Shown here: positions 1 to 64,000 of the stretch, piece after piece
How the letters are laid out: every line of letters begins with the position of its first letter
How positions within the stretch are numbered: position 1 is the first letter of the stretch
Assembly: GCA_030691735.1 (NCBI GenBank)
Contig: JAUYDS010000117.1
Location: 17,280 to 81,279, forward strand
DNA: 64,000 nucleotides
From: Candidatus Aminicenantes bacterium
GTDB lineage: Bacteria > Acidobacteriota > Aminicenantia > Aminicenantales > UBA4085
Direction: 5' to 3'
Notes under the pieces: model-generated
What the model saw: only the letters and a program-made list of their open reading frames with translations
Databases searched by the model: none
What the model was told of the DNA's origin: nothing
Position numbers and translations under genes: made by a program

Positions 1-224
1 CGGTTGGCCGGCTCATAGGGGCTGATGTGGCAGTTCAACAGGAAGGCCTCGCCGTTCTTGATCTCGGCGAAGCTCTCCTTCAGGCTGATCCCCCCCTCTT
101 TGACGGATTTCACTTCGCTCCCCAGGAGTTCGATGCCCGCCTCGAGAGTTTCGACGATCGCATAATGGAAAAAGGCCGTCTTGTTGACCGCGATTGTCCG
201 GACGGTCCGGGTTTTCTCAGCCAT
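1..224 (-). CDS. smpB: SsrA-binding protein SmpB, N-terminal part (gene runs off the left window edge)
   Basis: Reverse-complement translation from ATG at 224-222 gives MAEKTRTVRTIAVNKTAFFHYAIVETLEAGIELLGSEVKSVKEGGISLKESFAEIKNGEAFLLNCHISPYEPAN, matching the canonical SmpB N-terminus (..NKKARHDY.IEE..EAGI.L.G.EVKS.R.G...L..SF....GE..L.N.HISPYE..N). Not in the ORF track because it has no stop in the window. Confidence 0.75.
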   Translation of the reverse strand, partial: MAEKTRTVRTIAVNKTAFFHYAIVETLEAGIELLGSEVKSVKEGGISLKESFAEIKNGEAFLLNCHISPYEPAN

Positions 225-1467
225 GAACGAGGTCCACCCGGATCAGGCTGATATGCCTCTTGTTCATCTTTTCCACGGCGAAGCGGCGGCCCTCGAAGGT
301 CAGCGCATCCCTCTCGCGCGGGATCCGGCCGAATTCGTAGAGAAAGAATCCGGCCAGCGTCGTGTACTCCCCGCTTTCGGGAAGCTCAAGGGCCAGGCGC
401 TCGTTGATGTCCTTGATGCCGGCGGCTCCCTTGATGAGGAAGGCGTTCTCGCCGGCTGGAGCGAACCACTCCTCCTCTTTGGCGTCGTATTCGTCCCGGA
501 TCTCGCCGACGACCTCCTCGATGATGTCCTCGAGCGTGACGATCCCTTCCATGTTGCCGAATTCGTCGACGACGAAAGCGAGGTGGACGGCGTTTTCTTT
601 CATCTGGATCAGGACCTTTTCGACCGAAGCCGATTCTGGGACGAAAAAGGGCTTGCGGAGGATCTTCGACAAGTCGAAGTCCTTGGCTTCGGTCAGATAA
701 GGGATGATGTCTTTGGTGTGGATGAGCCCCTCGATATGGTCCAGCCTCCCCCGAAAAACGGGGAACCGGGAGAATTCCTCGCCGAGGACGGCGTCGAGAA
801 TCTGCTGACGGGTCGCTCCGATCTCGATGGCCTTGATCTGAGGACGGGGGGTCATGATCTCCTTCACCGGCCGCGAGGCGATGTCCAGGATCTCGGCGAT
901 CATCTTTTTACGGAAGGCCGATATCCCCTTGATCCCCGTCGACAGCAGGACCTTGGTCTCGTCCTCGGTGATGGCGCGGGACATGCTCGCGGACCCCCTC
1001 TCTGTCGAGGGAAAGAGCAGGCTGGAGAGGAAGGTGAAAACCTTGACGAAGGGATAGAAAAGGATCATGAACGCTCGGATGGGCTTGGCCATGACGAACG
1101 AGATCTTCAGGGGATTATAGGCGGCGTAGATCTTAGGATTGATCTCGGAGAAAAAGAGGATAAAGAGCGTGGTGACGATCGTGGCCAGCAGGACGGCCGT
1201 TTCCCGGTCGGGGATGAAGGAGACAAAAAGGGACGTCGCCACCGAAGCGGCGGCGGCGTTGACGAGCGTGTTCCCGATGAGGACGGTCGCCAGGAAATCG
1301 TCGAGGCGCGCGAGGATCCTCTTCACCGCCCCGGCCCGTTTCGAACCTTTCTTTTCCAGATAGTCCAGGGTGTACGGATTGGACCCGATGAAAGCGGTCT
1401 CGGACGATGAGAAAAAGGCGCTGAGGATGAGAAAGACCGCGAAGAGGAGGATCGACGCTAAGAGCAT
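217..1467 (-). CDS. CNNM/CorC-HlyC family transporter (two CBS domains plus C-terminal CorC_HlyC domain; TlyC-like)
   Basis: 416-aa ORF with N-terminal multi-TM DUF21/CNNM region (MLLASILLFAVFLILSAFFSSSETAF...), CBS pair and CorC_HlyC C-terminus. Amino-acid composition is protein-like, unlike the antisense ORF 181..1410. Confidence 0.8.
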   Translation of the reverse strand: MLLASILLFAVFLILSAFFSSSETAFIGSNPYTLDYLEKKGSKRAGAVKRILARLDDFLATVLIGNTLVNAAAASVATSLFVSFIPDRETAVLLATIVTTLFILFFSEINPKIYAAYNPLKISFVMAKPIRAFMILFYPFVKVFTFLSSLLFPSTERGSASMSRAITEDETKVLLSTGIKGISAFRKKMIAEILDIASRPVKEIMTPRPQIKAIEIGATRQQILDAVLGEEFSRFPVFRGRLDHIEGLIHTKDIIPYLTEAKDFDLSKILRKPFFVPESASVEKVLIQMKENAVHLAFVVDEFGNMEGIVTLEDIIEEVVGEIRDEYDAKEEEWFAPAGENAFLIKGAAGIKDINERLALELPESGEYTTLAGFFLYEFGRIPRERDALTFEGRRFAVEKMNKRHISLIRVDLVHG

Positions 1468-1478
1468 GGCGGCGGAGT

Positions 1479-1997
1479 TCAGATGTCCAAGCCGGCTTTG
1501 ATATCTTTAAAGCAGTGCGAGAGCGTGTGAGTGATCTTCCTCTCGATCTGGGCGGAGGGAAGCGAGGACGCTTCGGAGATCTCGGAGACGATCAGTTCCT
1601 TGGCCTTTTCCATCATTTTTTTCTCGCGAAACGAGAGGGGCTTAATCAGGCTGAGATAGTAGAGGCTCTTCAGGACCGCGACCATATCCAGGATCGTGCC
1701 CGACCTCATCAGGTTCACATGCTCCTTGTAGCGGCCCTTCCAGTTCATGCTCACTTCCACTTCTCCGTTCTTCATGTAGTCGAAGATCTCTTTGACGGCG
1801 CGTTCGGAAACGAGCCTGCGGATGCCGATCTCTTCGATGGAGGCGGACGGGACGAGGACGAGGGTGTTGTTGGTCAGAATCCTCAGATGGAGGACGCGGA
1901 ACTTCTCTCCGTTAAAGGCCTCATCCTGAATGTCTTCAATGACGCCAAGGCCTTGATTGGGATAAATGACTCTATCACCAATCTTCAGTGAATTCAT
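1479..1997 (-). CDS. carD: CarD/CdnL family transcriptional regulator (RNA polymerase-binding)
   Basis: 172 aa, N-terminus MNSLKIGDRVIYPNQGLGVIEDI is typical of the CarD_CdnL_TRCF domain. Confidence 0.75.
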   Translation of the reverse strand: MNSLKIGDRVIYPNQGLGVIEDIQDEAFNGEKFRVLHLRILTNNTLVLVPSASIEEIGIRRLVSERAVKEIFDYMKNGEVEVSMNWKGRYKEHVNLMRSGTILDMVAVLKSLYYLSLIKPLSFREKKMMEKAKELIVSEISEASSLPSAQIERKITHTLSHCFKDIKAGLDI

Positions 1998-2304
1998 GAA
2001 CCATCATTATAATCGATTCCCCCTGAAGAGTCAACAAGGAAGCGCCGGAAATAAACTCGCGACCGGCGGAGATCTTTACCTTCAAAAACAGCAATAATGG
2101 TGCCAAAGCTCGGGAAATTTATAATTATATTATAATCAATATATTAAGAATCATTTTGAGCGTTGGCGGGCGTTCACTCGAAGAGTTCAAATAATGGACG
2201 CGAGCGGGACAACATTTTTATAATTATATTATCAAGAATAAGATAAAACGATATTAGAGATTGTTCATTTTTTATTTCTAGACCTCTGGGCGATGCCGAA
2301 ATGA

Positions 2305-2340
2305 AGAAATTCGGCTTGACAGAAAATGAGAGCTCTATTA
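2305..2340 (+). promoter_or_regulatory. candidate sigma70-type promoter for rpmH (TTGACA-17-TAACAT)
   Basis: TTGACA at 2305-2310, 17-nt spacer, TAACAT-like -10 hexamer, about 30 nt upstream of the rpmH ATG, inside an AT-rich island. Confidence 0.35.
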
Positions 2341-2368
2341 ACATATCCTCCTTAAAGGATCGAAGACG

Positions 2369-2503
2369 ATGAAGCCAACATTCCGACCGAACAACAGAAA
2401 AAGAAAGAAAGATCATGGATTTCTGGTCCGCATGAGCACCAAAGGCGGGCAGAAAGTCATCAAGAGACGAAGACAGAAAGGCCGGAAGCGCCTCGCTGTT
2501 TGA
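2369..2503 (+). CDS. rpmH: 50S ribosomal protein L34
   Basis: ATG at 2369; translation [44 protein letters not shown] (44 aa) is a textbook L34. Missed by the ORF track (shorter than 60 aa). Stop overlaps the rnpA start (ATGA). Confidence 0.9.
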
Positions 2504-2850
2504 TGATAGAGAGCTATGGTCCTCGCGAGAGGATCCGCAAGAAAAAAGATTTTACTAATCTTTACAAAAAAGGCAGTTGCGCGCGAGGTCGATTCTTCAA
2601 TTTGATCTGTTTTCCCAACGGTCTGGGCCATTCCCGGATGGCCGCCGTCACCAGCAAGAAGGTCGGAAATGCCGTTCAACGCAACAGGATCAGGCGCAGG
2701 GCCAGGGAATTGTTCCGAAAGAATAAGGATTTGTTGATATATCCGTTGGATATTCTGTTGATCGCCAAGAAAGACATCGGGGACGCGACCCGGCAGGACC
2801 TGCTCGAACGGTATCGGTCGGCCCTTCAAGCGATCCGGGAGCGCCGTTGA
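2500..2850 (+). CDS. rnpA: ribonuclease P protein component
   Basis: 116 aa, basic, immediately downstream of and overlapping rpmH (conserved rpmH-rnpA-yidD-yidC synteny). RNase P protein-like sequence (KKDF..LYKKG..). Confidence 0.8.
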
Positions 2851-2854
2851 GCTC

Positions 2855-3064
2855 ATGAAAACCGTTTTTTTGTTCCTTCTCCGAACCTACAAGAGAATTC
2901 TCTCTCCTATTATGGGGAGGCATTGCCGCTTTTATCCGACCTGTTCGGAATATATGGCCCAGGCCATCGATCAATATGGATTGGCCAAAGGCATCGGGCT
3001 CGGGCTGAAAAGGCTATTGAGGTGCCATCCTTTCCACGAGGGAGGGCTCGATCCTGTCCCTTAA
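2855..3064 (+). CDS. yidD: membrane protein insertion efficiency factor YidD
   Basis: 69 aa containing the conserved YidD signature C.FYPTCSEY and HP...GG.DPVP C-terminus; synteny. Confidence 0.8.
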   Translation: MKTVFLFLLRTYKRILSPIMGRHCRFYPTCSEYMAQAIDQYGLAKGIGLGLKRLLRCHPFHEGGLDPVP

Positions 3065-3075
3065 GAGGTCTTAGC

Positions 3076-4767
3076 ATGGAAAAAAGACTGGTACTCGCGA
3101 TCGTCCTCTCCTTTCTGCTGTTGCTCGTCTGGCAACTCGTCCTCGTTAAAAAATCGCCGGAACTCCAAACCGCCGCCGAGCAAACGGTTCCGGTCCAAAC
3201 CGGCCAGGTCCAGCCGGTCCCGGAACAAAAAAAGGCCGATGTCGCGGCCCCTCAGCCGCCCGCCCAAAAAGCTGATAAGCCGTTGAATATAAAACAGATA
3301 TCTGCAAGCGGCGAAGACAAAATAACGTTAGACACCTCGCTTTATCAAGCCGTCTGGAGCAACAAGGGGGGGGTCTTGACAAGCTGGAAACTCCGCAAGC
3401 ATAAAAACGAAAAAAAAGAGTTTCTGGATCTCGTTCCCTTATCCGCGAAGGACGCCGGAGTTTATCCTTTTTCCCTCTATGATGATGCTCCCGACTCGGT
3501 CAAGGCCGGCCTTCAGGGGATCGTCTCGAGCGCGTATAACAGCGCCCTTTACAAAGTGACAGGTTCGAGCGGGGAAGTCAGGGACGGAGAAAAAGCCGAG
3601 ATCCGCTTCAATTACGCCGATGGAAAAGAGCTCGAGATCGAGAAGATCTTCACCTTCTATGGGGGAAGATATGATTTCGACATCGCCGTTGCGATCCGCA
3701 GGAACGGCCAGCCGGTCGAACCCCGGATTCTCTGGGGGCCCGGGATCGGCAATCCCTCCGAGAGCGAACTCAAACAGAGCTTCGGATCGGGCGGCGGCAC
3801 CACCGTCTTCGCCTCCAACAGCCTCTACCGGGTCGACGAGAAAAAATACAAGCCCGAACAGAGCGCTTTCAATTTCGTCACTTGGGCGGCCTACGACGAC
3901 AACTATTTCGCGGCCATGTTCCTTCCCGCGGCCGCCGGCGGAGGAACGGCCGCCTTTTTAAAGGAAGATGTCGAGAACAAGGCCTCCTATTTCTTTCTGT
4001 CGGCGGCCAATCCCGGCAAAGCCTTCGTCGGGCCGAAGGACTTCGATGCCTTGACGGCGTTCGGCCACGACGCCAAAAAGATCGTCCGCTTCGGTTTCTT
4101 CGGCTTCATCGCCGAGATCCTTTTCGTGACCTTGAAATTCATCCATAAATTCGTTCCGAACTGGGGATTCGCCATCATCATCTTGACCTTTATCATCAAG
4201 GTCCTCTTTTTCCCTCTGACCTACCACAGCACGAAATCCATGGCCAAGATGGCCGATCTCCAGCCGAAGATCAAAGCCCTCCGGGCCAAATATAAAAAGT
4301 CCAAAACCGATATCGCCCAGCGCCGCCAGATGAACGAAGAGATGATGAAGCTATACAAGGAGAACGGCGTCAATCCGGCCGGCGGCTGCTTGCCCATGAT
4401 TCTCCAGATCCCCGTCTTTTTCGGCCTCTTCAGTCTGTTGCGGGTCGCCATCGAACTGAGGCAGAGCCCCTGGATCCTCTGGATCAAAGACCTTTCGATC
4501 AAGGATCCCCTTTATATCACTCCTCTCCTCATGGGCGCGACGCAATTCATCAGCCAGAAAATGACCCCCACGACGGCCGATCCCGCCCAAGCCCGGATGA
4601 TGCTCATCATGCCTGTCGTCATGACCTTCTTTTTCATGAATTTCCAGAGCGGCCTGGTCATCTACTGGCTGACGTCCAATGTCCTTCAGATCGGACAACA
4701 ATACATCATGAACAGAATGATGCATAAAAAAAAGGTTGAATCCCATGGAAAACCAAGAAAAAAATGA
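3076..4767 (+). CDS. yidC: membrane protein insertase YidC/Oxa1 family
   Basis: Start placed at the internal ATG 3076 (MEKRLVLAIVLSFLLLLVWQ, signal-anchor) just after the yidD stop; the ORF-track start 2923 overlaps yidD. Periplasmic domain plus conserved C-terminal 5-TM core (..YKENGVNPAGGCLPMILQIPVFFGLF..). Confidence 0.85.
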   Translation: MEKRLVLAIVLSFLLLLVWQLVLVKKSPELQTAAEQTVPVQTGQVQPVPEQKKADVAAPQPPAQKADKPLNIKQISASGEDKITLDTSLYQAVWSNKGGVLTSWKLRKHKNEKKEFLDLVPLSAKDAGVYPFSLYDDAPDSVKAGLQGIVSSAYNSALYKVTGSSGEVRDGEKAEIRFNYADGKELEIEKIFTFYGGRYDFDIAVAIRRNGQPVEPRILWGPGIGNPSESELKQSFGSGGGTTVFASNSLYRVDEKKYKPEQSAFNFVTWAAYDDNYFAAMFLPAAAGGGTAAFLKEDVENKASYFFLSAANPGKAFVGPKDFDALTAFGHDAKKIVRFGFFGFIAEILFVTLKFIHKFVPNWGFAIIILTFIIKVLFFPLTYHSTKSMAKMADLQPKIKALRAKYKKSKTDIAQRRQMNEEMMKLYKENGVNPAGGCLPMILQIPVFFGLFSLLRVAIELRQSPWILWIKDLSIKDPLYITPLLMGATQFISQKMTPTTADPAQARMMLIMPVVMTFFFMNFQSGLVIYWLTSNVLQIGQQYIMNRMMHKKKVESHGKPRKK

Positions 4768-5386
4768 GTCCGGCGTCGAAGAACTCAAGGAATTCAAAGG
4801 CAAAAACTTAGAGGAGGCCATCGGTTACGCCGAGCACAAGCTGAAGATTCTCCGCTCGGAGTTCAACTACGAGATCGTTACCGAAAAGACCAAACTGTTC
4901 GGGATCAGCAAGGAGATCGTCATTCGTGTCTGGCCGAAGATCGAAGCCGAAGAGAACGCCGTTACCGATTTTCTCAAGAAGCTACTCCAGGTCTTTCCCC
5001 TCGACCTCGACTACCAGGTCAAGAAAAAGAACGGCTTCGTCTTCGTCGTCTTCGACGGCGAGGACAAGCAGATCCTCCTCTGGAAAGACGGGGCCCTTCT
5101 GCTGGCCTTGCAGCATGTCCTGAACAAGGTCTCCAATCAAAAAGTCCAGGTCGACTGTGAGTTTTTCCGGAAAAGAAAAGAGAAGAGACTCCGCGAATAC
5201 GCCCAGGATGTCGCCCGTCAGGTCAGTGATACCGGCCGGAACGAGATTCTGGACCTCATGAATCCCTACGAGCGACGGATTGTCCATATCGCCGTCAACC
5301 AGGTCCCGGGCCTAACCAGCGAAAGCCTGGGCGACGGTTTTCTGAAGCGGGTCAAGATCTTTCCCATCGGCAAGCAGGGCAAATAA
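4745..5386 (+). CDS. jag: Jag/KhpB family RNA-binding protein (Jag_N, KH, R3H domains)
   Basis: Follows yidC as in most bacteria; C-terminal R3H-like region (RRIVHIAVNQ..). Start could be 4736 or 4745. Confidence 0.7.
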   Translation: MENQEKNESGVEELKEFKGKNLEEAIGYAEHKLKILRSEFNYEIVTEKTKLFGISKEIVIRVWPKIEAEENAVTDFLKKLLQVFPLDLDYQVKKKNGFVFVVFDGEDKQILLWKDGALLLALQHVLNKVSNQKVQVDCEFFRKRKEKRLREYAQDVARQVSDTGRNEILDLMNPYERRIVHIAVNQVPGLTSESLGDGFLKRVKIFPIGKQGK

Positions 5387-5387
5387 A

Positions 5388-5556
5388 GGGCTCGCTCGAA
5401 GCGGGCAAACGCTCTCTTAGTCGCGGGTCCTGTCACCGATCAGCCCAGCCGGACTCGCTCATCACCCACCTTCGGGGGGTCCCATTCGCTTCGTCCGGCC
5501 GGGCGCCCGATCGGTGCCACCCGTAAATAGAGCGTTTGCCCGTTTCTTCGCTCGCG
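5388..5556. repeat. MITE-like inverted-repeat element 1 (about 169 bp) bounded by about 28-nt terminal inverted repeats
   Basis: Left end gggctcgctcgaagcgggcaaacgctctc (5388-5416) is the near reverse complement of the right end agagcgtttgcccgtttcttcgctcgcg (5529-5556). The interior folds into a long imperfect hairpin (caccgatc/gatcggtg, agccgg/ccggc). Confidence 0.5.
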
Positions 5557-5651
5557 TATTTCTTTAGTTATTCGGGATGGCCGATGCGGCGACAGGGTGG
5601 CCCCCGGCCCCCTGGGGAACCAGTCGCTTCCCGATCAATGCGTGGGATTAT

Positions 5652-5729
5652 GCTCGTTGGAAGGAAGGCAGGGAGCGAAGCGACCGTTGGAAGGAAACCC
5701 GCTCAAAGGGTTTCCTTCCAAGAGTGACC
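5652..5729. repeat. palindromic repeat family P, copy 1 (gctcgTTGGAAGGAAggcagggagcgaagcgaccgTTGGAAGGAAACCCgctcaaaGGGTTTCCTTCCAAgagtgacc)
   Basis: Near-identical copies at 6077-6154 and 22917-23006. Core is a 14-bp stem (ttggaaggaaaccc / gggtttccttccaa) with a 7-nt loop, plus an upstream direct repeat of ttggaagga. Confidence 0.65.
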
Positions 5730-5936
5730 CGTCGGTTCCCCCCATCGGCCTTGCCGATGGGGCCCCCCTCCGCTATGGGGTCCTTAGGGCCAACCCTGCC
5801 GTCGCGTCCTTTATTCTCGCACCGGAAAAACCGAAATGCAGCCGCGATATTTCTTGTGATCGCATCGGCTTCCTCCCCTCGCCCGGGATGAAAAAAATAG
5901 TTCATGATGATGGGGAAACGCATTGTTTTCGCCTTT

Positions 5937-6363
5937 GACGAGCGAAGAAGCGGGCGAACGCTCTTTTCACGGATTGAGCCGAACGACAAGATCGGGAGAC
6001 GGCCGAAGCGACCATGGAGGGTTTAGCCTTTCCGAGCCGTCCTTCGAGGGAACTCCGAACAATGCGACGAACAAATGCTCCTTGGAAGGTTAGCAGGGAG
6101 CGCAGCGACCGTTGGAAGGAAACCCGTTCAAAGGGTTTCCTTCCAAGAGTGACCAGCCGGCCCGGAAGAGGCCGGCCGGCGAAGCATGTTTGAGCTTCCC
6201 GGCGCACTCCCGTAATGTCGGAAGCCGGGAAGCGAGTTCTGAGCCGCCGAGAAGAACGGCGAGGAAACGGCGTGAAAAACCCGAGTCGGGAGCGAAGCCG
6301 TTTTCCGATCTTGTCTGTATGCCCCGCCGACCAGAAAAGCGTTCGCCCACTTCGAGCGAGCCC
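5937..6363. repeat. MITE-like inverted-repeat element 2 (about 427 bp) with terminal inverted repeats related to element 1; carries palindromic repeat P copy 2 internally
   Basis: Left end gacgagcgaagaagcgggcgaacgctcttttc (5937-5968) versus right end agaaaagcgttcgcccacttcgagcgagccc (6334-6363). The ends are cross-related to the element-1 ends (RC of the element-2 right end approximates the element-1 left end). Confidence 0.45.
6077..6154. repeat. palindromic repeat family P, copy 2
   Basis: gctccttggaaggttagcagggagcgcagcgaccgttggaaggaaacccgttcaaagggtttccttccaagagtgacc; differs from copy 1 at only a few positions. Confidence 0.65.
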
Positions 6364-6402
6364 CTTTACTATTCGCTTCGTCTAAACTAAAATCCCATTC
6401 AA

Positions 6403-7782
6403 ATGCTCGATCAAACGCTCGAGGACACGATCATCGCCGTCTCGACGCCGCCCGGATATGGGGGGATCGGGATCGTCCGGTTGAGCGGCCGGGACGCCCT
6501 CAAGATAGCTAAAGCCTTTTTTCGGCCGAAGAAGGCAACTTCCAAGATCCCTCCGAGGCGGGCGGTTTTAGGAAACCTCGTGAATCTCGAAACGGAAGAG
6601 GTCTTCGAAGAGGCCTATCTTCTTTATTTTCAAGCGCCTCATTCCTATACTCGCGAGGACGTGGCCGAGATCAGCTGCCACGGCAGCCCCACGGTCATGG
6701 AAGAAGCCGTTCGTCTTGGAATCAGGGCCGGAGCGAGGCACGCGCGAGCCGGAGAATTCACCTTGCGGGCCTATTTGAGAGGCCGGCTTGACATCATTCA
6801 GGCCGAAGCGGTCAACGACCTCATTCGAGCCGGCACGATCGAAACGGCCCACTTGGCGTTCAGCCAGCTGGACGGAAAGCTTTCGAAGAAGATCGAAGGA
6901 TTTCGGGCGGGAGTCATCGACATCCTCTCCCAGATCGAAGCGGTTATCGAGTTTCCGGAAGACCGGCTGCCCGTCACGCCTGGGAAAATGGCCATAAACC
7001 TCGAGAAAATGATCGTCCTGATGGACGATCTTGTTTCGAGCTACGAAGGAGGCAGAGCGCTCATCGAAGGCGTCACCCTGGCCATCACGGGGAGGACGAA
7101 TGTCGGGAAATCCACCCTGTTCAACGCCATTTTAGAGGACGAGCGAGCGATCGTCACCCCCTATCCCGGAACGACGCGGGACTACTTGAAGGAAAAGATC
7201 AAGATCAAGGACGCCTATTTCAACCTGGTCGATATGGCCGGCCTTGGAAAGGCAGGTTCGTCCGTCGAACGGGAAGGCATGAGAAGGGGGGAAAAAATAG
7301 CCTCATCGGCGGAAGGGCTTCTCATTTTGCTGGATGCCTCTCGTCCGGAGGATCGAGAGGACCTCGCCCTTCTCGAGGAATTCCGGAACAAAAAAGCCCT
7401 CATCCTGTTCAACAAGATCGATCTTGGCCTGAAAATGGATATCGCCAAGATCAAAGAGCGCTTCGGACACCTTTCTTTCCTGGAAATCTCCGCCCTGAGA
7501 GGAACGAATCTCAACCGGTTGAGGAAGAAGATTTATGAGATCTTCGCCGCGAAGATGCAGAACCGCGAAAACGTCATCTTCCATCTAAGACAGAAATTGC
7601 TGCTTGAGGATGTTCTCAGACATCTGAAAAAGGGGCGTGAACTGCTTTTAAAAGGCCATTCCGAGGAGATTTACGCTGATGAGATCCGGAAAACGCTTCC
7701 TTTCCTCAGCCAATTGACGGGAGAGATCAAAGCGGACGATGTCATCGAAAGGATCTTCAGCCGCTTCTGCGTGGGAAAATGA
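6403..7782 (+). CDS. mnmE: tRNA modification GTPase MnmE
   Basis: 459 aa; N-terminal THF-binding domain (TIIAVSTPPG.GGIGIVRLSG), G-domain (GRTNVGKSTLFNAIL), C-terminal ..CVGK motif. Confidence 0.9.
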   Translation: MLDQTLEDTIIAVSTPPGYGGIGIVRLSGRDALKIAKAFFRPKKATSKIPPRRAVLGNLVNLETEEVFEEAYLLYFQAPHSYTREDVAEISCHGSPTVMEEAVRLGIRAGARHARAGEFTLRAYLRGRLDIIQAEAVNDLIRAGTIETAHLAFSQLDGKLSKKIEGFRAGVIDILSQIEAVIEFPEDRLPVTPGKMAINLEKMIVLMDDLVSSYEGGRALIEGVTLAITGRTNVGKSTLFNAILEDERAIVTPYPGTTRDYLKEKIKIKDAYFNLVDMAGLGKAGSSVEREGMRRGEKIASSAEGLLILLDASRPEDREDLALLEEFRNKKALILFNKIDLGLKMDIAKIKERFGHLSFLEISALRGTNLNRLRKKIYEIFAAKMQNRENVIFHLRQKLLLEDVLRHLKKGRELLLKGHSEEIYADEIRKTLPFLSQLTGEIKADDVIERIFSRFCVGK

Positions 7783-7783
7783 A

Positions 7784-9664
7784 ATGAAAACGACAGCCGC
7801 CGATGCTTACGATATTGTCGTAGTCGGAGCCGGCCATGCCGGTTGCGAGGCGGCCGCCGCAGCCTGCGCTATGGGCCTGTCGACCTGCCTGGTCACGATC
7901 CATCTTGAGACCATCGCTCAAATGTCCTGCAATCCGGCCATCGGCGGACTGGCCAAAGGCCATCTGGTCCGGGAAATCGACGCCATCGGCGGGCTCATGG
8001 GTCGGTTGGCTGATGAGACGGGGATCCAGTTCCGCTTGTTGAACCGGAGCCGGGGGGGTGCGGTCCAGGCGCCCCGCGCTCAATGCGACAAGGCCCTTTA
8101 TCGGCTGACAATGAAGAAATGGCTCGAGAACATTCCAAATATGACGGTTTTCCAAGGGATCGTGACCGATCTTCTCGTCGAGGACGGAAAGGCGAAAGGT
8201 ATCGCCACATTGGACGGCCACATGATCCGGGGCAAAGCGATCCTTCTAACTCCCGGCACGTTCTTGAACGGACTGATCCATATCGGGCTCAAGAGCTATC
8301 CGGCCGGGAGGGCCAACGAGCCCGCCGCCCCAGAGCTGGGAGAGTGCCTGAAAAGGCTCGGTTTGAAAACCTTGCGCCTAAAAACAGGCACGCCGATGAG
8401 GCTGGACAAGCATACCATCGACTGGTCGCGGTTCGAACCTCAGCCGGGCGACGAAATCCCCGTCCCTTTTTCGTTCAGAACAAGAAAAAGGCTCGAGAAT
8501 AAAGTCGTTTGTTATGCCGGATATACGAACGAAAAAACACATGAGGTCATCCGAAAGAACCTCGATAAATCTCCTCTCTTCAGCGGTAAGATTATAGGCG
8601 TCGGGACCCGCTACTGTCCATCGATCGAGGATAAAGTAGTGAAATTCCCTCATCATTCCCGGCACCACTTCTTTCTCGAGCCGGAAGGCCTTGAAACGGC
8701 GGAGGTTTATGTCAACGGCGTATCTTCCAGCCTTCCCTATGAAACACAGAAGAGCATCCTCGGGACCATCCCGGGGCTTGACCAGGCAAAGATCCTGAGG
8801 CCCGCCTATGGTATCGAGTATGACGCCATCTCCCCTGTCCAGCTTCGGCCTACGCTGGAAACGAGACTCATCGACGATCTCTATTTAGCCGGACAGATCA
8901 ATGGGACCTCGGGTTATGAAGAAGCCGCGGCCCAGGGGCTCATGGCCGGCATCAATGCCGCCTTGAAAATAAAAAAGAAAGCCCCATTTATTCTTCGCCG
9001 GGATGAAGCCTATATTGGAGTCCTCATCGATGACTTGATTTCCAAGGGCGTGGAGGAGCCTTACCGCCTTTTTACCTCGAGGGCCGAATATCGCCTCATG
9101 CTGAGGATCGACAACGCCGACGTCCGCTTGACCGGATACGGTCATGGTTTCGGACTGATCGGAGATGAGGAATTATGTGTTTTCCATGAGAAACAGGAAA
9201 GGGTGAGAAACGTCATCTATTTCCTGGAGAACAAGAAGATCACCCTGGCCAACAAGGAAAAAATCAGGCTGAAGGACTTCCTAAAAAAACCTGAAATCCA
9301 TTTCGAGAATATGCTAGAATACGGAAAGATTCCGGAGGCCCTAACCGATGAAGAGATCAGACACGTCGAGGCCGAAGTCAAATATGAAGGATATCTGAAA
9401 AAACAGGAAAAAGAGGTCGCCAAGATCTTGAAGATCGACGGCCTTAAAATTCCCGAGAAACTGGATCTTAAGAAAATTCATGGCCTGACCAGGGAAGCCG
9501 TGGAAAAGATGGAACAACATAGACCGAGGACGATCCGTGACATGAAAAAGATCCCGGGGCTCACCCCTTCCGACGTATTTTCCGTCTATGTCCACCTGAA
9601 GGCGCGGAAAAAGAGAAGGGTCACCGGCGATAATGTTCCACGTGGAACAATCGGCAATGGCTAA
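7784..9664 (+). CDS. mnmG: tRNA uridine 5-carboxymethylaminomethyl modification enzyme MnmG (GidA)
   Basis: Start at ATG 7784 ([27 protein letters not shown]-binding GxGxxG) two nt after the mnmE stop; the upstream part of the ORF-track call overlaps mnmE. Classic GidA body. Confidence 0.9.
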
Positions 9665-10415
9665 TAAAATTATTGCGATCGCCAACCAAAAGGGCGGCGT
9701 GGGCAAAACCACGACAGCCATCAATCTGGCCGCCTGCCTTGCCTTGAAAAAAGCGCGAGTTCTATTGGTGGATTTTGATCCCCAAGGCATGGCCACGGCC
9801 GGACTCGGCAAGACAAAGGAAACCAATAAAGGCATCTATCAGGCCATGATGAACGGCCAGGACACCATGGAATTCGTCATCGGAACCGAACTCGACAACT
9901 TGTACCTTTGCCCTTGTTCACCCGAGCTGGCCGGCGCCGAAGTCGAACTCTATTCCAAAGAAAACAGGGAGCGGATGCTTCGCGATGCGCTGGACAAGAT
10001 CCGCCTGAAATTCAATTTCATCATCATCGATTGTCCGCCTTCGCTCGGTTTCTTGACGATCAATGCCCTGTCCGCGGCGGATTCCGTCTTGATCCCTGTC
10101 CAAACCGAGTTCTTTTGCATGGAGGGCATACCCGATCTGTTTCAAACCTTGAACGAGGTCCGCACTTACTTCAATCCGACGCTGAAAATCGAAGGGATCC
10201 TGTTGACGATGTATGACGAGAGAACGAACCTTTCCCGTCAAGTGGCGGAGGAGGTCCGAAAATCGCTTAAAGGGATCATTTATCAGGTCGTCGTCCCCCG
10301 GAGCATCCGGCTCGCGGAAGCTCCCAGCTTCGGCAAGCCGGTCATCCTCTACGATCCGAAATCCAGAGGGGCCGAGGCCTATCTCAATCTGGCTCAGGAG
10401 ATACTCGCGAAATGA
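9657..10415 (+). CDS. parA: chromosome partitioning ATPase ParA (Soj)
   Basis: [26 protein letters not shown] deviant Walker A at the internal ATG 9657; the ORF-track start 9633 overlaps the mnmG end. Confidence 0.85.
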
Positions 10416-11257
10416 AAAAGGCGCTAGGAAAAGGAATAAAGGCGTTCATCCCCGAAGAATACGGCATCCTCAAGGATGAGGTCTATGCCGAACTCGATAT
10501 CGATCAAATTCGGCCGAATCCGCTCCAGCCGCGGCTGAAGTTCGAAGAAAAAGCCATCCAGGAACTGGCCCAGTCGATCCGGGAGGCGGGCGTTCTCCAG
10601 CCGATCGTCGTCGTCCGTGATAACGGGCAATATAAAATACTGATCGGGGAGAGACGCTGGAGAGCGGCGCAAAAGGCAGGGCTGAGCAAAGTCCCCGCGC
10701 TCATAAGGAATATTCCCAAGGAACAACAGCTTGAGGTTTCCCTGGTCGAGAACTTACAGCGGGAACAATTGAATCCGGTCGAAATCGCCTTGGGCTACAA
10801 ACGGCTGATCGATGAGCTTGGCTACACTCAAGAAGACGTCGCCGAAAGGGTCGGTAAGGACAGGGCGTCCGTGGCCAATTTTCTGCGGCTTTTAAAATTG
10901 CCGAACGAGATCCTGGACCGCCTTCAAGACGGGGAGCTGTCCATGGGGCATGCCAAGGCGCTGCTCGCCGTCGAAAATCTCAAAACACAGGTCGAGCTGG
11001 CCAATAAGATCAGGCTCAAAGGACTCTCCGTCCGGGAAGCCGAGAGCCTCGTAGCCAGACTCAAGGAAAAACCGGCGCCTCCCAAAAAACGCCGGATCGA
11101 TCCGGACCTCGAAGCTTTGCAGGAAGAGCTTCTCAAAGTCCTGGGAGCCAAGGTCGTCATCTCCGGAAATCCGAAAACCGGGATCATCAAGATTTTTTAT
11201 TTTTCTTTGGACGAACTCAATCGGATCCATGGATTCATCAAAGGAGCGCGCTCATGA
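10412..11257 (+). CDS. parB: chromosome partitioning protein ParB (Spo0J)
   Basis: 281 aa; ParB N-terminal box ([15 protein letters not shown]) and HTH; start overlaps the parA stop. Confidence 0.85.
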
Positions 11258-11640
11258 AGGACAAGAAAGTCGATGAAACGAAAATCAGCGGGTTTCTCGA
11301 TGAAGGAACGGAGTTCAGCGGGACGTTGAAATTCGCGGGATCATTCCGGATCGACGGGTTCTATAAAGGCAAGATCGAATCCGGATCCGTTCTGATCATC
11401 GGCAATAAAGGCAAGGTCGAAGCCGAGCTCTTCGTCAACCATGTCGTCATCAACGGAGAATTCATCGGTAACATCAAGGCCGCCGAAAGGGTCGAGATCA
11501 ATAGCCAGGGGCGCGCCACCGGGACGATCATTACGCCGAAGCTGATCGTGGAGGAGGGGGCTTTTCTCGAAGCTCGCTGTCAGACGGCCGGACATATTGC
11601 CGCTTCCGGATCGGAATCTATAGATAAATCGGAACTATGA
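11254..11640 (+). CDS. bactofilin family cytoskeletal protein (CcmA-like)
   Basis: 128 aa with a beta-helical DUF583 repeat pattern (..G.I.G....G..E.....V.ING.F.G.I.A...V.I...G...G.I.....). Confidence 0.65.
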   Translation: MKDKKVDETKISGFLDEGTEFSGTLKFAGSFRIDGFYKGKIESGSVLIIGNKGKVEAELFVNHVVINGEFIGNIKAAERVEINSQGRATGTIITPKLIVEEGAFLEARCQTAGHIAASGSESIDKSEL

Positions 11641-12368
11641 CTTTGGAAAAAGCCGCCGGAATCATTCCTGCCCGCTATGGGGCGACCCGCTTCCCGGGGA
11701 AACCGCTGGCCTCGATCCTCGGCAAGCCCATGATCCAGTGGGTCTATGAGGGCGCAAAGAAGTCTAAGTTGTTGAAAAGAATAATAATAGCAACTGATGA
11801 TCAAAGGATCGTCAAGGCCGCGGATGAATTCGGGGCCGAGGCCGTCATGACCTCGACCGATCACGAGTCGGGAACGGAACGCGTCGCCGAAGCGGCCGCC
11901 CAGGTAGAGGCCGAGATCATCGTCAATATCCAGGGCGACGAACCGCTCGTGGGCGGGGAGATGCTCGACGCGCTCGTCATCGCCCTTGACGATCCGTCGA
12001 TCTCCATGGCCACCTTGATGGCCAAAGTGACCGACATGGCTTTGCTTCAGGACAGTCATGTCGTCAAGGTCGTCACCGACAAGAACGGCTTCGCCCTCTA
12101 TTTTTCCCGGTCACCTCTCCCCTATCAGGCTCCGGACCATTTCTTCCAGCACATCGGCATCTACGGCTACCGCAAGGATTTTTTGATGAATTTCCACCGC
12201 CTTCCCGTGTCGAGGCTCGAACGGATCGAAAAGCTCGAACAGCTTCGCGTCCTGGAGAACGGAATGCCGATCCAGATGATCGAGATCCCGCGGCCCACCT
12301 TGAGCGTGGATACGCCGCAGGATATAATCAAGGTCGAGAAATTGCTGAGTGTGAGGACCCATGAGTAA
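11637..12368 (+). CDS. kdsB: 3-deoxy-manno-octulosonate cytidylyltransferase (CMP-KDO synthetase)
   Basis: 243 aa; IIPARYGATRFPGKPL N-terminus and NIQGDEPL motif are diagnostic for KdsB. Confidence 0.85.
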   Translation: MTLEKAAGIIPARYGATRFPGKPLASILGKPMIQWVYEGAKKSKLLKRIIIATDDQRIVKAADEFGAEAVMTSTDHESGTERVAEAAAQVEAEIIVNIQGDEPLVGGEMLDALVIALDDPSISMATLMAKVTDMALLQDSHVVKVVTDKNGFALYFSRSPLPYQAPDHFFQHIGIYGYRKDFLMNFHRLPVSRLERIEKLEQLRVLENGMPIQMIEIPRPTLSVDTPQDIIKVEKLLSVRTHE

Positions 12369-13971
12369 GTATATCTTCGTCACCGGAGGCGTGCTGTCGG
12401 GTCTCGGCAAGGGGATCGCCGCGGCGTCGATCGGCCGGCTTCTTGAAAGCCACGGCTTTAAGATCACGCTCCAAAAGTTCGATCCTTATCTCAACGTCGA
12501 CCCCGGGACGATGAATCCGTTCCAACACGGCGAAGTCTACGTCACGGACGACGGCGCGGAGACGGACCTCGATCTCGGCCATTATGAGCGGTTTACATCG
12601 ACGCGGACGACGAAATACCACAATTGGACGGCCGGCAAGATCTATGACCTGATCATCCGGAAGGAGCGGCGCGGCGAATACCTGGGCAAGACGGTCCAGG
12701 TCATCCCCCACGTGACGGACGAGATCAAGAACGCTTTCCGCGCCGTCACCAGCGACAACGACATCATCATCGTCGAGATCGGGGGGACGGTCGGTGACAT
12801 CGAAAGCCTTCCCTTTCTCGAAGCGACCCGCCAGATGCGGTTGACGCTCGGCCCGGAGAACGTTGTCTTCGTCCACCTGACGCTTGTCCCCTACATCGGC
12901 ACATCGGGTGAGCTCAAAACAAAGCCCACCCAGCATACCGTGAAAGAGCTGCGGGCCATCGGGATCCAGCCCGATATCCTGCTCTGCCGTACGGACCGCT
13001 TCCTGACCCAGGATCTGAAAACGAAGATCGCTCTTTTCACCAACGTTCCCGAGGAGGCCGTCATCACGGCCAAGGACGTGGCCAATATCTACGAGGTCCC
13101 GCTGATCTTCGCCCGGGAACGACTGGACGCGATCATTCTCAAACAGTTGAGGCTGGAATCCAGAAAACAGAACCTCGGGCAATGGAAATCCCTGGTGAAC
13201 AGGATGCGGCATCCCAAGGACGATGTGGATATCGCCCTGGTCGGAAAATACGCCGGCTTCAAGGATTCCTATCTGAGCCTGAAACAGGCTCTCGACCACG
13301 GCGGCCTGGCCAACCGGGTCAAGGTGAACATCTCCTGGATTGAAGCCGAGGACCTCGAGAAAGGGAAGATCGAAAAAGTCCTGCGGGACAAGGACGGCAT
13401 TCTCGTCCCCGGAGGATTCGGCCATCGCGGCATCGAAGGAAAGATCCGGGCGGTCACCTTCGCCCGGGAACATAAGGTCCCGTTCTTCGGCATCTGCCTC
13501 GGGATGCAGTGCGCGACCATCGAGTTCGCCCGCAACGTGGCCGGCCTGGACGGCGCGAACAGCACGGAATTCGACGAGGACGCGCCCCACAAGATCTTTT
13601 TCAAGTGGCGGGAGATCAAAGGCATCCAGGACCTGGGGGGGACGATGCGGCTGGGACAGTACCTGTGCCGCATGGAGAAGAATTCGTTCGCCTTTAAGGC
13701 CTACCGGACCGCCGAGATCTACGAGCGTCACCGGCATCGGTTCGAGTTCAATCCCGAGTATGAAAAACCGCTGGCGGAAGCGGGCCTGTTCATCTCGGGG
13801 AAGAACCCGGATTATGGATTGGTCGAACTCGTCGAATTGAAGTCTCATCCCTGGTTCTTAGGCTGTCAATTCCATCCCGAGTTCAAATCCAAACCTTTGA
13901 AACCGCATCCTTTGTTCAAAGCCTTCATCGGAGCCAGCCATGCGCACCGACTTAAAAGACATAAAAATTAG
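12361..13971 (+). CDS. pyrG: CTP synthase
   Basis: 536 aa; [20 protein letters not shown]-terminus and C-terminal glutamine amidotransferase (GICLGMQ). The antisense ORF 12328..13848 is rejected. Confidence 0.9.
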
Positions 13972-14767
13972 CCCCGGCGTCAGGATCGGCCGGCCCGGGA
14001 CGTTTTTCCTGATCGCGGGCCCGTGCGTCATCGAAAGCCGCGACCGCACCCTCCGTCTGGCCCGGCGCCTCAAATCGATCTCGGCTGAACTCAAGGTCCC
14101 TTTTATTTTCAAAGCGTCTTTCGACAAGGCCAACCGGTCGTCGATCCGTTCGTTCCGGGGCCCGGGGCTCGACAAAGGTCTCGAGATCCTGGCCGAGGTC
14201 AAGGCCGAGCTGGATGTTCCCGTCCTGTCCGACGTCCACGAAACGGCCCAAGTCGAAAGGGCCGCCGAGGTCCTCGATGTGATCCAGATCCCGGCTTTCC
14301 TCTGCCGGCAGACCGACCTCCTCTTGGCCGCGGCGAGAACGCAAAAGCCGGTCAATGTCAAAAAAGGACAATTCCTCTCGCCCTACGACATGAAGAACGC
14401 CGTCGAGAAGATCGAGAGCCAGGGGAATAGGAAGATCATCCTGACCGAACGCGGCACGATGTTCGGATACAACAACCTCGTCGTCGACATCCGCTCCATC
14501 CCCATCATGAAGAGATGGGGGTATCCCGTCGTCATCGATGCTTCGCACAGCGTCCAGAAGCCCGGGGGCCGCGGGACGTCGTCGGGCGGCGACCGGGAGT
14601 TCATTCCTACCATCGCCCGGGCCGCGACGAGCGCCGGCGCCGACGGCGTGTTTCTCGAGGTGTACGACGATCCCAAAGCGGCCTTGTCGGACAAGGAGAA
14701 CGCCCTTGACATCAAGGACCTGAAGGAACTTCTGGCAATATTGCTTCGCCTGAAGAAAGTCGTTTAA
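13940..14767 (+). CDS. kdsA: 3-deoxy-8-phosphooctulonate synthase (KDO-8-P synthase)
   Basis: 275 aa; FLIAGPCVIES, PFIFKASFDKANRSS, DVHE motifs. Confidence 0.85.
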   Translation: MRTDLKDIKISPGVRIGRPGTFFLIAGPCVIESRDRTLRLARRLKSISAELKVPFIFKASFDKANRSSIRSFRGPGLDKGLEILAEVKAELDVPVLSDVHETAQVERAAEVLDVIQIPAFLCRQTDLLLAAARTQKPVNVKKGQFLSPYDMKNAVEKIESQGNRKIILTERGTMFGYNNLVVDIRSIPIMKRWGYPVVIDASHSVQKPGGRGTSSGGDREFIPTIARAATSAGADGVFLEVYDDPKAALSDKENALDIKDLKELLAILLRLKKVV

Positions 14768-14771
14768 AGGA

Positions 14772-15746
14772 ATGCGCATGACGAAGAAAGAGGTCATCCG
14801 AACGGGGCGCGAAGTTCTCGAGATCGAGGCCCGTGCCGTCGAGGCTTTGAGCTCGCGTCTGAACGACAGCTTCGCTCGGGCCGTGGACCTCCTCTACAAG
14901 ACGAAGTCCCGCATCATCGTCCTCGGCATGGGCAAGTCCGGTCTGGTCGGCCGCAAGATCGCGGCGACGCTGGCCAGCTGCGGGACGCCGGCGATGTTCG
15001 TCCATCCGGCCGAGGCCGGCCACGGCGATCTCGGCATGATCCTGAAGGGCGACGTCGTCATCGCCGTCTCGTACAGCGGCGAGACACGGGAGATCATCGA
15101 TCTCCTGGATTTCATCAAGCGGATCGGCATCAAGCTCATCTGCATCACGGGCTGCCGGAACTCGAAGATCGCCAAGTACAGCGATATCGTCCTGGACGCA
15201 AGGGTCGAGAAGGAAGCCGAGCCGAGCGGGCTCGTCCCGACGGCCAGCTCCACGGCCTCCCTCGCTCTCGGGGACGCCCTGGCCGTCGCCTTGATGAAAA
15301 AAAAAGGCTTCAGCGAGAAGGAATTCGCCTTCGTTCATCCCAAAGGGGCGATCGGAAAGAAACTTCTCCGCGTCGAACGGCTCATGCATCGGGGGAAAGA
15401 CATCCCGGCGATCGGACCGGGGACGCCGATGAGCGAGGCGATCGAGGAGATGACGCGGAAAAGGCTGGGTCTGACCTGCGTCGTCGAGGGCGGCGTCCTA
15501 GTCGGCATCATCACCGACGGCGATCTGCGCCGGATGATCAAGAAATACAGGGAGACGCTGCTCCAGAAAACGGCCCGGGACTGCATGACGGCCGATCCGG
15601 TCACGATCGACAAGACCGACCTGGCCACCGAAGCCCTCCATCTCATGGAGCAAAAGAAGATCACCTCGCTCGTCGTCAAGAACAAGGCCGGCCGGATCGA
15701 GGGCATCATTCACCTCCATGACCTGTGGCGGACGGAGATGTTCTGA
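14772..15746 (+). CDS. kdsD: arabinose-5-phosphate isomerase (SIS domain plus tandem CBS), KdsD/KpsF family
   Basis: 324 aa; SIS domain (IIVLGMGKSG) followed by a CBS pair; sits in the KDO biosynthesis cluster. Confidence 0.8.
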   Translation: MRMTKKEVIRTGREVLEIEARAVEALSSRLNDSFARAVDLLYKTKSRIIVLGMGKSGLVGRKIAATLASCGTPAMFVHPAEAGHGDLGMILKGDVVIAVSYSGETREIIDLLDFIKRIGIKLICITGCRNSKIAKYSDIVLDARVEKEAEPSGLVPTASSTASLALGDALAVALMKKKGFSEKEFAFVHPKGAIGKKLLRVERLMHRGKDIPAIGPGTPMSEAIEEMTRKRLGLTCVVEGGVLVGIITDGDLRRMIKKYRETLLQKTARDCMTADPVTIDKTDLATEALHLMEQKKITSLVVKNKAGRIEGIIHLHDLWRTEMF

Positions 15747-15825
15747 TGGCGGCGAAAGCGCGCGCCCGCCGGATCAAGATGGTCCTGTTTGATCGGAAGA
15801 TATAGAAAGGACGGGGAGGAGAGGC

Positions 15826-17196
15826 ATGGACATCAATCCGAACATCTTTCGAGAATACGACATCCGGGGACTCGTCGACAAGGACCTGACGCCGGCCGTC
15901 GTCGAGACGCTGGGGAAGGGGATGGGGGCCTATTTCCGGCGGCAGGGAAAGCGGCAGGTAGCGGTCGGACGCGACTGCCGCCTGAGCTCGCCGTCCTACG
16001 CCCAGGCTTTGATGAAGGGCCTCCGCTCCGTCGGCTGTGACGGCGTGGATCTGGGTACGATCCCGACCCCCCTGCTCTATTTCGCCATCTATTACAAGGC
16101 CATGGAAGCCGGCGTCATGATCACCGGCTCGCACAATCCGCCCGAATACAACGGGTTCAAAATGATGTCGGGCCACGACACTCTTTACGGGGATACGATC
16201 CAGGAGGTCTTCCGCCTCATCAGGACGAACGAGATCATCGCCGCCAAGGAGGGGACGCAGAGCGCGTATGACATCGTCCCGGAATACATGGATTACGTCG
16301 TCGACAACATCAAGCTCCGGAAGAAGCTCAAGATCGTGATCGACGCCGGCAACGGGACGGGCGGAATGGTGGCCGTGCCCATTTTCAAGAGGTTGGGCTG
16401 CGACGTCGTCGAGCTCTACTGTGAGATGGACGGCCGCTTCCCCAATCATCATCCCGACCCGACCCTGCCGGAGGCCATGCGGGACCTGATCAAAAAGGTG
16501 AGCGAAACGAAGGCCGATTTCGGCATCGCCTACGACGGGGACGCCGACCGGATCGGCGTCGTCGACGACGAAGGCCACTTGATCTGGGGCGACCAGCTCC
16601 TCATCTTTTTTTCGCGCGACATCCTGAAGACGCATCCCGGCGCGGCGATCATCTCCGAGGTCAAGGCGACCAAAATCCTTTATGATGAGATCGCCAAACT
16701 CGGAGGGAAACCCATCATGTGGAAGACGGGCCATTCGCTCATCAAGAAGAAGATCAAAGAGGAAAAGGCCGTCCTCGCCGGCGAGATGAGCGGGCATATT
16801 TTCTTCGCCGACCGCTTCTTCGGTTTCGATGATGCTATCTATTCGTCGGCGCGGCTCGTCGAGCTCATGTCCCGATCGGACCGGAAGCTTTCGGAGATGC
16901 GGGCCGGCCTGCCCAAGACCTACAGCACCCCGGAGATCCGCGTCTACGCCTCGGAGGAGGTCAAGTTCAAGATTGTCGCGGAGGTCAGGAACGAGCTGGC
17001 GAAAAAGGTCCCGGTCATCGACATCGACGGCGTGCGGGCCATTTATCCGAAGGGCTGGGGGCTCGTCCGCGCCTCGAACACGCAGGCCGTTCTGGTCCTG
17101 CGCTTCGAAGCGGAGACCGAGGCGGACCTCGAGGCCATCCAGAAAGAAATGAAAGGAGCCGTGGAGCGGGCCATCCAAAAGCTGGAACAGGCATGA
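15826..17196 (+). CDS. phosphomannomutase/phosphoglucomutase
   Basis: 456 aa; active-site TGSHNPPEYNGFK and domain organisation of the alpha-D-phosphohexomutase family. The antisense ORF 15706..17178 is rejected on composition. Confidence 0.8.
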   Translation: MDINPNIFREYDIRGLVDKDLTPAVVETLGKGMGAYFRRQGKRQVAVGRDCRLSSPSYAQALMKGLRSVGCDGVDLGTIPTPLLYFAIYYKAMEAGVMITGSHNPPEYNGFKMMSGHDTLYGDTIQEVFRLIRTNEIIAAKEGTQSAYDIVPEYMDYVVDNIKLRKKLKIVIDAGNGTGGMVAVPIFKRLGCDVVELYCEMDGRFPNHHPDPTLPEAMRDLIKKVSETKADFGIAYDGDADRIGVVDDEGHLIWGDQLLIFFSRDILKTHPGAAIISEVKATKILYDEIAKLGGKPIMWKTGHSLIKKKIKEEKAVLAGEMSGHIFFADRFFGFDDAIYSSARLVELMSRSDRKLSEMRAGLPKTYSTPEIRVYASEEVKFKIVAEVRNELAKKVPVIDIDGVRAIYPKGWGLVRASNTQAVLVLRFEAETEADLEAIQKEMKGAVERAIQKLEQA

Positions 17197-18281
17197 CGAA
17201 GAAGTCCGACATCCACGCGGTCATCATGGCCGGCGGCAGCGGCACGCGGTTCTGGCCGCTCAGCCGGCGCAGGACGCCGAAACAGTTCCTGCCGATGGTC
17301 AGCGACAGGACGATGGTCGAAGAGACCGCCCGTCGGATCCGACCTCTCGTCCCGAACGAGAGGATCTACACGATCGCCAACGGTGCCCAGACGAGGATCC
17401 TCCGCCGGCTTCTGCCCGGCGTTCCGGCGCGGAATCTTCTGGCCGAGCCGAAGGGCAAGAACACGGCGCCGTCCCTCATCCTGGCCACGGCCTGGGTCTA
17501 CCTGAAAAACCAAGAGGGGGTCGTGGTCGTCCTTCCTTCCGACCACCTGATCACGGACAACGCCGCTTTTTTGAAGAAGATCGAGGCCGCCGCTGCCGCG
17601 GCCCGCGGCGAAGACGCTTTGATCACGTTCGGCATTCCGCCGACGTTCCCTTCGACGGGATTTGGCTACATCCATTACCGGAAGGGGGGCGCCCGGATGT
17701 ACGCCGGGGAACCGTTTTTCGGGGTCAAAGCGTTCAAGGAAAAACCGTCCCAGGAGATCGCCCGGAGTTTTTTCCGGTCGGGCGATTATTTCTGGAACTC
17801 CGGCATGTTCATCTGGAGGGCGAGCGTCTTTGCCCGGAAGATGGAGAGGTTCGCCCCGGACTTTTTTCCGTACTGGCGGCGCATGCTGGAAGCGCTCAAG
17901 GCGGGATCGCGGGCCAGGTTGGCCGCCGTTTTCGAGGATATCCCGGCCCTATCCATCGATTATGCCCTAATGGAGAAGGCGGGGGGGGTTCTGGTCAGCG
18001 AAGGGAATTTCGGCTGGTCTGATGTCGGCGCCTGGTCGGCGCTTGCCGAGATATGGGCAAGGGACGGTGCGGGCAACGCCGTCAAGGGGGATTCCGTGGT
18101 TCTGGATTCCCGGAACGTTCTTTGCTATAACCCCGGGAAGCTCACAGTATTGGTCGGCCTACAGGACCTCGTTATCGTCGACACCAAGGATGCCCTCTTG
18201 GTTTGTCGAATGGACCTGGATCAAAAGGTCAAGGAGGTTCTTGAGATCCTGAAGAAAAAAGGAAAAAAAGAATATCTTTAG
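17193..18281 (+). CDS. mannose-1-phosphate guanylyltransferase
   Basis: 362 aa; AVIMAGGSGTRFWPLSR nucleotidyltransferase N-terminus and ..NSGMFIW.. motif; overlaps the upstream phosphomannomutase stop. Confidence 0.75.
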   Translation: MTKKSDIHAVIMAGGSGTRFWPLSRRRTPKQFLPMVSDRTMVEETARRIRPLVPNERIYTIANGAQTRILRRLLPGVPARNLLAEPKGKNTAPSLILATAWVYLKNQEGVVVVLPSDHLITDNAAFLKKIEAAAAAARGEDALITFGIPPTFPSTGFGYIHYRKGGARMYAGEPFFGVKAFKEKPSQEIARSFFRSGDYFWNSGMFIWRASVFARKMERFAPDFFPYWRRMLEALKAGSRARLAAVFEDIPALSIDYALMEKAGGVLVSEGNFGWSDVGAWSALAEIWARDGAGNAVKGDSVVLDSRNVLCYNPGKLTVLVGLQDLVIVDTKDALLVCRMDLDQKVKEVLEILKKKGKKEYL

Positions 18282-18510
18282 GGTTTTGTTCTTTTTATAG
18301 AGGCTTTTCAGGCGCAAATAGGAAACGGCGCTGAGACCTCGGCCATGAATTGAGCGGCCAGGACCCCAGCTCGACAAGGCGATCGAGAAGGCACTGGAGC
18401 TCGTCGGCCGGAAAAGATGATGGACCCGAAGACGACCGCCGCATGGGGCGGGTCAGGCGGAGAGAGCGCCGATATGGTTTTTAAGGTTCACAGGAGAAGG
18501 AGCCGAAGCG

Positions 18511-20445
18511 ATGCGCACGCTCGATAAGAAAAGATCATGGATCGTCCTGTTTCTATCGGTCGTTCTCGGTCCATCCGCCCTTTCCGCGTCCCTTCCGCCG
18601 TCGGACAAGTGGTTCCTCATCACCATCGGCGGTCAGCCGGTCGGATATATCCATGATGTCTTGTCCCGGGACGTCCGGGCGGGGGGAGAGGTCCTGGTCT
18701 CCAATTCCGAGATGAAGATGACCCTCAACCGGCTGGGGACCAAGGTCGAGCTCCGCTTCGTCACGGGATTCGAAGAGACCGCCGCCGGCCTCCTGACGAA
18801 GATCAGATATGAGATGCTCGCTTCGGCCACGGCCACGAAGACCGAGGCCCTCGTCAAGGACAACTCCATCGAATTCCGCTCGGAATCCGGCGGCAAAAGC
18901 TACACCCGGACGATCCCATACCTCGGGACGCTTGTCGGGCAGGAAGGGATCCGCCTGGCCTCCCTGAAAGCGCTCAAAAAGCCCGGAGATGCCGTCGAGT
19001 TTCTGACCTTCATGCCGGAGCTCGAAGCCGTGAGCAAGGGGAGCCGGAAAGTCCTCGGCGAGGAGACCCTCCGGCTGGCCGGACATGACCTGCGGACGCT
19101 CAAGGTCGAGGAGCTCATCGAAGCGGCCGCGGTCAAGAGCACGGCCTGGCTCAACGCCGATCACGAGGTGGTCAAACAGGAGATGGCCACGCCGTTCGGA
19201 CCGGGAGTTTTCGTCCTTTCGGACCGGACCACGGCGCTCGCGGCCGCTTCGGGTTCGGAACTCCCGGCCGAAATGTTCGAACGGTCGATCATCCGCTCGA
19301 ACATCCGCCTGCCCATGGCCCGGACGCTGCGATACCTCAAGGTCAAACTGATCCACAAGAATCCCGACCTCGGCTGGCCCGAGATCGGAAGCCCCTGCCA
19401 GACTGTCGTTTCCAAGGATCGCGAAACGCTCGTCCTCGAGATCAAAAGGCCCGCTCTCCCGAAACCGGTATCATTTCCAGTGGCCGCGACCGACAAGAAC
19501 CGCGAGTTCTTAGAGCCCAACGCCTATATCCAGTCGGACGAATCGCGTCTCCGGGATCTTGTCCGCGGTCTGATCGCCGGTGAAAAAGACCTTTTTCAGG
19601 CGGTTCTAAAGCTCGAGCGCTGGGTTTCAGACAACATGACCTTCGACCTCGGCATCGCCCTCGCTCCGTCTGCGGAGATCTTGCAGAACCGGCGCGGCAC
19701 TTGCGTAGGATATGCCACGCTCCTGGCCGCCATGGCCCGGGCGGCGGGGATCCCGTCGCGCGTCGTCATGGGCTATGTCTATGCCCTCGGCATGTTCGGC
19801 GGGCATGCCTGGACCGAAGTCCAGGTGGGGGACACCTGGATCCCCATGGACGCGGCGATCGTCGCGCCGGCCCAGGCCGACGCGGCCCGGCTCGGCTTCA
19901 ACGCCGTTTCGATGCATGAGGGGGCGGGTTCGCTCAGCGGCGGTGCCGGCCAGCAGCTCTTCGGGCAGGTCGATATCAGGATCCTCGAGTACGCGGGCGC
20001 GGACGGGAAAAAGATCAGCGTGCCCGAGGGCGCGGCGCCCTACCGGACCACGGGAGATCTCTATGAGAATCCCTGGCTGGGCCTGACCTTCAAGAAGCCC
20101 TCGGCTTTTACGTTCACCAAGCTCGACTCCGTCTGGCCCGATCCGGTCCTTGTCGCCCTCAGCGGCCCGGACGGGGCGAAAGGCGAGCTTTTGCAATCCT
20201 CTCTATTGCCCTGGAAGGAATATGACCTGACCGCGAGCGAGCTCATCCGCCGGCTGAACATCGGAGCCCGGACGGAGATCGGCCGATGGAACGGCCGGCC
20301 CATGTTCTCGGCCGCCGCCCCGGAAAAGGCGGTCATGATCATCGTCGATAAGCCCGAGGTTTGGGTTCTGTTCACCGAGGGGAAGGCCGCGCCGAAGCTC
20401 CTGGATGAGCTGGCGGCCGGACTGAAGCTGGATCAAAAGAAATAG
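18511..20445 (+). CDS. secreted transglutaminase-like domain protein
   Basis: 644 aa with a signal peptide (MRTLDKKRSWIVLFLSVVLGPSALSAS); transglutaminase core Cys/His/Asp region (RRGTCVGYATLLAAMARAAGIPSRVVMGY...GHAWTEV...D). Confidence 0.6.
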   Translation: MRTLDKKRSWIVLFLSVVLGPSALSASLPPSDKWFLITIGGQPVGYIHDVLSRDVRAGGEVLVSNSEMKMTLNRLGTKVELRFVTGFEETAAGLLTKIRYEMLASATATKTEALVKDNSIEFRSESGGKSYTRTIPYLGTLVGQEGIRLASLKALKKPGDAVEFLTFMPELEAVSKGSRKVLGEETLRLAGHDLRTLKVEELIEAAAVKSTAWLNADHEVVKQEMATPFGPGVFVLSDRTTALAAASGSELPAEMFERSIIRSNIRLPMARTLRYLKVKLIHKNPDLGWPEIGSPCQTVVSKDRETLVLEIKRPALPKPVSFPVAATDKNREFLEPNAYIQSDESRLRDLVRGLIAGEKDLFQAVLKLERWVSDNMTFDLGIALAPSAEILQNRRGTCVGYATLLAAMARAAGIPSRVVMGYVYALGMFGGHAWTEVQVGDTWIPMDAAIVAPAQADAARLGFNAVSMHEGAGSLSGGAGQQLFGQVDIRILEYAGADGKKISVPEGAAPYRTTGDLYENPWLGLTFKKPSAFTFTKLDSVWPDPVLVALSGPDGAKGELLQSSLLPWKEYDLTASELIRRLNIGARTEIGRWNGRPMFSAAAPEKAVMIIVDKPEVWVLFTEGKAAPKLLDELAAGLKLDQKK

Positions 20446-20454
20446 CTTCGTTTA

Positions 20455-21093
20455 TCAGACCGACATGGCGATAAGCCACTGGGCGGTGAAGTACGTGCCC
20501 AGGATGAGCGCCTGAGCGCCCTTGATCTTTTTCGCGAAGCGGTCCACCGCCAGGGCCGAATCCGAAACCACGAAAAGCACGGCGCCGACGAACGCCGAGA
20601 GGGTCTTCGTCCCTCCGATCTGAATGAACCGTTCGGCGGCCAGGACGGCCATCGTCACGATGACAAAAACATAAATGGTCACCGGGATCTTCATGGCCCC
20701 GAGATAGGGGAGGAGCAGCCGGATCATGATCAGGCCGAAGACGACGAAGGAGATCGTCGGCAGAAGAGAGAGGGACAAAGCGGCCCCCGACCGGAAAGCC
20801 GCGATATACAAAAGCTGGGCGGCGAGAAACGCGATCAATCCTTCTAGAAAGCGCTTCTTGGGGAGCATCAGGAAAATATCCCCGAGGAGCGAACACCCCA
20901 AGCCGGCCAGGACCATGGCTTTGTAAGGAGGGGAGAAAACGGGGACGGCCCGTCCGGCGATGATCAGGATGAGGATCACGGTCAGCGGTTTGACGGCATA
21001 GACGAGCCGCCGGAAGTCCCGAAGCTCGGCGACGATGGTCGTCACGGCCGAGCCGAGGGCCAAGACCGAGAGGACCGAGGTCAGGTTGATCAA
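20455..21093 (-). CDS. YhhN family membrane protein (lysoplasmalogenase-like)
   Basis: 212 aa, about 7 predicted TM helices, YhhN-like pattern. Convergent with the upstream gene, only 9 nt apart. Confidence 0.5.
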   Translation of the reverse strand: MINLTSVLSVLALGSAVTTIVAELRDFRRLVYAVKPLTVILILIIAGRAVPVFSPPYKAMVLAGLGCSLLGDIFLMLPKKRFLEGLIAFLAAQLLYIAAFRSGAALSLSLLPTISFVVFGLIMIRLLLPYLGAMKIPVTIYVFVIVTMAVLAAERFIQIGGTKTLSAFVGAVLFVVSDSALAVDRFAKKIKGAQALILGTYFTAQWLIAMSV

Positions 21094-21917
21094 ATTCCCG
21101 GTTTTTCCCTTTTGAGCTTTTCTCTGGCTTCGGCGAACATCGGCTCGGCGTAGGCGCTGGTCCAGGTCCGCTCTTCGAACGACCGCTTTTCGACCATCTT
21201 TAAAAAACCCTCGAAATCGTGGAAGTAGGACCCGTAGATATGAAAGCTGTCGACGAGGTCGGCGTAGCGGCCGACGCGGACGGGTTTGCCGATCCGGGCG
21301 CTGATTCTCCCGGCAATGACCCGCTGCAGATCGGTCAAGGCGAAGACGTTCATATAGGCGGCCTTATAAGCGTCCCGGGACCGCCAATGGGTATTCATAT
21401 TGAGCGAGAATCCACCGCTCCCGTCATCGAGCAGCCGGCACCAGATCCTTTGCAGACAGGGAGGGTCATAGGTCGGAACGTCCAGCTTCGGGTTCCAGGT
21501 GATCGCCTGGGCCCGGCGCGAGTGGCCGGACTGGGCGAGCTTGTTGATGATGTCGTCGATCTGGTCGATCGTCTCCCCTTCGATCTCGTAGGAGAACAGC
21601 CGCTTGTGGTAGGTATAGGTCCATTTCCCTTCCTCGGGGGCGATCCAATGGTCGTGAACGCCGTCGACCACCTCCTGGCGGTAGATCTCGAGGTCCTCGA
21701 GCCCGCCGGGAAAGGCACGGTGGATGCGCGGCTCGGCGAAGGGGTCTTCCACGGTCCACAGGATGGTGCAGTCGCGGGACGGAGGGTCGCCTGGCTTATC
21801 GTATTCGGTCTTGATCGCGACGCCCTTGCGCCAGCATTCAAGCACCGCCTTTTCCCAGGCTTCGGGGAGGGTCGTTCCGGTCACGAAAAGGGTCGGGATG
21901 TTGCCGCTCATGCTCAC
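21090..21917 (-). CDS. thymidylate synthase family protein (divergent, archaeal-type ThyA / dUMP-hydroxymethylase-like)
   Basis: 275 aa; proline-preceded candidate catalytic Cys (PPCLQRIWCRLL) and RSxD-type motif (WRSRDAYKAAYMNVFAL) arranged as in the ThyA fold. No similarity to the canonical bacterial ThyA N-terminus. Assignment by motif pattern only. Confidence 0.45.
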   Translation of the reverse strand: MSMSGNIPTLFVTGTTLPEAWEKAVLECWRKGVAIKTEYDKPGDPPSRDCTILWTVEDPFAEPRIHRAFPGGLEDLEIYRQEVVDGVHDHWIAPEEGKWTYTYHKRLFSYEIEGETIDQIDDIINKLAQSGHSRRAQAITWNPKLDVPTYDPPCLQRIWCRLLDDGSGGFSLNMNTHWRSRDAYKAAYMNVFALTDLQRVIAGRISARIGKPVRVGRYADLVDSFHIYGSYFHDFEGFLKMVEKRSFEERTWTSAYAEPMFAEAREKLKREKPGI

Positions 21918-22069
21918 CTCGCGATTTCTCCCCGTGTTTTTATCACAGCGGAGGAAGGTTGGTCAACTTGGGAACGTTCTGGCCATAGAACGCTTTTCTT
22001 CGCCCGGCCGGGCGCAACCCTCAGCCCGGTTTTGTCAGCACCTCAGGTTTTGTTTATAATGTCGGGGCC

Positions 22070-23197
22070 ATGACCCCGCGGCAGAGGATCGAGAGCCTGC
22101 TCGCCGGACGCCCCGCCGACCGTGTCCCATTCTGCCCGGCGGTCTATGAACATAAAGCCGCCCTCATCGGGACGACCCCGTCGCTCCTGAGCCGTGACCC
22201 AGGGCTTTTCGAGCGGGCCCTCATCCGGGAGGCCGAGCTTTACCGGCCGGACATGCTTGTCGTCGGCTGCGACGTCTACAACGTCGAGGCCGAGGCCGTC
22301 GGCGGCAAGGTCAGGTTCTATGATTCGAGCGACGTCCCTTCGATCGCGGAGCGGCCGGTCAAGGTCGGCGATGATATTTCCCGTCTGCGTTTCCCCGATC
22401 CCGAAAAGGACGGCCGGATGCCGGTCTGCCTGGAGGCCGGCGGGAGAATTCAGAAGCGATTCGGCCGGGAGATGTTCATCCGCGGCGCCCTCAGCGCGCC
22501 GTTCTCGATCGCCTGCGAGCTCGCCGGCGCCGAAGAGGTGCTGATGGCGCTCCTGGACGACCCCGCCTGGGTGTCGAAGCTCCTCTCTTTCTCGGCGGAG
22601 ATCGCCAAAACCTACGGCCGGGCGTACGTCGAGCGGGGGCTGGGGATCATCCTTTTTGATTCCCATGCCGCCCCGCCCCTGGTCTCTCCCTCGTTATATC
22701 GGAGCCTCATTCTGCCTCCGACGGCCGATGTCGTCGGCTATTTCCGTGAAGCTCTCGGCCTCCCTCTCGTTCCTTATATCATCGGCGGGGACACGTCCGG
22801 CATCCTCGAGGCGATCCTCGAGACGGGAACGAACAACATCCTCTGCGATTTCCGCGCCGACCTCTCGTCGTTCGTCGATCGCCTCGAGAACAGTCCGGAT
22901 CAATTCGTGGGCCAAAGCTCCTTGGAAGGAAGGCAGGGACGGCGGGCTCTTCCCGCCGGACCGTTGGAAGGAAACCCGACCAAAGGGTTTCCTTCCAAGA
23001 GTGACCGGCCGGTCCTGCTGCGGGCGAACCTCGATCCGCGCTTTCTGCTCAAGGCCTCGATCCCGGACATCCAGGCTAAAACGAGCGAGGTCCTGGCTAT
23101 CGGCCGCCGTCATCCCGGGTTCATCCTGGGGACCGGCATTCTGCCCTTCGATCTGCCTCCTGAAAAGGTCATGGCCGTCCGGGCCGTCCTCGAATAA
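22070..23197 (+). CDS. uroporphyrinogen-decarboxylase (URO-D) family protein (MtaA/CmuA-like methyltransferase fold) carrying an in-frame palindromic-repeat insertion
   Basis: 375 aa; URO-D-like N-terminus (RVPFCPAVYEHKAAL..). Residues about 283-313 (SSLEGRQGRRALPAGPLEGNPTKGFPSKSDRP) are encoded by repeat P copy 3. Confidence 0.6.
   Translation: MTPRQRIESLLAGRPADRVPFCPAVYEHKAALIGTTPSLLSRDPGLFERALIREAELYRPDMLVVGCDVYNVEAEAVGGKVRFYDSSDVPSIAERPVKVGDDISRLRFPDPEKDGRMPVCLEAGGRIQKRFGREMFIRGALSAPFSIACELAGAEEVLMALLDDPAWVSKLLSFSAEIAKTYGRAYVERGLGIILFDSHAAPPLVSPSLYRSLILPPTADVVGYFREALGLPLVPYIIGGDTSGILEAILETGTNNILCDFRADLSSFVDRLENSPDQFVGQSSLEGRQGRRALPAGPLEGNPTKGFPSKSDRPVLLRANLDPRFLLKASIPDIQAKTSEVLAIGRRHPGFILGTGILPFDLPPEKVMAVRAVLE
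22917..23006. repeat. palindromic repeat family P, copy 3 (inside the URO-D-like CDS, in frame)
   Basis: gctccttggaaggaaggcagggacggcgggctcttcccgccggaccgttggaaggaaacccgaccaaagggtttccttccaagagtgacc; has an extra internal mini-hairpin (ggcgggctcttcccgcc) relative to copies 1 and 2. Confidence 0.65.
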
Positions 23198-23274
23198 AAA
23201 AAATAAATCCTCATTTCCCTGCTAAAAAGAGGCCGAAGCATCGTCTTTATTAATGGTCCTAGACGAGAGCTCCC

Positions 23275-24015
23275 ATGGACATTCCTCCGGAAGACATCGA
23301 TGCCCCGATCGAGACGAACGGCGGCCATCGCCGCCGTCTGCGGGAAAAGTTTCTTCGCGCCGGCCTGAGCGCCTTTCTCGATTACGAGATCGTCGAACTC
23401 CTCCTGACCCTGGGGACGCCGCGGAAGGACTGCAAGGAACAGGCGAAAAGGGCGCTCAAAGAGTTCAAGTCTCTGCGCGGGGTGCTCGAGGCCGACGAAT
23501 ACGAACTGCAAAGGATCCGGGGCATCGGCGCTCACAACGTTTTCGGGATACGGCTCGTTCAGGAAGTGTCCCGCCGCTTTCTCAAGGACAAGATGTTGAG
23601 CCGGCCGTATGCCCGCTCGTCCCGCGAGGTCTTCGATTACCTCTATCATTCCCTCCGCGACCTCAAAAAGGAGCATTTCAAGGTCCTTTTCCTCGATCCG
23701 AAAAACCAGATCATCGAGGAGAAGACGCTGTTCGAGGGCACGGTGGACTCGTCGGCCGTCTACCCCCGGGAGATCATGAAGGACGCCCTTCGGACCAACG
23801 CGACCTCTCTCGTCTTCGTCCACAATCATCCTTCGGGAGACCCCGAACCGTCTCTCTGCGACCGGGAGATCACCAAGGAGCTCGTTTTCGCGGCCAGGGT
23901 CATGCAGCTCAAGGTGCTCGATCACATCGTCATCGGCAACAACTGTTACTTCAGCTTCGCCGACCGCGGGCTCATCGAGGATTGCAACCTGATGTTCCTC
24001 GGTTTGAATAAATAG
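23275..24015 (+). CDS. radC: RadC family protein (JAB/MPN domain, DNA repair-associated)
   Basis: 246 aa; N-terminal GHRRRLREKFL and C-terminal JAB motif (..LVFVHNHPSGDPEPS..DREIT..L). Confidence 0.8.
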   Translation: MDIPPEDIDAPIETNGGHRRRLREKFLRAGLSAFLDYEIVELLLTLGTPRKDCKEQAKRALKEFKSLRGVLEADEYELQRIRGIGAHNVFGIRLVQEVSRRFLKDKMLSRPYARSSREVFDYLYHSLRDLKKEHFKVLFLDPKNQIIEEKTLFEGTVDSSAVYPREIMKDALRTNATSLVFVHNHPSGDPEPSLCDREITKELVFAARVMQLKVLDHIVIGNNCYFSFADRGLIEDCNLMFLGLNK

Positions 24016-24085
24016 CCGCGGAGGATCATGAGCCGACACATTCCGGATACCACGATGATTCAAGCGCTTCGTTTTATGAACGCTC

Positions 24086-24117
24086 CCGAATTCTTCTCAA
24101 TTCGGTATGTGTCTGCG
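24086..24117. repeat. 23-nt repeat family R copy (ccgaattcttctcAATTCGGTATGTGTCTGCG) in the fhs upstream region
   Basis: Shares the unit AATTCGGTATGTGTCTGCG(aatt) with 30394-30426 and 53341-53390; a degenerate version is at 27284-27315. Preceded by the mini-palindrome CCGAATT-N6-AATTCGG. Confidence 0.5.
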
Positions 24118-24361
24118 TGTTCATAAGCGTAAAATTCTGCTAAGATGGATCAAGGGACGAGCCTTCGCGGCGGAAGTGGACCCCCGAGCAAAGCTCGGGG
24201 CACTCACCCGCGATGTAAATACGCGGCTGAGTACGGCGGAAGCGGATCCCCAGACAAAGCCTGCCCACATTCGCTTCGCGAATGAGGACTGCAAAGCCTG
24301 GGGCCCTTGCCGCCGCCCCGGCCGCCGTGGGGCGGAACCGATCCGTGGACGGGAGGGACAA

Positions 24362-26032
24362 ATGAGCGACGAGAGCAAGCCCCGGGCCTCTTGGCGGCCG
24401 ATCGAGGAGATTGCCAAAAAGCTGGGCATTCGTCCCGAGTGTCTGGAGAAATACGGCAACTTCAAAGCCAAGGTCGATCTCGGGCCATCGCCTGAAAGCG
24501 TCGGGGGCTTAGGCCGGCTCATCCTCGTCACGGCCATGACCCCCACGCCCTCCGGCGAAGGGAAGACGACGACGGCCATCGGCCTGACCGACGCCCTGAA
24601 CCGGCTCGGCCGGAAGGCCGCGGCGGCCCTGCGTGAGCCGTCTTTGGGCCCCGTCTTCGGCATGAAGGGCGGGGCGACGGGGGGCGGAAAGGCTCACGTC
24701 GTTCCCAGCGACGACATCAACCTCCATTTCACGGGCGACATCCATGCCATCACTTCGGCCAACAATCTTCTAGCGGCCATGGTCGATAACCATGTCCAGT
24801 TCGAGCCGTCCTGCGGCCTTCTCGACGCCAAGAACGTCACTTGGAGGCGCGTTTTGGATATGAACGACCGGTCCCTACGGAACGTCATCTCCGGCATCGG
24901 AGAGACGTTCAACGGAATCGCGCTGGAGACGGGTTTTGATATCACCGCCGCCTCCGAGATCATGGCCATTTTTTGCCTGGCTCATGACCTCAAGGACCTC
25001 AAGGACCGGCTCGGCCGCATCCAGATCGGATACGCGTCCGACGGGAAGCCCGTCACGGCCGCCCAGGTCAAGGCCCAGGGCGCCATGGCCGCCCTGCTCA
25101 AGGACGCCATCCGGCCCAACCTCGTCCAGACCCGGGAGGGCTCGCCGGCCTTCATCCACGGCGGTCCGTTCGCCAACATCGCCCACGGCACGAACTCCGT
25201 GATCGCGACGAATATGGCCTTGCGTTTGGCCGATTTCGTGGTCACGGAATGCGGGTTCGCCTCCGATCTCGGCGCCGAGAAGTTCTTCGATATCGTCGTC
25301 CGGACGGGCGCCGTTCCCCCGCCTTCGGCCGTGGTCATCGTGGCTACCCTCCGCTCGCTCAAGTTCCACGGCGGGGTCAAACTGGAAGCGCTGAACGCGG
25401 AGAATACGGAGGCGATCGCCAAGGGATTCGAGAACCTCCAGAAGCACGTCGAGATCATCCGGCTCTTCGGCCTCCCCCCGGTCGTGGCCTTGAACAAATT
25501 CCCCGCGGACACGGAGAAAGAAGAGCGGCTCTTCGCCGATCTCTGCCGAAGGGAGAATGTCCGGTTCGCTCCGAGCGACGTCTTCGGCCGGGGAGGAGAG
25601 GGCGGCCTGGCCCTGGGAGAGGAAGTTCTCCGGGCGATCGAGCACGATCCCCGGGATTTCAGGTTCCTCTATCCGCTCGACACGCCGCTGGCCGACAAGA
25701 TCGAGACGATCGCCACGAAGATCTACGGCGCCGGCCGCGTCGCCCTCGAGGCCAAGGCCAGGCGGAAGCTCCAGAAATACGAGAGCGACGGCTTCGGCCG
25801 GTTCCCGGTCTGTATCGCCAAGACCCAGTATTCGCTCTCCGCCAACGCCAAGGCCCTCGGCCGACCGCGCGACTTCACGGTGACCGTCACGGACGCGTCG
25901 CTCAGCGCGGGCGCCGGCTTCGTGGTCGCCATGTGCGGCGAGATCATGACCATGCCCGGCCTGCCCAAGGTCCCCGCCGCCGAGAGGATCGACGTCACGG
26001 ACGACGGCGAGATCATGGGCATCCTGGGATAA
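24362..26032 (+). CDS. fhs: formate--tetrahydrofolate ligase
   Basis: Start at ATG 24362 (MSDESKPRASWRPIEEIAKKLGI..), since the ORF-track N-terminal extension has no counterpart in FTHFS; RBS gggaggg upstream. Diagnostic P-loop PTPSGEGKTTTAIGL. Confidence 0.85.
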   Translation: MSDESKPRASWRPIEEIAKKLGIRPECLEKYGNFKAKVDLGPSPESVGGLGRLILVTAMTPTPSGEGKTTTAIGLTDALNRLGRKAAAALREPSLGPVFGMKGGATGGGKAHVVPSDDINLHFTGDIHAITSANNLLAAMVDNHVQFEPSCGLLDAKNVTWRRVLDMNDRSLRNVISGIGETFNGIALETGFDITAASEIMAIFCLAHDLKDLKDRLGRIQIGYASDGKPVTAAQVKAQGAMAALLKDAIRPNLVQTREGSPAFIHGGPFANIAHGTNSVIATNMALRLADFVVTECGFASDLGAEKFFDIVVRTGAVPPPSAVVIVATLRSLKFHGGVKLEALNAENTEAIAKGFENLQKHVEIIRLFGLPPVVALNKFPADTEKEERLFADLCRRENVRFAPSDVFGRGGEGGLALGEEVLRAIEHDPRDFRFLYPLDTPLADKIETIATKIYGAGRVALEAKARRKLQKYESDGFGRFPVCIAKTQYSLSANAKALGRPRDFTVTVTDASLSAGAGFVVAMCGEIMTMPGLPKVPAAERIDVTDDGEIMGILG

Positions 26033-26183
26033 TGACGAATTTACAGCGCTACCCAATTGTGATACAAAATGGGTGATTTGCATGCCGGAAACGAGGAAAT
26101 CGGGGACCATGGGACAAGACCGGGCCGGAAAGCGTCTATAGTCATGTGGGGATGCCGATGAGAAGGAATGATCAGGAGGAAGC

Positions 26184-27266
26184 ATGAAAGAAGACGAAAG
26201 CGATCAAAAGCAGACAGCGAAGAACAAGGCCATCGAAGCCGCGGTCTCGCAAATCGAGAAGCAGTTCGGCAAGGGCTCAGTGATGAAACTGGGGCAGAAA
26301 GAAGCCGCGGCGAAAATCCCGGCCATTCCTACCGGCTCCATCTCGTTCGACCTGGCGCTCGGGATCGGCGGCTTTCCGCGCGGCCGCGTCATCGAGGTCT
26401 TCGGCCCGGAGGCGACCGGCAAGACGACCCTGGCCCTCCATGTCATCGCCGAAGCTCAGAAGCTCGGAGGGCAGGCGGCCTTCATCGACGCGGAGCACGC
26501 CATGGACCCGCCCTATGCCGCCAAGGTCGGCGTCGATATCGACAACCTCCTCATCTCCCAGCCGGATTGGGGCGAACAGGCCCTCGAGATCGCCGAGGTC
26601 CTGGTTCGGAGCGGGGCCGTGGACGTCATCGTCATCGATTCCGTGGCCGCGCTCGTTCCCAAGGCCGAACTCGAGGGGGAGATGGGCGACGCCCATATGG
26701 GCCTCCAGGCCCGCCTGATGTCGCAGGCGCTGCGGAAGCTGACGGCCATCGTCGCCCGTTCCAAGACCTGCTTCATCTTCATCAACCAGATCCGGGAGAA
26801 GATCGGCTTTTTCCTGGGCAACCCCGAGACGACGACGGGCGGCCGCGCCCTCAAATTCTACGCTTCGCTGCGGATCGATGTGCGGCGGATGACGGCCATC
26901 AAGGAAGGCGATAGCGTCATCGGCAATCGGGTCAAGGTCAAGATCGTCAAGAACAAGATGGCCCCGCCGTTCAAGGAAGCCCAGTTCGACATCATCTACG
27001 GCGAGGGCATTTCCCGGGAAGGGGACCTCGTCGACTGCGGTCTGGAATACGGCCTCATCGAGAAGACGGGGACGTGGTATTCGTACAAGGGAGAACGGGT
27101 CGGGCAGGGCCGGGAGAACGTCAAGAAGCTCCTCAAGGAGAACAAGGACCTGGCCGCTGAGCTGAACTTAGAGCTCCGGAAGAGGGTCGGCTTGGCGGCC
27201 GAACCGGCCGCGTTCGATAAGCCGGAAAAAGAACTCGAAAAGCCGACCGAAAAGAAATCCAGATAA
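26184..27266 (+). CDS. recA: recombinase RecA
   Basis: 360 aa; Walker [13 protein letters not shown], loop L1/L2 regions and the conserved RecA core throughout. Confidence 0.9.
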
Positions 27267-27283
27267 AAAGATGGGAACATGCT

Positions 27284-27315
27284 CCGAATTCTCCTGAATT
27301 CGGTAGGCGTCCCCG
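27284..27315. repeat. degenerate copy of repeat family R (ccgaattctcctgAATTCGGTAGGCGTCCCCG) immediately upstream of the SOD-like gene RBS
   Basis: 24/32 identity to the 24086 copy, including the CCGAATT-N6-AATTCGG mini-palindrome. Confidence 0.4.
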
Positions 27316-27331
27316 TCTTAAGGAGAACAGA

Positions 27332-28018
27332 ATGATCAAAAGACGCGAGTTCTTAAAGGCGACGGGCGTCGGCGGCGCGGCCGTTTTCGCCGGCGCCGAT
27401 CCGCTCTCAGGGCCCGCTTTCGGGCAGGATGTTAAAACTCAAGCGTACGCGGCCAAGGATTACGCCAGGCTCTTGGGAACACCCGGCTTCAGCGACGCTC
27501 TCCTCAAGAACCATTTCACCCTCTACCAGGGCTATGTCACGAACACGAACAAGGTTCTGGACGCGCTGGCCCAGATGCTCAAGGACGGGAAAACGGCCGC
27601 ACCCGAATTCGCCGAGCTCCGGCGGCGGCTCGGCTGGGAGTTCGACGGGATGCGCCTCCACGAGCTCTATTTCGAAAATCTGGGCGGAAAAAACGGGATC
27701 GACGCGGGCGGAAAACTGGCCAAAAAGATCACCGAGGATTTCGGCGGGTTCGAACCCTGGCAGAAGGATTTCAGGGCCGTGGGAGCGATGCGGGGAATCG
27801 GCTGGGCCGTCCTCTACCAGGATCCCGCGACCGGCCGGCTCATCGACTTCTGGATCAATGAGCACGACGGCGGTCATCCGGCGGGAGGCCGGCCTCTCCT
27901 GGTCATGGACGTCTTCGAGCACGCTTACATGATCGATTACGGGCTGAAAAAGGCGGACTATATCGAAGCGTTCTTCAAGGCCGTCGATTGGACGGCCGCC
28001 GAAGCGCGGTTGGCCTGA
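27332..28018 (+). CDS. Fe/Mn superoxide dismutase family protein with Tat signal peptide
   Basis: 228 aa; twin-arginine signal (KRREFLKATGVGGAAVFAGA); SOD C-terminal signature D.FEHAYMIDYG (compare D.WEHAYY.DY.N). The N-terminal His ligands are not obvious, so it may be a divergent SOD-like protein. Confidence 0.6.
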   Translation: MIKRREFLKATGVGGAAVFAGADPLSGPAFGQDVKTQAYAAKDYARLLGTPGFSDALLKNHFTLYQGYVTNTNKVLDALAQMLKDGKTAAPEFAELRRRLGWEFDGMRLHELYFENLGGKNGIDAGGKLAKKITEDFGGFEPWQKDFRAVGAMRGIGWAVLYQDPATGRLIDFWINEHDGGHPAGGRPLLVMDVFEHAYMIDYGLKKADYIEAFFKAVDWTAAEARLA

Positions 28019-28080
28019 TCTATGGTTAAAGCGATAAATATCCTTGTACGAGCGCCCAAGGGAAAAGCCGCGAATATAAT

Positions 28081-28250
28081 CCCCCCCCACCCCCCTTTAG
28101 CAAAGGGGGGGCTTGCTTTCCCTCCTTTCCTAAAGGGTAGGCGTGCTTCCCCCCCTTTCCTAAAGGGGGGGCTTGCTTTCCCCCCTTTAGCAAAGGGGGG
28201 GCTCGCTTTCCCCCCTTTACTAAAGGGGGGAGAAGGGGGGATTAGCCCCG
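28081..28250. repeat. tandem array of five about 30-nt GC-clamped hairpin units (C6-7 TTT NNN AAA G6-7 plus cttgctttc linker), preceded by a poly-C tract
   Basis: Units at about 28090, 28121, 28150, 28181, 28211: cccccctttagcaaaggggggg cttgctttc / cctcctttcctaaagggtagg cgtgcttc / ccccccctttcctaaaggggggg cttgctttc / ccccctttagcaaaggggggg ctcgctttc / ccccctttactaaagggggg agaagggggg. No spacers, so not CRISPR. Confidence 0.7.
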
Positions 28251-28308
28251 TCGCTCCCCGCGATGATGCATTGTTTCCAGCCTCCAGGTTCTTAAAAGGG
28301 CGGCGACC

Positions 28309-29373
28309 ATGACGGACTCAGAGAGCAAGCGGTCGATCAAAGCGGGGCTTTCCCCCGGGAGCCTGATCCATGTCGGCGAGAGAATGGTCGAGAAGGTCCG
28401 GATCACGGTCATCGATTATGACGCCGACAATATCTTCGAGAAAGAGGTCGAGACGGTCGAGGAATGTTTTCGTTTTCGGGAAACGTCCACCGTGACCTGG
28501 ATCAACATCGACGGCATCCACGATGCCGCCGTCGTCGAAAAGCTCGGCACGTACTTCGGCCTGCACCCCCTCATCCTCGAGGACATCATGACCACGTCCC
28601 AGCGGCCGAAGATGGAGGACCTCGGCGACGCCGCTTATGTCGTCCTGAAAATGATCGAATACGGGACGGACTGTTCGGACGTCGTCACCGAGCAGATGAG
28701 CCTCATTTTCGGCCGGAACTTCGTCCTCACCTTCCAGGAGCGGCCCGGCGACACCTTTGACCCCGTCCGGGAGCGGATCCGCAAGGGCAAAGGCCGGATC
28801 CGGAAGATGGGCCCGGACTACCTGGCTTACGCCCTCATCGACGCCGTCGTCGACGACTACTTCATCGTCCTCGAGCGGATGGGCGAGCAGATCGAGGAGA
28901 TCGAGGACGAGCTTGTCGCCGACCCGAAAAAGACGACCCTGAACGAGATCCACGCCATGAAACGGCAAATGATCTTTCTCCGCAAATCGGCTTGGCCCAT
29001 GCGCGAGCTCATCAGCCGGTTGGAGCGGGCGGAATCGCCGCTCATCCAGAAGACGACCGGGATCTTCCTCCGCGACGTCTACGACCACACGATCCAGATC
29101 ATCGACAACATCGAGACCTTCCGCGACATGCTCTCCGGCATGCTCGACATGTACCTCTCGAGCGTCAGCAACCGGATGAACGAGGTCATGAAGGTCCTGA
29201 CGATCATCGGCACGATCTTCATCCCCCTGACGTTCCTGGTCGGCGTGTATGGGATGAACTTCAAGTTCATGCCCGAGCTCGAGTGGCGCGGGAGCTATTT
29301 TGTGGTCTGGGGGGTGATGATCGCCGTCGCCGTCTTTCTGGTGGCTTATTTCAGGCGAAAGAAATGGCTTTAG
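28309..29373 (+). CDS. corA: magnesium/cobalt transporter CorA
   Basis: 354 aa; cytoplasmic domain plus two C-terminal TM helices with the YGMNF signature (GVYGMNFKFMPEL). Confidence 0.85.
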   Translation: MTDSESKRSIKAGLSPGSLIHVGERMVEKVRITVIDYDADNIFEKEVETVEECFRFRETSTVTWINIDGIHDAAVVEKLGTYFGLHPLILEDIMTTSQRPKMEDLGDAAYVVLKMIEYGTDCSDVVTEQMSLIFGRNFVLTFQERPGDTFDPVRERIRKGKGRIRKMGPDYLAYALIDAVVDDYFIVLERMGEQIEEIEDELVADPKKTTLNEIHAMKRQMIFLRKSAWPMRELISRLERAESPLIQKTTGIFLRDVYDHTIQIIDNIETFRDMLSGMLDMYLSSVSNRMNEVMKVLTIIGTIFIPLTFLVGVYGMNFKFMPELEWRGSYFVVWGVMIAVAVFLVAYFRRKKWL

Positions 29374-29377
29374 ATCG

Positions 29378-29405
29378 AAGGCGCCCTCGTCGGGGCGCCT
29401 TTTGG
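29378..29405 (+). terminator. candidate rho-independent terminator after corA
   Basis: aaggcgccc-tcgt-cggggcgcctt hairpin followed by TTTT (ggcgccttttgg). Confidence 0.45.
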
Positions 29406-29424
29406 TTGAAGGAGAGGGCATATC

Positions 29425-29685
29425 ATGAAAAGTAGAACCGTCTTGATCCTTATCCTGATCGCGCTTTTCGCGGTCCTGCTCATCCAGAATTCAGAACTGG
29501 CCACGCTGCGGTTCTTTTTCTGGCCGATCTACGCCCCGCAGTTTATCCTGGTCTTCTTCATCTTCTTGATCGGATTTCTGGTCGGCTTCCTGGCGGCGAA
29601 GAGCAGTCGGAAAAAGGACGGGAAAAAAGAGGAACACGTCCCTCCGCCGGCGTCCCATCAGCCGCCGGCGAAACCGCAGCCATGA
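29425..29685 (+). CDS. small inner-membrane protein, LapA/DUF1049-like
   Basis: 86 aa, two TM segments (LILILIALFAVLLIQN ... FILVFFIFLIGFLVGFLAA) then a basic/Pro-rich tail; good RBS (gaaggagagggcatatcATG). Confidence 0.45.
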   Translation: MKSRTVLILILIALFAVLLIQNSELATLRFFFWPIYAPQFILVFFIFLIGFLVGFLAAKSSRKKDGKKEEHVPPPASHQPPAKPQP

Positions 29686-30275
29686 GAGCGGTTTTCAAGC
29701 ACCTCAAGACGTTCATTCTTCGGGGATTCCTGGCCATCATCCCCCTCGCCTTGTCTTTTATCGTCCTGCGCTTTTTCTATCTGGCCGTGGACCAGCGGGT
29801 CGCCCACATCATCGAGAAATGGATCGGGTTCAACGTCCCCGGCCTGGGGTTCGTCCTGGTCCTGGTGATTCTCTACCTGCTCGGGCTGGCCGCAAGCAAT
29901 TGGGCTGGCCGCGGATTCTTGAGCATGGTCGAGCGCATCTCGATGCGCATCCCGCTCGTCAAGACCATCTATCCCCTCGGCAAACAGATCGGAGCGGCCA
30001 TGGCCGTCCCCGAAAAAAATGCTTTTAAAAGAGTCGTGTTGGTGGAGCATTTCCGGCCCGGAGTCTGGTCGATCGGCTTCGTCACCGGCCATCTCGACGA
30101 TCCGCGGACCGGCGAGCGGCTCTTGAAGCTCTTCGTCCCCCAAGGCCCCAATCCGACGTCGGGATTCATGATCATCGTCAAAGAACCCCAGGTCCGGGAG
30201 ATCGGATGGAGCGTCGCGGAGGCGATGAACGCCGTGATCTCCGGCGGCCTATCCGGCCCCGATAAACTCGATTGA
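29682..30275 (+). CDS. DUF502 family membrane protein
   Basis: 197 aa; N-terminal TM region then the conserved DUF502 body (..VKTIYPLGKQI...F.RVVLVE......IGFVTG...). Overlaps the preceding small gene by 4 nt. Confidence 0.55.
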   Translation: MRAVFKHLKTFILRGFLAIIPLALSFIVLRFFYLAVDQRVAHIIEKWIGFNVPGLGFVLVLVILYLLGLAASNWAGRGFLSMVERISMRIPLVKTIYPLGKQIGAAMAVPEKNAFKRVVLVEHFRPGVWSIGFVTGHLDDPRTGERLLKLFVPQGPNPTSGFMIIVKEPQVREIGWSVAEAMNAVISGGLSGPDKLD

Positions 30276-30297
30276 ACGGGGAGGTCCCGAAGGCTGT

Positions 30298-30395
30298 GGG
30301 GTCGCGTCTACACTTTCCACTTTCTCCTGCCGATCAAGCTGGATCCGAATTCATCTGGAAGAAAGTGGAAAGTGTAGACGCGACCCCGGCCTTTT
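30298..30395 (+). terminator. long perfect hairpin (28-bp stem, 34-nt loop) followed by TTTT; possible terminator for the DUF502 operon
   Basis: ggggtcgcgtctacactttccactttct (30298-30325) pairs perfectly with agaaagtggaaagtgtagacgcgacccc (30360-30387), then ggccTTTTctc. Located between convergent genes. Confidence 0.4.
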
Positions 30396-30426
30396 CTCAA
30401 ACTGAATTCGGTATGTGTCTGCGAAT
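30394..30426. repeat. repeat family R copy (ttctcaaactgAATTCGGTATGTGTCTGCGAAT) in the convergent intergenic region
   Basis: Complete 23-nt unit AATTCGGTATGTGTCTGCGAATg, identical in its core to the 24086 and 53341 copies. Confidence 0.5.
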
Positions 30427-30435
30427 GATCCCGGT

Positions 30436-31857
30436 CTATTCCTCATCCAGCTTGACGTTTCCCTGGTACATGGTCACGCCGTGCGGCGTCTTGCCCGAGA
30501 CCATGGCCGTGGATTTGGTGAAGAGCGGGTCGTCGTGGATGGCTTTGAGATATTCGTCGCGGAAGCGGGGATGGGTGATGTTGGCGATCGCCAACGCCTT
30601 TTCGCCGGCGGTCAGGCCGCGAACGTCGGCGATGCCGTACTCGGTGACGATGACCACGCCGTCGTACGAGGATGCGGTCAAACTCACCCCGGGCGGGTGG
30701 ACCATGGCGATCTTCGACTCGCCTTTTCCGGTGATGCTTTTCATGGTGATGATGGGCACGCCGTAGGCCGGATCGTTCAGGGCCCGGACGAAATCCGGCT
30801 GGCCGCCGACCCCGCTGTAATACCGGCGGGCGTCGACGAAATCGGCCCAGACGTTGCCGAGGAGGTCGACTCCCATAGCCGTGTTGATCGCGATGAAGGG
30901 GCTGTTCTTCCGGATGACCTCCTCGGAATTGGTCACGGCGCAGGGCCGCATCTGGATGCCCGCCCGCATGTGGACGTATTCGTAGAGCTCTTTGGAGCCC
31001 ATGATGAGGGCGGTCGTGCTGTAGCCCATGTCCTGTTTCTTCTTCCGGTTCGTGACGATCCCCGCTTTCTGGAGGGTCATCAATCCGTCGCCGTAGAGCT
31101 CCGTCTGGATGCCGAGGTCCCGGTAGTTCGCCTCTTTGATGATCCCGACGACCGCGTCGGGGATCCGGCCGATGCCGACCTGCAGCGTTGCGCCGTCGAC
31201 GATGAAATATTTGGCGATGAGCTCCCCGATCCGCTTCTCGGCGGCGGGGAGGTTGTCGAAGTCCGGGGCCGGGAAATCATAGACGGGTTTGACCCGGTCG
31301 TCGTCGACGAGGAAATCGATGGATTGGGCGTCGACGATGCTCTGCCCCTGAGTGAACGGCATGCTGAAATCCATTTCGGCGATGACGCACTTGGCCTGGT
31401 CGATGGCGGTATGGATGGCTTCGACGGACAATCCCAAGCTGTATTCGCCGGTGATCTCGTGAGGCCGGATCTTGACGATGGCGATATCGGGTTCGTACTC
31501 CCGGCCCTTGGCGATGAGGCTGTCGATATTGGCCAGCGTGCAGGGCAGATAATAGGCGCGCCCCTCGTTGGCGGCTTTGCGGACATCGCCCGTGGAAAAG
31601 ATGGAATAGGCCAGGATCCGGTCCTGCAGCCCTTTTTCGACGTAGGGCACCGGTCCTTGAAGCAGGAGGTGGACCATCCGGATGAAGGGGAGCTTTGGCT
31701 GGCCGGCCTTGATCGCAGCGGTCAGGAAGTCGAGACAGGCCGTCGGCGTGGCGGCGTTCGAGCCGAGGTAGCAGGTGATCGTCTCCTTGTGGCGGAAATC
31801 ACGGGAGATGACCTCGGCCACATCTTCGAGCTTGATGACGGCGGGTTGATAATGCAT
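30436..31857 (-). CDS. acetyl-CoA hydrolase/transferase family protein (4-hydroxybutyrate / succinyl-CoA:acetate CoA-transferase-like)
   Basis: 473 aa with normal composition; the plus-strand overlapping ORF 30415..31863 is Gly/Asp/Arg-rich antisense. N- and C-terminal AcetylCoA_hydro/transf domains. Confidence 0.7.
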   Translation of the reverse strand: MHYQPAVIKLEDVAEVISRDFRHKETITCYLGSNAATPTACLDFLTAAIKAGQPKLPFIRMVHLLLQGPVPYVEKGLQDRILAYSIFSTGDVRKAANEGRAYYLPCTLANIDSLIAKGREYEPDIAIVKIRPHEITGEYSLGLSVEAIHTAIDQAKCVIAEMDFSMPFTQGQSIVDAQSIDFLVDDDRVKPVYDFPAPDFDNLPAAEKRIGELIAKYFIVDGATLQVGIGRIPDAVVGIIKEANYRDLGIQTELYGDGLMTLQKAGIVTNRKKKQDMGYSTTALIMGSKELYEYVHMRAGIQMRPCAVTNSEEVIRKNSPFIAINTAMGVDLLGNVWADFVDARRYYSGVGGQPDFVRALNDPAYGVPIITMKSITGKGESKIAMVHPPGVSLTASSYDGVVIVTEYGIADVRGLTAGEKALAIANITHPRFRDEYLKAIHDDPLFTKSTAMVSGKTPHGVTMYQGNVKLDEE

Positions 31858-31994
31858 TCATGAACTCCAAAAAAATGATCAAAGTGGATGATAGCGGCGG
31901 TCTTTAAAATACCTAAAAATAAGGTCTCGCGCAAGCTCTTTTCAAGGCGGTCGAATCGGGTTATGATGGGGACGAATCAAGCGGAGCCCGATCC

Positions 31995-32831
31995 ATGATG
32001 ACCTTTGGAAAGTTCGAAATTTCGGTTCACAACCACGGCTTCCTGGGCTTGGACGGAGGGGCGATGTTCGGCTCGGTCCCCAAGAGCATCTGGTCGAGCC
32101 TGATCCCCACCGATGAGGAGAACCGCATCCGGCTGGCCACCCGGTCTCTCCTCGTCCGGGCGGACGATCGCGTTTTTATGGTCGATGCCGGGAACGGGGA
32201 CAAGTGGACGGACAAGTTCCGCCGGATCTTTACCATCGAAGGACCCGCGCTCGGCGAACCCGCCCTCGATTCCGCCGCCGTGACCGACATCATCATCACC
32301 CATCTTCATTTCGATCACGCGGGCGGGATGTCGCGGTTCGCCCCGGGCGGCTCGCGAGAGGTCGAGCTCTGTTACCCGGCCGCCCGCGTCTATGTTCAGG
32401 CCGACAATGTCGAGACCGCCCGGCGTCCGAATCCGCGCGAGCGGGCCAGCTACCTGAAGGAAGATGTCCTGGCCGTGGAACGGTCGCGATTGGAACTGAC
32501 GCGCGGCACGCAGGAGATCTGCCCCGGCGTCTGGGTCCATCAAGGGAACGGCCATACGCGCGGACTGCAGTGGGTCGAAGTCAAAGACGGCGGAAAAACC
32601 ATCGCCTACCCCAGCGACATGATCCCGACCTCCCGCCATCTGCCGCTCCCGTACATGATGGGCTACGATATGTGCGTCGAGACGCTTCTCGCGGAGAAGG
32701 AGGATTTCCTCCGCCGCGCGGTCGAGAACGACTGGCTCGTCGTGTTCGAACACGATCCGGACATCCCCGCCGCCCGCCTTAAAGTGGACGACCGAGGCCA
32801 CTTCTCCGTCCGGGAGATCGTCCGGTTTTAG
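31995..32831 (+). CDS. MBL-fold metallo-hydrolase
   Basis: 278 aa; metallo-beta-lactamase motif ITHLHFDHAGG and downstream His/Asp ligands. Confidence 0.6.
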   Translation: MMTFGKFEISVHNHGFLGLDGGAMFGSVPKSIWSSLIPTDEENRIRLATRSLLVRADDRVFMVDAGNGDKWTDKFRRIFTIEGPALGEPALDSAAVTDIIITHLHFDHAGGMSRFAPGGSREVELCYPAARVYVQADNVETARRPNPRERASYLKEDVLAVERSRLELTRGTQEICPGVWVHQGNGHTRGLQWVEVKDGGKTIAYPSDMIPTSRHLPLPYMMGYDMCVETLLAEKEDFLRRAVENDWLVVFEHDPDIPAARLKVDDRGHFSVREIVRF

Positions 32832-32860
32832 CCTGTTCTCAAAGCGACCGATAAGCGAAA

Positions 32861-32912
32861 GGGGGACGGTTCTATTTTTTTTCTCAAAAATAGAACCGTC
32901 CCCTTTTTTCCT
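32861..32912 (+). terminator. rho-independent terminator (bidirectional-looking)
   Basis: gggggacggttctattttt...aaaatagaaccgtcccc, about 18-bp perfect stem, followed by TTTTTT; an A-rich run precedes it on the other side. Confidence 0.7.
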
Positions 32913-32925
32913 CCCTTTTCCGCCT

Positions 32926-32960
32926 TGACATCGGTCGTCCTCTGGCGATATATTCATCCC
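32926..32960 (+). promoter_or_regulatory. candidate sigma70 promoter for the meaB-mutase operon (TTGACA-18-TATATT)
   Basis: ttgacatcggtcgtcctctggcgatatatt about 45 nt upstream of the GTG start at 33005. Confidence 0.4.
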
Positions 32961-33004
32961 GTTAGCAGCGGATTCATATCGGTCTCGACAGGAATTATCA
33001 ATTC

Positions 33005-34021
33005 GTGAGAACAGGCGCTTCCATCGGCCGTTCCCTCGGGCCGAAGCTCTGGGATGATTTTTTCAAAGGCAGCCGTCTGGCCTGCGCCCGCCTGATCACC
33101 TTGGTCGAAAATTTCCCGGAATCGGTTCCGGAGATCCGGGACAAGCTGATCCCTCGTCAGAAAGGGGCGATCCGCGTCGGGATCACCGGACCTCCGGGCG
33201 TCGGGAAGAGCACGGTCACGGCCGCCCTGGCGCGACGCGCGGTCAAGGCCGGCCATACCGTCGGCATTATCGCCGTGGATCCCACGAGCCCCTTCACCGG
33301 GGGGGCCTTCCTGGGAGACCGCGTCCGCATGCAGAGCCTCATCGGCGACCCGCATATTTTTATCCGCTCTATGGCCAGCCGGGACGGGCACGGCGGCCTT
33401 TCCCCGTCCACGCCGTACGTGGCGGACGTTTTCGACGCCTTCGGGATGGACCGGATCTTCATCGAGACCGTCGGTGTCGGCCAGGCGGAGCTCGACGTCC
33501 TGACCTGCGCCGATCTCATCGTTCTCGTCCTGCAGCCCGCTACGGGCGATATCATCCAGGCCCTCAAGGCCGGCATCATCGAAGCAGCCGATCTTCTTCT
33601 CATCAATAAATCCGATCTCTCCGGCACCGAATCCCTGTTAGAATCCTTCCGCTTCCTGTTCGAGATCAGCGCCCGGCCCAAGGCGATCGCCGCCCCTCCG
33701 GTCCTAACCGCCTCGGCCCTCCACAACAAAGGCCTGGACGAGGTTTATAAAGAAGTGGAGCAGCTGATCCACGGGCATGTCGAGTCAGGGAGGATCCGGG
33801 AAAAGAAGCGCCTGCGTCTCGAGGGGGAGATGAAGTCCTCCGTTCTCCAAGACCTGTGGGGCCGCTTTTCGGCGCTGACCAACGCCCCCGAGGAAATGAG
33901 GACGGCAGCCGAAGACCTCCTCAAGAACGGCCGGTCGCCCTATCCTTTTATTCGAAATCTCTGCGCCCGGATCACAATGGAGATCCGGGATGAAAGGACC
34001 AACCGTAAAGACCATGGATAA
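33005..34021 (+). CDS. meaB: methylmalonyl-CoA mutase-associated GTPase MeaB (ArgK family)
   Basis: 338 aa; P-loop [12 protein letters not shown], switch regions and INKSD; directly precedes the mutase genes. GTG start assumed. Confidence 0.75.
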
Positions 34022-35648
34022 GAAAGCCTGGGAGAAGAAATTCCGCGATTCCGGCCTGCGGGAAGCGGATTTTTCGACGATCTCCGGTCGGCCCCTCGAA
34101 CCGCTCTATGACTGGGACGATCTGGCCGATCTCAACGTCAAAAAAGAGCTCGCCTACCCGGGCGAGTATCCTTACACGCGAGGGGTCCATCCCTCCATGT
34201 ATCGCGGCAAGCTCTGGACCATGCGCCAGTTCGCCGGGATGGGCACGCCTCAGCAGACCAACCAAAGGTACAAATTCCTCCTGGAGAAGGGCCAGACCGG
34301 ACTCTCGGTCGCCTTCGACAATCCGACGCTCTACGGCTGGGATTCGGACCACGCCCTGTCGATCGGCGAGGTCGGGAAGACGGGCGTCGCGGTTGATACG
34401 ATGGAGGACATGGAGATCCTCTTTGACGAGATCCCTCTCGACAAGGTTTCGACCTCCATGACCATCAACGCCCCCGCCTCGTGGATCTTCGCCATGTTCC
34501 TGGCCAACGCCGAGAAGCGCCATATCCCGTTCGCCAAGCTCCGCGGGACTCTCCAGAACGACATCCTGAAGGAATATATCGCCCAGAAGGAATGGATCTT
34601 TCCCCCGGAGCCCCACCTGCGCCTGATCACGGACCTGATGGCCTTCTGCGCGGACCACGTCCCGCAGTGGAACACGATCTCCATCAGCGGCTATCATATC
34701 CGCGAAGCGGGGTCCACGGCCGCCCAGGAGCTGGCCTTCACCCTGGCCGACGGATTCGCCTACGTGGAGTACGCCCTGCGGGCGGGGCTGGACATCGACG
34801 ACTTCGCCCCCCGCCTGTCGTTCTTTTTCAACGCCCATCTGGATTTCTTCGAGGAGATCGCCAAGCTGCGGGCCGCCCGGCGGATCTGGGCCCGGCACAT
34901 GAAGGAGAGATACAAGGCCAAGAATCCCCGCTCCTGGCTGTGCCGGTTCCATGTTCAGACGGCCGGCTGCAGCCTGACGGCCCAACAGCCCGAGATCAAC
35001 ATCGTCCGGACGGCGCTCGAAGCGCTGGCGGGGGTGCTCGGCGGATGCCAGAGCCTGCACACGAATTCCATGGACGAGGCCCTGGCCTTGCCGTCCGAAA
35101 AGGCGGTCGAGATCGCCCTGCGCACGCAGCAGGTCATCGCCTTCGAAAGCGGGGCGGCCAACGTCATCGACCCTCTCGGCGGATCATATTTCGTCGAGAA
35201 GCTGACCAACGAGCTGGAGGAGGAAGCGGAGCGGTATTTCCGGAAGATCGAAGAGCTCGGGGGGGTGGTCCCGGCGATCGAGAAGGGGTTCTTCCAGCGG
35301 GAGATCACCCGAGCCGCCTATGAATACCAGATGGCGCTATCACGAAAAAGGAAGATCTCCGTCGGCGTCAACGAATTCGTCAACGAGGACGAGAAGCTGG
35401 AGATCCCCCTTTTAGAGATCGACGAATCGGTCGAAAAGGACCAGATCAGGCGCCTGGGGGAGGTCCGCAGGAGACGCGACAACGGCGCGGTCCGGGCTAA
35501 GCTGGGGGCGCTGGAAAAAGCGGCTGCCGGGACGGCGAACCTGACCCCGTTCCTGTTGGACTGCGCTCGCGTCTACGCCACGTTAGGCGAGATCAGCGCC
35601 GCGCTGATCAGCGTCTTCGGCGAATATCAGGAGCAACCGTTTTTTTAG
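33990..35648 (+). CDS. methylmalonyl-CoA mutase family, large catalytic (substrate-binding TIM-barrel) subunit
   Basis: 552 aa; conserved MCM N-domain motifs ([35 protein letters not shown]); lacks the B12 domain, which is the next gene. Exact acyl-CoA specificity (methylmalonyl vs isobutyryl/ethylmalonyl) is not determinable here. Confidence 0.8.
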
Positions 35649-35671
35649 GATCGGAGCGAGAGGTAGGAACA

Positions 35672-36079
35672 ATGGCTGACAAAAAGATCAAGATCATCAT
35701 CGCCAAGCCCGGACTCGACGGTCACGACCGCGGGGCCAAGGTGGTCGCCCGCGCCCTCGTCGAGGCGGGAATGGAGGTCGTGTATCTCGGGCTGCGCCAG
35801 ACGCCGGAGTCCATCGTCAACGCCGCCCTCGAGGAGGACGCCGACGTCGTCGGCCTCTCGATCCTGTCCGGAGCCCATATGACCCATTTCAAACGGGTTA
35901 AGGAGCTCATGGACAAGAACGGGCTGGGCGACCGTCTCCTGACCGGCGGCGGGATCATCCCCACGAAGGACCAGGACAAACTGAAGGAACTGGGCGTCGG
36001 GAAGGTCTTCGGTCCCGGGGACGACCTCCAGGCCATCGTGGATTACATCCGGACGTGGCGCGGCTCGGGGGGAGCCTGA
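35672..36079 (+). CDS. methylmalonyl-CoA mutase family, cobalamin-binding small subunit
   Basis: 135 aa; B12-binding Rossmann domain with the DxHxxG motif ([18 protein letters not shown]). Confidence 0.8.
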
Positions 36080-36131
36080 CGAACCGAATGGATTTCATAA
36101 GAATCATAAATCATGACAAGGAGGAGCACTC

Positions 36132-37274
36132 ATGGATTTTGAACTCAGCGAAGAACAGAAGATGGTCATCGAGGAGGCGAAGAAGTTCGCCGAGAAGAAA
36201 CTCGCTCCCGTCGTCGAGAAGCTGGACGAGAGGCAGGAGGTCAACCTCACCGCTCTGAAGGAATTGGGGGAGCTGGGCTATCTGGGCATGACCGTCCCCG
36301 AGGAATACGGCGGGACGAACCTTGGGGCCATCCCCTATGTCGGGGCCATGATCGAGTTCAGCAAGGTGGACGCCGGCACGGCCGTCGGCGTGTCCGTGCA
36401 GAACTCATTGGTCAACGATGCCATCGTCATGTTCGGGACGGAAGAGCAGAAAAAGAAATACCTGCCCAAGCTGGTCACGGGGGAGTGGCTTGGCTGCTTC
36501 TCGCTGACGGAGGCGGGCGCCGGCAGCGACCCCGGATCGCTCCGCGCTTCGGCCGTCCGCGACGGCGATCATTTCGTCCTGAACGGGACCAAGAATTTCA
36601 CGACCAACGGCGGATTCGCGGACGTCATCATCGCCTTCCTCCAAACGGACAAGGAAAAAGGGGCCAAGGGGATCTCGGCCTTTATCATCCCGAACACGGC
36701 CCCGGGTTTTTCCGTCGGGAAGCACGAGAACAAGCTGGGGATCCGCACATCGAGCACGACGGAAATGGTCTTCACCGACTGCCGCGTCCCGGCCGACCAT
36801 CTCTTGGGCAAGGAGAACAAGGGCCTGAACATCGCCCTGGCCACCCTGGACTGCGGCCGCATCGGCATCGCGGCCCAGGCCGTCGGGATCGCCGAGGCCG
36901 CCCTGGAGGAGGCCGTCAAGTACGCCAAGGAGCGGACCCAGTTCGGCCAGAAGCTGGCCGATTTCCAGGCGCTCCAGTTCATGCTGGCCGACATGGCCGT
37001 GGACGTGGAGGTGGCCAAGGCCATGCTCTACCGCGCCGCCTGGCTGAAGGACTCCGGAAAAAAATTTACGAAGGAATCGGCCATCATCAAATTGTTCGCC
37101 TCGGAAATGTCCCACCGGGTCTGTCATAAGGCCCTCCAGATCCACGGCGGCTATGGTTTCATGAAGGACTACAAAGTGGAACGGCTGTATCGCGACCAGC
37201 GGATCACGGAGATCTACGAGGGCACGTCGGAGATCCAGCGGGTCGTGATCGCCCGGTCGCTCTTGATGGACTAA
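36132..37274 (+). CDS. acyl-CoA dehydrogenase (short/medium-chain type)
   Basis: 380 aa; ACAD N/M/C domains, catalytic-base region YEGTSEIQR near the C-terminus. Confidence 0.85.
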   Translation: MDFELSEEQKMVIEEAKKFAEKKLAPVVEKLDERQEVNLTALKELGELGYLGMTVPEEYGGTNLGAIPYVGAMIEFSKVDAGTAVGVSVQNSLVNDAIVMFGTEEQKKKYLPKLVTGEWLGCFSLTEAGAGSDPGSLRASAVRDGDHFVLNGTKNFTTNGGFADVIIAFLQTDKEKGAKGISAFIIPNTAPGFSVGKHENKLGIRTSSTTEMVFTDCRVPADHLLGKENKGLNIALATLDCGRIGIAAQAVGIAEAALEEAVKYAKERTQFGQKLADFQALQFMLADMAVDVEVAKAMLYRAAWLKDSGKKFTKESAIIKLFASEMSHRVCHKALQIHGGYGFMKDYKVERLYRDQRITEIYEGTSEIQRVVIARSLLMD

Positions 37275-37285
37275 GGAGGTTCGCC

Positions 37286-38059
37286 ATGAATTATGAAATT
37301 CTGAAAATGGAAGCGGCCGACGGCGTCGCCGTCGTCACGGTCTCCCGGCCCCAGGCCCTCAACGCCCTGAACACCCGCTTCTTCCAGGAGATGGATTCAC
37401 TCCTTGGCGAGATTGCCGAACGGGACGAGATCAAGGTCGTCGTCCTCACCGGCGAGGGCAAAGCCTTCGTCGCCGGGGCCGACATCGCCGAGATGGTCCA
37501 CAAGACGCAGAGTGAGGGCCAGGCTTTTTCGATCATGGGCCAGAAAACATTCCGGGGCCTGGAGTTTCTCGAGAAGCCGGTGATCGCGGCGATCAACGGC
37601 TTCGCTCTCGGCGGAGGGCTGGAACTGGCCCTGGCCTGCGACCTCCGCATCGCCAGCGCCAAAGCTAAATTCGGCCAGCCCGAGGTCAACCTGGGACTGA
37701 TCCCCGGCTACGCCGCGACGCAGCGGTTGCCCCGGCTCATCGGCCTGGGCAACGCCTTCTTCCTGCTCATGACGGGCGAAATGGTCGGCGCCGAGGACGC
37801 CCTGCGAATGGGACTGGTCCAAAAGGTCGTCGAGCCCGAACAGCTTTTGCCCACGGTCCTGGCCTTGGCCAAGACGATCGCCGCCAAGGGCCCCAAGGCC
37901 GTCAAGCTGGTCAAGCACGTCGTCCGCGTCGGATCCCTGATGGATTTCGAGTCGGGCTGCGCTTTGGAATCGGAGAAGTTCGGCTCCTTGTTCGAGAACG
38001 AAGGGGCCGAAGGGATGCGGGCCTTCCTCGAAAAACGCGCGCCGAAATGGACAGCCTGA
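37286..38059 (+). CDS. enoyl-CoA hydratase (crotonase family)
   Basis: 257 aa; crotonase fold with FVAGADI and GGGLELAL motifs. Confidence 0.8.
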   Translation: MNYEILKMEAADGVAVVTVSRPQALNALNTRFFQEMDSLLGEIAERDEIKVVVLTGEGKAFVAGADIAEMVHKTQSEGQAFSIMGQKTFRGLEFLEKPVIAAINGFALGGGLELALACDLRIASAKAKFGQPEVNLGLIPGYAATQRLPRLIGLGNAFFLLMTGEMVGAEDALRMGLVQKVVEPEQLLPTVLALAKTIAAKGPKAVKLVKHVVRVGSLMDFESGCALESEKFGSLFENEGAEGMRAFLEKRAPKWTA

Positions 38060-38081
38060 TCCTTTAGGGAAGGAGAACGAC

Positions 38082-39419
38082 ATGAACTACGCGGATCGAT
38101 TGGAGAACGTCGCCGTTCTGGGCGCTGCCGGAAAGATGGGCAGCGGCATCGTCCTGCTCACGGCCATGGAGATGGCCGACCTGAAACTGGAGGCTGGGGC
38201 CGTCGCCAAGGACTATGTCTTGCAGGCCATCGATGTCTCACCGAAGGGCCTCTCGGGCTTGATCCAATATCTTCGCGACCAGGTCCTGCGGGCCGCGGAG
38301 AAAAAAGCCGTCGGACTGCGGAAGGCTTATGAGGGCCGCCAGGACCTGGTCGAGAACGAGGACATCGTCAATCAGTACGTCGAGGACGTCTTGTCCGTCG
38401 TTCGTCCGACGACCAAGATCGAGGCGGCCTATGACGCCGGGATCGTCTTCGAGGCCGTCAGCGAAAACCCTGAGCTCAAGGTCAAGCTCCTGTCCCAGAT
38501 CAAAGCGAACAACACCAAGAACGCCCTGTTCCTGACCAACACCTCGTCCATCCCGATCTCCGAGCTGAACGACAAGGTCAAGCTCGACGGCCGCATCATC
38601 GGCTTCCACTTTTACAATCCTCCGGCCGTCCAAAAGCTCGTCGAGATCATCCGGGCGGAGGCCACGGTCCCCGACCTGGCCGATTTCGCGACGCAGTTCG
38701 CCAAGAAGCTGCGAAAGACCGTCGTGCCCTCGCACGATGTGGCCGGGTTCATCGGGAACGGGCACTTCATGCGGGACGCCCTGCACGGGATCGCCGAGGC
38801 CGAGAAGCTGGCCGCGGATATGACTCTTGCCGACGCCGTTTATGTCGTCAATAAGGTCAGCCAGGACTTCCTGATCCGGCCCATGGGGATCTTTCAGTTG
38901 ATCGATTATGTCGGCGTGGACGTCTGCCAGTATATTTTGAAAGTGATGAACGACCGGATGCCCGGAGCGAAGCTCCACAGCGCCCTCCTGGACCGAGTCG
39001 CGGCGCTCGGCGTGCTGGGCGGCCAGTTCGCCGACGGCTCGCAGAAGGACGGCTTTCTCAAGTATGGGAAAGGACGGCCGACGGGAGTCTTCAATCCGGA
39101 TAAAAAAGCCTATGTCCCCGTCGCCGAGATCGCCGCGCGGCGCGACGAAAAGCTCGGACCCCAGCCGGCTCAGGCCAAGCCCTGGAAGCAGGTCATCTCG
39201 CTCGCCGACAAGGCGGCTTTCCTGGACGGATATTTCAACGAGCTGCGGGAGATGACCACGCCTGGGGCGGAGCTGGCCCGGACCTACGGCCGGCGGTCCA
39301 AGGACATCGGACTCGGCCTGGTCAAGGACCGCGTTGCCGCCCGGGACGAGGACGTCAATACCGTCCTGCTCACGGGCTTCTACCACGCCTACGGCCCGAT
39401 CAATCATTATTTCGACTGA
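38082..39419 (+). CDS. 3-hydroxyacyl-CoA dehydrogenase family protein
   Basis: 445 aa; N-terminal NAD-binding VAVLGAAGKMGSGIV and 3HCDH C-terminal domains; sits between the hydratase and a thiolase. Confidence 0.6.
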   Translation: MNYADRLENVAVLGAAGKMGSGIVLLTAMEMADLKLEAGAVAKDYVLQAIDVSPKGLSGLIQYLRDQVLRAAEKKAVGLRKAYEGRQDLVENEDIVNQYVEDVLSVVRPTTKIEAAYDAGIVFEAVSENPELKVKLLSQIKANNTKNALFLTNTSSIPISELNDKVKLDGRIIGFHFYNPPAVQKLVEIIRAEATVPDLADFATQFAKKLRKTVVPSHDVAGFIGNGHFMRDALHGIAEAEKLAADMTLADAVYVVNKVSQDFLIRPMGIFQLIDYVGVDVCQYILKVMNDRMPGAKLHSALLDRVAALGVLGGQFADGSQKDGFLKYGKGRPTGVFNPDKKAYVPVAEIAARRDEKLGPQPAQAKPWKQVISLADKAAFLDGYFNELREMTTPGAELARTYGRRSKDIGLGLVKDRVAARDEDVNTVLLTGFYHAYGPINHYFD

Positions 39420-39430
39420 GAGGGAAGACA

Positions 39431-40678
39431 ATGAACAACGATCGTCGCAAGGTCTTTATGACGGCGGGCTACCAAACCGTCTCCATGGGCAGCGGCCGGA
39501 AAGAGTTCCATCCCAAGAAGCCCCGGCCCGGCCTCGAAGACTACATCAAGGAAGCCGGCCAGGGGACGCTCAAGCAGATCGGCGGCGGACAGAACGTCGA
39601 TGAGGGCGTCATCAGCAATTTCATGGCCGCCAGGTTCAACCGACAGGGCCACCTGGCGGCTTTGATCCCGTCGGTGGACGAGACGCTCCGCTGGAAGCCG
39701 TGTATCCGCGTCGAAGGCGCCTGTGGCTCCGGGGGACTGGGACTGATGACCGCGGTCAAATCCGTGCTGGCCGGGACGGCGGATGTCGTCCTGACGATCG
39801 GCGTCGAGGTTCAAAACACGGTCAAGGCGATCTACGGCGCGGACTATCTGGCCGGGGCCGGCTGGTACAAGGGCGAACGGAAGAAAGGCCATGTCTATTT
39901 CTTCCCCGCGCTCTTCAGCGACCGGGCGGGGGCCACCTTCGAAAAGTTCGGCCGGGACAAGACGCGGCGCGCCTTCGCCCGCTGGTATCGGAACGCCGTG
40001 GAGAACGCCCGGCTGTGCGAGACCGCCCAGGAATTCCACAATACGACGGCCGATCTCGAAGCGCTGGGGCTGACCGAGCCGAACCCGCGGAATTTCGTCG
40101 AGCACCTCAACGTCTTCGATTGCTCCAAGGTCTCCGACGCGGGGGCGGCCATCGCCGTCGTTTCCGAGAAAGGCCTGGAGAGGATCGGGATGTCCAAGTC
40201 CGCCGCCGTCGAAGTGGTCGGCTGGGGCCAGGTCGAAGCGGACCTGACGGTCCCGCCCGAGGATCCGACGCGGCTCGAAACGACGGCCCGGGCCGTCAAA
40301 AAAGCCCTCGATTCCGCGGGGATTGCGCTCAAAGACCTGGGGACCGTGGAATGCCACGACTGCTTCACGATCTCGGGGCTGTTGTCCGTGGAGGCGATGG
40401 GGCTGGCCAAACCCGGGGAGGGCCCGGATTACATTTTGGACGGGCAGACGTCCCGGCAGGGGACGGTGCCGTTCAACACGTCCGGGGGTCTGATCGGTTG
40501 GGGCCACCCGACGGGCGGGACCGGCGTCCGCCAGGCCGTCACGGTCTGGCAGCAGCTGACCGGAAAGGCGGGGAATTGGCAGATCGTGCTCCCTTCCGGC
40601 CGGCCCTACGCGCTGTCGATCAACATGGGCGGCAACGACAAAACGGTCGTGGCCATCGTCTATCGCCGGGCGGACTGA
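39431..40678 (+). CDS. thiolase-like protein (SCP-x/archaeal-type acetyl-CoA C-acyltransferase)
   Basis: 415 aa; thiolase-fold active-site region ([14 protein letters not shown]) and C-terminal catalytic His/Cys region ([11 protein letters not shown]). Confidence 0.55.
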
Positions 40679-40697
40679 CGCCCATCCGCTAGCTGCC

Positions 40698-42266
40698 ATG
40701 GCCGATAAGACGCCCCAAGACCTCGACCGGTTGAGAGCCCGGCTGGCCGATTTAGAGAAGCAGGCGGAGCTCGGCGGCGGCCGGGAGCGCATCGAGAAAC
40801 TGCACGCCGAAGGGAGATTCACGGCCCGGGAACGCCTGGAACGCCTTCTCGACCCCGGAACGTTCGTCGAACTGGACAAGCTCAAGACCCACCGCTGCGC
40901 CGATTTCGACATGGACAAAAAGAAGGTCCTGGGCGACGGCGTCGTCACGGGATACGGCCGGATCGATGACCGCCTGGTGTACGTCTTCGCCCAGGATTTC
41001 ACCGTCTTCGGCGGCTCGCTGAGCGGGGCCCATTCCGAGAAGATCTGCAAGATCATGGACAAGGCCATGGAGAACGGCGCGCCCGTCATCGGCCTGAACG
41101 ATTCCGGCGGCGCGCGCATCCAGGAAGGCGTGATGAGCCTGGCGGGATACGCCGACATCTTCCTCCGCAATACGCTGGCCTCCGGCGTCGTCCCCCAGAT
41201 CTCGGTCATCATGGGACCCTGCGCCGGAGGCGCCGTCTATTCCCCCGCCATCACCGATTTCATCCTCATGGTCGAGAAGAAATCCTACATGTTTATCACC
41301 GGCCCCGACGTGATCAAAGCCGTGACCCACGAGGCCGTGACCAAGGAGGAACTGGGCGGGGCCATGACCCACGCCGTCAAGAGCGGCGTGGCCCATTTCG
41401 TCGCTCCCGACGAAGAGGACGCTCTGCTCATGGTCCGCGAGCTCATCGGGTTCATGCCGTCCAATAATATGGACGACCCCCCCGTGAGGCCGACCTCCGA
41501 TCCGCCGGACCGGCGGGAGGAGGAGCTGAAAACGATCATCCCTCTGAACCCCAACAAGCCCTATGACATCAAAGCCCTCATCCGCCTCGTCGTCGATGAC
41601 GGCCATTTCTTCGAGGTCCATGAGCACTACGCCCCGAACATCGTCGTCGGGTTCGCCCGGTTCGGCGGATTTTCGGCGGGCATCGTCGCCAACCAGCCGG
41701 CCCATCTGGCCGGCTGCCTGGACACCCATTCCTCAAAGAAGGCCGCCCGTTTCATCCGCTTCTGCGACGCCTTCAACATCCCCCTGGTCTCGTTCGTCGA
41801 CGTACCGGGTTTCCTGCCCGGCACGGAGCAGGAGTTCAGCGGGATCATCAAGGACGGGGCGAAGCTCCTCTTCGCTTACGCGGAATCGACGGTCCCGAAG
41901 GTCACGATCATCACCAGGAAGGCTTACGGCGGCGCCTATGACGTCATGGCCTCCAAGCATATCCGGGGCGATGTGAACCTCGCCTATCCCACGGCGGAGA
42001 TCGCGGTCATGGGACCGGACGGGGCCGTCAACATCATCTTTCGCAACGAGATCCACAAGGCCGCGGACCCCGACCGGACGCGGGAGGAACTGGTGGCCAA
42101 TTACCGGAACACGTTTGCCGATCCCTACCAGGCCGCGGCGCTGGGCTACATCGACGCGGTCATCTATCCGGAAGACACCCGCCGCCACATCATCCAGTCG
42201 CTGAAGATGCTTCAGAACAAGCGCCAGAAGAACCCGCCCAAGAAGCACGGCAACATCCCCCTGTGA
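40698..42266 (+). CDS. propionyl-CoA carboxylase beta / methylmalonyl-CoA carboxyltransferase 12S subunit
   Basis: 522 aa; carboxyltransferase N and C domains ([20 protein letters not shown]). Confidence 0.85.
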
Positions 42267-42279
42267 GGGAATCCGCAAT

Positions 42280-43791
42280 ATGACGAAGCGGCCGCGGCGG
42301 CTCGAAAAGATCCTGATCGCGAACAGGGGAGAGATCGCCGTCCGCGTCGAGCGGACCTGCCGCGAGCTCGGGCGGACGACCGTGGCCGTGTTCTCCGACC
42401 CCGACCGCCACGCTCTGCACGTGAGATACGCGGACGAGGCCTATCCCCTGGGCGGATCGACGCCCGCGGAAACGTATCTTGACCAAGCCAAGATCTTCGA
42501 CATCGCCCGCCGCTCCGGCGCCGACGCCGTCCATCCCGGTTATGGATTTCTCAGCGAGAACCCCTCTTTCGCCGCGGCCTGCCGCGAGCGCGGCCTGGTC
42601 TTCATCGGCCCCTCGGCCGAATCGATCGAGCTCATGGGCGAGAAGACCCGGGCGCGCGAGCGGATGAGTCGGGCCGGCGTCCCGATCGTCCCCGGGACTC
42701 CGCCGCTGGCGGCGGTCCAGGAAGCCCTGAGCGAGGCCCGGCGCCTCAGCTTCCCCGTCCTGATCAAAGCCGCGGCCGGCGGCGGGGGCAAGGGGATGCG
42801 CCGCGTGGATCGCCCCGACGATTTCGGCCCGGCCTTCGAAGCCTGCCGGCGTGAAGCCTTGTCCGCGTTCGGCGACGACCGCGTCTATCTCGAAAAATAT
42901 CTCGAGGAACCTCACCACGTGGAGTTCCAGATCCTGGCCGATGCGCAGGGCCGGACGATCCATCTCTTCGAGCGGGAGTGCTCCATCCAGAGACGGCACC
43001 AAAAGATCATCGAGGAGACGCCGTCGCCCCTGATGACCAAGGACCTCCGGGCCCGAATGGGCCAAGCGGCCGTCAGGGCGGCCGAAGCCTGCGGCTACAC
43101 CAACGCCGGCACGATCGAATTTCTCGTCGACGCCGGCCGCCGCTTCTATTTTTTGGAGATGAACACCCGTCTCCAGGTCGAGCATCCCATCACCGAGATG
43201 GTCACCGGCGTCGACCTCGTCGAGCGCCAGATCCGCATCGCCGAAGGCGAACCCCTGGAAGACCGCCATCTCTCCCAGCGTGGGACGGCCATGGAATGCC
43301 GGATATACGCTGAGGACCCCTGGAATCACTTCCTTCCTTCGCCGGGCTTGATCCGGAAACTGTCTCCGCCGGGAGGTCCGGGCGTCCGGGACGACACGGG
43401 CGTCTACGCCGGATTTACCGTTCCCATGGAGTACGATCCGTTGTTGGCCAAGCTGGTCGTCTGGGGCGAAAACCGGCAACAGACCCTGGCCCGGATGAGC
43501 CGGGCTCTCGAGGAATATCGATTGATCGGGATACGAACCAATATCCCTTATCTCCGGAGGATCGTCCGCCATCCGGAATTCGCCAGGGGCGCCTATGATA
43601 CGCATTTCCTGATGAAGCACCAGGACGAGCTTTTAAAGTTCGACCGGAGCGATCATGACCGTATTGCCCTGGCGGCGGCCGCCGTCCTCGCCTGGCGGGG
43701 CGAAGAGAAGAGCACGGCCGGCCCCGCGGCCGGAAATTCCGCTGCCTCGGCCTGGAAAATGGCGGGCCGCCCGGGAGTCTCCGACTCGTGA
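42280..43791 (+). CDS. biotin carboxylase (acyl-CoA carboxylase alpha, no fused BCCP)
   Basis: 503 aa; MTKRPRRLEKILIANRGEIAVRV N-terminus, ATP-grasp and BC C-terminal domain. Confidence 0.85.
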   Translation: MTKRPRRLEKILIANRGEIAVRVERTCRELGRTTVAVFSDPDRHALHVRYADEAYPLGGSTPAETYLDQAKIFDIARRSGADAVHPGYGFLSENPSFAAACRERGLVFIGPSAESIELMGEKTRARERMSRAGVPIVPGTPPLAAVQEALSEARRLSFPVLIKAAAGGGGKGMRRVDRPDDFGPAFEACRREALSAFGDDRVYLEKYLEEPHHVEFQILADAQGRTIHLFERECSIQRRHQKIIEETPSPLMTKDLRARMGQAAVRAAEACGYTNAGTIEFLVDAGRRFYFLEMNTRLQVEHPITEMVTGVDLVERQIRIAEGEPLEDRHLSQRGTAMECRIYAEDPWNHFLPSPGLIRKLSPPGGPGVRDDTGVYAGFTVPMEYDPLLAKLVVWGENRQQTLARMSRALEEYRLIGIRTNIPYLRRIVRHPEFARGAYDTHFLMKHQDELLKFDRSDHDRIALAAAAVLAWRGEEKSTAGPAAGNSAASAWKMAGRPGVSDS

Positions 43792-44306
43792 AGAAATTCG
43801 CGGTCCTTCTGAACGGTCGGGCCGCGCAGGTGGGGATCGCGCCTCTCGATGACCACCGTTTTACGGTCGTCATCGACGACGTCCCCTTTGACGTCGACGT
43901 CCGTTCCGCCGGGCCGGATTCCCTATCGTTGTTGATGGAGAACCGTTCGATCGACCTGTCCTATTTCTTTCGCGGCGATCAGATGGAACTCCATTTCGGG
44001 GACCAATGCTTTCAGCTGGAGATCCTGAACGAGCGCAGAAAGGGGACGCGGCAAAGCCGGACGAGCGGGGAATCGTCAGGACCGGAGATCATCAAGGCCT
44101 TCATGCCGGGAAAGATCGTCCAGGTCGGCGTCCGGCCGGGCGATCGCGTGGCCCCCGGCGCGAGCGTCCTCATCATCGAGGCCATGAAAATGGAGAACGA
44201 GATCTTCTGCCGCTGCGGCGGGGTCGTCCGAGCCGTTCATGTCAAGTCCGGCCAGGCGATCGAGAACGACGCGGTCCTCGTCGAGATCGATCCTGACACG
44301 GGCTGA
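43788..44306 (+). CDS. biotin carboxyl carrier protein (biotinyl domain)
   Basis: 172 aa; C-terminal biotinyl-lysine motif IIEAMKMENEI. Confidence 0.7.
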   Translation: MKKFAVLLNGRAAQVGIAPLDDHRFTVVIDDVPFDVDVRSAGPDSLSLLMENRSIDLSYFFRGDQMELHFGDQCFQLEILNERRKGTRQSRTSGESSGPEIIKAFMPGKIVQVGVRPGDRVAPGASVLIIEAMKMENEIFCRCGGVVRAVHVKSGQAIENDAVLVEIDPDTG

Positions 44307-44330
44307 GCGTTTCGGGATCCTAAGACATCC

Positions 44331-44753
44331 CTATTCGTGCCGTCGGCCGCCTGGTCTCTCTTCGCAAATTTCCAGGAGAACGCGGCCGGTGTCGTGCGGA
44401 TGCAGAAAGGCCACCTTCGCCCCACCCGCGCCCGGCCGGGGGGCGGGGTCGAGGGCGCGGATCCCGTTCTCGATCAGATGGGCAAGCGTCCCTTCGGCGT
44501 CGTCGACGCCGAAGGCGAGATGATGCAATCCTTCGCCCCGCCGCTCGATGAACGTCGAGATCGTGGAATCCGGCGAGGTGGCCTGGATCAGTTCCAGGCG
44601 GACTCCGCCGACATCGAAGACGGCGACCCGGAGCCCGCGGTCGGGCAGGTCCTCATAACCTTCGAACTTGAGCCCCAGCACGTCTCGGTAGAAAACCAGG
44701 TGCGTCTCGATGTCTTTGACGGCGATGCCGACATGGTCGATCTTCCGGATCAT
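44331..44753 (-). CDS. methylmalonyl-CoA epimerase (VOC/glyoxalase family)
   Basis: Start at internal ATG (MIRKIDHVGIAVKDIE..), 140 aa; typical epimerase N-terminus and paired betaalphabetabetabeta modules. The ORF-track N-extension is Arg-rich and unlikely. Confidence 0.7.
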   Translation of the reverse strand: MIRKIDHVGIAVKDIETHLVFYRDVLGLKFEGYEDLPDRGLRVAVFDVGGVRLELIQATSPDSTISTFIERRGEGLHHLAFGVDDAEGTLAHLIENGIRALDPAPRPGAGGAKVAFLHPHDTGRVLLEICEERPGGRRHE

Positions 44754-44761
44754 GGTCGGCG

Positions 44762-45904
44762 TCACTCCCCGATAAGCTCGCGGGCGATGACGAGACGCTG
44801 GATCTCGCTCGTCCCCTCGCCGATGGTGCACAGCTTGGCGTCGCGCCAATGTTTTTCCACGGGATAGTCCTTGCAATAGCCGTAGCCGCCGTGGATCTGG
44901 ACGGCGTCCTCCGCCACCCGGACCGCGGCCTCGGACGCGTAGAGCTTGGCCTGGGCCGAGATCAGGGTCGTTTTCCGGCCGGCGTCCTTTTCGTCGGCGG
45001 CATGCTCGGTGAGCAGGCGGGCGGCGTGGACCGCGGTGGCCATATCGGCCAGCTTGAATCGGACCGCTTGGAAGGCGGCGATCGGCCGGTTGAACTGGCG
45101 CCTCTGCTTGGCGTAAGCGACGGCCGCGTCGAGCGCCCCTCTGGCGATCCCCACGGCGAGCGCGGCGATGGAGATGCGGCCGCCGTCGAGGATCTCCATA
45201 GCCTGGATGAAGCCCTCGCCCTCGCGGCCGAGGAGGGCGTCCTCGCCGACCCGGCAGTCCTCGAGAACGAGAGAGGCCGTGTCGGAGACGCGCATGCCGA
45301 CCTTGTCCTCGTGCTTCCCAACGGATACGCCGGGGGCGTCAAGCGGGACGATGAAGGCGGAGATGCCGCGATGGTCGGTGCCGGGCTTCGTCCTGGCCAT
45401 CATGACCCCGACGCCGCCGACACTGGCGTGGGTGATGAAGTTTTTGGTCCCGTTCAGCACCCAGCCCTGGCCGTCGCGGACGGCCGTCGTTTTGGTCGCG
45501 CCGGAGTCCGATCCGGCCTCGGGTTCGGTCAGGCCCCAGGCGCCGAGCGTTTCCCCGCCGGCCAGCCGGCGGACCCAGGCGCGGCGGGCGGCCTCCGTCC
45601 CGTACGTGTGGATATGGCTCGTGCACAGGGAGTTGTGGGCCGCCACCGAGAGGGCGATGCCGCCCTCGACGGCTCCCAGCTCCTCGAGAACCGCGACATA
45701 ATGCCTGTAGGTCAATCCGGAACCGCCGAGCTCCTCGGGGATCAGGATCCCCATCATCCCCAGCTCGCCGAGCCGGCGGAAGATGTCCTTGGGGAAGAAC
45801 GCTTTGTCATCCCATTCCCGGGCGTGAGGCGCGATCTCCGTCCGGGCGAAATCGCGGACCATCTCCCGGATCTCTTTCAACGATTCGATGTGGTTGTCGG
45901 TCAT
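44762..45904 (-). CDS. acyl-CoA dehydrogenase (isovaleryl-CoA dehydrogenase-like)
   Basis: Start at [12 protein letters not shown] (ATG 45904); ACAD family with GEGTSEIQR catalytic region; last gene of the liu-like minus-strand operon. Confidence 0.8.
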
Positions 45905-45934
45905 GGTTAGACCCTCCTTGTTGTTAAAGCGCGG

Positions 45935-46062
45935 ACACAAGGGGACATGTACCTTGGGGACACATACTTCGGGGACACGGAGAAGTTGAGACATATGTTG
46001 CATTTCTGGAGATTAATAAGGGATGTGTCCCCAAGGTACATGTCCCTAAAGTATGTGTCCCC
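45935..46062. promoter_or_regulatory. symmetrical array of GGGGACA / TGTCCCC heptamers (3 forward, 3 reverse) including an about 27-nt inverted repeat, inside the liu-like operon
   Basis: aaGGGGACAtgtaccttGGGGACAcatacttcGGGGACAcgg ... ggaTGTGTCCCCaaggtacaTGTCCCtaaagtatgTGTCCCC; 45940-45966 is the near-perfect reverse complement of 46021-46047. Confidence 0.4.
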
Positions 46063-46068
46063 ATTTTA

Positions 46069-46572
46069 TTATTTCGCTTCGAGCTCAAGCAGCAGCCGTT
46101 CCGGATCGACCAGCTCGCCTTCGGCGACGTGGATCTTTTTAACCGACCCGTCGAGCGACGATTTGATCTCGTTCTCCATCTTCATCGCCTCGACGATGAC
46201 CAGCGTCTGGTTCTTCCTCACCGCCTCGCCTTCGGCGACGAGGACCTTGATGACCTTGCCCGGCATCGGCGCCTTGATCTTGAGCCCGCCGCCGGGACCT
46301 TTGTGGTCGTCCGTCCAGGAGCGGCCGGCCGCTTCGCCGGGCTCGCGGAGGACGTATTGCCGGCCTCCGACGAAGACGATCTCGCGGTCCTTGTCCCGGG
46401 CGATCAAGACCTCGTGAGACCGGCCGCCGACGACGAGCGTCAGCTCGTTGTCCGAGATCCGCCGGACATCGGCTTCGAACTCGACGTCTCCCTGCTTGAT
46501 ATGAAAGACGCCGTTCTTCTCTTCGACAGCCACTTTTTTTGTAACGCCGTCCACCAGGAATTCGAACTCCAT
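46069..46572 (-). CDS. biotin carboxyl carrier protein
   Basis: 167 aa; biotinyl motif IVEAMKMENEI. Confidence 0.7.
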   Translation of the reverse strand: MEFEFLVDGVTKKVAVEEKNGVFHIKQGDVEFEADVRRISDNELTLVVGGRSHEVLIARDKDREIVFVGGRQYVLREPGEAAGRSWTDDHKGPGGGLKIKAPMPGKVIKVLVAEGEAVRKNQTLVIVEAMKMENEIKSSLDGSVKKIHVAEGELVDPERLLLELEAK

Positions 46573-46573
46573 G

Positions 46574-48097
46574 TCAGTCCGCTCCTCCGATCCTCCACCG
46601 GCCCAGCGTCTGCCAAGGCCCGGCCGTTTCTTCCTTCGCCCGCAGGCCGCCCTTCGGGCGGGTCCGCCGGCTCATCTCATCGATGGCGGCGGCGGCCAAG
46701 GCCAGAGGAAGCGTTTCCCCCGCCCTTGCCGCTCCCGTCCAGCCGTCAAAATATTTGGGGATGAAGGCCGTGTTCGTCCGTCCCGCCCGGAATTCCGGAT
46801 GGCGGATGACCTCCTTGAGGAAGTCGATGGTCGTATGGATGCCGAGGACGGCATAGCCGTCGAGCGCGGCGGCCATGCGCCGGCAGGCCAGGTCCCGGTT
46901 CTCGGCCCAGACGACGAGCTTGGCCAGGATCGGGTCATAATAGATTGGGACATCCCATCCGCTGTAGATGCCGCCGTCCAGACGGACGCCGGGCCCTTTC
47001 GGCTCCCGGAGAAAAAGGATCCGGCCCGGCGAGGGGAGGAAATTGGCGGTCGGGTCCTCGGCGTAGATCCGGCATTCGATGGCGTGCCCGCGCTGCCGGA
47101 GATCGTTCTGTTTCAAGGTCAAGGGTTCGCCGGCGGCGATCAGGATTTGCTGGCGGACCAGATCCACCCCGGTCACGAGCTCGGTCACGGGATGCTCGAC
47201 CTGGAGGCGGGCATTCACCTCGAGGAAATAGAAGTTGCGATTTTTGTCCAGGAGGAATTCGACCGTGCCAGCATTGTTGTAACCCGCCGCCCGCATGGCC
47301 TTCACGGCGGTCTCGCCCATTTTCAACCTAAGCGCGTCGTCCAAGGCGGGGGAGGGCGTCTCCTCGACGATCTTCTGGTGCCGCCGCTGGATCGAACATT
47401 CCCGTTCGAAGAGATGGACGATCCGGCCGGCGTTGTCGGCCAGGACCTGGAACTCGACGTGGCGGGGCTCTTCGATGTATCGTTCGAGATAGACGGATTC
47501 GTCCCCGAAGGCGGACTTGGCTTCGCGCCGCCCCGCTTCAAGAGCAGGACCCAGGTCTTTTTCTTCGGTGACAATGCGCATCCCTTTGCCGCCGCCCCCG
47601 GCCGAGGCCTTGACGATGACCGGGAACCCGAGAGCCCGGGCCGCTTTTACATATTCCCCGGCGTCGGCGGGAACGGACTTCATCCCGGGGATGATCGGGA
47701 TGCCGGCCTTCTCCATCGTCTGCCGGGCGCGGACCTTGTCGCCGACGAGCTCGAGCGCGTCGGACCTGGGGCCGATGAAAACGATCCCCTCTTTCTCCAA
47801 TCGCCGGGCGAAATCGGCGTTCTCAGCCAGGAAGCCGTATCCGGGGTGGACGGCTTCCGCGCCGCTGTCGCGAACGGCCCGGACGATCCGGTCCATGTCG
47901 AGATAGCTTTCGACCGCGGGGGCCGGCCCGATGGCGACGGCTTCGTCGGCCAGGGCGACGTGGAGACTGGCCCGGTCGGCTTCGGAGTAGACGGCGACGG
48001 GGGAGATGCCCATTTCGCGGCAGGCCCGAATGACCCGGACGGCAATCTCGCCCCGGTTGGCGATCAATATTTTTTTGAACATCTTCATTCCGCCCAT
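46574..48097 (-). CDS. biotin carboxylase (methylcrotonyl-CoA carboxylase alpha-like, no fused BCCP)
   Basis: 507 aa; (MGGMK)MFKKILIANRGEIAVRVIRA; second BC paralog in the window. Start may be the internal ATG at 48082. The antisense ORF 46571..48424 is rejected. Confidence 0.85.
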   Translation of the reverse strand: MGGMKMFKKILIANRGEIAVRVIRACREMGISPVAVYSEADRASLHVALADEAVAIGPAPAVESYLDMDRIVRAVRDSGAEAVHPGYGFLAENADFARRLEKEGIVFIGPRSDALELVGDKVRARQTMEKAGIPIIPGMKSVPADAGEYVKAARALGFPVIVKASAGGGGKGMRIVTEEKDLGPALEAGRREAKSAFGDESVYLERYIEEPRHVEFQVLADNAGRIVHLFERECSIQRRHQKIVEETPSPALDDALRLKMGETAVKAMRAAGYNNAGTVEFLLDKNRNFYFLEVNARLQVEHPVTELVTGVDLVRQQILIAAGEPLTLKQNDLRQRGHAIECRIYAEDPTANFLPSPGRILFLREPKGPGVRLDGGIYSGWDVPIYYDPILAKLVVWAENRDLACRRMAAALDGYAVLGIHTTIDFLKEVIRHPEFRAGRTNTAFIPKYFDGWTGAARAGETLPLALAAAAIDEMSRRTRPKGGLRAKEETAGPWQTLGRWRIGGAD

Positions 48098-48876
48098 TTG
48101 GGCTTCCGTTTCTCGAGGAAGGCGGCCATGCCCTCCTGTCCCTCCCGGCTCACCCGCAGTCCGGCGATCATCTCCGCCGTGAACCGCTTGGCCTCTTCGA
48201 AACCCATCCCGGGGACGCGGCGGAGCAGCTCTTTGCAGCCGGCCAGCGCTTCGGGGCCGGACGAAAGGAGCAGCCAGGCGATCTCTTCGACCTTAGCGTC
48301 CAACCGCACCTCCTCGACGACGGCGTTGGCCAATCCGATCTCGAGCGCCCGATGGGCATCGATGCGTTCGCCCGTCAGGAAATACTGCCGGGCGAGGCTC
48401 TCCCCGATCCGGCGGACGATATAGGGCGCGATGCAGGCCGGGACGAGACCGATCTTGACCTCGCTCAGCCCGACCTTCGCTTCGGCCGAGGCGACGACGA
48501 TGTCGCAGGCGGAGAGGAAGCCGGCGCCGCCGCCGATGGCCGCCCCGTTCACCCGGGCGATGGTCGGCTTGGGCAGGGCGTAGAGCTCATAGAGGAAGTC
48601 GGCCAGCTCGAGGGATTCCTGGAGGTTCTGCTCGTAGGAAAAGCGGATGATTTCGCGCATCCAGTTCAGGTCCGCTCCGGCGCAGAACGACTTGCCCTTT
48701 CCCGAGAGGACCACGACCCGAACCGCCGCGTCTTCACGGAGCTCCCGGAGGGCGGCCCGCAGCTCGCGGATCATGGCCGAATTGAAGGCGTTGTGGACGT
48801 CGGGCCGGTCGAGCCAGAGGCGGGCGAGTTTTCCCTCCCTCTCGACCGAGATCGTTTCATATCTTTTGTCGCTCAT
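48085..48876 (-). CDS. enoyl-CoA hydratase (methylglutaconyl-CoA hydratase-like)
   Basis: 263 aa crotonase-fold protein (SFCAGADLNWM) between the carboxylase subunits. Confidence 0.75.
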   Translation of the reverse strand: MSDKRYETISVEREGKLARLWLDRPDVHNAFNSAMIRELRAALRELREDAAVRVVVLSGKGKSFCAGADLNWMREIIRFSYEQNLQESLELADFLYELYALPKPTIARVNGAAIGGGAGFLSACDIVVASAEAKVGLSEVKIGLVPACIAPYIVRRIGESLARQYFLTGERIDAHRALEIGLANAVVEEVRLDAKVEEIAWLLLSSGPEALAGCKELLRRVPGMGFEEAKRFTAEMIAGLRVSREGQEGMAAFLEKRKPKWAE

Positions 48877-48888
48877 GGCCGCCCGTCC

Positions 48889-50496
48889 TTACATCCTGAA
48901 GATCCCGACCTTATAGTCGGGGATGGGCGCGTTCAGGCTCATGGCGATGCCGAGGCCGAGGGCCGCGCGCGTGTCGAGCGGGGGGAGGATGCCGTCGTCC
49001 CAAAGGCGGGCCGTGCTGAAATAGGGGCTGGCCTCCTCCTCGTATTTTTCCATGATCGGCCGGATCACTTTCTCTTTCTCTTCTTCGCTCATCTTGACCC
49101 CCTGCTCCTGGAGGCGCTTGAGCTTGACGCTGACCAGGACCCCGGCCGCCTGCTCGCCGCCCATGACGCTGATCCGGGCGTTCGGCCACATCCAGAGCAG
49201 ACGCGGGCCGTAGGCGCGGCCGCACATGGCGTAATTGCCCGCGCCGTACGAGCCGCCGATGATCACGGTGAACTTGGGCACGCCGGCGTTGGCCGTGGCG
49301 TGGACGAGCTTCGCTCCGTCCCTGGCGATGCCGCGGTGCTCGTACTGCTTGCCGACGATGAAGCCGGTGACGTTCTGGAGAAAAATGAGGGGGACCTTGC
49401 GCATGGCGCAGAGGGTGATGAAATGGGCGCCTTTGAGCGAGCTTTCGGAGAAGAGCACGCCGTTGTTGGCCAGGATGCCCACGGGTTGGCCCATGATCCG
49501 GGCGAATCCGCAGACGAGCGTCTGGCCGTACAGCTCCTTGAACTCCTGGAAACGGCTTCCGTCCACGATCCGGGCGATCACTTCCTTGATGTCGAAGGGC
49601 TTGCGCAGGTCGCGGGGGATGATGCCGTAGAGCTCCTGGGGGTCGTAATGCGGATCTTCGGGAGCGGCCGCGCCGAGGGCGAAGCGGCGCGGCGGGTCGA
49701 GGGTCTCGACAATGTTCCGGGCGATCTCGAGAGCGTGCTCGTCGTTCATGGCGTAATAATCCGACACGCCCGAGATGCGGCAGTGGACGTCCGCGCCTCC
49801 CAGGTCTTCGGCCGAGACCTCTTCGCCCGTGGCCGCCTTGACCAGGGGGGGGCCGCCGATGAAGATCGTCCCCTGGCGGCGGACGATGACGGTCTCATCG
49901 CTCATGGCCGGAACGTAGGCGCCGCCGGCCGTGCACGAACCCATGACGATGGAGATCTGGGGGATTCCGAGGGCGGACAGCCGGGCCTGGTTGTAGAAGA
50001 TTCGGCCGAAATGCTCCTTGTCGGCGAAGGTTCCCGATTGAAGGGGGAGGAAGATCCCGCCGCTATCGACGAGATAAATGCAGGGCAGCCGGTTCTCGAG
50101 AGCCACTTCCTGGGCCCGGACGTGCTTCTTGATGGTCAACGGAAAGTAGGTCCCCCCCTTGACCGTGGCGTCATTGGCCACGACCAGCACCTCCCGGCCG
50201 TGGACGACGCCGATCCCCGTGACCATGCCCGCGGCCGCGGCTTCGTTGTCGTACAGGCCGTTCGCGGCCAGGGCGCTGAGCTCCAAAAACGGCGTGCCTC
50301 GGTCGAAAAGCTTTTCCAGGCGCTCGCGGACGAGCAATTTGCCCCGGGATTTGTGGAGATCCCGGTATTTTTGAGGGCCCCCTTCCTGGACTTTGGCCAG
50401 CCGCTCCCGGTATTCGGCAACGACCCGCGTCATCTGGTCGAAGTTCTGACGGTATTCGGGACTCTGCGTGTCGACTTTGGATTCGATCCTAAACAT
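48889..50496 (-). CDS. methylcrotonyl-CoA carboxylase beta (carboxyltransferase) subunit
   Basis: 535 aa; carboxyltransferase domains with a long N-terminal helical region typical of MCC-beta. The antisense 756-aa ORF 48352..50622 is rejected on composition. Confidence 0.85.
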
Positions 50497-50562
50497 GACG
50501 GCCCCTTTCCCGAACGTAGTCCTCCTGGCTCTGCCGGAGGGCAGTCCGCTTTTCGAGCGGTC

Positions 50563-50955
50563 TTATTCCGGAACGAACTTGTAGCCGTAATAGATGACGC
50601 CGGCCTCGCCTTCCTCGGATAACTTGCGGAATTCGAGCCGGACCCGCAGCCCGACCTTGAGGGCGGCGAAGTCGCAGTCCACGACCTGGGCTGTGAGCTT
50701 GACTCCGTCCTCGAGCTCGGCGATCCCGACGGCGTAGGGCGCCTGGTCCTCGAAGGGATCGGGCGGGACGCGGATGATGGTGAAGGTCAGAAGCTTGCCG
50801 GTCTCGGCCAGCTTTGTCTTGGCGAACTTACGGTTCCCGCACTGCGGGCAGACGAGACGGGGGGGGAAGGCGATAGTGCCGCACTTCGTGCACTTCTCGG
50901 CTTCTAACCTGTATCTCTGGGGATATTCACGCCAGGCTCTGGCTGGATTCGGCAT
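50563..50955 (-). CDS. DUF35 OB-fold / zinc-ribbon protein (thiolase-HMGCS scaffold type)
   Basis: 130 aa; CxxC...CxxC rubredoxin-like ribbon (CTKCGTIAFPPRLVCPQCGN) plus an OB fold; located between thiolase and the downstream genes, as in archaeal mevalonate-pathway triads. Confidence 0.6.
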   Translation of the reverse strand: MPNPARAWREYPQRYRLEAEKCTKCGTIAFPPRLVCPQCGNRKFAKTKLAETGKLLTFTIIRVPPDPFEDQAPYAVGIAELEDGVKLTAQVVDCDFAALKVGLRVRLEFRKLSEEGEAGVIYYGYKFVPE

Positions 50956-50966
50956 CGTCTTCTCCT

Positions 50967-52121
50967 TTACTCCGCCTCAAAAACGTGGACGACGGAGCTG
51001 CCCCCCGTGCCGCCCATGTTCTGGGTCAGGCCGCGCTTCGCGCCCTTGACCTGCCGCTCGGCCGCTTCGCCGCGGAGCTGTTTGACGACCTCCACGGCCT
51101 GGGCCACGCCGGTCGCGCCGACGGGATGGCCCTTGGCTTTGAGTCCGCCGCTGGGGTTGACGGGGAATTTCCCTTTGAGAGAGGTCAATCCTTCCTCAAC
51201 GGCCCTGCCGCCGCGGCCTTTTTCGACGATCCCCAGCGCTTCGGTGACCATGATCTCGGCGATGGTGAAGCAGTCGTGGACCTCGAACAGGTCGATGTCG
51301 CCGATCTTCCGGCCGGCCATCGCCAGCGCTTTCTGCCCGGCGAGGTGCGTCGATTCGATCCAGGTCATGTCCTTCCGCGAGCTTAGGGCGATCGTGTCCG
51401 TAGCCAGTCCGCTGCCCGTGATCCGGATGACCGGTTTTTTCATTTTTTTAGCCATGTCGGCGGAGCAGAGAACCACGGCCGCCGCTCCGTCGGTGATGGG
51501 CGAACAATCGAGGATCCGGAGCGGATCGGCCACGAGGACGGACTGGAGAACCCCGTCGACCGTGATCTTGAACGGATATTGGGCCAGGGGGTTCTTCGAC
51601 CCGTTGTCGTGGTTCTTGACGGCGACCAGGGCCAGCTGCTCGCGCGTCGTGCCGTACTTGTGCATGTGGGCGACGGCCATCATCGCGTAAAGCCCTGGGA
51701 AGGTCAGGCCGTGGAAGCCTTCGTACTCCTGGTCGGCGGCCGTGCCCAGGGCGAAGGTCGCCTCACAGCCCGTCACGTCCGTCATCTTCTCCACGCCGCC
51801 GACGAGGACGACGTCGCTCATCCCCGAGGCGACCTCGATGAATCCCTGGCGGAGGGCCAGGCCGCCCGACGCACAGGCGGACTCGACCCGCGCCGCCGGG
51901 ACGGGGTTCTTGCCCAGATAATCGGAAAGGAGCGAGGTCAGGTGTTCCTGGCCGACGAACAAGCCCGACGACATGCATCCGACGACCATGGAGTCGATCT
52001 TGTCCACGCCGGCGTCGTCCAGGGCCAGGAGGGCCGACTCGACGAATATCGTCCGGAGCGATTTCGTCCAGAGCTCGCCCCACTTGGTCATGCCGATCCC
52101 GATCACAGCTACGTCTCTCAT
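50967..52121 (-). CDS. acetyl-CoA C-acetyltransferase, archaeal/SCP-x type thiolase
   Basis: 384 aa; [16 protein letters not shown]-terminus, active-site [12 protein letters not shown]-terminal HDCF region. Confidence 0.75.
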
Positions 52122-52130
52122 GGCCGACTC

Positions 52131-53177
52131 CTATTTCGCCTTCCGGATCTTCCGACGGTACTTGGCGTAGACGCCGTAGTCGAGGTAGGCCTTGTTCTTG
52201 TCCAGCATGTCCCGCGTCCGGGGAGCGAGGTTCCGGACCTCGTCGATCCGTTCCGTGACGCGGAAGATGAAGCCGTCGCTGCCCGCTCCCGACCCGTAGG
52301 AGACGAGAAGGATCATGTCGCCCGCCTTGGCGATATCGAGGGTCGCCGTCAATCCGAGAGGCGAGGACCCCGAGTAGGTGTTGCCCAGCTTCGGGACGAG
52401 CCAGCCCGGATCGATCTGTTTGCGGGAGAACCCTAGGATCTCCCCGGCGCGCAGGGGGAACTTGCCGTTGGGCTGGTGGAAGATAACATACTGGAAGTCC
52501 GCGGGCTTCATGCCCGCTTTGGCCATGATCCCCCGGGCGGCGCCCAAAATGTGGGTGAAATAGGCGGGGTCGCCGGTGAACCGGCCGCCGTGCTGGGGAT
52601 AATATTGATACTCTCGGCGCCAGAAATCCGGCGTATCGGTCGTGTACGAATACGTGTGAAGGATCTCCGCGATGAGCTTGTCCTGGCCGAAGATGAAGGC
52701 CGCCGCTCCGGCAGCGGCGGAGTATTCGAGGGCGTCGCCGGGAGCTCCCTGGGACGTGTCCGCTCCTACGGCCAGGCCGTATTTGACCGCGGCCGCCTGG
52801 ACGAGGCTGAGGGCGATGAACATGCCCTCCGTTCCGGCCTTGCAGGCGAATTCGAGGTCGGCCGTATGGACCTCGGGGGTGGCGTTGAGCGCTTCGGCCA
52901 GGACCGTCCCGCTCGGCTTCACGGCGTAGGGATGCGATTCCGAGCCGACATAAATGGCGCCGATCTCTCTCGGGTCGATACCGGCTCTGCGCAGGGCGTT
53001 CTTCGACGCCTCGACCGACATCGTGATCGTGTCCTGGTCGGGCGAGGGGACAGACTTCTCCTCGAGCATGAGCCCTTTCTTATAGCTCGGGGCGTCCGCG
53101 CCCCAGACCTTGGCGATCTCCTCGACTTTGATCCGGTTCCGCGGGATGTAGGCCCCGTAGCCGACGATTCCAGCCAT
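52131..53177 (-). CDS. hydroxymethylglutaryl-CoA synthase (archaeal-type)
   Basis: 348 aa; MAGIVGYGAYIPRNRIKVEEIA N-terminus, active-site Cys region (DLEFACKAGTEG) and His/Asn C-terminal motifs of archaeal HMGCS. Confidence 0.75.
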   Translation of the reverse strand: MAGIVGYGAYIPRNRIKVEEIAKVWGADAPSYKKGLMLEEKSVPSPDQDTITMSVEASKNALRRAGIDPREIGAIYVGSESHPYAVKPSGTVLAEALNATPEVHTADLEFACKAGTEGMFIALSLVQAAAVKYGLAVGADTSQGAPGDALEYSAAAGAAAFIFGQDKLIAEILHTYSYTTDTPDFWRREYQYYPQHGGRFTGDPAYFTHILGAARGIMAKAGMKPADFQYVIFHQPNGKFPLRAGEILGFSRKQIDPGWLVPKLGNTYSGSSPLGLTATLDIAKAGDMILLVSYGSGAGSDGFIFRVTERIDEVRNLAPRTRDMLDKNKAYLDYGVYAKYRRKIRKAK

Positions 53178-53340
53178 GGCTCCAGCCTCCTTTCGATGCG
53201 GACGGAAATAGCAGCGCCTGTTTAACGAATCAAGAACGCGACACGCGTAAATGGATCATCGCTGCTGTTAATTCAATAGCGGAATTATCCTTCCATATTC
53301 AGCCGGTGAAGTCAAGAAGGGCTCGAACCGATGGCCGGTG

Positions 53341-53390
53341 AATTCGCAGACACATACCGAATTCAATAATTCGGTATGCGTCTGCGAATT
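53341..53390. promoter_or_regulatory. 50-nt near-perfect palindrome (two inverted units of repeat family R) abutting a consensus TATAAT; candidate operator of the VKOR-DsbA gene (and/or divergent HMGCS operon)
   Basis: AATTCGCAGACACATACCGAATT caat AATTCGGTATGCGTCTGCGAATT; one mismatch between arms. TATAAT at 53399-53404, ATG at 53436 with an aaggagga RBS. Confidence 0.45.
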
Positions 53391-53435
53391 TCCAGTGGTA
53401 TAATACGCCTTCCAAGACGAACAAGGAGGAGAGGG

Positions 53436-54677
53436 ATGGCAGATGGATTGACGGTCGACGGTTCGCTCGGTCGACGGTTCCTGACCTTCATCGCCGGGGC
53501 GGGTATGGCCGCGGCTTCGCTCCTGACGATCCAGCATTTTTACAACGCGAATTTCCCCGCCTCGATCTATAACGGCTCGTTCTGCGACATCAACACCTTT
53601 TTCAACTGCAACAGCTCGGCCTTTTCCAAGATCGCCCATATCCAGGGCGTGCCGATGGGCTGGCCCGGATTGTTCCTCGGCCTCCTCGTCTGCCTGGGGG
53701 CGCTGTTCCCGTCGAAGGCGTTCGAGAAGACGCTCAAGGCCCTCACCCTCCTCAATGCGCTCGGGGTCATCGCCCTCTTCGTCTATTCCGTCTTCTTCTT
53801 GAAAAGCCTCTGCCTCCTCTGCACGGGCTATTACCTCTTCTCGTTCTTCGCTTTCTTCCTCTTCTGGCGCCGTGGACTGAAAGGGTTCCCTCTCCCGTCC
53901 TTCAAGCAGATCGTTGTCTTCGCCGTCCTCTTCCTCGCCGGGGCCTACGGCTTTCATCTCTATTACAAGGCCGAACAGGACGCCCAGCTCGGCGGGGTCG
54001 CGGCGCGCGTGGTCAAGGAATACTACAGCCTGGAGAAAGCCCCCAATCCGAGCTTCATCTCACCTTTCATGATCGCCCAGTCCACCGACCGGTTCGAGGA
54101 CGCCCCCATCCGGGTGATCGAGTACGCGGACTTCCTCTGCCCCGACTGCCTCTTCATGTACGAGCAGCTCAACCGTCTGAAAACGGAGTTCGCCGGCAAG
54201 ATCAATATCGCCTTCCAGTTCTTCCCCCTCGACAAATGCAACGAGGTCGTCGCCCAGAAGTCGAACCGGCATCCGGGCGCCTGCGACCTTTCTTATATCG
54301 CAGCCCATGATCCGGCTAAGTTCGCCTCGATCTACGATGAGATCTTCACCCATTTCCAGGAGGCCAAGGATCCCCAGTGGCGGGCGGACCTGGCCAAGAA
54401 ATACGGCGTCGAGGCGGCCCTGACCGATCCCAACACGAAGGACCTCGTCCAGAGGATCATGGCCACCGGCGCCGAATATGAAAAGACGTCGGACCAGTTC
54501 GCCCACGGCATCCGCTCCACACCGACGCTCATCGTCAACAACCGGATGATCATCGGGACTCTACCGTATCCGCAGCTCAAGGCCATCTTCGAATCGCTCG
54601 CGGCCGAGGGAGCCAAGACCGGCGACAAGCGCTTCCTCGAGAATTGGGTCGAATTTCAGCCGCCGAAAAAGAAATAG
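53436..54677 (+). CDS. vitamin K epoxide reductase (VKOR) domain fused to DsbA-like thioredoxin domain; disulfide-bond formation
   Basis: Start at MADGL (ATG 53436, RBS aaggagga); N-terminal 5-TM VKOR region with paired Cys (CDINTFFNC) and CxxC (LCLLCTGYY); C-terminal thioredoxin-fold with CPDC. Confidence 0.7.
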   Translation: MADGLTVDGSLGRRFLTFIAGAGMAAASLLTIQHFYNANFPASIYNGSFCDINTFFNCNSSAFSKIAHIQGVPMGWPGLFLGLLVCLGALFPSKAFEKTLKALTLLNALGVIALFVYSVFFLKSLCLLCTGYYLFSFFAFFLFWRRGLKGFPLPSFKQIVVFAVLFLAGAYGFHLYYKAEQDAQLGGVAARVVKEYYSLEKAPNPSFISPFMIAQSTDRFEDAPIRVIEYADFLCPDCLFMYEQLNRLKTEFAGKINIAFQFFPLDKCNEVVAQKSNRHPGACDLSYIAAHDPAKFASIYDEIFTHFQEAKDPQWRADLAKKYGVEAALTDPNTKDLVQRIMATGAEYEKTSDQFAHGIRSTPTLIVNNRMIIGTLPYPQLKAIFESLAAEGAKTGDKRFLENWVEFQPPKKK

Positions 54678-54723
54678 GCCCAGCGACCCCCAATCGTTTC
54701 AATATGAGATAAGGAGGGACTAT

Positions 54724-56028
54724 ATGAAGAAGCGGACGCTGTTCTTCGTTTCGCTGCTCATCCTCGGAGGATGGATCCTGCCTGTATCGGTCTATCCCCA
54801 GGCGGGCGGGAGCAGCGTCGCCGACATGAAAAAAACCGCCCCCAAGGTCTATATCGACTGCGAACACTGCGACCAGGACTACATCCGGACCGAGATCCCC
54901 TTCGTCAACTACGTCCGGGACCGGAAGGAAGCGGACGTCCACGTCCTGATCACCACCCAGGATACCGGCAGCGGCGGGACGGAATACACGCTGGCCTTCA
55001 TCGGGCAGGGAGGCTTCGCGAATATCAACAGCACTCTCATCTACGCCTCCAGCAAGACCGACACCGAAGAGGAGGTCCGCCGGGGATACGTCGCGGTCCT
55101 GAAGATGGGGCTGATGCCGTACGCGGCGAGGACCCCCATCCGTGATCTCATCTCCGTCGAGTTCAAGGAAAAGGTCAAGCCGACGGACGTGGTCGATCCT
55201 TGGAAATTCTGGGTCTTCAGCATGAGCGTCGGCGGCGATCTCGAGCGGGAATCCCAGACCAAATCCCAGGCCGTCGATTTCAGGCTCTCGACCAACAAGA
55301 TCACCCCGGACATCAAGCTCCGGCTGGGGTTCTTGGCGCGCTACGAGAGCGATGAGTTCAAATACGAGGAGGAGGGGATCACCGAGACGATCACCAGCCA
55401 CTCGGACGCCGTGGACTTCGCCGGGCTGTTCGTGAAAAGCCTCAGCGAGCACTGGTCGGCCGGGATCTATCTAGGAGTGAGCTCCTCCACCTTCAGCAAC
55501 CTCCGGTATAAGATCAATCCGGCCCTGGCCGTCGAATTCGACCTCTTCCCGTATTCGGAATCGACCCGTCGCCAACTGCGTTTTCTGTACAAAGGCGGCT
55601 ATGATTTCGTCAAATATCGGGAGATGACGATCTACGACAAGACCAAAGAGAGCCTCCTCAGCCAGTCCCTCTCGGCCACTCTGGAGATCAAGGAGCCCTG
55701 GGGAACGCTCTCTTCGTCGCTCGAGGGATCCCATTATTTTCACGATTTCACCACCAACAGGCTGGCCTTCTTCACCGAGCTGTCCTTCCGTATCTTCAAA
55801 GGCCTGGATTTCAATATCGATGGGATGTATGAACGCGTCCGGGATCAACTCTCCCTACCGGCCAGCGGCGCCAGCCGCGAAGAGATCCTCCTGCGGCGGA
55901 GAGAGCTGCGCACGGATTACAACCTGTTCCTCTCCGTCAACCTGAGTTATACGTTCGGTTCGATCTTCAGCAACGTCGTCAACCCGCGGTTCGGGAACCT
56001 GGGCATTCTCGGACATGACTGGGATTGA
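54724..56028 (+). CDS. hypothetical secreted protein (signal peptide; possibly outer-membrane/beta-rich)
   Basis: 434 aa; signal peptide MKKRTLFFVSLLILGGWILPVSVYPQA; alternating-hydrophobicity segments in the C-terminal half; no family recognised. Confidence 0.5.
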   Translation: MKKRTLFFVSLLILGGWILPVSVYPQAGGSSVADMKKTAPKVYIDCEHCDQDYIRTEIPFVNYVRDRKEADVHVLITTQDTGSGGTEYTLAFIGQGGFANINSTLIYASSKTDTEEEVRRGYVAVLKMGLMPYAARTPIRDLISVEFKEKVKPTDVVDPWKFWVFSMSVGGDLERESQTKSQAVDFRLSTNKITPDIKLRLGFLARYESDEFKYEEEGITETITSHSDAVDFAGLFVKSLSEHWSAGIYLGVSSSTFSNLRYKINPALAVEFDLFPYSESTRRQLRFLYKGGYDFVKYREMTIYDKTKESLLSQSLSATLEIKEPWGTLSSSLEGSHYFHDFTTNRLAFFTELSFRIFKGLDFNIDGMYERVRDQLSLPASGASREEILLRRRELRTDYNLFLSVNLSYTFGSIFSNVVNPRFGNLGILGHDWD

Positions 56029-56046
56029 GAAAGCGGGAGACCGGAT

Positions 56047-56757
56047 TCAGGACGCGTCCCTGAGGTGCATCGACATCTCGTAATCGACCATCATCTCGTC
56101 GAACATCTCGGGCCGCGTCTCTTTGAGCTCGATGGCGTAATCCAGAAAGAGCTTGATCCCGTCGGTCAGGATCTTGCGGGTCTTGGCCATCAGATCGTCC
56201 CTCTTTTCGGCCTCGAGGATGAAGAGCTTCCGGGAATTCCTCTCTTTGAACAGCTTGACGTCATAGATGAAGTGGAGGATGGCGATCATATCCAGGAAGA
56301 TGTTGTCGAAGTTGTAAGTGATCGCCCGCTCCTTGAATTGGTGCCAGACGCGCTCGGCCCGGACGTACTCGTCGATGACCGGCTCCATGGCCTCAAGGGA
56401 GGCGTATTCGATCGTCTCCGCCCGGCGCCGCATGTCCCGGAGCTCCTCCAAGGTCGCGTTGCGGATCATCCCCATCGTCACCGGGGGGGATTTGAGGGCG
56501 GCGAAATCGGCGATGAAGAGGCTTCGCATCTCCGAGCGGAACATGTAGCTTTTGATATACATCAGCTGCCGCCGCTTTTCCTTGATCTCGCGGCTCTCGA
56601 GGAACTTCTCGACGATGAAAACCGCCACTAGGATTTCGAGGGGGATGGCGGCCACGTGCCAGAGGAACTCCCAGTGGGTCCACTGTTCGATGAGGAGAAA
56701 AACGAGGGCCGTGCCGATGAGCCCGATATAGAACCAGATGTGTTTGGCGAACTTCAT
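56047..56757 (-). CDS. hypothetical membrane-anchored protein
   Basis: 236 aa; two N-terminal TM helices then a charged helical domain; no family recognised. The antisense ORF 56065..56631 is rejected. Confidence 0.45.
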   Translation of the reverse strand: MKFAKHIWFYIGLIGTALVFLLIEQWTHWEFLWHVAAIPLEILVAVFIVEKFLESREIKEKRRQLMYIKSYMFRSEMRSLFIADFAALKSPPVTMGMIRNATLEELRDMRRRAETIEYASLEAMEPVIDEYVRAERVWHQFKERAITYNFDNIFLDMIAILHFIYDVKLFKERNSRKLFILEAEKRDDLMAKTRKILTDGIKLFLDYAIELKETRPEMFDEMMVDYEMSMHLRDAS

Positions 56758-56849
56758 GGAGGGTCCGTCCTTGCCGACGTCTGGTGGTCCATGCTTTTCG
56801 GTCGCTAGATTATATCAGGGGGATGGCCGTGTCAATCGGGTGGGTTGAG

Positions 56850-59558
56850 TCAGGACAGACACTTCTTCAAGAATTTCGCGGTGAAGGACGTCCGCGACCG
56901 GGCGATCTCTTCCGGCGTTCCCTGGGCGACGATGTCGCCTCCCCCCTCGCCGCCCTCCGGCCCGAGATCGAGGATGTAATCCGCGCACTTGATGACGTCC
57001 AGGTTGTGCTCGATGACGATGACGGAGTGTCCGGCGTCGACCAGCGTTTGGAAACAGCGCAGCAGCGTCGAGACGTCGTCCATGTGGAGACCGATCGTCG
57101 GCTCGTCGAACAGATACAGGATGTGCCGGTCCCGTTCATGGACGAGATGATAGGCGAGCTTGATGCGCTGCAGCTCCCCGCCCGAGAGGGTCGTCGTCGG
57201 CTGCCCCAAGCGCAGGTATCCCAGGCCCACATCTTGCAGCGGCTGGATCCTCTTGGTGATGTCCGGTCGGTCGGCGAAAAATTGGAGCGCGTCATCGATT
57301 GTCAGGTGAAGGACGTCGTCGATGGTCCGGCCCTTGTAGCGGATGTCCAAGATCTCTTTCTTGAACCGCTTCCCCCCGCACGTTTCACAGGTCAGGGTGA
57401 CGTCGGACAGGAACTGCATCTCGACGATCTGCTGGCCGGCGCCCTGGCAGTCCTCGCACCGCCCTCCAGCGGTGTTGAACGAGAAAAAGCCCGGCCGATA
57501 GCCCAAGGCCTTCGCCTCGCGCGTCTGGCTGAAGAGGACGCGGATGCCGTCCATGGCCTTGGTGTAGGTGGCCGGAATGGAGCGCGGCGAGGTGGAGATC
57601 GGCGACTGGTCGACCATGACGATCTTGTCGACGAAATCCAGGCCCCGGATGTCGTGGAAGCCCTCCGTCGTCTCTCCCGTCCATCCTTTGTAGAGGACGT
57701 CGTGGAGGAGGGTGCTCTTGCCCGAGCCCGAGACGCCGGTGATGCAGGTGAACACGCCCAGCGGCAGACGCACGTCCAGATGCCGCAGGTTGTGGGTGTG
57801 GGCGTCCTTGATGAGGAGGAACGCGGCCGCGTCGCGCCTCCGCTTCGGGACGGGGATCTCCTTTTCGCCCCGGATATAGCGCGCCGTCAGGGATGTCGGG
57901 CTCTGGAGGAACGCTTCGGCCGGGCCGTCGAACATGATCTCCCCGCCGTGCTCGCCCGCCCGCGGCCCGAGGTCGATGAGGTGGTCGGCGGAGCGGATGA
58001 TCTCCGGGTCGTGCTCGACGACCATGACCGTATTGCCGATCTCCTTCAGGGACTTGAGGATCTGGATCAGGCGCCGGTTGTCGCGGGGATGAAGGCCGAT
58101 CGAGGGCTCGTCGAGGACGAAGAGGGTCCCGACGAGCGATGAGCTCAGGGCCGCGGCCAGGTTGATCCGCTGGGCTTCCCCGCCGCTCAAGGTGAAGGTC
58201 ATCCGGTCGAGCGAGATGTAGTCGAGCCCGACCTCGAGCAGAAATTTCAGGCGATTCTGGATCTCGGCGACGAGCTTGTCGGCGACTTGCTTCTGGAAGG
58301 GAGGAAGCTCGAGTTTCCGGAAGAATTCGTGGCCGTCCTTGACCGTAAGGCGGACGATGTCGCCGATCGACAGCCCGTCCACCTTCACGCTCAGGGCCAG
58401 GGGATTGAGGCGGCGTTGGCCGCAGGTCGGGCAGGCGATGAACTTCCGGTAACGGCTAAGGAAGACGCGGACCTGAACCTTGTATTTTTTCGTCTGGAGC
58501 CAGTCGAAGAAACCCTTGACGCCCATCCAGCCGTCGCCGCCGTCAAGGATGAAGCGCTGCCACTCTTTCTTGAGGTTCTTGAAGGGGACGTCGATCGGGA
58601 TGCGCCGCTTCCGCGCCTCGCGCAGCATCTCGCGCATCGTGCCGCGCGAAACGGGTTTGGTCCAAGGCTCGATCGCGCCGTCCTTGAGCGAGCGGGACTT
58701 GTCGGGAACGATCTTGTCCTCGTCGAGAACGGCCAGGTCGCCGAAGCCGTGGCAGTCGGGGCAGGCGCCCTGCGGGCTGTTGAAGGAAAAGAGATTGGGG
58801 AACGGGTCCTCGTAAGGGATCCGGCAGGTCTTGCACTCGAGCTTGTCCGAGAAGACGAACTCGCGGCCGTCCTCGGTCCGGACCTTGACCCGGCCTTGGC
58901 CGTGCTTGAGCCCGGCCTCGAGCGAGTCGACGAGGCGCTCGCGGTCCGCCGGATCGAGAGCGAGGCGGTCGACGAAGATATCGAGTGTTTCGTCCTTTTT
59001 GGCCCGGAGGCCGTTGATTTCGACGACCTCCCCGTCGCGGACGGCCCGGTAATAGCCGAGCTTCTTGAGGCGGGCCAGGCCTCCGTCCGCCGGCCAGGCG
59101 AACGAGATCAGGACCTTCGTCCCGGCGGGATGGGCGGTGAGTGTCTCGGCGATGGAATCGATCGTGTCGCGGACGACGGGACGGCCGCACTGGAGGCAGT
59201 GAACGACGCCGATCCGGGCGAAGAGGACGCGGAGGTAATCGTAAGTCTCGGTGACCGTGGCGACCGTGGAGCGCGGGTTCTTGGTCGCCGCCTTCCGTTG
59301 GATGGCGATGGCCGGGGTGATGCCTTCGATCAGGTCGGCGTCCGGCTTATCCATCCGTTCCAGGAACTGGCGGGCGTAGGCCGAGAGGGATTCGATGTAG
59401 CGGCGCTGGCCCTCGGCGTAGAGGGTGTCAAACGCCAAAGACGATTTCCCGGAACCGCTGACCCCGGTGACGACGATGAGCTTGTAGAGAGGGATGTTGA
59501 GATCGATGGCCTTCAGGTTGTGGACCCTGACGCCGCGGAGGATGATATGTTCGTCCAT
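56850..59558 (-). CDS. uvrA: excinuclease ABC subunit A
   Basis: Start placed at MDEHIILRGVRVHNLKAIDL (canonical UvrA N-terminus); two ABC ATPase modules (GVSGSGKSSLAFDTLYAEGQRRYIESLS...), zinc fingers (CxxC pairs). The antisense ORFs 56784..58142 and 58287..59597 are rejected. Confidence 0.85.
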   Translation of the reverse strand: MDEHIILRGVRVHNLKAIDLNIPLYKLIVVTGVSGSGKSSLAFDTLYAEGQRRYIESLSAYARQFLERMDKPDADLIEGITPAIAIQRKAATKNPRSTVATVTETYDYLRVLFARIGVVHCLQCGRPVVRDTIDSIAETLTAHPAGTKVLISFAWPADGGLARLKKLGYYRAVRDGEVVEINGLRAKKDETLDIFVDRLALDPADRERLVDSLEAGLKHGQGRVKVRTEDGREFVFSDKLECKTCRIPYEDPFPNLFSFNSPQGACPDCHGFGDLAVLDEDKIVPDKSRSLKDGAIEPWTKPVSRGTMREMLREARKRRIPIDVPFKNLKKEWQRFILDGGDGWMGVKGFFDWLQTKKYKVQVRVFLSRYRKFIACPTCGQRRLNPLALSVKVDGLSIGDIVRLTVKDGHEFFRKLELPPFQKQVADKLVAEIQNRLKFLLEVGLDYISLDRMTFTLSGGEAQRINLAAALSSSLVGTLFVLDEPSIGLHPRDNRRLIQILKSLKEIGNTVMVVEHDPEIIRSADHLIDLGPRAGEHGGEIMFDGPAEAFLQSPTSLTARYIRGEKEIPVPKRRRDAAAFLLIKDAHTHNLRHLDVRLPLGVFTCITGVSGSGKSTLLHDVLYKGWTGETTEGFHDIRGLDFVDKIVMVDQSPISTSPRSIPATYTKAMDGIRVLFSQTREAKALGYRPGFFSFNTAGGRCEDCQGAGQQIVEMQFLSDVTLTCETCGGKRFKKEILDIRYKGRTIDDVLHLTIDDALQFFADRPDITKRIQPLQDVGLGYLRLGQPTTTLSGGELQRIKLAYHLVHERDRHILYLFDEPTIGLHMDDVSTLLRCFQTLVDAGHSVIVIEHNLDVIKCADYILDLGPEGGEGGGDIVAQGTPEEIARSRTSFTAKFLKKCLS

Positions 59559-59641
59559 GGTTGTCGTCAAAACGCCATAAGAAACCAAACATTATAGCAT
59601 AAATCGCTTTTTGCTATAATGGACGGAACCGGGAGGCCCTG

Positions 59642-59878
59642 ATGCGCAAAAAGCCCCGACTCGCCCTCTCTCTCGGCGCCGCCGTCCTCGTTTTCGGCGG
59701 GCACGATCCCTTCCTGGGGCTGAACGCGGGTTTCGTCGCCCTGGCGGTCAATGCCGTCGTCGCCGTCGGCTTGAGCCTTTTCCTTTCGAGGAGGCGGAGA
59801 TCCGACGGAGTGAGCTTACCGTCAAAAAGGACGCAATTCGTTGACGTCGACGGAGAACGGACATGTGGGATGACCTGA
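59642..59878 (+). CDS. possible small membrane protein (78 aa, two hydrophobic segments)
   Basis: GGGAGG RBS 5 nt upstream of the ATG; high GC3 in the first about 50 codons; hydrophobic (LALSLGAAVLVFGG...FVALAVNAVVAVGLSLFLS) then RRRR. Overlaps the M20 gene start by 16 nt. Could instead be a leader artefact. Confidence 0.3.
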   Translation: MRKKPRLALSLGAAVLVFGGHDPFLGLNAGFVALAVNAVVAVGLSLFLSRRRRSDGVSLPSKRTQFVDVDGERTCGMT

Positions 59879-61023
59879 GGAAGGATATCGGGAATTTGAG
59901 CGGGCGGCTCATCGCCTGGCGCCGGGAGATGCACCGGCATCCCGAAGTGGCCTTGGAAGAAAAATGGACATCGGCCTATTTGGGCGAACATTTCAAAAAA
60001 CTGGGCCTGCCCGTCAAGAAGATGGCGGGGACGGGATTGCGGGCCGTTCTGAAGGGCCGACCCGGCGGTAAGACCGTCGCTCTGCGGACCGACATCGACG
60101 CGCTGCCGCTCCAGGAAGAGGGGGATAAGGCCTACCTTTCGCGGAATCCGGGCGCCGCGCATGCCTGCGCCCACGACGGACACATGGCCGTCCTGATGGG
60201 TGTGGCTGAACTGCTGGCCCGCCGCAAAGGCGCTTTCAAAGGGACCGTCGTTTTCCTCTGCCAGCCCGCCGAAGAGCATCCTCCCGGCGGGGCGAAGGCG
60301 ATGATCGAGGCCGGCGCCCTCGAAGGCGTCGAGGCCATCTTCGGGCTCCATCTCTGGCAGCCGCTGCCGACCGGCACGCTCGGGATCGTCAAGGGGCCGA
60401 TGATGGCCCAATCCGACAACATTTGGATCACGGTCAAAGGCCGCGGCGGCCACGGCGCGATCCCGCAAGCGACCGTCGATCCCGTCCTCGCCGCGGCCCA
60501 GGTCGTGGTCAACCTCCAAAGCGTCGTCAGCCGGAACGTCGATCCTCTGAAACCGGCCGTGCTCTCGTTCGGAGCGGTCCACGGCGGGACGGCGAACAAC
60601 ATCATCCCGGGCGAAGTGAAGCTCACCGGCACGGTCCGGACGCTCGATCCGAAGGTCCAGGCGCTGATGAAAAAGCGGATCCGTGAGGTCGTCGAAGGGA
60701 CGTGCGCGGCGTTCGGCGCTTCGGCCGAAATCGTGTATGAGGACGGCTATCCGCCGCTTGTCAACGATTTCGCCTCGGTCGATCTGGTGCTGGACGTAGC
60801 GAAACGGGCGCTGGGGGAAGAAAACATCCTGGCCATCGATCCGGTGATGGGAGGCGAGGATTTCGCCCGCTATCTCCAGGAGGTCCCCGGCGCGTTTCTG
60901 TTCTTCGGCGCGGGCGACGGGACGAAATATCCGCACCACCACCCGGCCTTCGATTTCGACGAGAAAGCCCTGCCTCCGGCCGTTTTTCTGATGACGGCCC
61001 TGGTCTTGGAATTTTTGAAATGA
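59863..61023 (+). CDS. M20 family amidohydrolase (N-acyl-L-amino acid amidohydrolase / hippuricase-like)
   Basis: 386 aa; M20D motifs (RR.MHRHPEV, ACAHDGH, metal-binding E/H residues). Confidence 0.75.
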   Translation: MWDDLRKDIGNLSGRLIAWRREMHRHPEVALEEKWTSAYLGEHFKKLGLPVKKMAGTGLRAVLKGRPGGKTVALRTDIDALPLQEEGDKAYLSRNPGAAHACAHDGHMAVLMGVAELLARRKGAFKGTVVFLCQPAEEHPPGGAKAMIEAGALEGVEAIFGLHLWQPLPTGTLGIVKGPMMAQSDNIWITVKGRGGHGAIPQATVDPVLAAAQVVVNLQSVVSRNVDPLKPAVLSFGAVHGGTANNIIPGEVKLTGTVRTLDPKVQALMKKRIREVVEGTCAAFGASAEIVYEDGYPPLVNDFASVDLVLDVAKRALGEENILAIDPVMGGEDFARYLQEVPGAFLFFGAGDGTKYPHHHPAFDFDEKALPPAVFLMTALVLEFLK

Positions 61024-61580
61024 GCATCCTGTACGTCCTCGGCGTCGCCCTAGCCTTAACCATGGACGCCTTTGCCGTGGCGGTCGGCCTCAGTCTCTCC
61101 CGGGACGGCCTCCGCGGAGCCCAATCCCTCCGCCTGGCTTTTCTTTTTGGGCTGTTTCAGTTCGTGATGCCGATCGCCGGATGGGCGGCGGGCCAAACGG
61201 TCATCAAGTTCATCACCGACTACGACCATTGGGTGGCCGCGGGCTTGCTCGTCTTTGTCGGGGGTAAGATGATCGCCGAATCCTTTCACAAGGAGGAGGA
61301 GATCGAGCGGAAAGCGGCCGACGTGACCAAGGGCTTCCCCCTCATCCTTCTATCCGTGGCCACCAGCCTCGACGCGCTCGCGGTCGGATTGAGCTTCGGC
61401 GCTCTCCGGGTGCCGATCCTCCTGCCCGCGGCCGTCATCGGCCTCGTCTGTTTCACGGTGACGATGGCCGGAACGAAGATCGGGCCGTTCCTCGGCAAGC
61501 TGGCCGGGAAGTGGGCGGAGATCGCCGGCGGCATCGTGCTTCTTCTGATCGCCGTCAAGATCCTGGCCGATCACCTCTGA
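61020..61580 (+). CDS. mntP: manganese efflux pump MntP
   Basis: 186 aa; duplicated DUF204 halves with the conserved (A)MDAFAVA(V) N-terminal motif; overlaps the upstream stop. Confidence 0.8.
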   Translation: MSILYVLGVALALTMDAFAVAVGLSLSRDGLRGAQSLRLAFLFGLFQFVMPIAGWAAGQTVIKFITDYDHWVAAGLLVFVGGKMIAESFHKEEEIERKAADVTKGFPLILLSVATSLDALAVGLSFGALRVPILLPAAVIGLVCFTVTMAGTKIGPFLGKLAGKWAEIAGGIVLLLIAVKILADHL

Positions 61581-61781
61581 GGTCATCCTGGGCGGATTGG
61601 AAGATCTCATTCACACTTCCCGAGGTTGAATGAGATCCTTCACTTCGTTCAGGACGACCCAAAGGGTCGGATCCCTCGCTGCGCTCGTCAATTCAACGGC
61701 GGCCGGGGCCCCGGGCATTGCCCGGGGGTCCACTTCCGCCGTACTCGCCCGTGGGATACAAGCCACGGGCGAGTGGCGAGC

Positions 61782-63746
61782 CTAAGGCTCGTCCCTTGAC
61801 AGACCGATCTTGAATCCCCCATAGACGGAAAAACCCGGCGTCCCATAACCGAAGACGGTTTCGTATCTCGCGTCGAGGATGTTGTCGAGACGCAGGAACA
61901 GCTGTGTCCTCGAAAAAACGGCGCAGGAAAGCGTGGCGTCCAGGAGCCAATAGCCCGGCAGGATGACGTCGCGCGCGACCATACCCGAGAAATCCTTGTC
62001 CGCCCTCCGCCCCGTGTAAACCGCCGAGAGGTCGACGGTCCATTTTTTGAGGAACATCCAGTCGGCCTGGGCCGTGAACTTGTCCCGCGGCCGCCGGAGC
62101 AGATCGGCGCCGGAATCCAGGTCCCGCGCATCCAGGCGGGTGTAGGAGGTCAGGAGCCGGAGGTTCTCGACGCTTCGGACCTCGCCGGATAGTTCCAGAC
62201 CGCGGGTCCGGGCCCGCCCGATGTTGATGTAACCCAGGCTGAAATCGAAATCGACGAGGTTTCTGAAATCGTTGCGGAAATAGGTGATTCCCGCCAGGAC
62301 GGTCCCGTTCAGGAAATATTGCTCGATCCCGGCGTCCCAACCGCGACTCTCCTCCGGCTTGAGCCGCTCGTTCCCGATCGGACCCCAGAACGTCCCCGGC
62401 GCGTAAAGCTGATAGAGCGAGGGGGATTTAAAGCCGGTGCCGAGCGTGGCTTTGAACTTCGTCTGTGTCGCTTCCAAGAAGTAGGCCGGGGCCAGGCGAT
62501 AGGTGACGGCCGTCCCGGATCGGCTGTGATGGTCGAGGCGCGCGCCGACGGTGGCGAAGAACCGCTCGGCGATCTTCAATTGGTCCTGAACGTAAAGGCC
62601 CGCCGTGTCGGCCGTCCGCCGAGGAAAATCGCTTTCATAGGGCCCCCAGACGCCGAAAGACGTGTACGCGGACTCGCCCCGTTCCCGGGCGAGGTCGGCG
62701 CCGAGGGTGAGCGTGTTGGAGGGATGAAGGAAAACGTTGTTCTGCCAGTCGAGCTTCAAAAGGCCGCCTTTGAACGTCCCCTGTTCCGAATCGAACGGAT
62801 GAGCCGCGTCGACCGAATTGTCATGGTCACGGCGCGAGTCGATATACGAGAAGCCGAGCTTCTGCTCCCAATGGTTCTTGAGGAAAAGACCGCGCACCTG
62901 GCCGCGCAGGAAAAAGGAGCGGTAATCCTGGACGCTGTTGAGATCGTCGCCGCCGGGGCCGCCGAAATTGTCCAGGTCCGTCCGGGCCGCCACCGAGCGG
63001 ACGATGAGATCGGCTTCGAGATTATCGCCGAGGGCGATCCCCAGTCTTCCCGAAAGACCGAGATTCCGGTAGGCGTCTTTTTCCGCGTTCCCGGATAAAG
63101 CCGTCGATGCCGCCGAGATCCCCGCCGACGAGAACTGAGACAGGCCGAAAGCATAATTCAACCGGCCGCTGGAACCTCCCAGGTCCACGGCGTTAGCCAG
63201 CGTTTTGAAAGATCCCGCCTGGGACGAAAGCGTCAGCCGAGGTTTGCCCTGCCCTTTCCTGGTCAGGATGTTGATCACGCCGCCCAGAGCGTCCGAACCG
63301 TAGAGCGTGCTCTGGGGGCCGCGCAGGATCTCGATCCGCTCGACGTTGTCGACGGACAAGTGGGCGAAGTCGTACGACCGGGACGGATTGATGGGGTCAT
63401 TGACCTCGACGCCATCGAGGAGGACGAGGAGATGCTCGGAGTTGGCTCCCCGGAGGAACGCGGAGGAGGACGATCCCGGCCCGCCGTTCTGAATGACCGC
63501 GAGGCCCATGACGTCCCGCAGGGCTTCGAGGACCGTCGGCCGGTTCGACCTCTCCAGGTCCGTCCGGGTGATCACCGTCACGGAACTGGCCAACTCCCGG
63601 GCCGGCGTCTCGATCCGGGTGGCGGTGACCACGATCTCGTATTGAAGGGACTGCGGGGCGGCCGTCTGGCCCTTTTTGTCCTCGCCTCCGAACTGCGGCG
63701 GGACCAGAGCGAGAGCAAAGGCGAAAATAATGGCGATGTTGCCCAT
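61782..63746 (-). CDS. btuB: TonB-dependent outer-membrane receptor, cobalamin-type (BtuB-like)
   Basis: Start at ATG 63746-63744 (MGNIAIIFAFALALVPPQFGG signal peptide; RBS ggaggagg); TonB box (EIVVTATRIETP), plug and 22-strand barrel-type repeats; preceded by a cobalamin riboswitch. The antisense ORF 62319..63098 is rejected. Confidence 0.8.
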   Translation of the reverse strand: MGNIAIIFAFALALVPPQFGGEDKKGQTAAPQSLQYEIVVTATRIETPARELASSVTVITRTDLERSNRPTVLEALRDVMGLAVIQNGGPGSSSSAFLRGANSEHLLVLLDGVEVNDPINPSRSYDFAHLSVDNVERIEILRGPQSTLYGSDALGGVINILTRKGQGKPRLTLSSQAGSFKTLANAVDLGGSSGRLNYAFGLSQFSSAGISAASTALSGNAEKDAYRNLGLSGRLGIALGDNLEADLIVRSVAARTDLDNFGGPGGDDLNSVQDYRSFFLRGQVRGLFLKNHWEQKLGFSYIDSRRDHDNSVDAAHPFDSEQGTFKGGLLKLDWQNNVFLHPSNTLTLGADLARERGESAYTSFGVWGPYESDFPRRTADTAGLYVQDQLKIAERFFATVGARLDHHSRSGTAVTYRLAPAYFLEATQTKFKATLGTGFKSPSLYQLYAPGTFWGPIGNERLKPEESRGWDAGIEQYFLNGTVLAGITYFRNDFRNLVDFDFSLGYINIGRARTRGLELSGEVRSVENLRLLTSYTRLDARDLDSGADLLRRPRDKFTAQADWMFLKKWTVDLSAVYTGRRADKDFSGMVARDVILPGYWLLDATLSCAVFSRTQLFLRLDNILDARYETVFGYGTPGFSVYGGFKIGLSRDEP

Positions 63747-63784
63747 ATCCGTTGGACCTCCTCCGTTGGCCCCCGCTTTTTCGA

Positions 63785-63980
63785 GCAAAAAAAAACGCCC
63801 TGCCTTCCCCACGAAGGCGGGTATCGAGGCTTAAAGCAGGTCTCCTGACTCTCGGATCGTCCTCCTCCCGGGCCTTCCTATCCTCAGCGGAGGAAAGTGG
63901 CGTCGTCCGGGATTCGTCCCCGATCACAGTAGCGGGGGCTGTGTCCGCATTTCACGGACTTCCCTGGCATTTAAGCCTGA
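63785..63980 (-). ncRNA. cobalamin (B12) riboswitch with terminator-type expression platform
   Basis: On the minus strand: P1 ggcttaaa...tttaagcc; conserved core GGGAAGUCCGUGAAAUGCGGACACAGCCCCCGCUACUGUGA; B12 box GAGAGUCAGGAGACCUGC; then hairpin cccgccttcgtggggaaggcaggg plus U9 (plus-strand A-run 63787-63795) directly upstream of the btuB-like RBS. Confidence 0.75.
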
Positions 63981-64000
63981 AGAAATATTTATAGACCAAT

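Follow-up and report, generated by a model that had tools for sequence, protein, structure and literature searches.

Nested hairpin-forming repeats make up the non-coding spacer between jag and mnmE in a Candidatus Aminicenantes genome

The BIMEs of E. coli are linear arrays of REPs with short motifs between them. REP units are short (20–40 nt) and palindromic, carry an unpaired GTAG or CGTC tag, and are occasionally found inside genes, repair genes included (PMC3733652), and compensatory changes have been reported in the hairpins of REPINs (PMC3116915). Prokaryotic MITEs can sit within operons, and Rickettsia palindromic elements (RPEs) are palindromic repeats that lie in frame in conserved protein genes and leave the frame intact (PMC10969869). 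Here we describe a block of repeats that shares features with each of these systems. A literature search turned up no account of such repeats from Aminicenantes.

The analysis concerned a 64,000-nt stretch of a contig from an Aminicenantes metagenome-assembled genome (MAG), referred to as the window, in which 1016 nt of non-coding DNA (5387–6402) separate jag from mnmE inside an rnpA-yidC-jag-mnmE-mnmG-parAB gene block (Table 1). The encoded Jag is identical to a 213-aa protein (P0121) of an NCBI Aminicenantes MAG. An initial annotation had taken the spacer to be about 1 kb of non-coding, repeat-built DNA, and this was borne out: the flanking genes were identified by Pfam, the seven ORFs of the spacer gave no Pfam match at E ≤ 0.1, and among them no homologous protein gene spanning the region was found. 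At other loci, ORFs that overlap the elements are merely the 5' run-through of real genes. A scan of the DNA for tRNA and tmRNA returned zero matches. The promoter-like sequence upstream of mnmE is kept in the spacers of three orthologous loci (L033, L060 and L068).

Table 1. Coordinates of the genes, repeat modules and hairpin arms in the window.
Feature	Position	Strand	Description	Basis
jag	4745–5386	+	Upstream flank; R3H and Jag_N; stop TAA 5384–5386	Pfam
E1	5388–5556	+	169-nt long imperfect hairpin; arm A 5388–5430, arm B 5508–5556, own core	
Outermost hairpin, left arm	5388–5398	+	GGGCTCGCTCG; pairs with 6350–6363	
M, left part	5583–5625	+	Part of M (122 nt, four helices), which P1 splits here	
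P1	5626–5727	+	102 nt, in loop of M hairpin 3 (GGGGAACCAGTC^CCGTCGGTTCCCC)	Empty M sites, P family alignment
M, right part	5728–5808	+		M model matches and covariation
X	5809–5938	+	Linker module, a repeat in its own right; 17 loci	
E2	5939–6363	-	Shell family of E1, inverted; arm B 5939–5985, arm A 6320–6366; encloses C and P2	
C, left part	5985–6050	+	C is a hairpin element of ~225 nt	
P2	6051–6153	+	103 nt, in C; boundary uncertain by 1–2 nt	P-free C copies
C, right part	6154–6315	+		C model matches, P-free copies
Outermost hairpin, right arm	6350–6363	+	CTTCGAGCGAGCCC; inverted pair with left arm	
Sigma-70-like promoter match	6365–6393	+	TTTACT-17-TAAAAT; just 5' of mnmE, beyond the repeat block	Consensus match only
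mnmE	6403–7782	+	Downstream flank; TrmE_N, MnmE_helical, MMR_HSR1	Pfam
P3	22892–23005	+	114 nt, variant with an extra 12-nt hairpin; in URO-D family gene	

The location of the spacer would suit a functional chromosomal site such as an origin, a parS cluster or a regulatory region, and its source in a MAG contig would suit an artefact of metagenome-bin assembly. However, neither DnaA boxes nor parS sites were found in the spacer (the sole good parS match of the window lies at 9634–9649), a relative with a 90% identical Jag has a spacer of just 65 nt (L060), and the modules recur at dozens of unrelated loci. Independent assemblies moreover contain the order jag-M-X-E2-mnmE (L068), the M::P junctions (L017) and the mnmE-proximal 129 nt (L001). 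We regard a functional site or an artefact as highly improbable, and the nearness to the replication and partition genes that had been noted appears incidental. A Logan contig with an identical mnmE begins at window position 6274; as expected from their repeats, the block edges are exactly where independent assemblies stop. The junction of E1 with jag and the position of P2 in C are both read from this MAG contig only, independent assemblies across E1 and across P2 being absent.

It can be seen from Table 1 that the spacer is pieced together from at least five multi-copy modules, all of them long imperfect hairpins, that are nested in one another, and its repeats are far above chance. The interlocking repeats of the initial annotation were found where it had placed them, as at least five module families where it had listed at least three types, and the stretch between its two presumed MITEs likewise consists of repeats (M and X). 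The core of the terminal inverted repeats, GAAGCGGGCRAACGCTCT, has four copies (at 5398 and 5947 on the plus strand and at 5529 and 6336 on the minus strand) and none elsewhere in the 64 kb, against a chance expectation of 0.21. The proposed relatedness between the ends of the two elements, and the proposed inverted pairing of the outermost ends, were upheld by inverted pairs at 5508–5554/5939–5985 (47 nt, 81%) and 5385–5423/6328–6366 (39 nt, 82%). The motif suggested to link all the elements, GAGCGAAG, does recur: the 1 kb spacer contains it four times, and the whole window 12 times where 5.3 would be expected. Folding of the whole block gave a z of -9.75.

E1 is predicted to fold as one single long hairpin, as had been stated (-89.2 kcal/mol, z = -6.35), and E2 also folds significantly (z = -8.1). 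The two had been described as distinct elements; both are repeats, but the E1 model matches the minus strand at both ends of E2, and they represent one shell family in opposite orientations, the arms of which (~40–47 nt, 81–82%) are the terminal inverted repeats. Seven full-length copies of E1 were found at unrelated loci, with compensatory changes at 10 of 49 pairs, and shells of the E2 type enclose C at more than 15 loci. Two orthologous loci, L017 and L068, lack E1. At L060 and L061 the arms of the outermost hairpin alone make up the entire hairpin after jag, the L060 spacer reading TAA GGGCTCGCTCG CTTT GAGCGAGCCC TCTTTACTATT...; in a search for bare shell hairpins elsewhere, they were seen only at this orthologous L060/L061 site.

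Within and between the shells lie M, X and C. M as a whole, P1 included, extends over 5583–5808, and at least 17 distinct uninterrupted copies were identified. Seven of its pairs show double changes, compared with 2.1 ± 1.1 after shuffling (0/500), while two unpaired segments, the loop AGTCCCGTC and the segment CTCCGCTATG, are invariant. The X segment CCGGAAAAACCGAAATGCAG forms the right-hand arm of a shell that encloses M; the left-hand arm is retained in L017 and L068, and in the window E1 has taken its place. C has a terminal inverted repeat of 19–20 nt (5985–6003/6297–6315, 89%) and compensatory changes at 14 of 75 pairs. Copies of C that lack P are known from seven aligned copies, from the orthologous locus L068 and from L005, in which C is housed in a different shell; relative to C, M is found in either orientation. 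Conserved structure with covariation in relatives is therefore seen in the stems of M, E1 and C.

Two copies of a 78-nt palindrome P had been noted. Both copies are present, but the length was too short, as the real unit is ~102 nt. P1 and P2 are 91% identical over an aligned stretch of 86 nt (5650–5735 and 6075–6160). The 3' end of P carries a subterminal 14-bp hairpin, and the left end is variable. Of the 21 distinct right-end matches listed, 16 have a right flank that begins C(C)G (3 of these are not P; background 0.137), and many copies share ancestry. The insertion of P1 in M is also present in L017, and L068 provides the orthologous empty site. L003, L005 and L006 carry inverted P'/P doublets, and in the CAZIDN MAG such doublets are arranged around ATGAATTCAT. 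The cores of P and M were both absent from viral contigs.

The third copy in the window, first matched at 22894–23012, lies in frame in a URO-D family gene (22070–23197), to which it adds 38 codons. URO-D homologues of 339 aa are without these 38 residues, and only P0002 (87% identical) has them; the in-frame insertion shows that P was inserted at the DNA level. A second in-frame copy is probably present inside mfd in L019. We also considered whether the P-encoded peptide is a widespread protein module, and this was rejected: an exhaustive phmmer search of 1.84 billion representative proteins returned one spurious repetitive protein and no genuine further host.

The initial annotation had called for the elements to be counted, and across the loci of related contigs and MAGs they are multi-copy. 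When ~0.4 Mb of related contigs were searched with nhmmer, M gave 41 matches at 31 loci, C 39 at 26, the E1 arms and core 29 at 23, P 24 at 12 and X 17 at 17. Every module recurs between genes at dozens of unrelated places in Aminicenantes MAGs and related metagenome contigs, with tandem, convergent and divergent neighbours and in both orientations, and the modules are 85–95% identical across species-level genomes. By a rough extrapolation, one extra repeat cluster would occur per 36 kb. Several more repeat families were noticed at related loci. Only L017, L033 and L060–L072 are orthologous to the window locus, so that L009, which carries the whole E1-M-X-E2 composite with both P copies missing, is an unrelated site.

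The orthologous spacers are 65, 93, 248, 278, 688, 745, ~790 and, in the window, 1016 nt long. The shortest has only a bare 25-nt hairpin, and L068 is collinear with the window, with M and C at the orthologous site in the absence of either P. Between L062 and L063, whose Jag proteins are identical, the difference is a precise 185-nt P-family insert, positioned in L062 at CTTTAC^TAAT. Some of the 'empty' states, for example that of L060, may be deletions and not sites that were never occupied. Seven kinds of nesting were observed: P lies inside M or C, M inside C or the E shell, C inside the E shell or a different shell, and a 31-nt hairpin inside hairpin 4 of M.

The locus had been interpreted as a nested MITE insertion hotspot. 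That it is a hotspot of nested, multi-copy elements is supported by their recurrence, by the P-free copies of M and C and by the differences between strains, but its assignment to MITEs in the strict sense was not. Classical MITEs would be deletion derivatives of DDE-transposase IS elements that have terminal inverted repeats and, on moving by cut-and-paste, duplicate their target sites. The elements are indeed small, non-coding and present in many copies, and the E shell and C have terminal inverted repeats of ~20–45 nt. However, P and M lack terminal inverted repeats of the MITE type, and no direct duplication was seen in any filled/empty comparison: none flanks E1 in seven copies, none was found at the three filled/empty pairs of P in M, C and URO-D, and the 185-nt insert that distinguishes L062 from L063 shows at most 1–2 nt of microhomology. 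Nor was an IS with matching ends found among 53 TIR-seeded loci, where TIR pairs are 130–460 nt apart apart from a single 6.2 kb pair in L019 that we judged to be a chance match with four mismatches. Clustering of 879 flanking ORFs yielded only ABC ATPases and syntenic genes and no repeated transposase ORF, and a scan of ~0.46 Mb for the HUH...Y motif gave one spurious ORF, with no transposase near the elements. Classical MITEs are accordingly a very unlikely explanation. The same points separate the elements from the Correia, Chunjie, Nezha and ERIC MITEs, which they resemble in being small, non-coding and multi-copy, with terminal inverted repeats (E shell, C) and long hairpins; here neither target-site duplications nor a parent IS were found, and MITE-type ends are missing from P and M.

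It had alternatively been suggested that the elements are a family of structured small RNAs. Under this reading the modules, especially M, E1 and C, would be structured-RNA genes or cis-elements (small RNAs or UTR structures) forming functional multi-copy loci. The strong and significant folding, the significant covariation in M, E1 and C and the 85–95% identity noted above are all in keeping with this, as are the invariant unpaired segments of M, which would equally suit a protein-binding site. On the other hand, the elements matched no Rfam family even at permissive E-values: the sole match in the whole window, scanned at the gathering score, is a cobalamin riboswitch at 63818–63995, and the spacer and the uninterrupted L009 composite gave only sub-threshold noise at E ≤ 1–10. 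Orientation is mixed with respect to neighbouring genes, which are divergent, convergent or tandem, and M lies either way relative to C. The modules interrupt one another and vary at a single locus among strains with identical Jag, P is in frame within URO-D and probably mfd, and there is no defining promoter or terminator signature to discrete units. Finally, on orientation-neutral stem pairs there was no strand asymmetry, G.U pairs being in no excess over A.C. The small-RNA reading thus receives no specific support, and we consider it unlikely. Stems that covary with neither strand asymmetry nor a fixed gene orientation favour DNA palindromes of the REP/REPIN/BIME/PATE type over both small-RNA genes and classical MITEs.

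Comparison with these DNA palindromes shows both similarities and differences. Like the BIMEs and the RIME and NIME elements, the spacer is an intergenic block combined from a few repeated motifs and varying by locus and strain; unlike in BIMEs, its modules sit inside hairpin loops, and the sequences are unrelated. With REPs and REPINs the elements share an extragenic location, high copy number, hairpin formation and non-coding character, compensatory changes that keep the hairpins, inverted doublets (here P'/P and E1/E2), the lack of target duplication and occasional genic copies. They differ in that the units are 100–230 nt long and multi-helix, compared with 20–40 nt for REPs, in the many unrelated families per genome, and in being systematically nested and not tandem or clustered. 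There is also no GTAG head, CGTC occurs only in loops and stems (the M loop AGTCCCGTC and 5' of the inner stem of E), and no RAYT was detected in the HUH/Y1 motif scan of 0.46 Mb. The in-frame P in URO-D, and probably that in mfd, recalls RPEs, whereas in-frame copies here are sporadic (one clear, one probable), most copies are intergenic and the sequences are unrelated. As in the PATEs of IS200/IS605, there is no duplication, empty sites are scar-free, and P has subterminal hairpins instead of simple TIRs and adjoins what may be a short preferred motif, 5'-C(C)G; in contrast to PATEs, a tnpA/tnpB partner was not found, and P has only a loose target motif and a variable left end.

We conclude that the spacer is probably an accumulation of non-autonomous repeat DNA that forms hairpins (at least the families E, C, M, X and P), is specific to an Aminicenantes lineage and is mobile or in fast turnover. 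New copies would come to lie at the apex or in the loop of a hairpin already present, giving rise to a Russian-doll structure. Read from the outside in, one series runs from the hairpin after the jag stop through the E shell and C to P, and a separate one from the X shell through M to P. The absence, presence or exchange of elements at one site among close strains points to mobility or at least to rapid turnover, and composites are copied to unrelated sites with no target-site duplication left behind. Because no duplications are made, hairpins lie subterminally, empty sites bear no scar and insertion is into hairpin loops, we infer that movement might proceed via single-stranded DNA, driven in trans by a tyrosine transposase of the HUH/Y1 type (RAYT or IS200/IS605 TnpA-like). 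Replication slippage probably removes long nested palindromes as well, and mini-hairpins like the one in L060 would be what remains. An effect on the expression of jag and mnmE, through termination or mRNA stabilisation, is speculative. Beyond the repeat block, mnmE retains a promoter-like site of its own.

A more far-reaching possibility, which we put forward tentatively and think doubtful, is that the modules constitute a distinct self-nesting class, transposed as single strands, that prefers the exposed loops of other hairpins, either of its own kind or of terminators, and is served by an Aminicenantes recombinase, HUH-type (new or divergent) or other. Serial insertion would then build kilobase-scale Russian-doll palindromes, and excision or slippage would reduce them to mini-hairpins that serve as landing pads again.

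Returning to the reading that we prefer, a pile-up of non-autonomous repeats, the jag-mnmE block reveals no new cellular system and is a new, unusually nested case of known bacterial selfish or repeat DNA. The repeats fragment short-read Aminicenantes assemblies, whose contigs stop exactly at the edges of the block, and they can mislead gene callers into calling spurious ORFs. The in-frame copy in URO-D shows that such repeats are able to remodel proteins too. A widespread uncultured phylum harbours a rich set of undescribed hairpin repeat families, the dynamics of which are unusually clear from filled and empty orthologous sites, strain differences of one element and spacer lengths that run from 65 to 1016 nt. 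Their hairpin-in-hairpin nesting is a natural data set for the choice of targets by REP/REPIN-like elements and for the tolerance and loss of long palindromes.

The repeat elements between jag and mnmE are dispersed, nested, polymorphic, duplication-free, hairpin-forming and non-coding. The window belongs to a Candidatus Aminicenantes MAG contig. The gene order around the elements is CNNM(-), carD(-), rnpA, yidD, yidC, jag, spacer, mnmE, mnmG, parA, parB and bactofilin, and two database proteins identical to window proteins, P0001 and P0121, are found on one NCBI contig. A protein-coding explanation for the spacer (5387-6402) was checked, and no Pfam-recognisable ORF, tRNA or Rfam match was detected within it. 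Every repeat named in the initial annotation was found there: four copies of the terminal inverted repeat (TIR) core GAAGCGGGCRAACGCTCT are present, all of them in the spacer (0.21 expected), elements 1 and 2 have cross-related arms, 5385-5423 at one outer end pairs with 6328-6366 at the other, and the two P copies align over 86 nt at 91% identity. Element 1 is one long hairpin (fold z = -6.35), with corresponding values of -8.1 for element 2 and -9.75 for the entire block. The recurring motif GAGCGAAG is also present four times, as plain parts of shell arm B (twice), P and C. Module boundaries, drawn by comparing the spacer with related DNA, are listed in the table. P has no terminal inverted repeat; its 5' end is variable, and its 3' end is conserved as CCAAGAGTG(A/T)C following a 14-bp hairpin.

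Table. Positions of the repeat modules and associated features (window coordinates unless a locus is named).
Feature	Position	Description
jag	4745-5386	upstream flank of spacer
E1	5388-5556	shell family, opposite orientation to E2; own core inside
Shell arm A	5388-5430	matches reverse complement of 6320-6366
Shell arm B	reverse complement of 5508-5556	matches 5939-5985
M	5583-5625 + 5728-5808	122-nt four-helix element between shells
P1	5626-5727	splits M in loop of third hairpin
X	5809-5938	directly after M
E2	5939-6363	shell family, opposite orientation to E1; encloses C
C	5985-6050 + 6154-6315	inside E2; own terminal inverted repeats 5985-6003 / 6297-6315
P2	6051-6153	splits C
Outermost hairpin tips	5388-5398 (11 nt) + 6350-6363 (14 nt)	equal the entire post-jag hairpin in one relative
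Promoter-like TTTACT-17-TAAAAT	6365-6393	kept in relatives; block lies between jag stop and this site
mnmE	6403-7782	downstream flank of spacer
parS-like site	9634-9649	near-consensus palindrome TGTTCCACGTGGAACA, start of parA
P3	22892-23005	114 nt, in frame, 38 codons, in URO-D family gene 22070-23197
185-nt P-family insert	L062 10703-10887	site CTTTAC^TAAT

The modules proved to be multi-copy at unrelated intergenic sites of related contigs. The TIR pattern, scanned against metagenomes, matched at 53 loci, some 14 of which are single chance matches, and nhmmer searches of approximately 0.4 Mb of TIR-seeded contigs gave 41 matches at 31 loci for M, 39 at 26 for C, 29 at 23 for E arms or core, 24 at 12 for P and 17 at 17 for X. 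Few of these loci are orthologous to the window; the remaining copies have tandem, convergent or divergent gene neighbours and occur in both orientations. At one of them (L009) a complete E1-M-X-E2 composite with neither P copy lies between two convergent genes. Scanning a genome collection with the P core identified copies in two more MAGs, labelled Aminicenantes and 'Eubacteriales', and no P or M core was found in the viral contigs searched. Outside the seeded site there is, as a crude figure, about one further repeat cluster per 36 kb. The tail of L066 and the first 430 nt of L069, unusual pieces of orthologous spacers, are likewise repeats that occur at other sites, and there are therefore more than five repeat families. 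Another hairpin family (…ACTCGCCCGTGG-loop-CCACGGGCGAGT…, flanks CGGCGGAAGTGGA) is seen at window 24168-24261 and 61708-61773 and in L035 (twice), L036, L038, L039 and L042; additional repeat families thus exist in the lineage.

Elsewhere in the window, a 30-nt unit (CCCCCCTTTACTAAAGGGGGGGCTTGCTTT), each copy a small hairpin, is repeated 4.7 times in tandem at 28090-28230, and a perfect 28-nt inverted repeat with 34 nt between its arms lies at 30298-30325 / 30360-30387. Inverted repeats of up to 165 nt, 74-84% complementary and some 4-5 kb apart (42598-43257 and 47120-47782), resemble paralogous coding regions in divergent orientation, and a cobalamin riboswitch (Rfam RF00174, 94 bits) is located at 63818-63995 (-).

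Comparison of related loci revealed filled, empty and variable sites. At least 17 distinct copies of M are free of P, every one reading GGGGAACCAGTC^CCGTCGGTTCCCC, and P-free C is represented by L005 and seven aligned copies. The orthologous spacer of L068 (Jag 92% identical; 688 nt) runs jag, shell arm, M, X, E2 with C, mnmE and contains neither P nor E1; in L017 (Jag 95%) the M::P arrangement is present and E1 absent. L066 (Jag 100%) has a different repeat immediately 3' of jag, L069 and L070 (Jag 89%) have 745 nt of other modules plus E2(C), and in L033 M lies reversed inside C within E2. L062 and L063, whose Jag proteins are identical, differ by a precise P-family insert of 185 nt and five hairpins, which the more distant L064 (a 4.28 Mb genome) carries at the same site. 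In L060 and L061 (Jag 90%) the spacer is only 65 nt, comprising TAA, a hairpin GGGCTCGCTCG-CTTT-GAGCGAGCCC and the mnmE promoter-like region. Since the block is found in closer as well as remoter relatives, parsimony makes this mini-hairpin more likely a deletion remnant keeping the shell tips than a never-occupied site. Long palindromes can be lost by slippage, and such a loss may account for the L060 mini-hairpin.

Nesting is the general rule among the modules. P is found in the loop of M hairpin 3 (in both orientations and at two adjacent positions) and in C; M in C and, alone, in the E shell; and C in the E shell and in a different shell (GGTTCTCTTCCATTTCGTATGGG; L005). There is also an extra 31-nt hairpin in the loop of M hairpin 4 (L026 10030-10183) and an extra 12-nt hairpin in P3, and the entire block sits inside the hairpin after jag, which appears to be the recurrent target. 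Because insertion into a loop spares the host hairpin, selection may contribute to this pattern.

The initial annotation had proposed a nested MITE hotspot. The MITE part of this, in the strict sense, was not borne out, as target-site duplications were looked for at filled and empty sites and in E1 flanks and none was found: the flanks of seven E1 copies have no direct repeat common to both sides, and none accompanies P in M, C or the URO-D gene, or the 185-nt insert, with an ambiguity of at most 1-2 nt. The flank 3' of P opens with C(C)G at 16 of 21 distinct right ends among the matches listed (3 not P; background 0.137), and in the three cases with an empty site these bases were already in the target. 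This hints at a target preference of P, weakly, since numerous copies are non-independent and the site of the 185-nt relative differs. The missing duplications, subterminal hairpins, scar-free empty sites and loop insertion do not fit DDE cut-and-paste transposition. They do fit the chemistry of HUH/Y1-type transposases, and hairpin loops are single-stranded upon extrusion. With low confidence, we therefore suggest that such an enzyme, acting in trans, might mobilise the elements by way of single-stranded DNA, like RAYT with REPINs or as in IS200/IS605 derivatives. No HUH/Y1-type transposase gene was found in the 0.46 Mb scanned, which is unsurprising if the gene is single-copy per genome.

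We also considered whether the modules are RNA genes, the initial annotation having offered structured small RNAs as its second reading. Seven pairs of M are changed on both sides, compared with 2.1 +/- 1.1 in shuffles (0/500) and 0-3 in slid controls, as are 10 of 49 pairs in E1 and 14 of 75 in C. Compensatory changes have been reported for REPIN hairpins (PMC3116915). M also contains unpaired segments that are invariant, a feature compatible with a functional RNA or a protein-binding site. An initial G.U versus A.C count gave a strand bias that was present in both orientations, and hence a predictor artefact. Restricted to pairs predicted in both orientations, the count revealed no asymmetry (columns C 7:5, E1 4:8, M 3:3); orientations are mixed, the modules interrupt each other and Rfam has no match. 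Together these results give the RNA-gene reading no support and leave it improbable; the structure is constrained, as far as can be told at the DNA level.

P also occurs within genes. The 38 P3 residues are absent from 339-aa homologues up to 74% identical and are common only to the database protein P0002 (87% identical). In L019 (6833-6930) a P copy is read through, in a frame different from that of P3, close to the C-terminal end of an Mfd/TRCF homologue. Solved structures of Mfd align with this homologue only as far as the insert, making it a probable second P-bearing gene. An exhaustive search for further hosts of the P-encoded peptide gave no genuine ones, so in-frame copies are sporadic.

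Locally, mnmE probably retains its own promoter, judging from the adjacent sequence. As for the replication and partition genes nearby, neither DnaA boxes nor parS occurs in the spacer, the parS-like site being at 9634-9649, and the neighbourhood therefore seems incidental.

In its behaviour the block is like repeat DNA of the REP/REPIN and BIME types, although it lacks the short tagged palindromes of REPs. It shares terminal inverted repeats with MITEs but not target-site duplication, and in-frame copies with RPEs but not recurrent coding inserts; its subterminal hairpins and lack of duplication are a touch reminiscent of PATEs. Where testable, the defining features of the families compared are not those of the block, and a literature search found no description of these repeats. 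Independent assemblies reproduce the junctions of M::P (L017) and, in L068, the collinear order jag-M-X-E2-mnmE; the MAG contig alone shows E1 adjoining jag and P2 within C. Logan contigs L072 and L001 (run SRR13727536), with genes identical to those of the window, break off exactly at the jag stop codon and pick up again at window 6274, which is typical repeat behaviour. The block is not a new cellular system; it is a set of repeats that splits short-read assemblies, and its interest is for researchers on bacterial repeat DNA and for those assembling Aminicenantes genomes.

Follow-up and report, generated by a model that had tools for sequence, protein, structure and literature searches.

The locus raises the question of whether a hairpin repeat that occurs twice in the jag-mnmE spacer has also entered a gene of the URO-D family in frame, and what the gene and the repeat have become since. 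An earlier note, written from the letters of the window (the whole 64,000-nucleotide stretch of Aminicenantes DNA analyzed here), had claimed such an insertion. At the level of sequence we confirmed that the hairpin repeat is real and that it is inserted in frame in the URO-D-family gene. The repeat was very probably copied into this gene and is tolerated there as a disordered passenger loop, the host gene still being constrained. The evidence comes from MAGs and metagenome contigs, and the features are located in Table 1.

Table 1. Features of the window and of in-frame repeat copies in related genomes.
Feature	Location	Strand or orientation	Details
Host gene, URO-D / MtaA-like	22070..23197	+	375 aa, single intact ORF
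Inserted repeat copy	22892..23005	+	114 nt, 38 codons, S275-D312, phase 0 with host frame
Insert junctions	22891/22892 and 23005/23006	+	peptide ...DRLENSPDQFVGQ... from predicted read-through product
Core palindrome of URO-D copy	22964..22998		14-bp stem, 7-nt loop; -23.9 kcal/mol
Second small hairpin, GGCGGG-CTCTT-CCCGCC	22941..22957		from 12-nt subfamily-specific segment
Intergenic copy 1, jag-mnmE spacer	5625..5738	+	core 5687-5721
Intergenic copy 2, jag-mnmE spacer	6053..6163	+	core 6112-6146; TAG 6091-6093 closes the URO-D frame
Empty site in window FTHFS	24482..24511	+	codes GPSPESVGGL; protein and DNA alignment with sister lineage
FTHFS, sister lineage	L001:12181-12306	sense, WKE frame	net +38 codons; window ortholog empty
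Mfd	L129	sense	ortholog in L089 without 34 aa
Conserved protein of unknown function	L153	antisense	63%-identical ortholog in L020 without 24 aa
PriA	L104	antisense	Pfam 3'BD / zinc-ribbon domains flank insert; ~42 extra residues vs solved PriA
APC-family amino-acid permease	L175	antisense	~41 extra residues vs 6f2g

The host protein matched the Pfam profile PF01208 (URO-D) in one stretch (residues 2-370, E 7.6e-39) covering positions 1-339 of the 346 in the profile, a full-length family match that agrees with the earlier description of a URO-D protein continuous on both sides of the insert. The AlphaFold2 model showed a TIM-barrel fold (mean pLDDT 90.2; pTM 0.87). A Foldseek search with this model gave 4ay7_A, an MtaA-like methyltransferase, as the top PDB match (E 4.8e-19, TM 0.86), followed by many uroporphyrinogen decarboxylases, so that both the full-length profile match and the URO-D/MtaA TIM-barrel fold place the gene in the URO-D family. 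The gene order thyA-UROD-radC-FTHFS was conserved in relatives. All 50 of the 50 family-invariant columns in a 113-sequence alignment were kept in the window protein, and the flanks of the insert differed from those of a sister lineage at 128 of 1014 sites (34, 18 and 76 at codon positions 1, 2 and 3; dN 0.07, dS 0.37, dN/dS 0.19), indicating clear purifying selection on the flanks. Because of this dN/dS, the retention of every invariant residue and the confident model, the host gene appears to be alive, as had been proposed: the ORF is intact and the enzyme is under constraint.

The borders of the insert were defined by alignment with URO-D-family orthologs, mostly of 339-345 aa, first with 17 and then with 112 of them. 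The insert was absent from 16 of the 17 (alignment A2) and from 111 of the 112 (alignment A3). The single aligned homolog that carried it, P0002 of the sister lineage, had it at the same site and was 87% identical to the window protein. The nearest insert-less orthologs were 80-82% identical, and one of them, in L005, was syntenic (thyA-UROD-radC-FTHFS); its empty site reads AAGAAC|CGCCCC, and the filled site in the window reads GAGAAC|AGTCCGG...GAGTGAC|CGGCCG. By this nucleotide comparison the insert begins at a codon boundary. Its peptide, SPDQFVGQSSLEGRQGRRALPAGPLEGNPTKGFPSKSD (residues 275-312), lies between ...DRLEN and RPVLLRANLDP..., where the R-P after the insert is host sequence. Its ends can be placed to within about 4-6 nt, both because CC(C/G)G is present at each junction and because the right end of the repeat resembles the host CGGCCG. 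The insert had been placed at 22917-23006 with about 30 codons; the ortholog-defined borders (22892-23005, 38 codons) show that this start was 25 nt too late and that this end took in one host base. Other statements of the earlier note on the site held: the spacer repeat does recur inside 22070..23197 (profile match E 6e-28 at 22888-23019), the reading frame is preserved over 114 nt in phase 0 within one 375-aa ORF, and the ortholog alignment it had proposed revealed 38 repeat-derived residues missing from 111 of 112 sequences.

In the sister lineage, four contigs, each from a different sample, carried the URO-D gene with one and the same nucleotide sequence, the same junctions and a conserved synteny, and the insert is therefore not an assembly artefact. 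Its presence at the same site in this lineage indicates that the insertion is older than the split of the window and sister lineages.

The core of the repeat, TTGGAAGGAAACCC-N7-GGGTTTCCTTCCAA (35 nt), was found by exact pattern matching at 5687-5721, 6112-6146 and 22964-22998, and it never appeared in 100 shuffles. When the window was searched with a profile made from 70 copies of other genomes, exactly three places matched, 5625-5738 (E 7e-34), 6053-6163 (E 2e-30) and 22888-23019 (E 5.9e-28), the last covering profile positions 15-134 (nhmmer). The URO-D copy belongs to the family by this profile match, by its core and by its left arm ATGCTCCTTGGAAGGAAGGCAGGGA; similarity among the window copies extended well to the left of the palindrome. 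In general, the repeat consists of a 35-nt perfect palindrome and a conserved left arm of about 60 nt, with ends CCSGATCAAT... and ...AAGAGTGACC. Copies are oriented, the left arm running ...ATGCTCCTTGGAAGGAAGGCAGGGAGCGAAGCGA(C/G)CG and the right end CCAAGAGTG(T/A)CC, and in essentially all of them the core is flanked by ...GCGA(C/G)CG|TTGG on the 5' side and CCAA|GAGTG on the 3' side. Because tandem arrays in L018 and L051 have a 100-101-nt period, the unit is defined as about 100 nt; it measured about 100-102 nt, or 114 nt in the URO-D variant, and not the 78-90 nt given before. The description of the repeat as palindromic is correct for the core and does not extend to the remainder of the unit. 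Similarly, the statement that all three window copies are open in the same frame was borne out for the LEGNPxKGFPSKSD part and fails in the left half of intergenic copy 2, where TAG 6091-6093 intervenes. Across the family, the URO-D frame was open over the whole element in 91 of 215 copies; where it was closed, the cause was mostly a variable stop (TAA or TGA) directly preceding ATGCTCC. The family consensus had four of six frames open.

The search for further copies that the earlier note had suggested was productive. The core pattern found 81 perfect-core copies in 76 loci of six Aminicenantes MAGs among the GTDB species representatives, about 30 of these loci being in the complete chromosome OY970261.1 (4.28 Mb), and at least 131 copies in at least 120 loci of JGI metagenomes. 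All loci of the GTDB scan were in Aminicenantes MAGs; one bin was labelled Eubacteriales. With nhmmer, 1.58 Mb of Aminicenantes DNA yielded 255 copies, of which 40 had an imperfect core. No copy was found in the viral contigs searched, and an all-against-all ORF search of the ±4-kb flanks of genome loci gave no multi-copy ORF family that might represent a transposase. CC(C/G)G was present at both junctions of several copies and could represent a 4-bp target-site duplication, belong to the element itself or reflect a preferred target. The repeat has neither the hairpin plus T-run of an intrinsic terminator nor an Rfam assignment: Rfam gave no match at gathering score and chance-level matches only in the spacer, no terminator-like site and no T-run after the hairpin were present in 22700-23300, and a promoter scan found no promoter-like signal at the insert.

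Both strands of the repeat were predicted to fold (z about -3). The stems of the 29 distinct imperfect cores showed 30 double changes that kept pairing vs three that broke it, counts that are not independent events since subfamilies inherit changes, which inflates the statistics. The pattern suggests that the core hairpin is maintained by compensatory (paired) changes, and it is one that gene conversion can produce as well. The URO-D copy belongs to a subfamily with the left end ...CCGGATCAATTCG, the right end GTGACC and a 12-nt second-hairpin variant. Because this variant is common to the copies in PriA, in the permease and in the FTHFS gene of L001 and to those of L131 and L184, it is a subfamily trait and not a local mutation. 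In the sister lineage, the second hairpin of the URO-D copy reads GGCGGGG-CTT-CCCCGCC, and the URO-D and FTHFS copies have the same variant, GGCGGGGCTTCCCCGCC. Between the window and the sister lineage, this hairpin showed about four changes, with pairing kept or extended.

Structure modelling of the insert, also suggested beforehand, gave pLDDT values below 50 only at residues 278-311, between helix 265-273 and strand 316-320, and a disordered loop connecting these two elements is thus predicted for the insert. The strand after it carries the conserved residues R318 and N320. In (beta/alpha)8 barrels, the loops that lead from helix to strand sit on the side away from the catalytic face. The secondary-structure order therefore suggests a non-catalytic position for the loop. 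The 38-residue peptide is rich in Gly, Pro, Ser and Arg and hydrophilic (GRAVY -1.04).

To find other hosts, every copy was tested for a spanning open frame with coding-like flanks, and candidate genes were then checked by Pfam, orthologs and solved structures. Five further host genes were identified in related genomes (Table 1), three of the five with empty-site orthologs. In Mfd of L129, the repeat interrupts the Pfam TRCF domain at profile position 75 of 95; in the permease, the Pfam match breaks at 381 of 427, and the extra residues are in the loop before the last two helices. The six hosts together use three different frames and both strands of the repeat (three sense, three antisense). 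In-frame inserts were multiples of three (102, 114 or 72 nt), and the insert peptides were hydrophilic in all six hosts (GRAVY -0.2 to -1.5). With their several frames, both orientations and filled and empty sites, these genes agree with the earlier proposal of a frame-tolerant mobile repeat. Intragenic copies were a minority, with about six distinct host genes among about 255 copies (about 2%). They all came from contigs of about 0.60 GC and from the window's subfamily, in which roughly a third of the few copies seen were intragenic. Because the FTHFS gene differs between the sister lineages and an intergenic site filled in L016 is empty in the window (53203-53396), these comparisons indicate that the repeat has been active since the lineages split.

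Other candidates were rejected. The ORF-spanning test on the 81 genome-collection copies gave no convincing intragenic copy, the one in L068 lying between rplI and dnaB, and many long ORFs over copies, for example in L040, L124, L169, L180, L012 and P0126, were antisense shadows or in-frame 5' leaders of real genes. Peptide searches for more hosts, with four frames of the consensus and three frames of the window copy, returned short spurious ORFs only and also missed the window protein, so that their negative outcome carries little weight. A profile of two window peptides returned only short ORFs from 1.84 billion representatives, whose clustering at 50% identity hides insert-bearing variants.

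These observations are consistent with the following course of events. Before two lineages diverged, a copy of a small, non-autonomous repeat native to one clade within the Aminicenantes would have entered the URO-D-family gene of their common ancestor, presumably as a gain. Movement may have occurred by transposition in trans, or by recombination or gene conversion between copies. Because the 114 nt are a multiple of three with no stop codon in the host frame, translation would continue through the insert and add 38 residues. These would lie where a turn, usually of 3 residues, joins helix 265-273 to strand 316-320 in the TIM barrel, and the enzyme would tolerate them because they are predicted to form a disordered loop. 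The rest of the gene would have stayed under purifying selection ever since. Insertions into genes would normally be lost, and the survivors would be those that are a multiple of three in length, stop-free and in loops, carried on as passenger peptides; five other in-frame genes that use three of the six repeat frames are what such a filter would be expected to leave.

The substitutions in the insert bear on what, if anything, has been selected there. Between the window and the sister lineage, 8 of 114 insert sites differed (2, 4 and 2 at codon positions 1, 2 and 3), with six non-synonymous and two synonymous changes (dN 0.073, dS 0.077, dN/dS about 0.94). The non-synonymous rate equalled that of the flanks. 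If the 38-residue loop had been truly exapted, with a function at the protein level such as an interaction or regulatory surface, its amino acids should be under selection. That both lineages have kept the insert in one place since a split as deep as a flank dS of 0.37 would suit this idea, but 5 of the 38 residues differ between the lineages, the loop is predicted to be disordered, and the other hosts read the repeat in three frames, so that no particular peptide is required; together with the dN/dS and the codon positions, this makes exaptation highly improbable. Because it shows no third-position bias and a dN/dS of about 0.9, the insert looks like a tolerated passenger peptide, whose neutrality we infer, and the word "exapted" used in the earlier note is unsupported in its strict sense. 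It is harder still to believe that the gene is a decaying pseudogene, that the segment is an ancestral one which every other lineage has lost, or that the assembly is at fault. Foreign-looking DNA within an ORF speaks for these possibilities and nothing more. A pseudogene with disrupted flanking domains was looked for and is contradicted by a 375-codon ORF intact in two lineages, the constraint on the flanks (dN/dS 0.19) and the invariant residues. An ancestral origin is contradicted by orthologs that lack the segment, the nearest ones among the 111 of 112, and by its homology to the intergenic repeat copies; an artefact, by junctions of the window's MAG that recur unchanged in four contigs obtained independently.

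The silent sites add a further point. Synonymous divergence was about five times lower in the insert than in the flanks (dS 0.077 vs 0.37; 2 of about 27 sites vs 78 of about 266; Fisher p = 0.012, nominally significant), a comparison resting on two lineages, with which gene conversion and selection are not separable. Because of this low divergence, the insert does not behave simply as neutral DNA, and some nucleotide-level constraint or gene conversion is acting on it. What seems to be conserved is the nucleotide sequence with its hairpin, and not the codons. Slow synonymous change and the common second-hairpin variant point to gene conversion among copies, hairpin selection, or both. The insert could accordingly be kept for a nucleic-acid hairpin that slows ribosomes, marks the mRNA for processing or is bound or cleaved by a hairpin enzyme, with the peptide as a by-product. 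Besides the low dS, the pairing kept or extended in the second hairpin, the 30 to 3 ratio of double changes in the core stem and the folding of both strands favour such a function. Intragenic copies in both orientations in unrelated genes, and the failure to find a terminator- or promoter-like signal or an Rfam family, do not. Moreover, gene conversion gives low divergence and an apparently compensatory pattern too, as the identical hairpin variant in the URO-D and FTHFS copies of the sister lineage illustrates, the counts are small, and the stem statistics are inflated by subfamily inheritance. We consider this explanation unlikely.

Among the known elements that come close to this repeat are the Rickettsia RPEs ("protein-coding palindromes", Ogata et al. 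2000/2002), palindromic repeats of 105-150 bp that lie in frame in conserved genes, affect 19 to 44 ORFs and, in the case of gmk, leave the product active (PMC10969869, PMC2229807). Like an RPE, the Aminicenantes repeat is a small dispersed palindromic repeat (about 100-150 bp) found between genes and in frame inside conserved housekeeping genes (URO-D, FTHFS, PriA, Mfd, the permease and the unknown protein); in both systems, tens of residues are added in a manner compatible with fold and function, several frames are usable and the hosts are unrelated enzymes. Unlike RPEs, which have a long stem-loop of paired ends (about 12-bp terminal inverted repeats), it has one internal 14-bp hairpin and a conserved arm, with weak pairing of the ends. 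The host here is a free-living, uncultivated member of an unrelated phylum with about 60% GC, and far fewer of all copies are intragenic (about 2%), though about a third are in the window's subfamily. RPE-1 to RPE-10 belong to the genus Rickettsia, whereas copies of the present repeat were found in Aminicenantes MAGs and metagenomes; it acts like an RPE without being filed as one, its sequence being apparently unrelated. No paper on repeats of such kind in Aminicenantes was found in the literature. The repeat forms a new family, and with it a known phenomenon extends to another phylum of hosts.

A broader reading, which we hold tentatively and regard as rather doubtful in its entirety, is that the Aminicenantes repeat is a counterpart, independent and not described before, of the protein-coding palindromes of Rickettsia. 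The hairpin would be actively maintained within ORFs, as seen in suppressed synonymous divergence, pairing-preserving changes and within-genome homogenisation, and either a hairpin-recognising enzyme (e.g. RAYT, IS200/IS605-type) or gene conversion would still be servicing the repeat; roughly one copy in three in the window's high-GC lineage would lie inside a gene, preferentially one for replication or repair.

Most discussion of palindromic repeats that colonise housekeeping genes in frame has concerned Rickettsia and a handful of REP-rich bacteria, and the URO-D case adds a clean example that can be dated, from a phylum that is free-living and uncultivated. Sister lineages that share the URO-D insertion and differ by the FTHFS insertion, together with several genes that have filled and empty sites, offer a natural system for studying the tolerance of proteins to random insertions in loops, the rate at which such peptides drift and whether the hairpin, as DNA or RNA, is itself selected within coding sequence. 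In practice, repeat inserts lengthen Aminicenantes proteins, and annotation and clustering can be misled by them.

Intragenic REPs (GTAG- or CGTC-tagged, Di Nocera et al. 2013) occur in several bacteria, with many replication and repair genes among their hosts (PMC3733652). The present repeat resembles them in having a palindromic core of 20-40 bp (35 nt here) in many copies (at least 30 loci in OY970261.1) that are mostly extragenic, sometimes in arrays and in a minority inside known genes. PriA and Mfd, two of the six hosts, fit the remark on replication and repair (PMC3733652), six being too few for a test. It differs in that neither GTAG nor CGTC stands at one end of the palindrome, the 5' flank being GA(C/G)CG, and in that the conserved unit of about 100 nt well exceeds the length of a REP.

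Bacterial MITEs with open frames include ERIC/RU-1, the 107-bp form of Correia and YPAL (PMC2229807). The terminal inverted repeats here are at best 7-8 imperfect bases (CCGGATCA / TGACCGG), and there is no TA at the termini. The repeat shares with MITEs its size (100-114 nt), the lack of transposase coding capacity, a high copy number (255), in-frame fusions to host ORFs and filled and empty orthologous sites, empty ones being present for URO-D, FTHFS, Mfd, the L153 protein and the intergenic site that is filled in L016.

The FTHFS gene of the sister lineage that carries the URO-D insert at the same site as the window (L001) lies two genes downstream of URO-D and contains an in-frame repeat copy of its own with a net gain of 38 codons; its counterpart in the window is an empty site. 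An intergenic filled/empty site was also found, since the spacer at window 53203-53396 contained no repeat copy when compared with its ortholog in the PFL34 MAG (L016:2786-3580), which is approximately 600 nt longer and carries a copy at L016:3082. Replication-restart or repair genes accounted for two of the six intragenic hosts (PriA in L104 and Mfd in L129), which echoes the reported frequent location of intragenic REPs in such genes (PMC3733652), although six hosts are too few for a test.

Repeat units were also arranged head-to-tail, with two or three per array and a period of 100-103 nt (related loci L018, L051, L084, L098 and L149). In seven other loci (L010, L028, L034, L055, L057, L065 and L070), the repeat was bracketed by 24-bp inverted repeats, GGGGTCAAACCTACTCATTACGCA ... 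TGCGTAATGAGTAGGTTTGACCCC, which look like a second, MITE-like element with the repeat inside it. In the jag-mnmE spacer, besides both repeat copies, GAAGCGGGCRAACGCTCT occurred four times as nested inverted pairs. Because window 5475-5825 was 91% identical to L157:474-823 from a related contig, repeat copy 1 of this spacer is, by sequence comparison, part of a larger repeated unit.

At L124:9149-9179, a repeat copy immediately preceded a gene for an oxidoreductase-like protein that has a twin-arginine signal (RRDFLK). A GTG within the right end of this copy (AAGAGTGACC) was in frame with the downstream ORF and could be its start codon, in which case translation of this gene would begin within the repeat.

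Elsewhere in the window, five tandem 30-nt units (28090-28239), each a small hairpin, were found: CCCCCCTTTnnnAAAGGGGGGGCTTGCTTT. The sister lineage lacked the entire approximately 1-kb segment that contains them, and recA adjoined corA there. A cobalamin riboswitch was also detected in the window.

Coordinates of repeat arrays and window features
Feature	Location	Strand	Remarks
Repeat array	L018:4621-4853		chromosome OY970261.1
Repeat array	L051:449-679		chromosome OY970261.1
jag-mnmE spacer	window 5387-6402		~1 kb, unusually long; contains two repeat copies
Inverted pairs of GAAGCGGGCRAACGCTCT	window 5398/5526 and 5947/6335		jag-mnmE spacer
Longer inverted arms	window 5385-5423/6328-6366 and 5508-5554/5939-5985		jag-mnmE spacer
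Empty site, FTHFS gene	window 24482-24511		counterpart of in-frame copy at L001:12181-12306
~1-kb segment	window 27276-28308		ORF 27332-28018 plus 30-nt hairpin array
Cobalamin riboswitch	window 63818-63995	-	Rfam RF00174, 94.3 bits, full length

Follow-up and report, generated by a model that had tools for sequence, protein, structure and literature searches.

The repeats called BoxC, PIT, or TMECO, which are known as "intrastrand triplex" repeats of Escherichia coli and other Proteobacteria, are, judged by their architecture, the closest known kind of sequence to the array described here. A TMECO element is built from a C-stem, a loop of 3-6 nt, a G-stem, a second loop of ~3 nt (often TTA), and a second G-run (PMC4666352), and its sequence is given as CCCTCNCCC-N3-6-GGGNGAGGG-N3-GGGNGAGGG (Holder et al. 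2015, PMC4666352). In the published tests summarized in PMC4666352, E. coli BoxC/PIT elements showed neither promoter nor terminator activity, and the same study states explicitly that it found no link of TMECO to a nuclease gene or to any mobile element (PMC4666352). TMECO no. 9 lies 168 nt from ycjD, the DUF559 gene of E. coli. Genomes of E. coli that bear ycjD hold more TMECO-like copies than genomes without it, a difference that is phylogenetically confounded, and in ycjD-negative strains the eef efflux operon occupies the ycjD position. Independent gains of ycjD are described for the E. coli lineages ST69 and ST182 (PMC12817139).

The array that is compared with these elements lies in the spacer between a superoxide dismutase (SOD)-like gene and corA in an Aminicenantes genome. 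It belongs to a widespread family of mosaic palindromic repeats linked to DUF559 genes, and is likely a gene-less copy that expanded in tandem. The window is the whole 64-kb stretch of DNA that was analyzed, and the array is by far its top-scoring tandem repeat (Tandem Repeats Finder: 28090-28230, period 30, 4.7 copies, 82% matches, score 198). Five 30-nt units take up positions 28078-28243; four of them carry a strong C6-7TTT/AAAG6-7 hairpin and unit 2 is decayed (Table 1). The start-to-start spacings returned by a repeat search are exactly 30, 30, and 30. The core CCCCCTTTNNNAAAGGGGG occurs in four copies at 0 mismatches where shuffles predict 0.03; all four are within the array, and the rest of the 64 kb has none even with up to 2 mismatches allowed. 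The array sits between the SOD-like stop (28018) and the corA start (28309), where an earlier reading made from the sequence alone (the sequence-only reading) had placed it, and its 3′ end is 65 nt upstream of the corA ATG.

Table 1. Features of the SOD-corA region in window coordinates.
Feature	Position	Strand	Evidence or remark
Tat-signal Fe/Mn superoxide dismutase-like gene, upstream, outside the element	27332..28018	+	Pfam Sod_Fe_C 3.9e-26, TAT_signal
Spurious 96-aa ORF (PPLAKGGLAF...)	28022..28312	+	Built of repeat; missing in array-less relatives
L end, AAT-C8-A-C6TTT-AGC-AAAG7	28078..28111	+	Outer C-run, then unit 1
Unit 1 hairpin	28090-28111	+	-15.8 kcal/mol
Linker 1, CTTGCTTT	28112..28119	+	Read from the sequence
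Unit 2, decayed hairpin CCCTCCTTTCCTAAAGGGTAGG plus linker CGTGCTTC	28120..28149	+	-5.8 kcal/mol; profile E=0.88
Unit 3, C7TTT-CCT-AAAG7 plus linker CTTGCTTT	28149..28179	+	-17.8 kcal/mol; profile matches hairpin part only
Unit 4, C6TTT-AGC-AAAG7 plus linker CTCGCTTT	28180..28209	+	-15.8 kcal/mol; profile, hairpin part only, E=4.8e-6
R end, unit 5 C6TTT-ACT-AAAG6, then AGAA and outer G6-ATT	28210..28243	+	Profile match 28207-28239
corA Mg2+/Co2+ transporter gene, downstream, outside the element	28309..29373	+	Pfam CorA 2e-72

As RNA, units 1, 3, 4, and 5 are predicted to fold into hairpins of 9-10 bp with energies of -14.5 to -17.8 kcal/mol. The sequence-only reading had described five GC-clamped hairpins; its five units and the period of 30 stand, but unit 2 (28120-28141, CCCTCC...GGGTAGG) reaches only -5.8 kcal/mol and folds no better than shuffles. 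The uniform linker of that reading is not borne out, as the linkers are, in order, CTTGCTTT, CGTGCTTC, CTTGCTTT, and CTCGCTTT. Its claim that U-tails are missing is half right: U makes up 5 of the 8-9 nt of the CUUGCUUUC linker, but the U-tract is interrupted by G and C. A lax terminator scan of the plus strand flags units 1 and 3 on such a tract (5 T in 8, broken by G and C). On either strand, the predicted structure of the entire spacer greatly exceeds that of shuffles (z -5.0 and -5.5).

The two termini of the array differ from the internal units and from each other, with AAT-C8-A on the left (28078-28089) and AGAA-G6-ATT on the right (28231-28243); the sequence-only reading had left them undescribed. 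In kind, the R end mirrors the L end as its reverse complement, the module order is L-H-H-H-R, and it is these distinct L and R termini that allow the element to be identified. In a predicted single-stranded DNA fold the termini pair together (-58.3 kcal/mol, z -5.3), and the predicted minimum-energy fold pairs the units with one another. On these models, five separate hairpins would be only one among several possible states of the array. The anatomy further rules out riboswitch and coding readings. It also rules out a CRISPR, which had been rejected before on the same ground, as the "spacers" are 8-nt near-identical linkers instead of unique sequences. The PPLAKGG ORF is accidental, as had been suspected; it is composed of the repeat and missing in relatives without the array.

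The sequence-only reading had proposed a search for the unit elsewhere, and this search is decisive. Pattern and profile searches find no further copy of the repeat in the 64-kb window, while a scan for two hairpins 5-30 nt apart matched at least 120 stretches from many phyla. Among the matches listed, the hosts belong to the Desulfobacterota, Nitrospirae, Gamma-, Beta-, and Alphaproteobacteria, Ignavibacteria, Chloroflexota, Omnitrophota, Patescibacteria, Planctomycetota, Aminicenantes, and others, and the proteobacterial isolates with the repeat include Thiothrix caldifontis, Chromatium okenii, Thiorhodococcus, and Nitrosomonas supralitoralis. A viral origin was considered and rejected, as 2.9 million viral contigs contained only 12 such stretches. 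Several copies are present per genome (at least 6 loci in the MAG KR13_N1.mb.39), and 17 of the 120 listed stretches are no more than 150 nt away from a true contig end.

By sequence, the family can be broken down into three modules, namely an outer run AAATC5-6, a hairpin C5-6TTT-N3-AAAG5-6, and a mirror run G5-6ATTT. An L...R architecture is common to the family stretches; it is taken on by 89 elements in the 120 loci listed (median length 78 nt) and by the window array. Gene-less short forms (L-spacer-R, R-spacer-L, single-hairpin, and tandem arrays) are dispersed in intergenic DNA of the same kinds of genomes. Tandem arrays are found at loci L057, L075, L110, L117, L120, L135, L158, and L164. 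At locus L093, from an Aminicenantes MAG, a DUF559 cassette is flanked by arrays with the linker AAAGCAAG, which follows a hairpin there and is the reverse complement of the window linker CTTGCTTT. The hairpin is maintained: compensated stem variants occur (such as CCCCTC/GAGGGG and CCTCCC/GGGAGG), and the outermost stem pair of 440 ends is C-G in 254, T-A in 175, and mismatched in 11. No consistent orientation of the members relative to neighboring genes emerged from a rough ORF heuristic. Beside the 120 listed loci, the only recurrent genes are two-component/histidine kinases, ABC ATPases, and aminoacyl-tRNA synthetases, and no transposase recurs. Rfam gave no match at the gathering threshold for 18 related loci, and a literature search with the literal DNA motif and its pseudo-peptides returned nothing relevant.

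A DUF559 ORF is present in 3 of the 120 repeat-selected loci listed, each time bracketed by the repeat. The converse selection gives the same picture: in 80 metagenomic loci chosen only by their DUF559 protein, the motif lies within 150 nt of the gene in 73. Because the 80 are related to three proteins whose genes had first been noticed next to the repeat, the association holds for this subfamily and not necessarily for all DUF559 proteins. The motif density is 4.9 per kb near the DUF559 gene and 0.27 per kb elsewhere in the same loci. Where enough flank is available (77 loci), R lies upstream in 46 and L downstream in 31, at median distances of ~14 nt. In 19 examples, the R end is found about 3-40 nt before the start codon, commonly less than 15, and the L end usually begins no more than ~15 nt from the stop codon, which several overlap.

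The resulting cassette of ~435 bp, the form in which the family is most often met, places R before the start, an inverted L after the stop, and a DUF559 gene of ~115 aa between them. The encoded protein (PF04480, E 1e-35) is a Vsr-fold, PD-(D/E)XK-type endonuclease whose nearest solved structure, 3HRL, is uncharacterized. In ten cassettes, a nucleotide identity of 85-92% is confined to some 430-470 bp; homology breaks off at the hairpins, beyond which the flanks fall into at least four unrelated contexts. Neither a target-site duplication nor a conserved target was seen in the aligned flanks of short elements and cassettes, and these included no clean empty/filled pair. In one paper, DUF559 genes are enriched among predicted inversion targets, which fits the flanking inverted repeats. 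No paper retrieved for DUF559, COG2852, PF04480, ycjD, or I-Bth0305I links DUF559 to repeats, and the connection appears to be undescribed so far.

The window array was placed in this family with an nhmmer profile built solely from 75 ends that flank DUF559 genes. The profile matches the L end at 28110-28075 on the minus strand (E=1.2e-10, model positions 6-41) and the R end at 28207-28239 on the plus strand (E=2.9e-9, model positions 3-35), and it has no other match in the 64 kb outside the array. An L end at locus L146, located after a DUF559 stop codon, matches that of the window with 97% identity over 36 nt. No DUF559 ORF lies between or beside the window ends, which makes this copy gene-less like most others, and tblastn of two DUF559 proteins against the 64-kb window returned nothing at E<=1e-3. 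Compared with the gene cassette, the window element is "inside-out," as its outer runs face outside and its hairpins inside. By this topology, it is not a simple deletion derivative of the cassette.

The array is absent at the orthologous locus in all recovered CorA relatives (84-94% identity) and is, as far as these sequences go, lineage-specific. CorA homologs were found in the thousands; an exact-sequence look-up of the window CorA gave no record. The recA-SOD-corA locus itself is rearranged among the relatives. The SOD-like gene is kept in relatives with 84% CorA identity but is missing between recA and corA in those with 89% and 94%, where recA is directly followed by corA, with 29-35 nt between them in the closest. 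The 84% relatives have a different GC-rich palindrome directly after the SOD stop, and their 126-nt SOD-corA spacer has no significant profile match. An ancient copy in that spacer was considered and dropped, as the best profile hit has E=7.4, which is not significant, though it falls within the spacer. A metagenome scan with a window-specific 23-mer beside the array for strain variants and unit-number polymorphism gave no match, and no pair of empty and filled sites at high identity was recovered for this locus.

The sequence-only reading had raised a role of the array in the corA leader, as an attenuator or roadblock. That the array is a dedicated cis-regulatory leader of this kind, or a sensor that controls the transporter, is highly improbable. 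Its place on the coding strand, 65 nt ahead of corA, the strong structure of the region relative to shuffles, and the terminator-like flags on units 1 and 3 would suit such a role. Against it stand the absence of the array upstream of corA in every recovered relative and the occurrence of the family element in many phyla beside unrelated genes, whatever the orientation of those genes. There is also no Rfam match at the gathering score, the Mg2+ riboswitch (M-box) included, and at a permissive threshold positions 26000-31000 give sub-threshold, composition-driven matches only. The analogous PIT/BoxC elements of E. coli showed no promoter or terminator activity (as summarized in PMC4666352). A function at the other gene, whatever the origin of the array, is unlikely: the units could be tandem intrinsic-like terminators or could stabilize the 3′ end of the SOD transcript. 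Stabilization of 3′ ends is a role often assigned to REP elements. Four strong plus-strand hairpins are each followed by a pyrimidine/U-rich linker of 8-9 nt, 7 terminator-like sites are found in 27200-29500 against 2.7 expected (four of them within the array), and the array directly follows the SOD stop, where the 84% relatives have their other palindrome. The interrupted U-tracts (CUUGCUUUC), the inconsistent orientation of the family toward its neighbors (by the rough ORF heuristic), and the tests of E. coli PIT elements that showed no terminator activity (cited in PMC4666352) speak against this role. As a secondary effect, it is compatible with membership in the repeat family.

The remaining alternatives concern the origin of the array. 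The exact 30-nt period, the G/C runs of 6-8 nt, and the single copy in 64 kb would be expected of a local neutral tandem duplication or a slippage-prone contingency locus that is unrelated to other sequences. This origin is scarcely credible and, as a local duplication, largely refuted, because both termini match an independently built profile (E ~1e-10 and ~1e-9); homologous arrays with the same linker moreover occur in another Aminicenantes genome, and the runs lie outside a coding region and a recognizable promoter. Nothing specifically favors the contingency-locus or G4/i-motif ideas of the sequence-only reading. The ~33-nt terminal inverted repeats, the short non-coding body, and the multiple intergenic copies in other genomes resemble a classical MITE, which would derive by deletion from an insertion sequence with a DDE transposase and be mobilized via its terminal inverted repeats. 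With no target-site duplications visible in aligned flanks, no transposase recurring near the 120 listed loci, and DUF559 as the only gene found bracketed by the ends, this is very unlikely. It is also unlikely that the array is a BoxC/PIT-type non-B-DNA element that spreads and expands through host replication or recombination errors alone, with DUF559 as a passenger that happens to use the repeat as ribosome-binding and terminator regions. Both ends have a purine-motif triplex layout (C-stem, loop, G-stem, 1-4 nt, G-run) that matches the TMECO pattern (PMC4666352), and the R end has its final G-run a short distance ahead of the DUF559 start codon, where a ribosome-binding site would be expected. 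TMECO loci are more rearranged between E. coli strains (PMC4666352), as the recA-SOD-corA locus is among relatives. However, near-identical cassettes in unrelated contexts whose homology ends at the hairpins, together with end sequences conserved across phyla, are hard to produce without an element-specific process. The larger number of TMECO-like copies in ycjD-bearing E. coli, phylogenetically confounded as it is, also points away from a passenger.

The results show that the array belongs to the repeat family, that the family is linked to DUF559, that the cassette is portable, and that orthologous loci lack the array; beyond this, a possible course of events can be outlined. In this lineage only, the SOD-corA spacer would have received a copy, or one would have formed there. 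The hairpins are complementary to themselves and to each other, and slipped-strand events or unequal recombination between them may have produced the three internal 30-nt units. A DUF559 nuclease would recognize the hairpin, cruciform, or triplex-capable ends and could spread or maintain them in trans, as RAYT transposases do for REP/REPIN. That this DUF559 subfamily acts as a nuclease on the repeat is entirely something we infer. The sequence-only reading's suggestions of a protein-binding array and of non-B DNA point in the right direction, given the three-block triplex-motif architecture and the physical tie to a nuclease gene. Any effect of the array on corA is probably incidental. If transcription partly terminates at a hairpin with its U-rich linker, for example, or if the 3′ end of the SOD mRNA is protected, such an influence on SOD or corA expression would be a side effect and would not account for the existence of the element.

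Tentatively, and with somewhat less than even confidence, BoxC/PIT-type G/C-run repeats and the very large DUF559 family may be two halves of one system. A Vsr-fold nuclease gene would then reside in a ~0.4-kb cassette with hairpin-plus-run ends, and its product would recognize the structured ends and seed, spread, or destabilize many gene-less copies. Such a system would amount to a REP/RAYT-like replicator based on a PD-(D/E)XK nuclease and able to cross phyla, with the window array as expanded offspring.

For the locus itself the result is deflationary. The "leader array" of corA is most likely selfish repeat DNA and should therefore not be annotated as a regulator or a gene. The more interesting part is a cross-phylum repeat family that is tied to a specific nuclease gene, a tie that rests on the 73 of 80 loci, the portable cassettes, and the adjacency of ycjD and TMECO in E. 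coli. It offers a directly testable hypothesis for BoxC/PIT repeats and DUF559 proteins, for which E. coli K-12 is convenient. The family also explains a common annotation artifact, the PPLxKGG-type "hypothetical proteins," and is one cause of contig breaks in metagenome assemblies.

Compared with MITEs, the family shares terminal inverted repeats, small size, a non-coding nature, and multiple dispersed copies, but a target-site duplication was not seen and the 120 listed loci hold no parent insertion sequence with a transposase. The Vsr-like "EDxHD" homing endonucleases (I-Bth0305I, PMC3239194) belong to the same nuclease fold superfamily and are likewise small, selfish-looking genes in varied contexts. 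The cassette also lies at the center of an otherwise R-L palindrome, as a homing insertion would. It differs in that its gene is found outside introns and inteins and in that the DUF559 protein is a single domain of ~115 aa without the NUMOD/HTH DNA-binding region of I-Bth0305I.

The likeness to BoxC/PIT/TMECO begins with the three-block architecture, which here takes the form C5-6TTT-N3-AAAG5-6-N1-4-G5-6ATTT. In the window, the blocks are C6TTT-ACT-AAAG6-AGAA-G6ATT at the R end and C6TTT-GCT-AAAG6-T-G8ATT at the L end on the minus strand, and both ends can be read as compatible with purine-motif triplex triads (G.G-C, A.A-T, T.A-T). Both kinds of repeat are scattered between genes and vary very little within a genome, and both often form inverted pairs of two subtypes (A and B; here "5-type" and "6-type") with spacers of 16-27 nt; TMECO is in addition linked to locus instability. 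In the window sequence, the C/G runs are unbroken and TTT/AAA comes after them, a departure from the TMECO sequence pattern that makes the array analogous to TMECO and not a member. Its internal units 2-4 are furthermore hairpin-only and lack the third block, and the taxonomic spread of the present family is much wider.

Unlike in the REP/REPIN-RAYT systems, the flanked gene encodes a PD-(D/E)XK/Vsr-fold DUF559 protein and not a Y1 HUH (IS200/IS605-like) transposase, and the ends are AAATC5-6 and G5-6ATTT without a GTAG/CGTC tag. The present repeat is common to several phyla, whereas REP sequences are lineage-specific and for the most part inherited vertically. The two have in common short GC-rich palindromes, inverted doublets with a spacer, BIME-like mosaic clusters, an intergenic location, and a single small gene flanked on both sides by its repeat beside many gene-less copies.

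The element in the spacer between the SOD-like gene and corA is a composite array with the order L-H-H-H-R, in which an L end (outer C-run and first hairpin) and an R end (last hairpin and outer G-run) enclose three internal hairpin units (H). In Tandem Repeats Finder it is the strongest tandem array of the window, spanning 28090-28230 with a period of 30, 4.7 copies, a match rate of 82%, and a score of 198, and a repeat search gives start-to-start spacings of exactly 30, 30, and 30 nt. The core CCCCCTTTNNNAAAGGGGG occurs four times without a mismatch, all within the array, versus 0.03 occurrences expected by chance. The termini are distinct, with AAT-C8-A at the left and AGAA-G6-ATT at the right. 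As isolated RNAs, units 1, 3, 4, and 5 each fold into a hairpin of 9-10 bp (-14.5 to -17.8 kcal/mol), and unit 2 (CCCTCC...GGGTAGG) is decayed (-5.8 kcal/mol, not better than shuffles). The spacer is far more structured than its shuffles on both strands (z -5.0 and -5.5), with a minimum-energy fold that pairs the units with each other and not each with itself.

Features of the SOD-corA locus in the window
Feature	Positions	Placement	Basis
Tat-signal Fe/Mn-SOD-like gene	27332-28018	upstream of array	Pfam
96-aa ORF	28022-28312		repeat read in one frame
L end	28078-28111	window element	
R end	28210-28243	window element	
corA	28309-29373	downstream of array	Pfam

The sequence-only reading had described five mini-hairpins in the corA leader, joined by a uniform linker and free of U-tails. 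The period-30 array is real, but one unit has decayed and the predicted fold runs across units. The linkers vary from unit to unit, and the statement on U-tails needs softening, as a lax terminator scan picks up units 1 and 3 on account of a U-rich linker. Its placement of the array between the two genes was correct (both confirmed by Pfam, 65 nt from the array end to the corA ATG), as was its dismissal of the overlapping ORF as accidental.

A different palindrome lies at 30294-30393, between the convergent DUF502 gene (end 30275) and an acetyl-CoA hydrolase-like gene (minus strand, end 30436). This near-perfect inverted repeat has arms of ~33 bp (GGCTGTGGGGTCGCGTCTACACTTTCCACTTTCT...AGAAAGTGGAAAGTGTAGACGCGACCCCGGCC) and a loop of ~29 nt, is followed by TTTTCTC, folds at -79.7 kcal/mol (z -7.8), and draws sub-threshold matches to Rfam miRNA models on both strands. 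It probably serves as a long bidirectional terminator or represents a palindromic insertion.

The window element belongs to a widespread repeat family. When one genome per species was scanned for pairs of such hairpins separated by 5-30 nt, at least 120 stretches were returned. The matches listed come from Desulfobacterota, Nitrospirae, Gamma-, Beta-, and Alphaproteobacteria (including cultured Thiothrix, Chromatium, Thiorhodococcus, and Nitrosomonas), Ignavibacteria, Chloroflexota, Omnitrophota, Zixibacteria, Patescibacteria, Planctomycetota, Verrucomicrobia, and Aminicenantes, with several copies per genome. Viral contigs hold only 12 stretches. Copies of the family therefore occur in other genomes; the core CCCCCTTTNNNAAAGGGGG has no further site in the 64 kb at up to two mismatches. 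The shared layout is an L end (AAATC5-6-N2-4-C5-6TTT-N3-AAAG5-6), a spacer, and the reverse-complementary R end (C5-6TTT-N3-AAAG5-6-N2-4-G5-6ATTT), with a median L-R length of 78 nt among the matches listed. Variants comprise one hairpin within outer runs, an R-L order with 15-20 nt between the ends, solitary ends, and tandem arrays. A true contig end is present within 150 nt of 17 of the 120 listed stretches, in keeping with a repeat that breaks assemblies. Recurrent neighbor families among the matches listed are histidine kinases and response regulators, ABC ATPases, and class I tRNA synthetases.

In Syntrophobacterales and other deltaproteobacterial MAGs, a subfamily of L-R elements has a conserved spacer centered on GGAATTCC (ACTTTAAnAGGAATTCCnTnTAGTT; loci L016, L022, L029, L032, L036, L037, L051, and L061). 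Its ends are of unlike subtype (G5 with an ATTTA loop and G6 with a TA loop).

The repeat ends are physically associated with genes for one subfamily of DUF559 endonucleases. A small ORF between repeat ends was first noticed in two array-rich loci, and tblastn among the 120 listed loci found three such ORFs (L041, L093, and L117). Those of L093 and L117 are DUF559 proteins in a Pfam scan (PF04480, E about 1e-35), and that of L041 shares 60% identity with the L093 protein. In the reverse test, metagenome contigs were searched with an alignment of the three proteins and the best 80 loci were taken with the protein as sole criterion; the motif lies within 150 nt of the gene in 73 of them. With the gene set to the plus strand, 46 of the 77 loci with enough flank have an R end upstream and 31 an L end downstream, at a median distance of ~14 nt. 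Motif density is 4.9 per kb beside the gene versus 0.27 per kb in the remainder of the same loci, and zero over 26 kb of loci of CorA relatives. Across 19 printed examples, the gap from R end to start codon is about 3 to 40 nt (commonly <15), and the L end mostly starts within ~15 nt of the stop codon, overlapping it in several. A profile HMM built only from 75 ends flanking DUF559 genes matches the window at 28110-28075 (minus strand, E=1.2e-10) and 28207-28239 (plus strand, E=2.9e-9) and nowhere else in it; the internal units match its hairpin portion only. Over 36 nt, the window L end shares 97% identity with the L end behind the DUF559 stop codon in L146, one of the protein-selected loci.

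In most printed examples the R end closes with a G-run shortly upstream of the DUF559 start, at the position expected of a ribosome-binding site, and the stop codon often overlaps the first L-end bases (TAA-TCCCCC; boundary examples in L140, L141, L161, and L191). The outer runs flanking the gene (G5ATTT and AAATC5) are complementary, so pairing of the mRNA ends could mask the ribosome-binding site. The nearest solved relative of the protein is 3HRL, which is uncharacterised; Vsr and the homing endonuclease I-Bth0305I (PMC3239194) belong to the same fold superfamily.

The R end, gene, and L end form a discrete, portable cassette. Ten cassettes share 85-92% nucleotide identity confined to about 430-470 bp, where homology begins a few bases before the upstream hairpin and ends right after the downstream one, and their flanks represent at least four unrelated contexts. 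Changes of the downstream hairpin within this group, to CCCCTCTTT...AAAGAGGGG or CCTCCC/GGGAGG, affect both arms together, and the outermost hairpin pair of 440 ends is C-G in 254, T-A in 175, and mismatched in 11. The hairpin is maintained. Aligned flanks of short elements and cassettes show no visible target-site duplication, and no transposase or other gene recurs near the repeats among the matches listed; a MITE is unlikely on these two points.

Tandem arrays of hairpin and linker with a period of ~30-45 nt are common beside cassettes and in short elements (L057, L075, L110, L117, L120, L135, L158, and L164). In L093, a Candidatus Aminicenantes MAG, arrays flank the cassette, and their hairpins lead into AAAGCAAG, which is the window linker CTTGCTTT in reverse complement. 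Upstream of this cassette (250-900), a second, unrelated tandem repeat of GTCGTCCCCCAGCAGCAAGAA-like units lies amid hairpin elements, and many spurious 'PPFxKGG' ORFs are called on both strands of the arrays.

The window CorA has no identical protein on record. Relatives with 84% CorA identity (L123-L125) have the order FTHFS-recA-SOD-corA with a SOD-corA spacer of 126 nt and yield no significant profile match (best E 7.4). The best non-significant match, AACTCCAACCCCCCTTAGTCAATTAGGGAAGG, lies within this spacer (L123 3964-3982, same stretch in L124 and L125) and could be an old decayed copy or chance. Relatives with 89% and 94% identity (L121 and L122) lack both the SOD gene and the array, with 29-35 nt between recA and corA. 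The recA-SOD-corA locus (26184-28308) is thus rearranged within a narrow clade, and because these relatives lack the array, 28078-28243 probably represents a ~165-nt insertion or expansion in this lineage. A neutral simple repeat would be missing in close relatives and found nowhere else; the array is absent at 84-94% CorA identity, but family copies occur elsewhere. A role as corA regulator is not supported, the array being absent upstream of corA in the relatives recovered. On the coding strand, four strong hairpins with U-rich linkers behind them could cause termination or pausing of some SOD-derived transcripts, and any such effect on corA is probably incidental.

By analogy with RAYT and the REP/REPIN elements, the DUF559 nuclease may act on the structured ends and drive or maintain gene-less copies, of which the window element would be one, later expanded. 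As tandem arrays are common in the family, its three internal units may stem from slippage or unequal exchange. The two forms have inverse topology, with the outer runs outside in L-R elements and beside the gene in the cassette. A homing-type model, in which the gene inserted at the center of an R-L palindrome, is also compatible with the data.

No published DUF559-repeat association was found in the literature searched, whose scope missed most subscription journals; one indirect trace is a paper that predicts inversion targets, genes with inverted repeats on both sides, and finds DUF559 genes enriched among them. In Escherichia coli K-12, the DUF559 gene at locus L218 (NC_000913.3 1351200-1351830) is ycjD, which PMC4666352 does not mention. 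TMECO no. 9 of that paper (1,351,204-1,351,239) lies 168 nt downstream. The ycjD stop codon falls within a partial BoxC-like motif, with a duplicated piece of the ycjD 3' end between this motif and TMECO no. 9. A perfect 17-bp hairpin lies upstream of the gene. ycjD occurs in 3377 of 5426 complete E. coli genomes. In an evenly spaced sample of 60, TMECO-like places number 12-28 (median about 19) in the 37 genomes with ycjD and 1-14 (median 3) in the 23 that lack it. Phylogroup confounds this contrast, since the site holds the eefRABCD efflux operon in ycjD-negative strains. In phylogroups A, B1, and C, ycjD stands in place of this operon, as it does, apparently through independent events, in ST69 and ST182 (PMC12817139).

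The E. coli intrastrand-triplex repeats BoxC/PIT/TMECO are the closest described kind. TMECO follows CCCTCNCCC-N3-6-GGGNGAGGG-N3(TTA or CCG)-GGGNGAGGG, lies in intergenic DNA, is highly conserved, numbers 23 copies in K-12, includes five inverted pairs that each combine two subtypes, and forms triplexes in vitro (PMC4666352). Its loci are more often rearranged between strains, its authors found no link to mobile elements, and earlier work cited in their introduction detected no promoter or terminator activity of BoxC/PIT (PMC4666352). The R end shares this block structure, often down to a TTA second loop, and its third block G5ATT would be triad-compatible with AAAG5; the two-subtype ends of the GGAATTCC-spacer elements recall the type A and type B pairing. 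The family's sequence falls outside the TMECO pattern, which makes it an analogue and not a member. REP/REPIN with RAYT is the closest functional analogy, although the family lacks the defining gene and the sequence tag. Locally the finding is ordinary, and the DUF559-repeat link is a concrete, testable tie between two long-standing unknowns. The window array is a BoxC/REP-like mosaic palindromic repeat that differs from the known ones in sequence, in its very wide taxonomic range, and in its tandem expansion.
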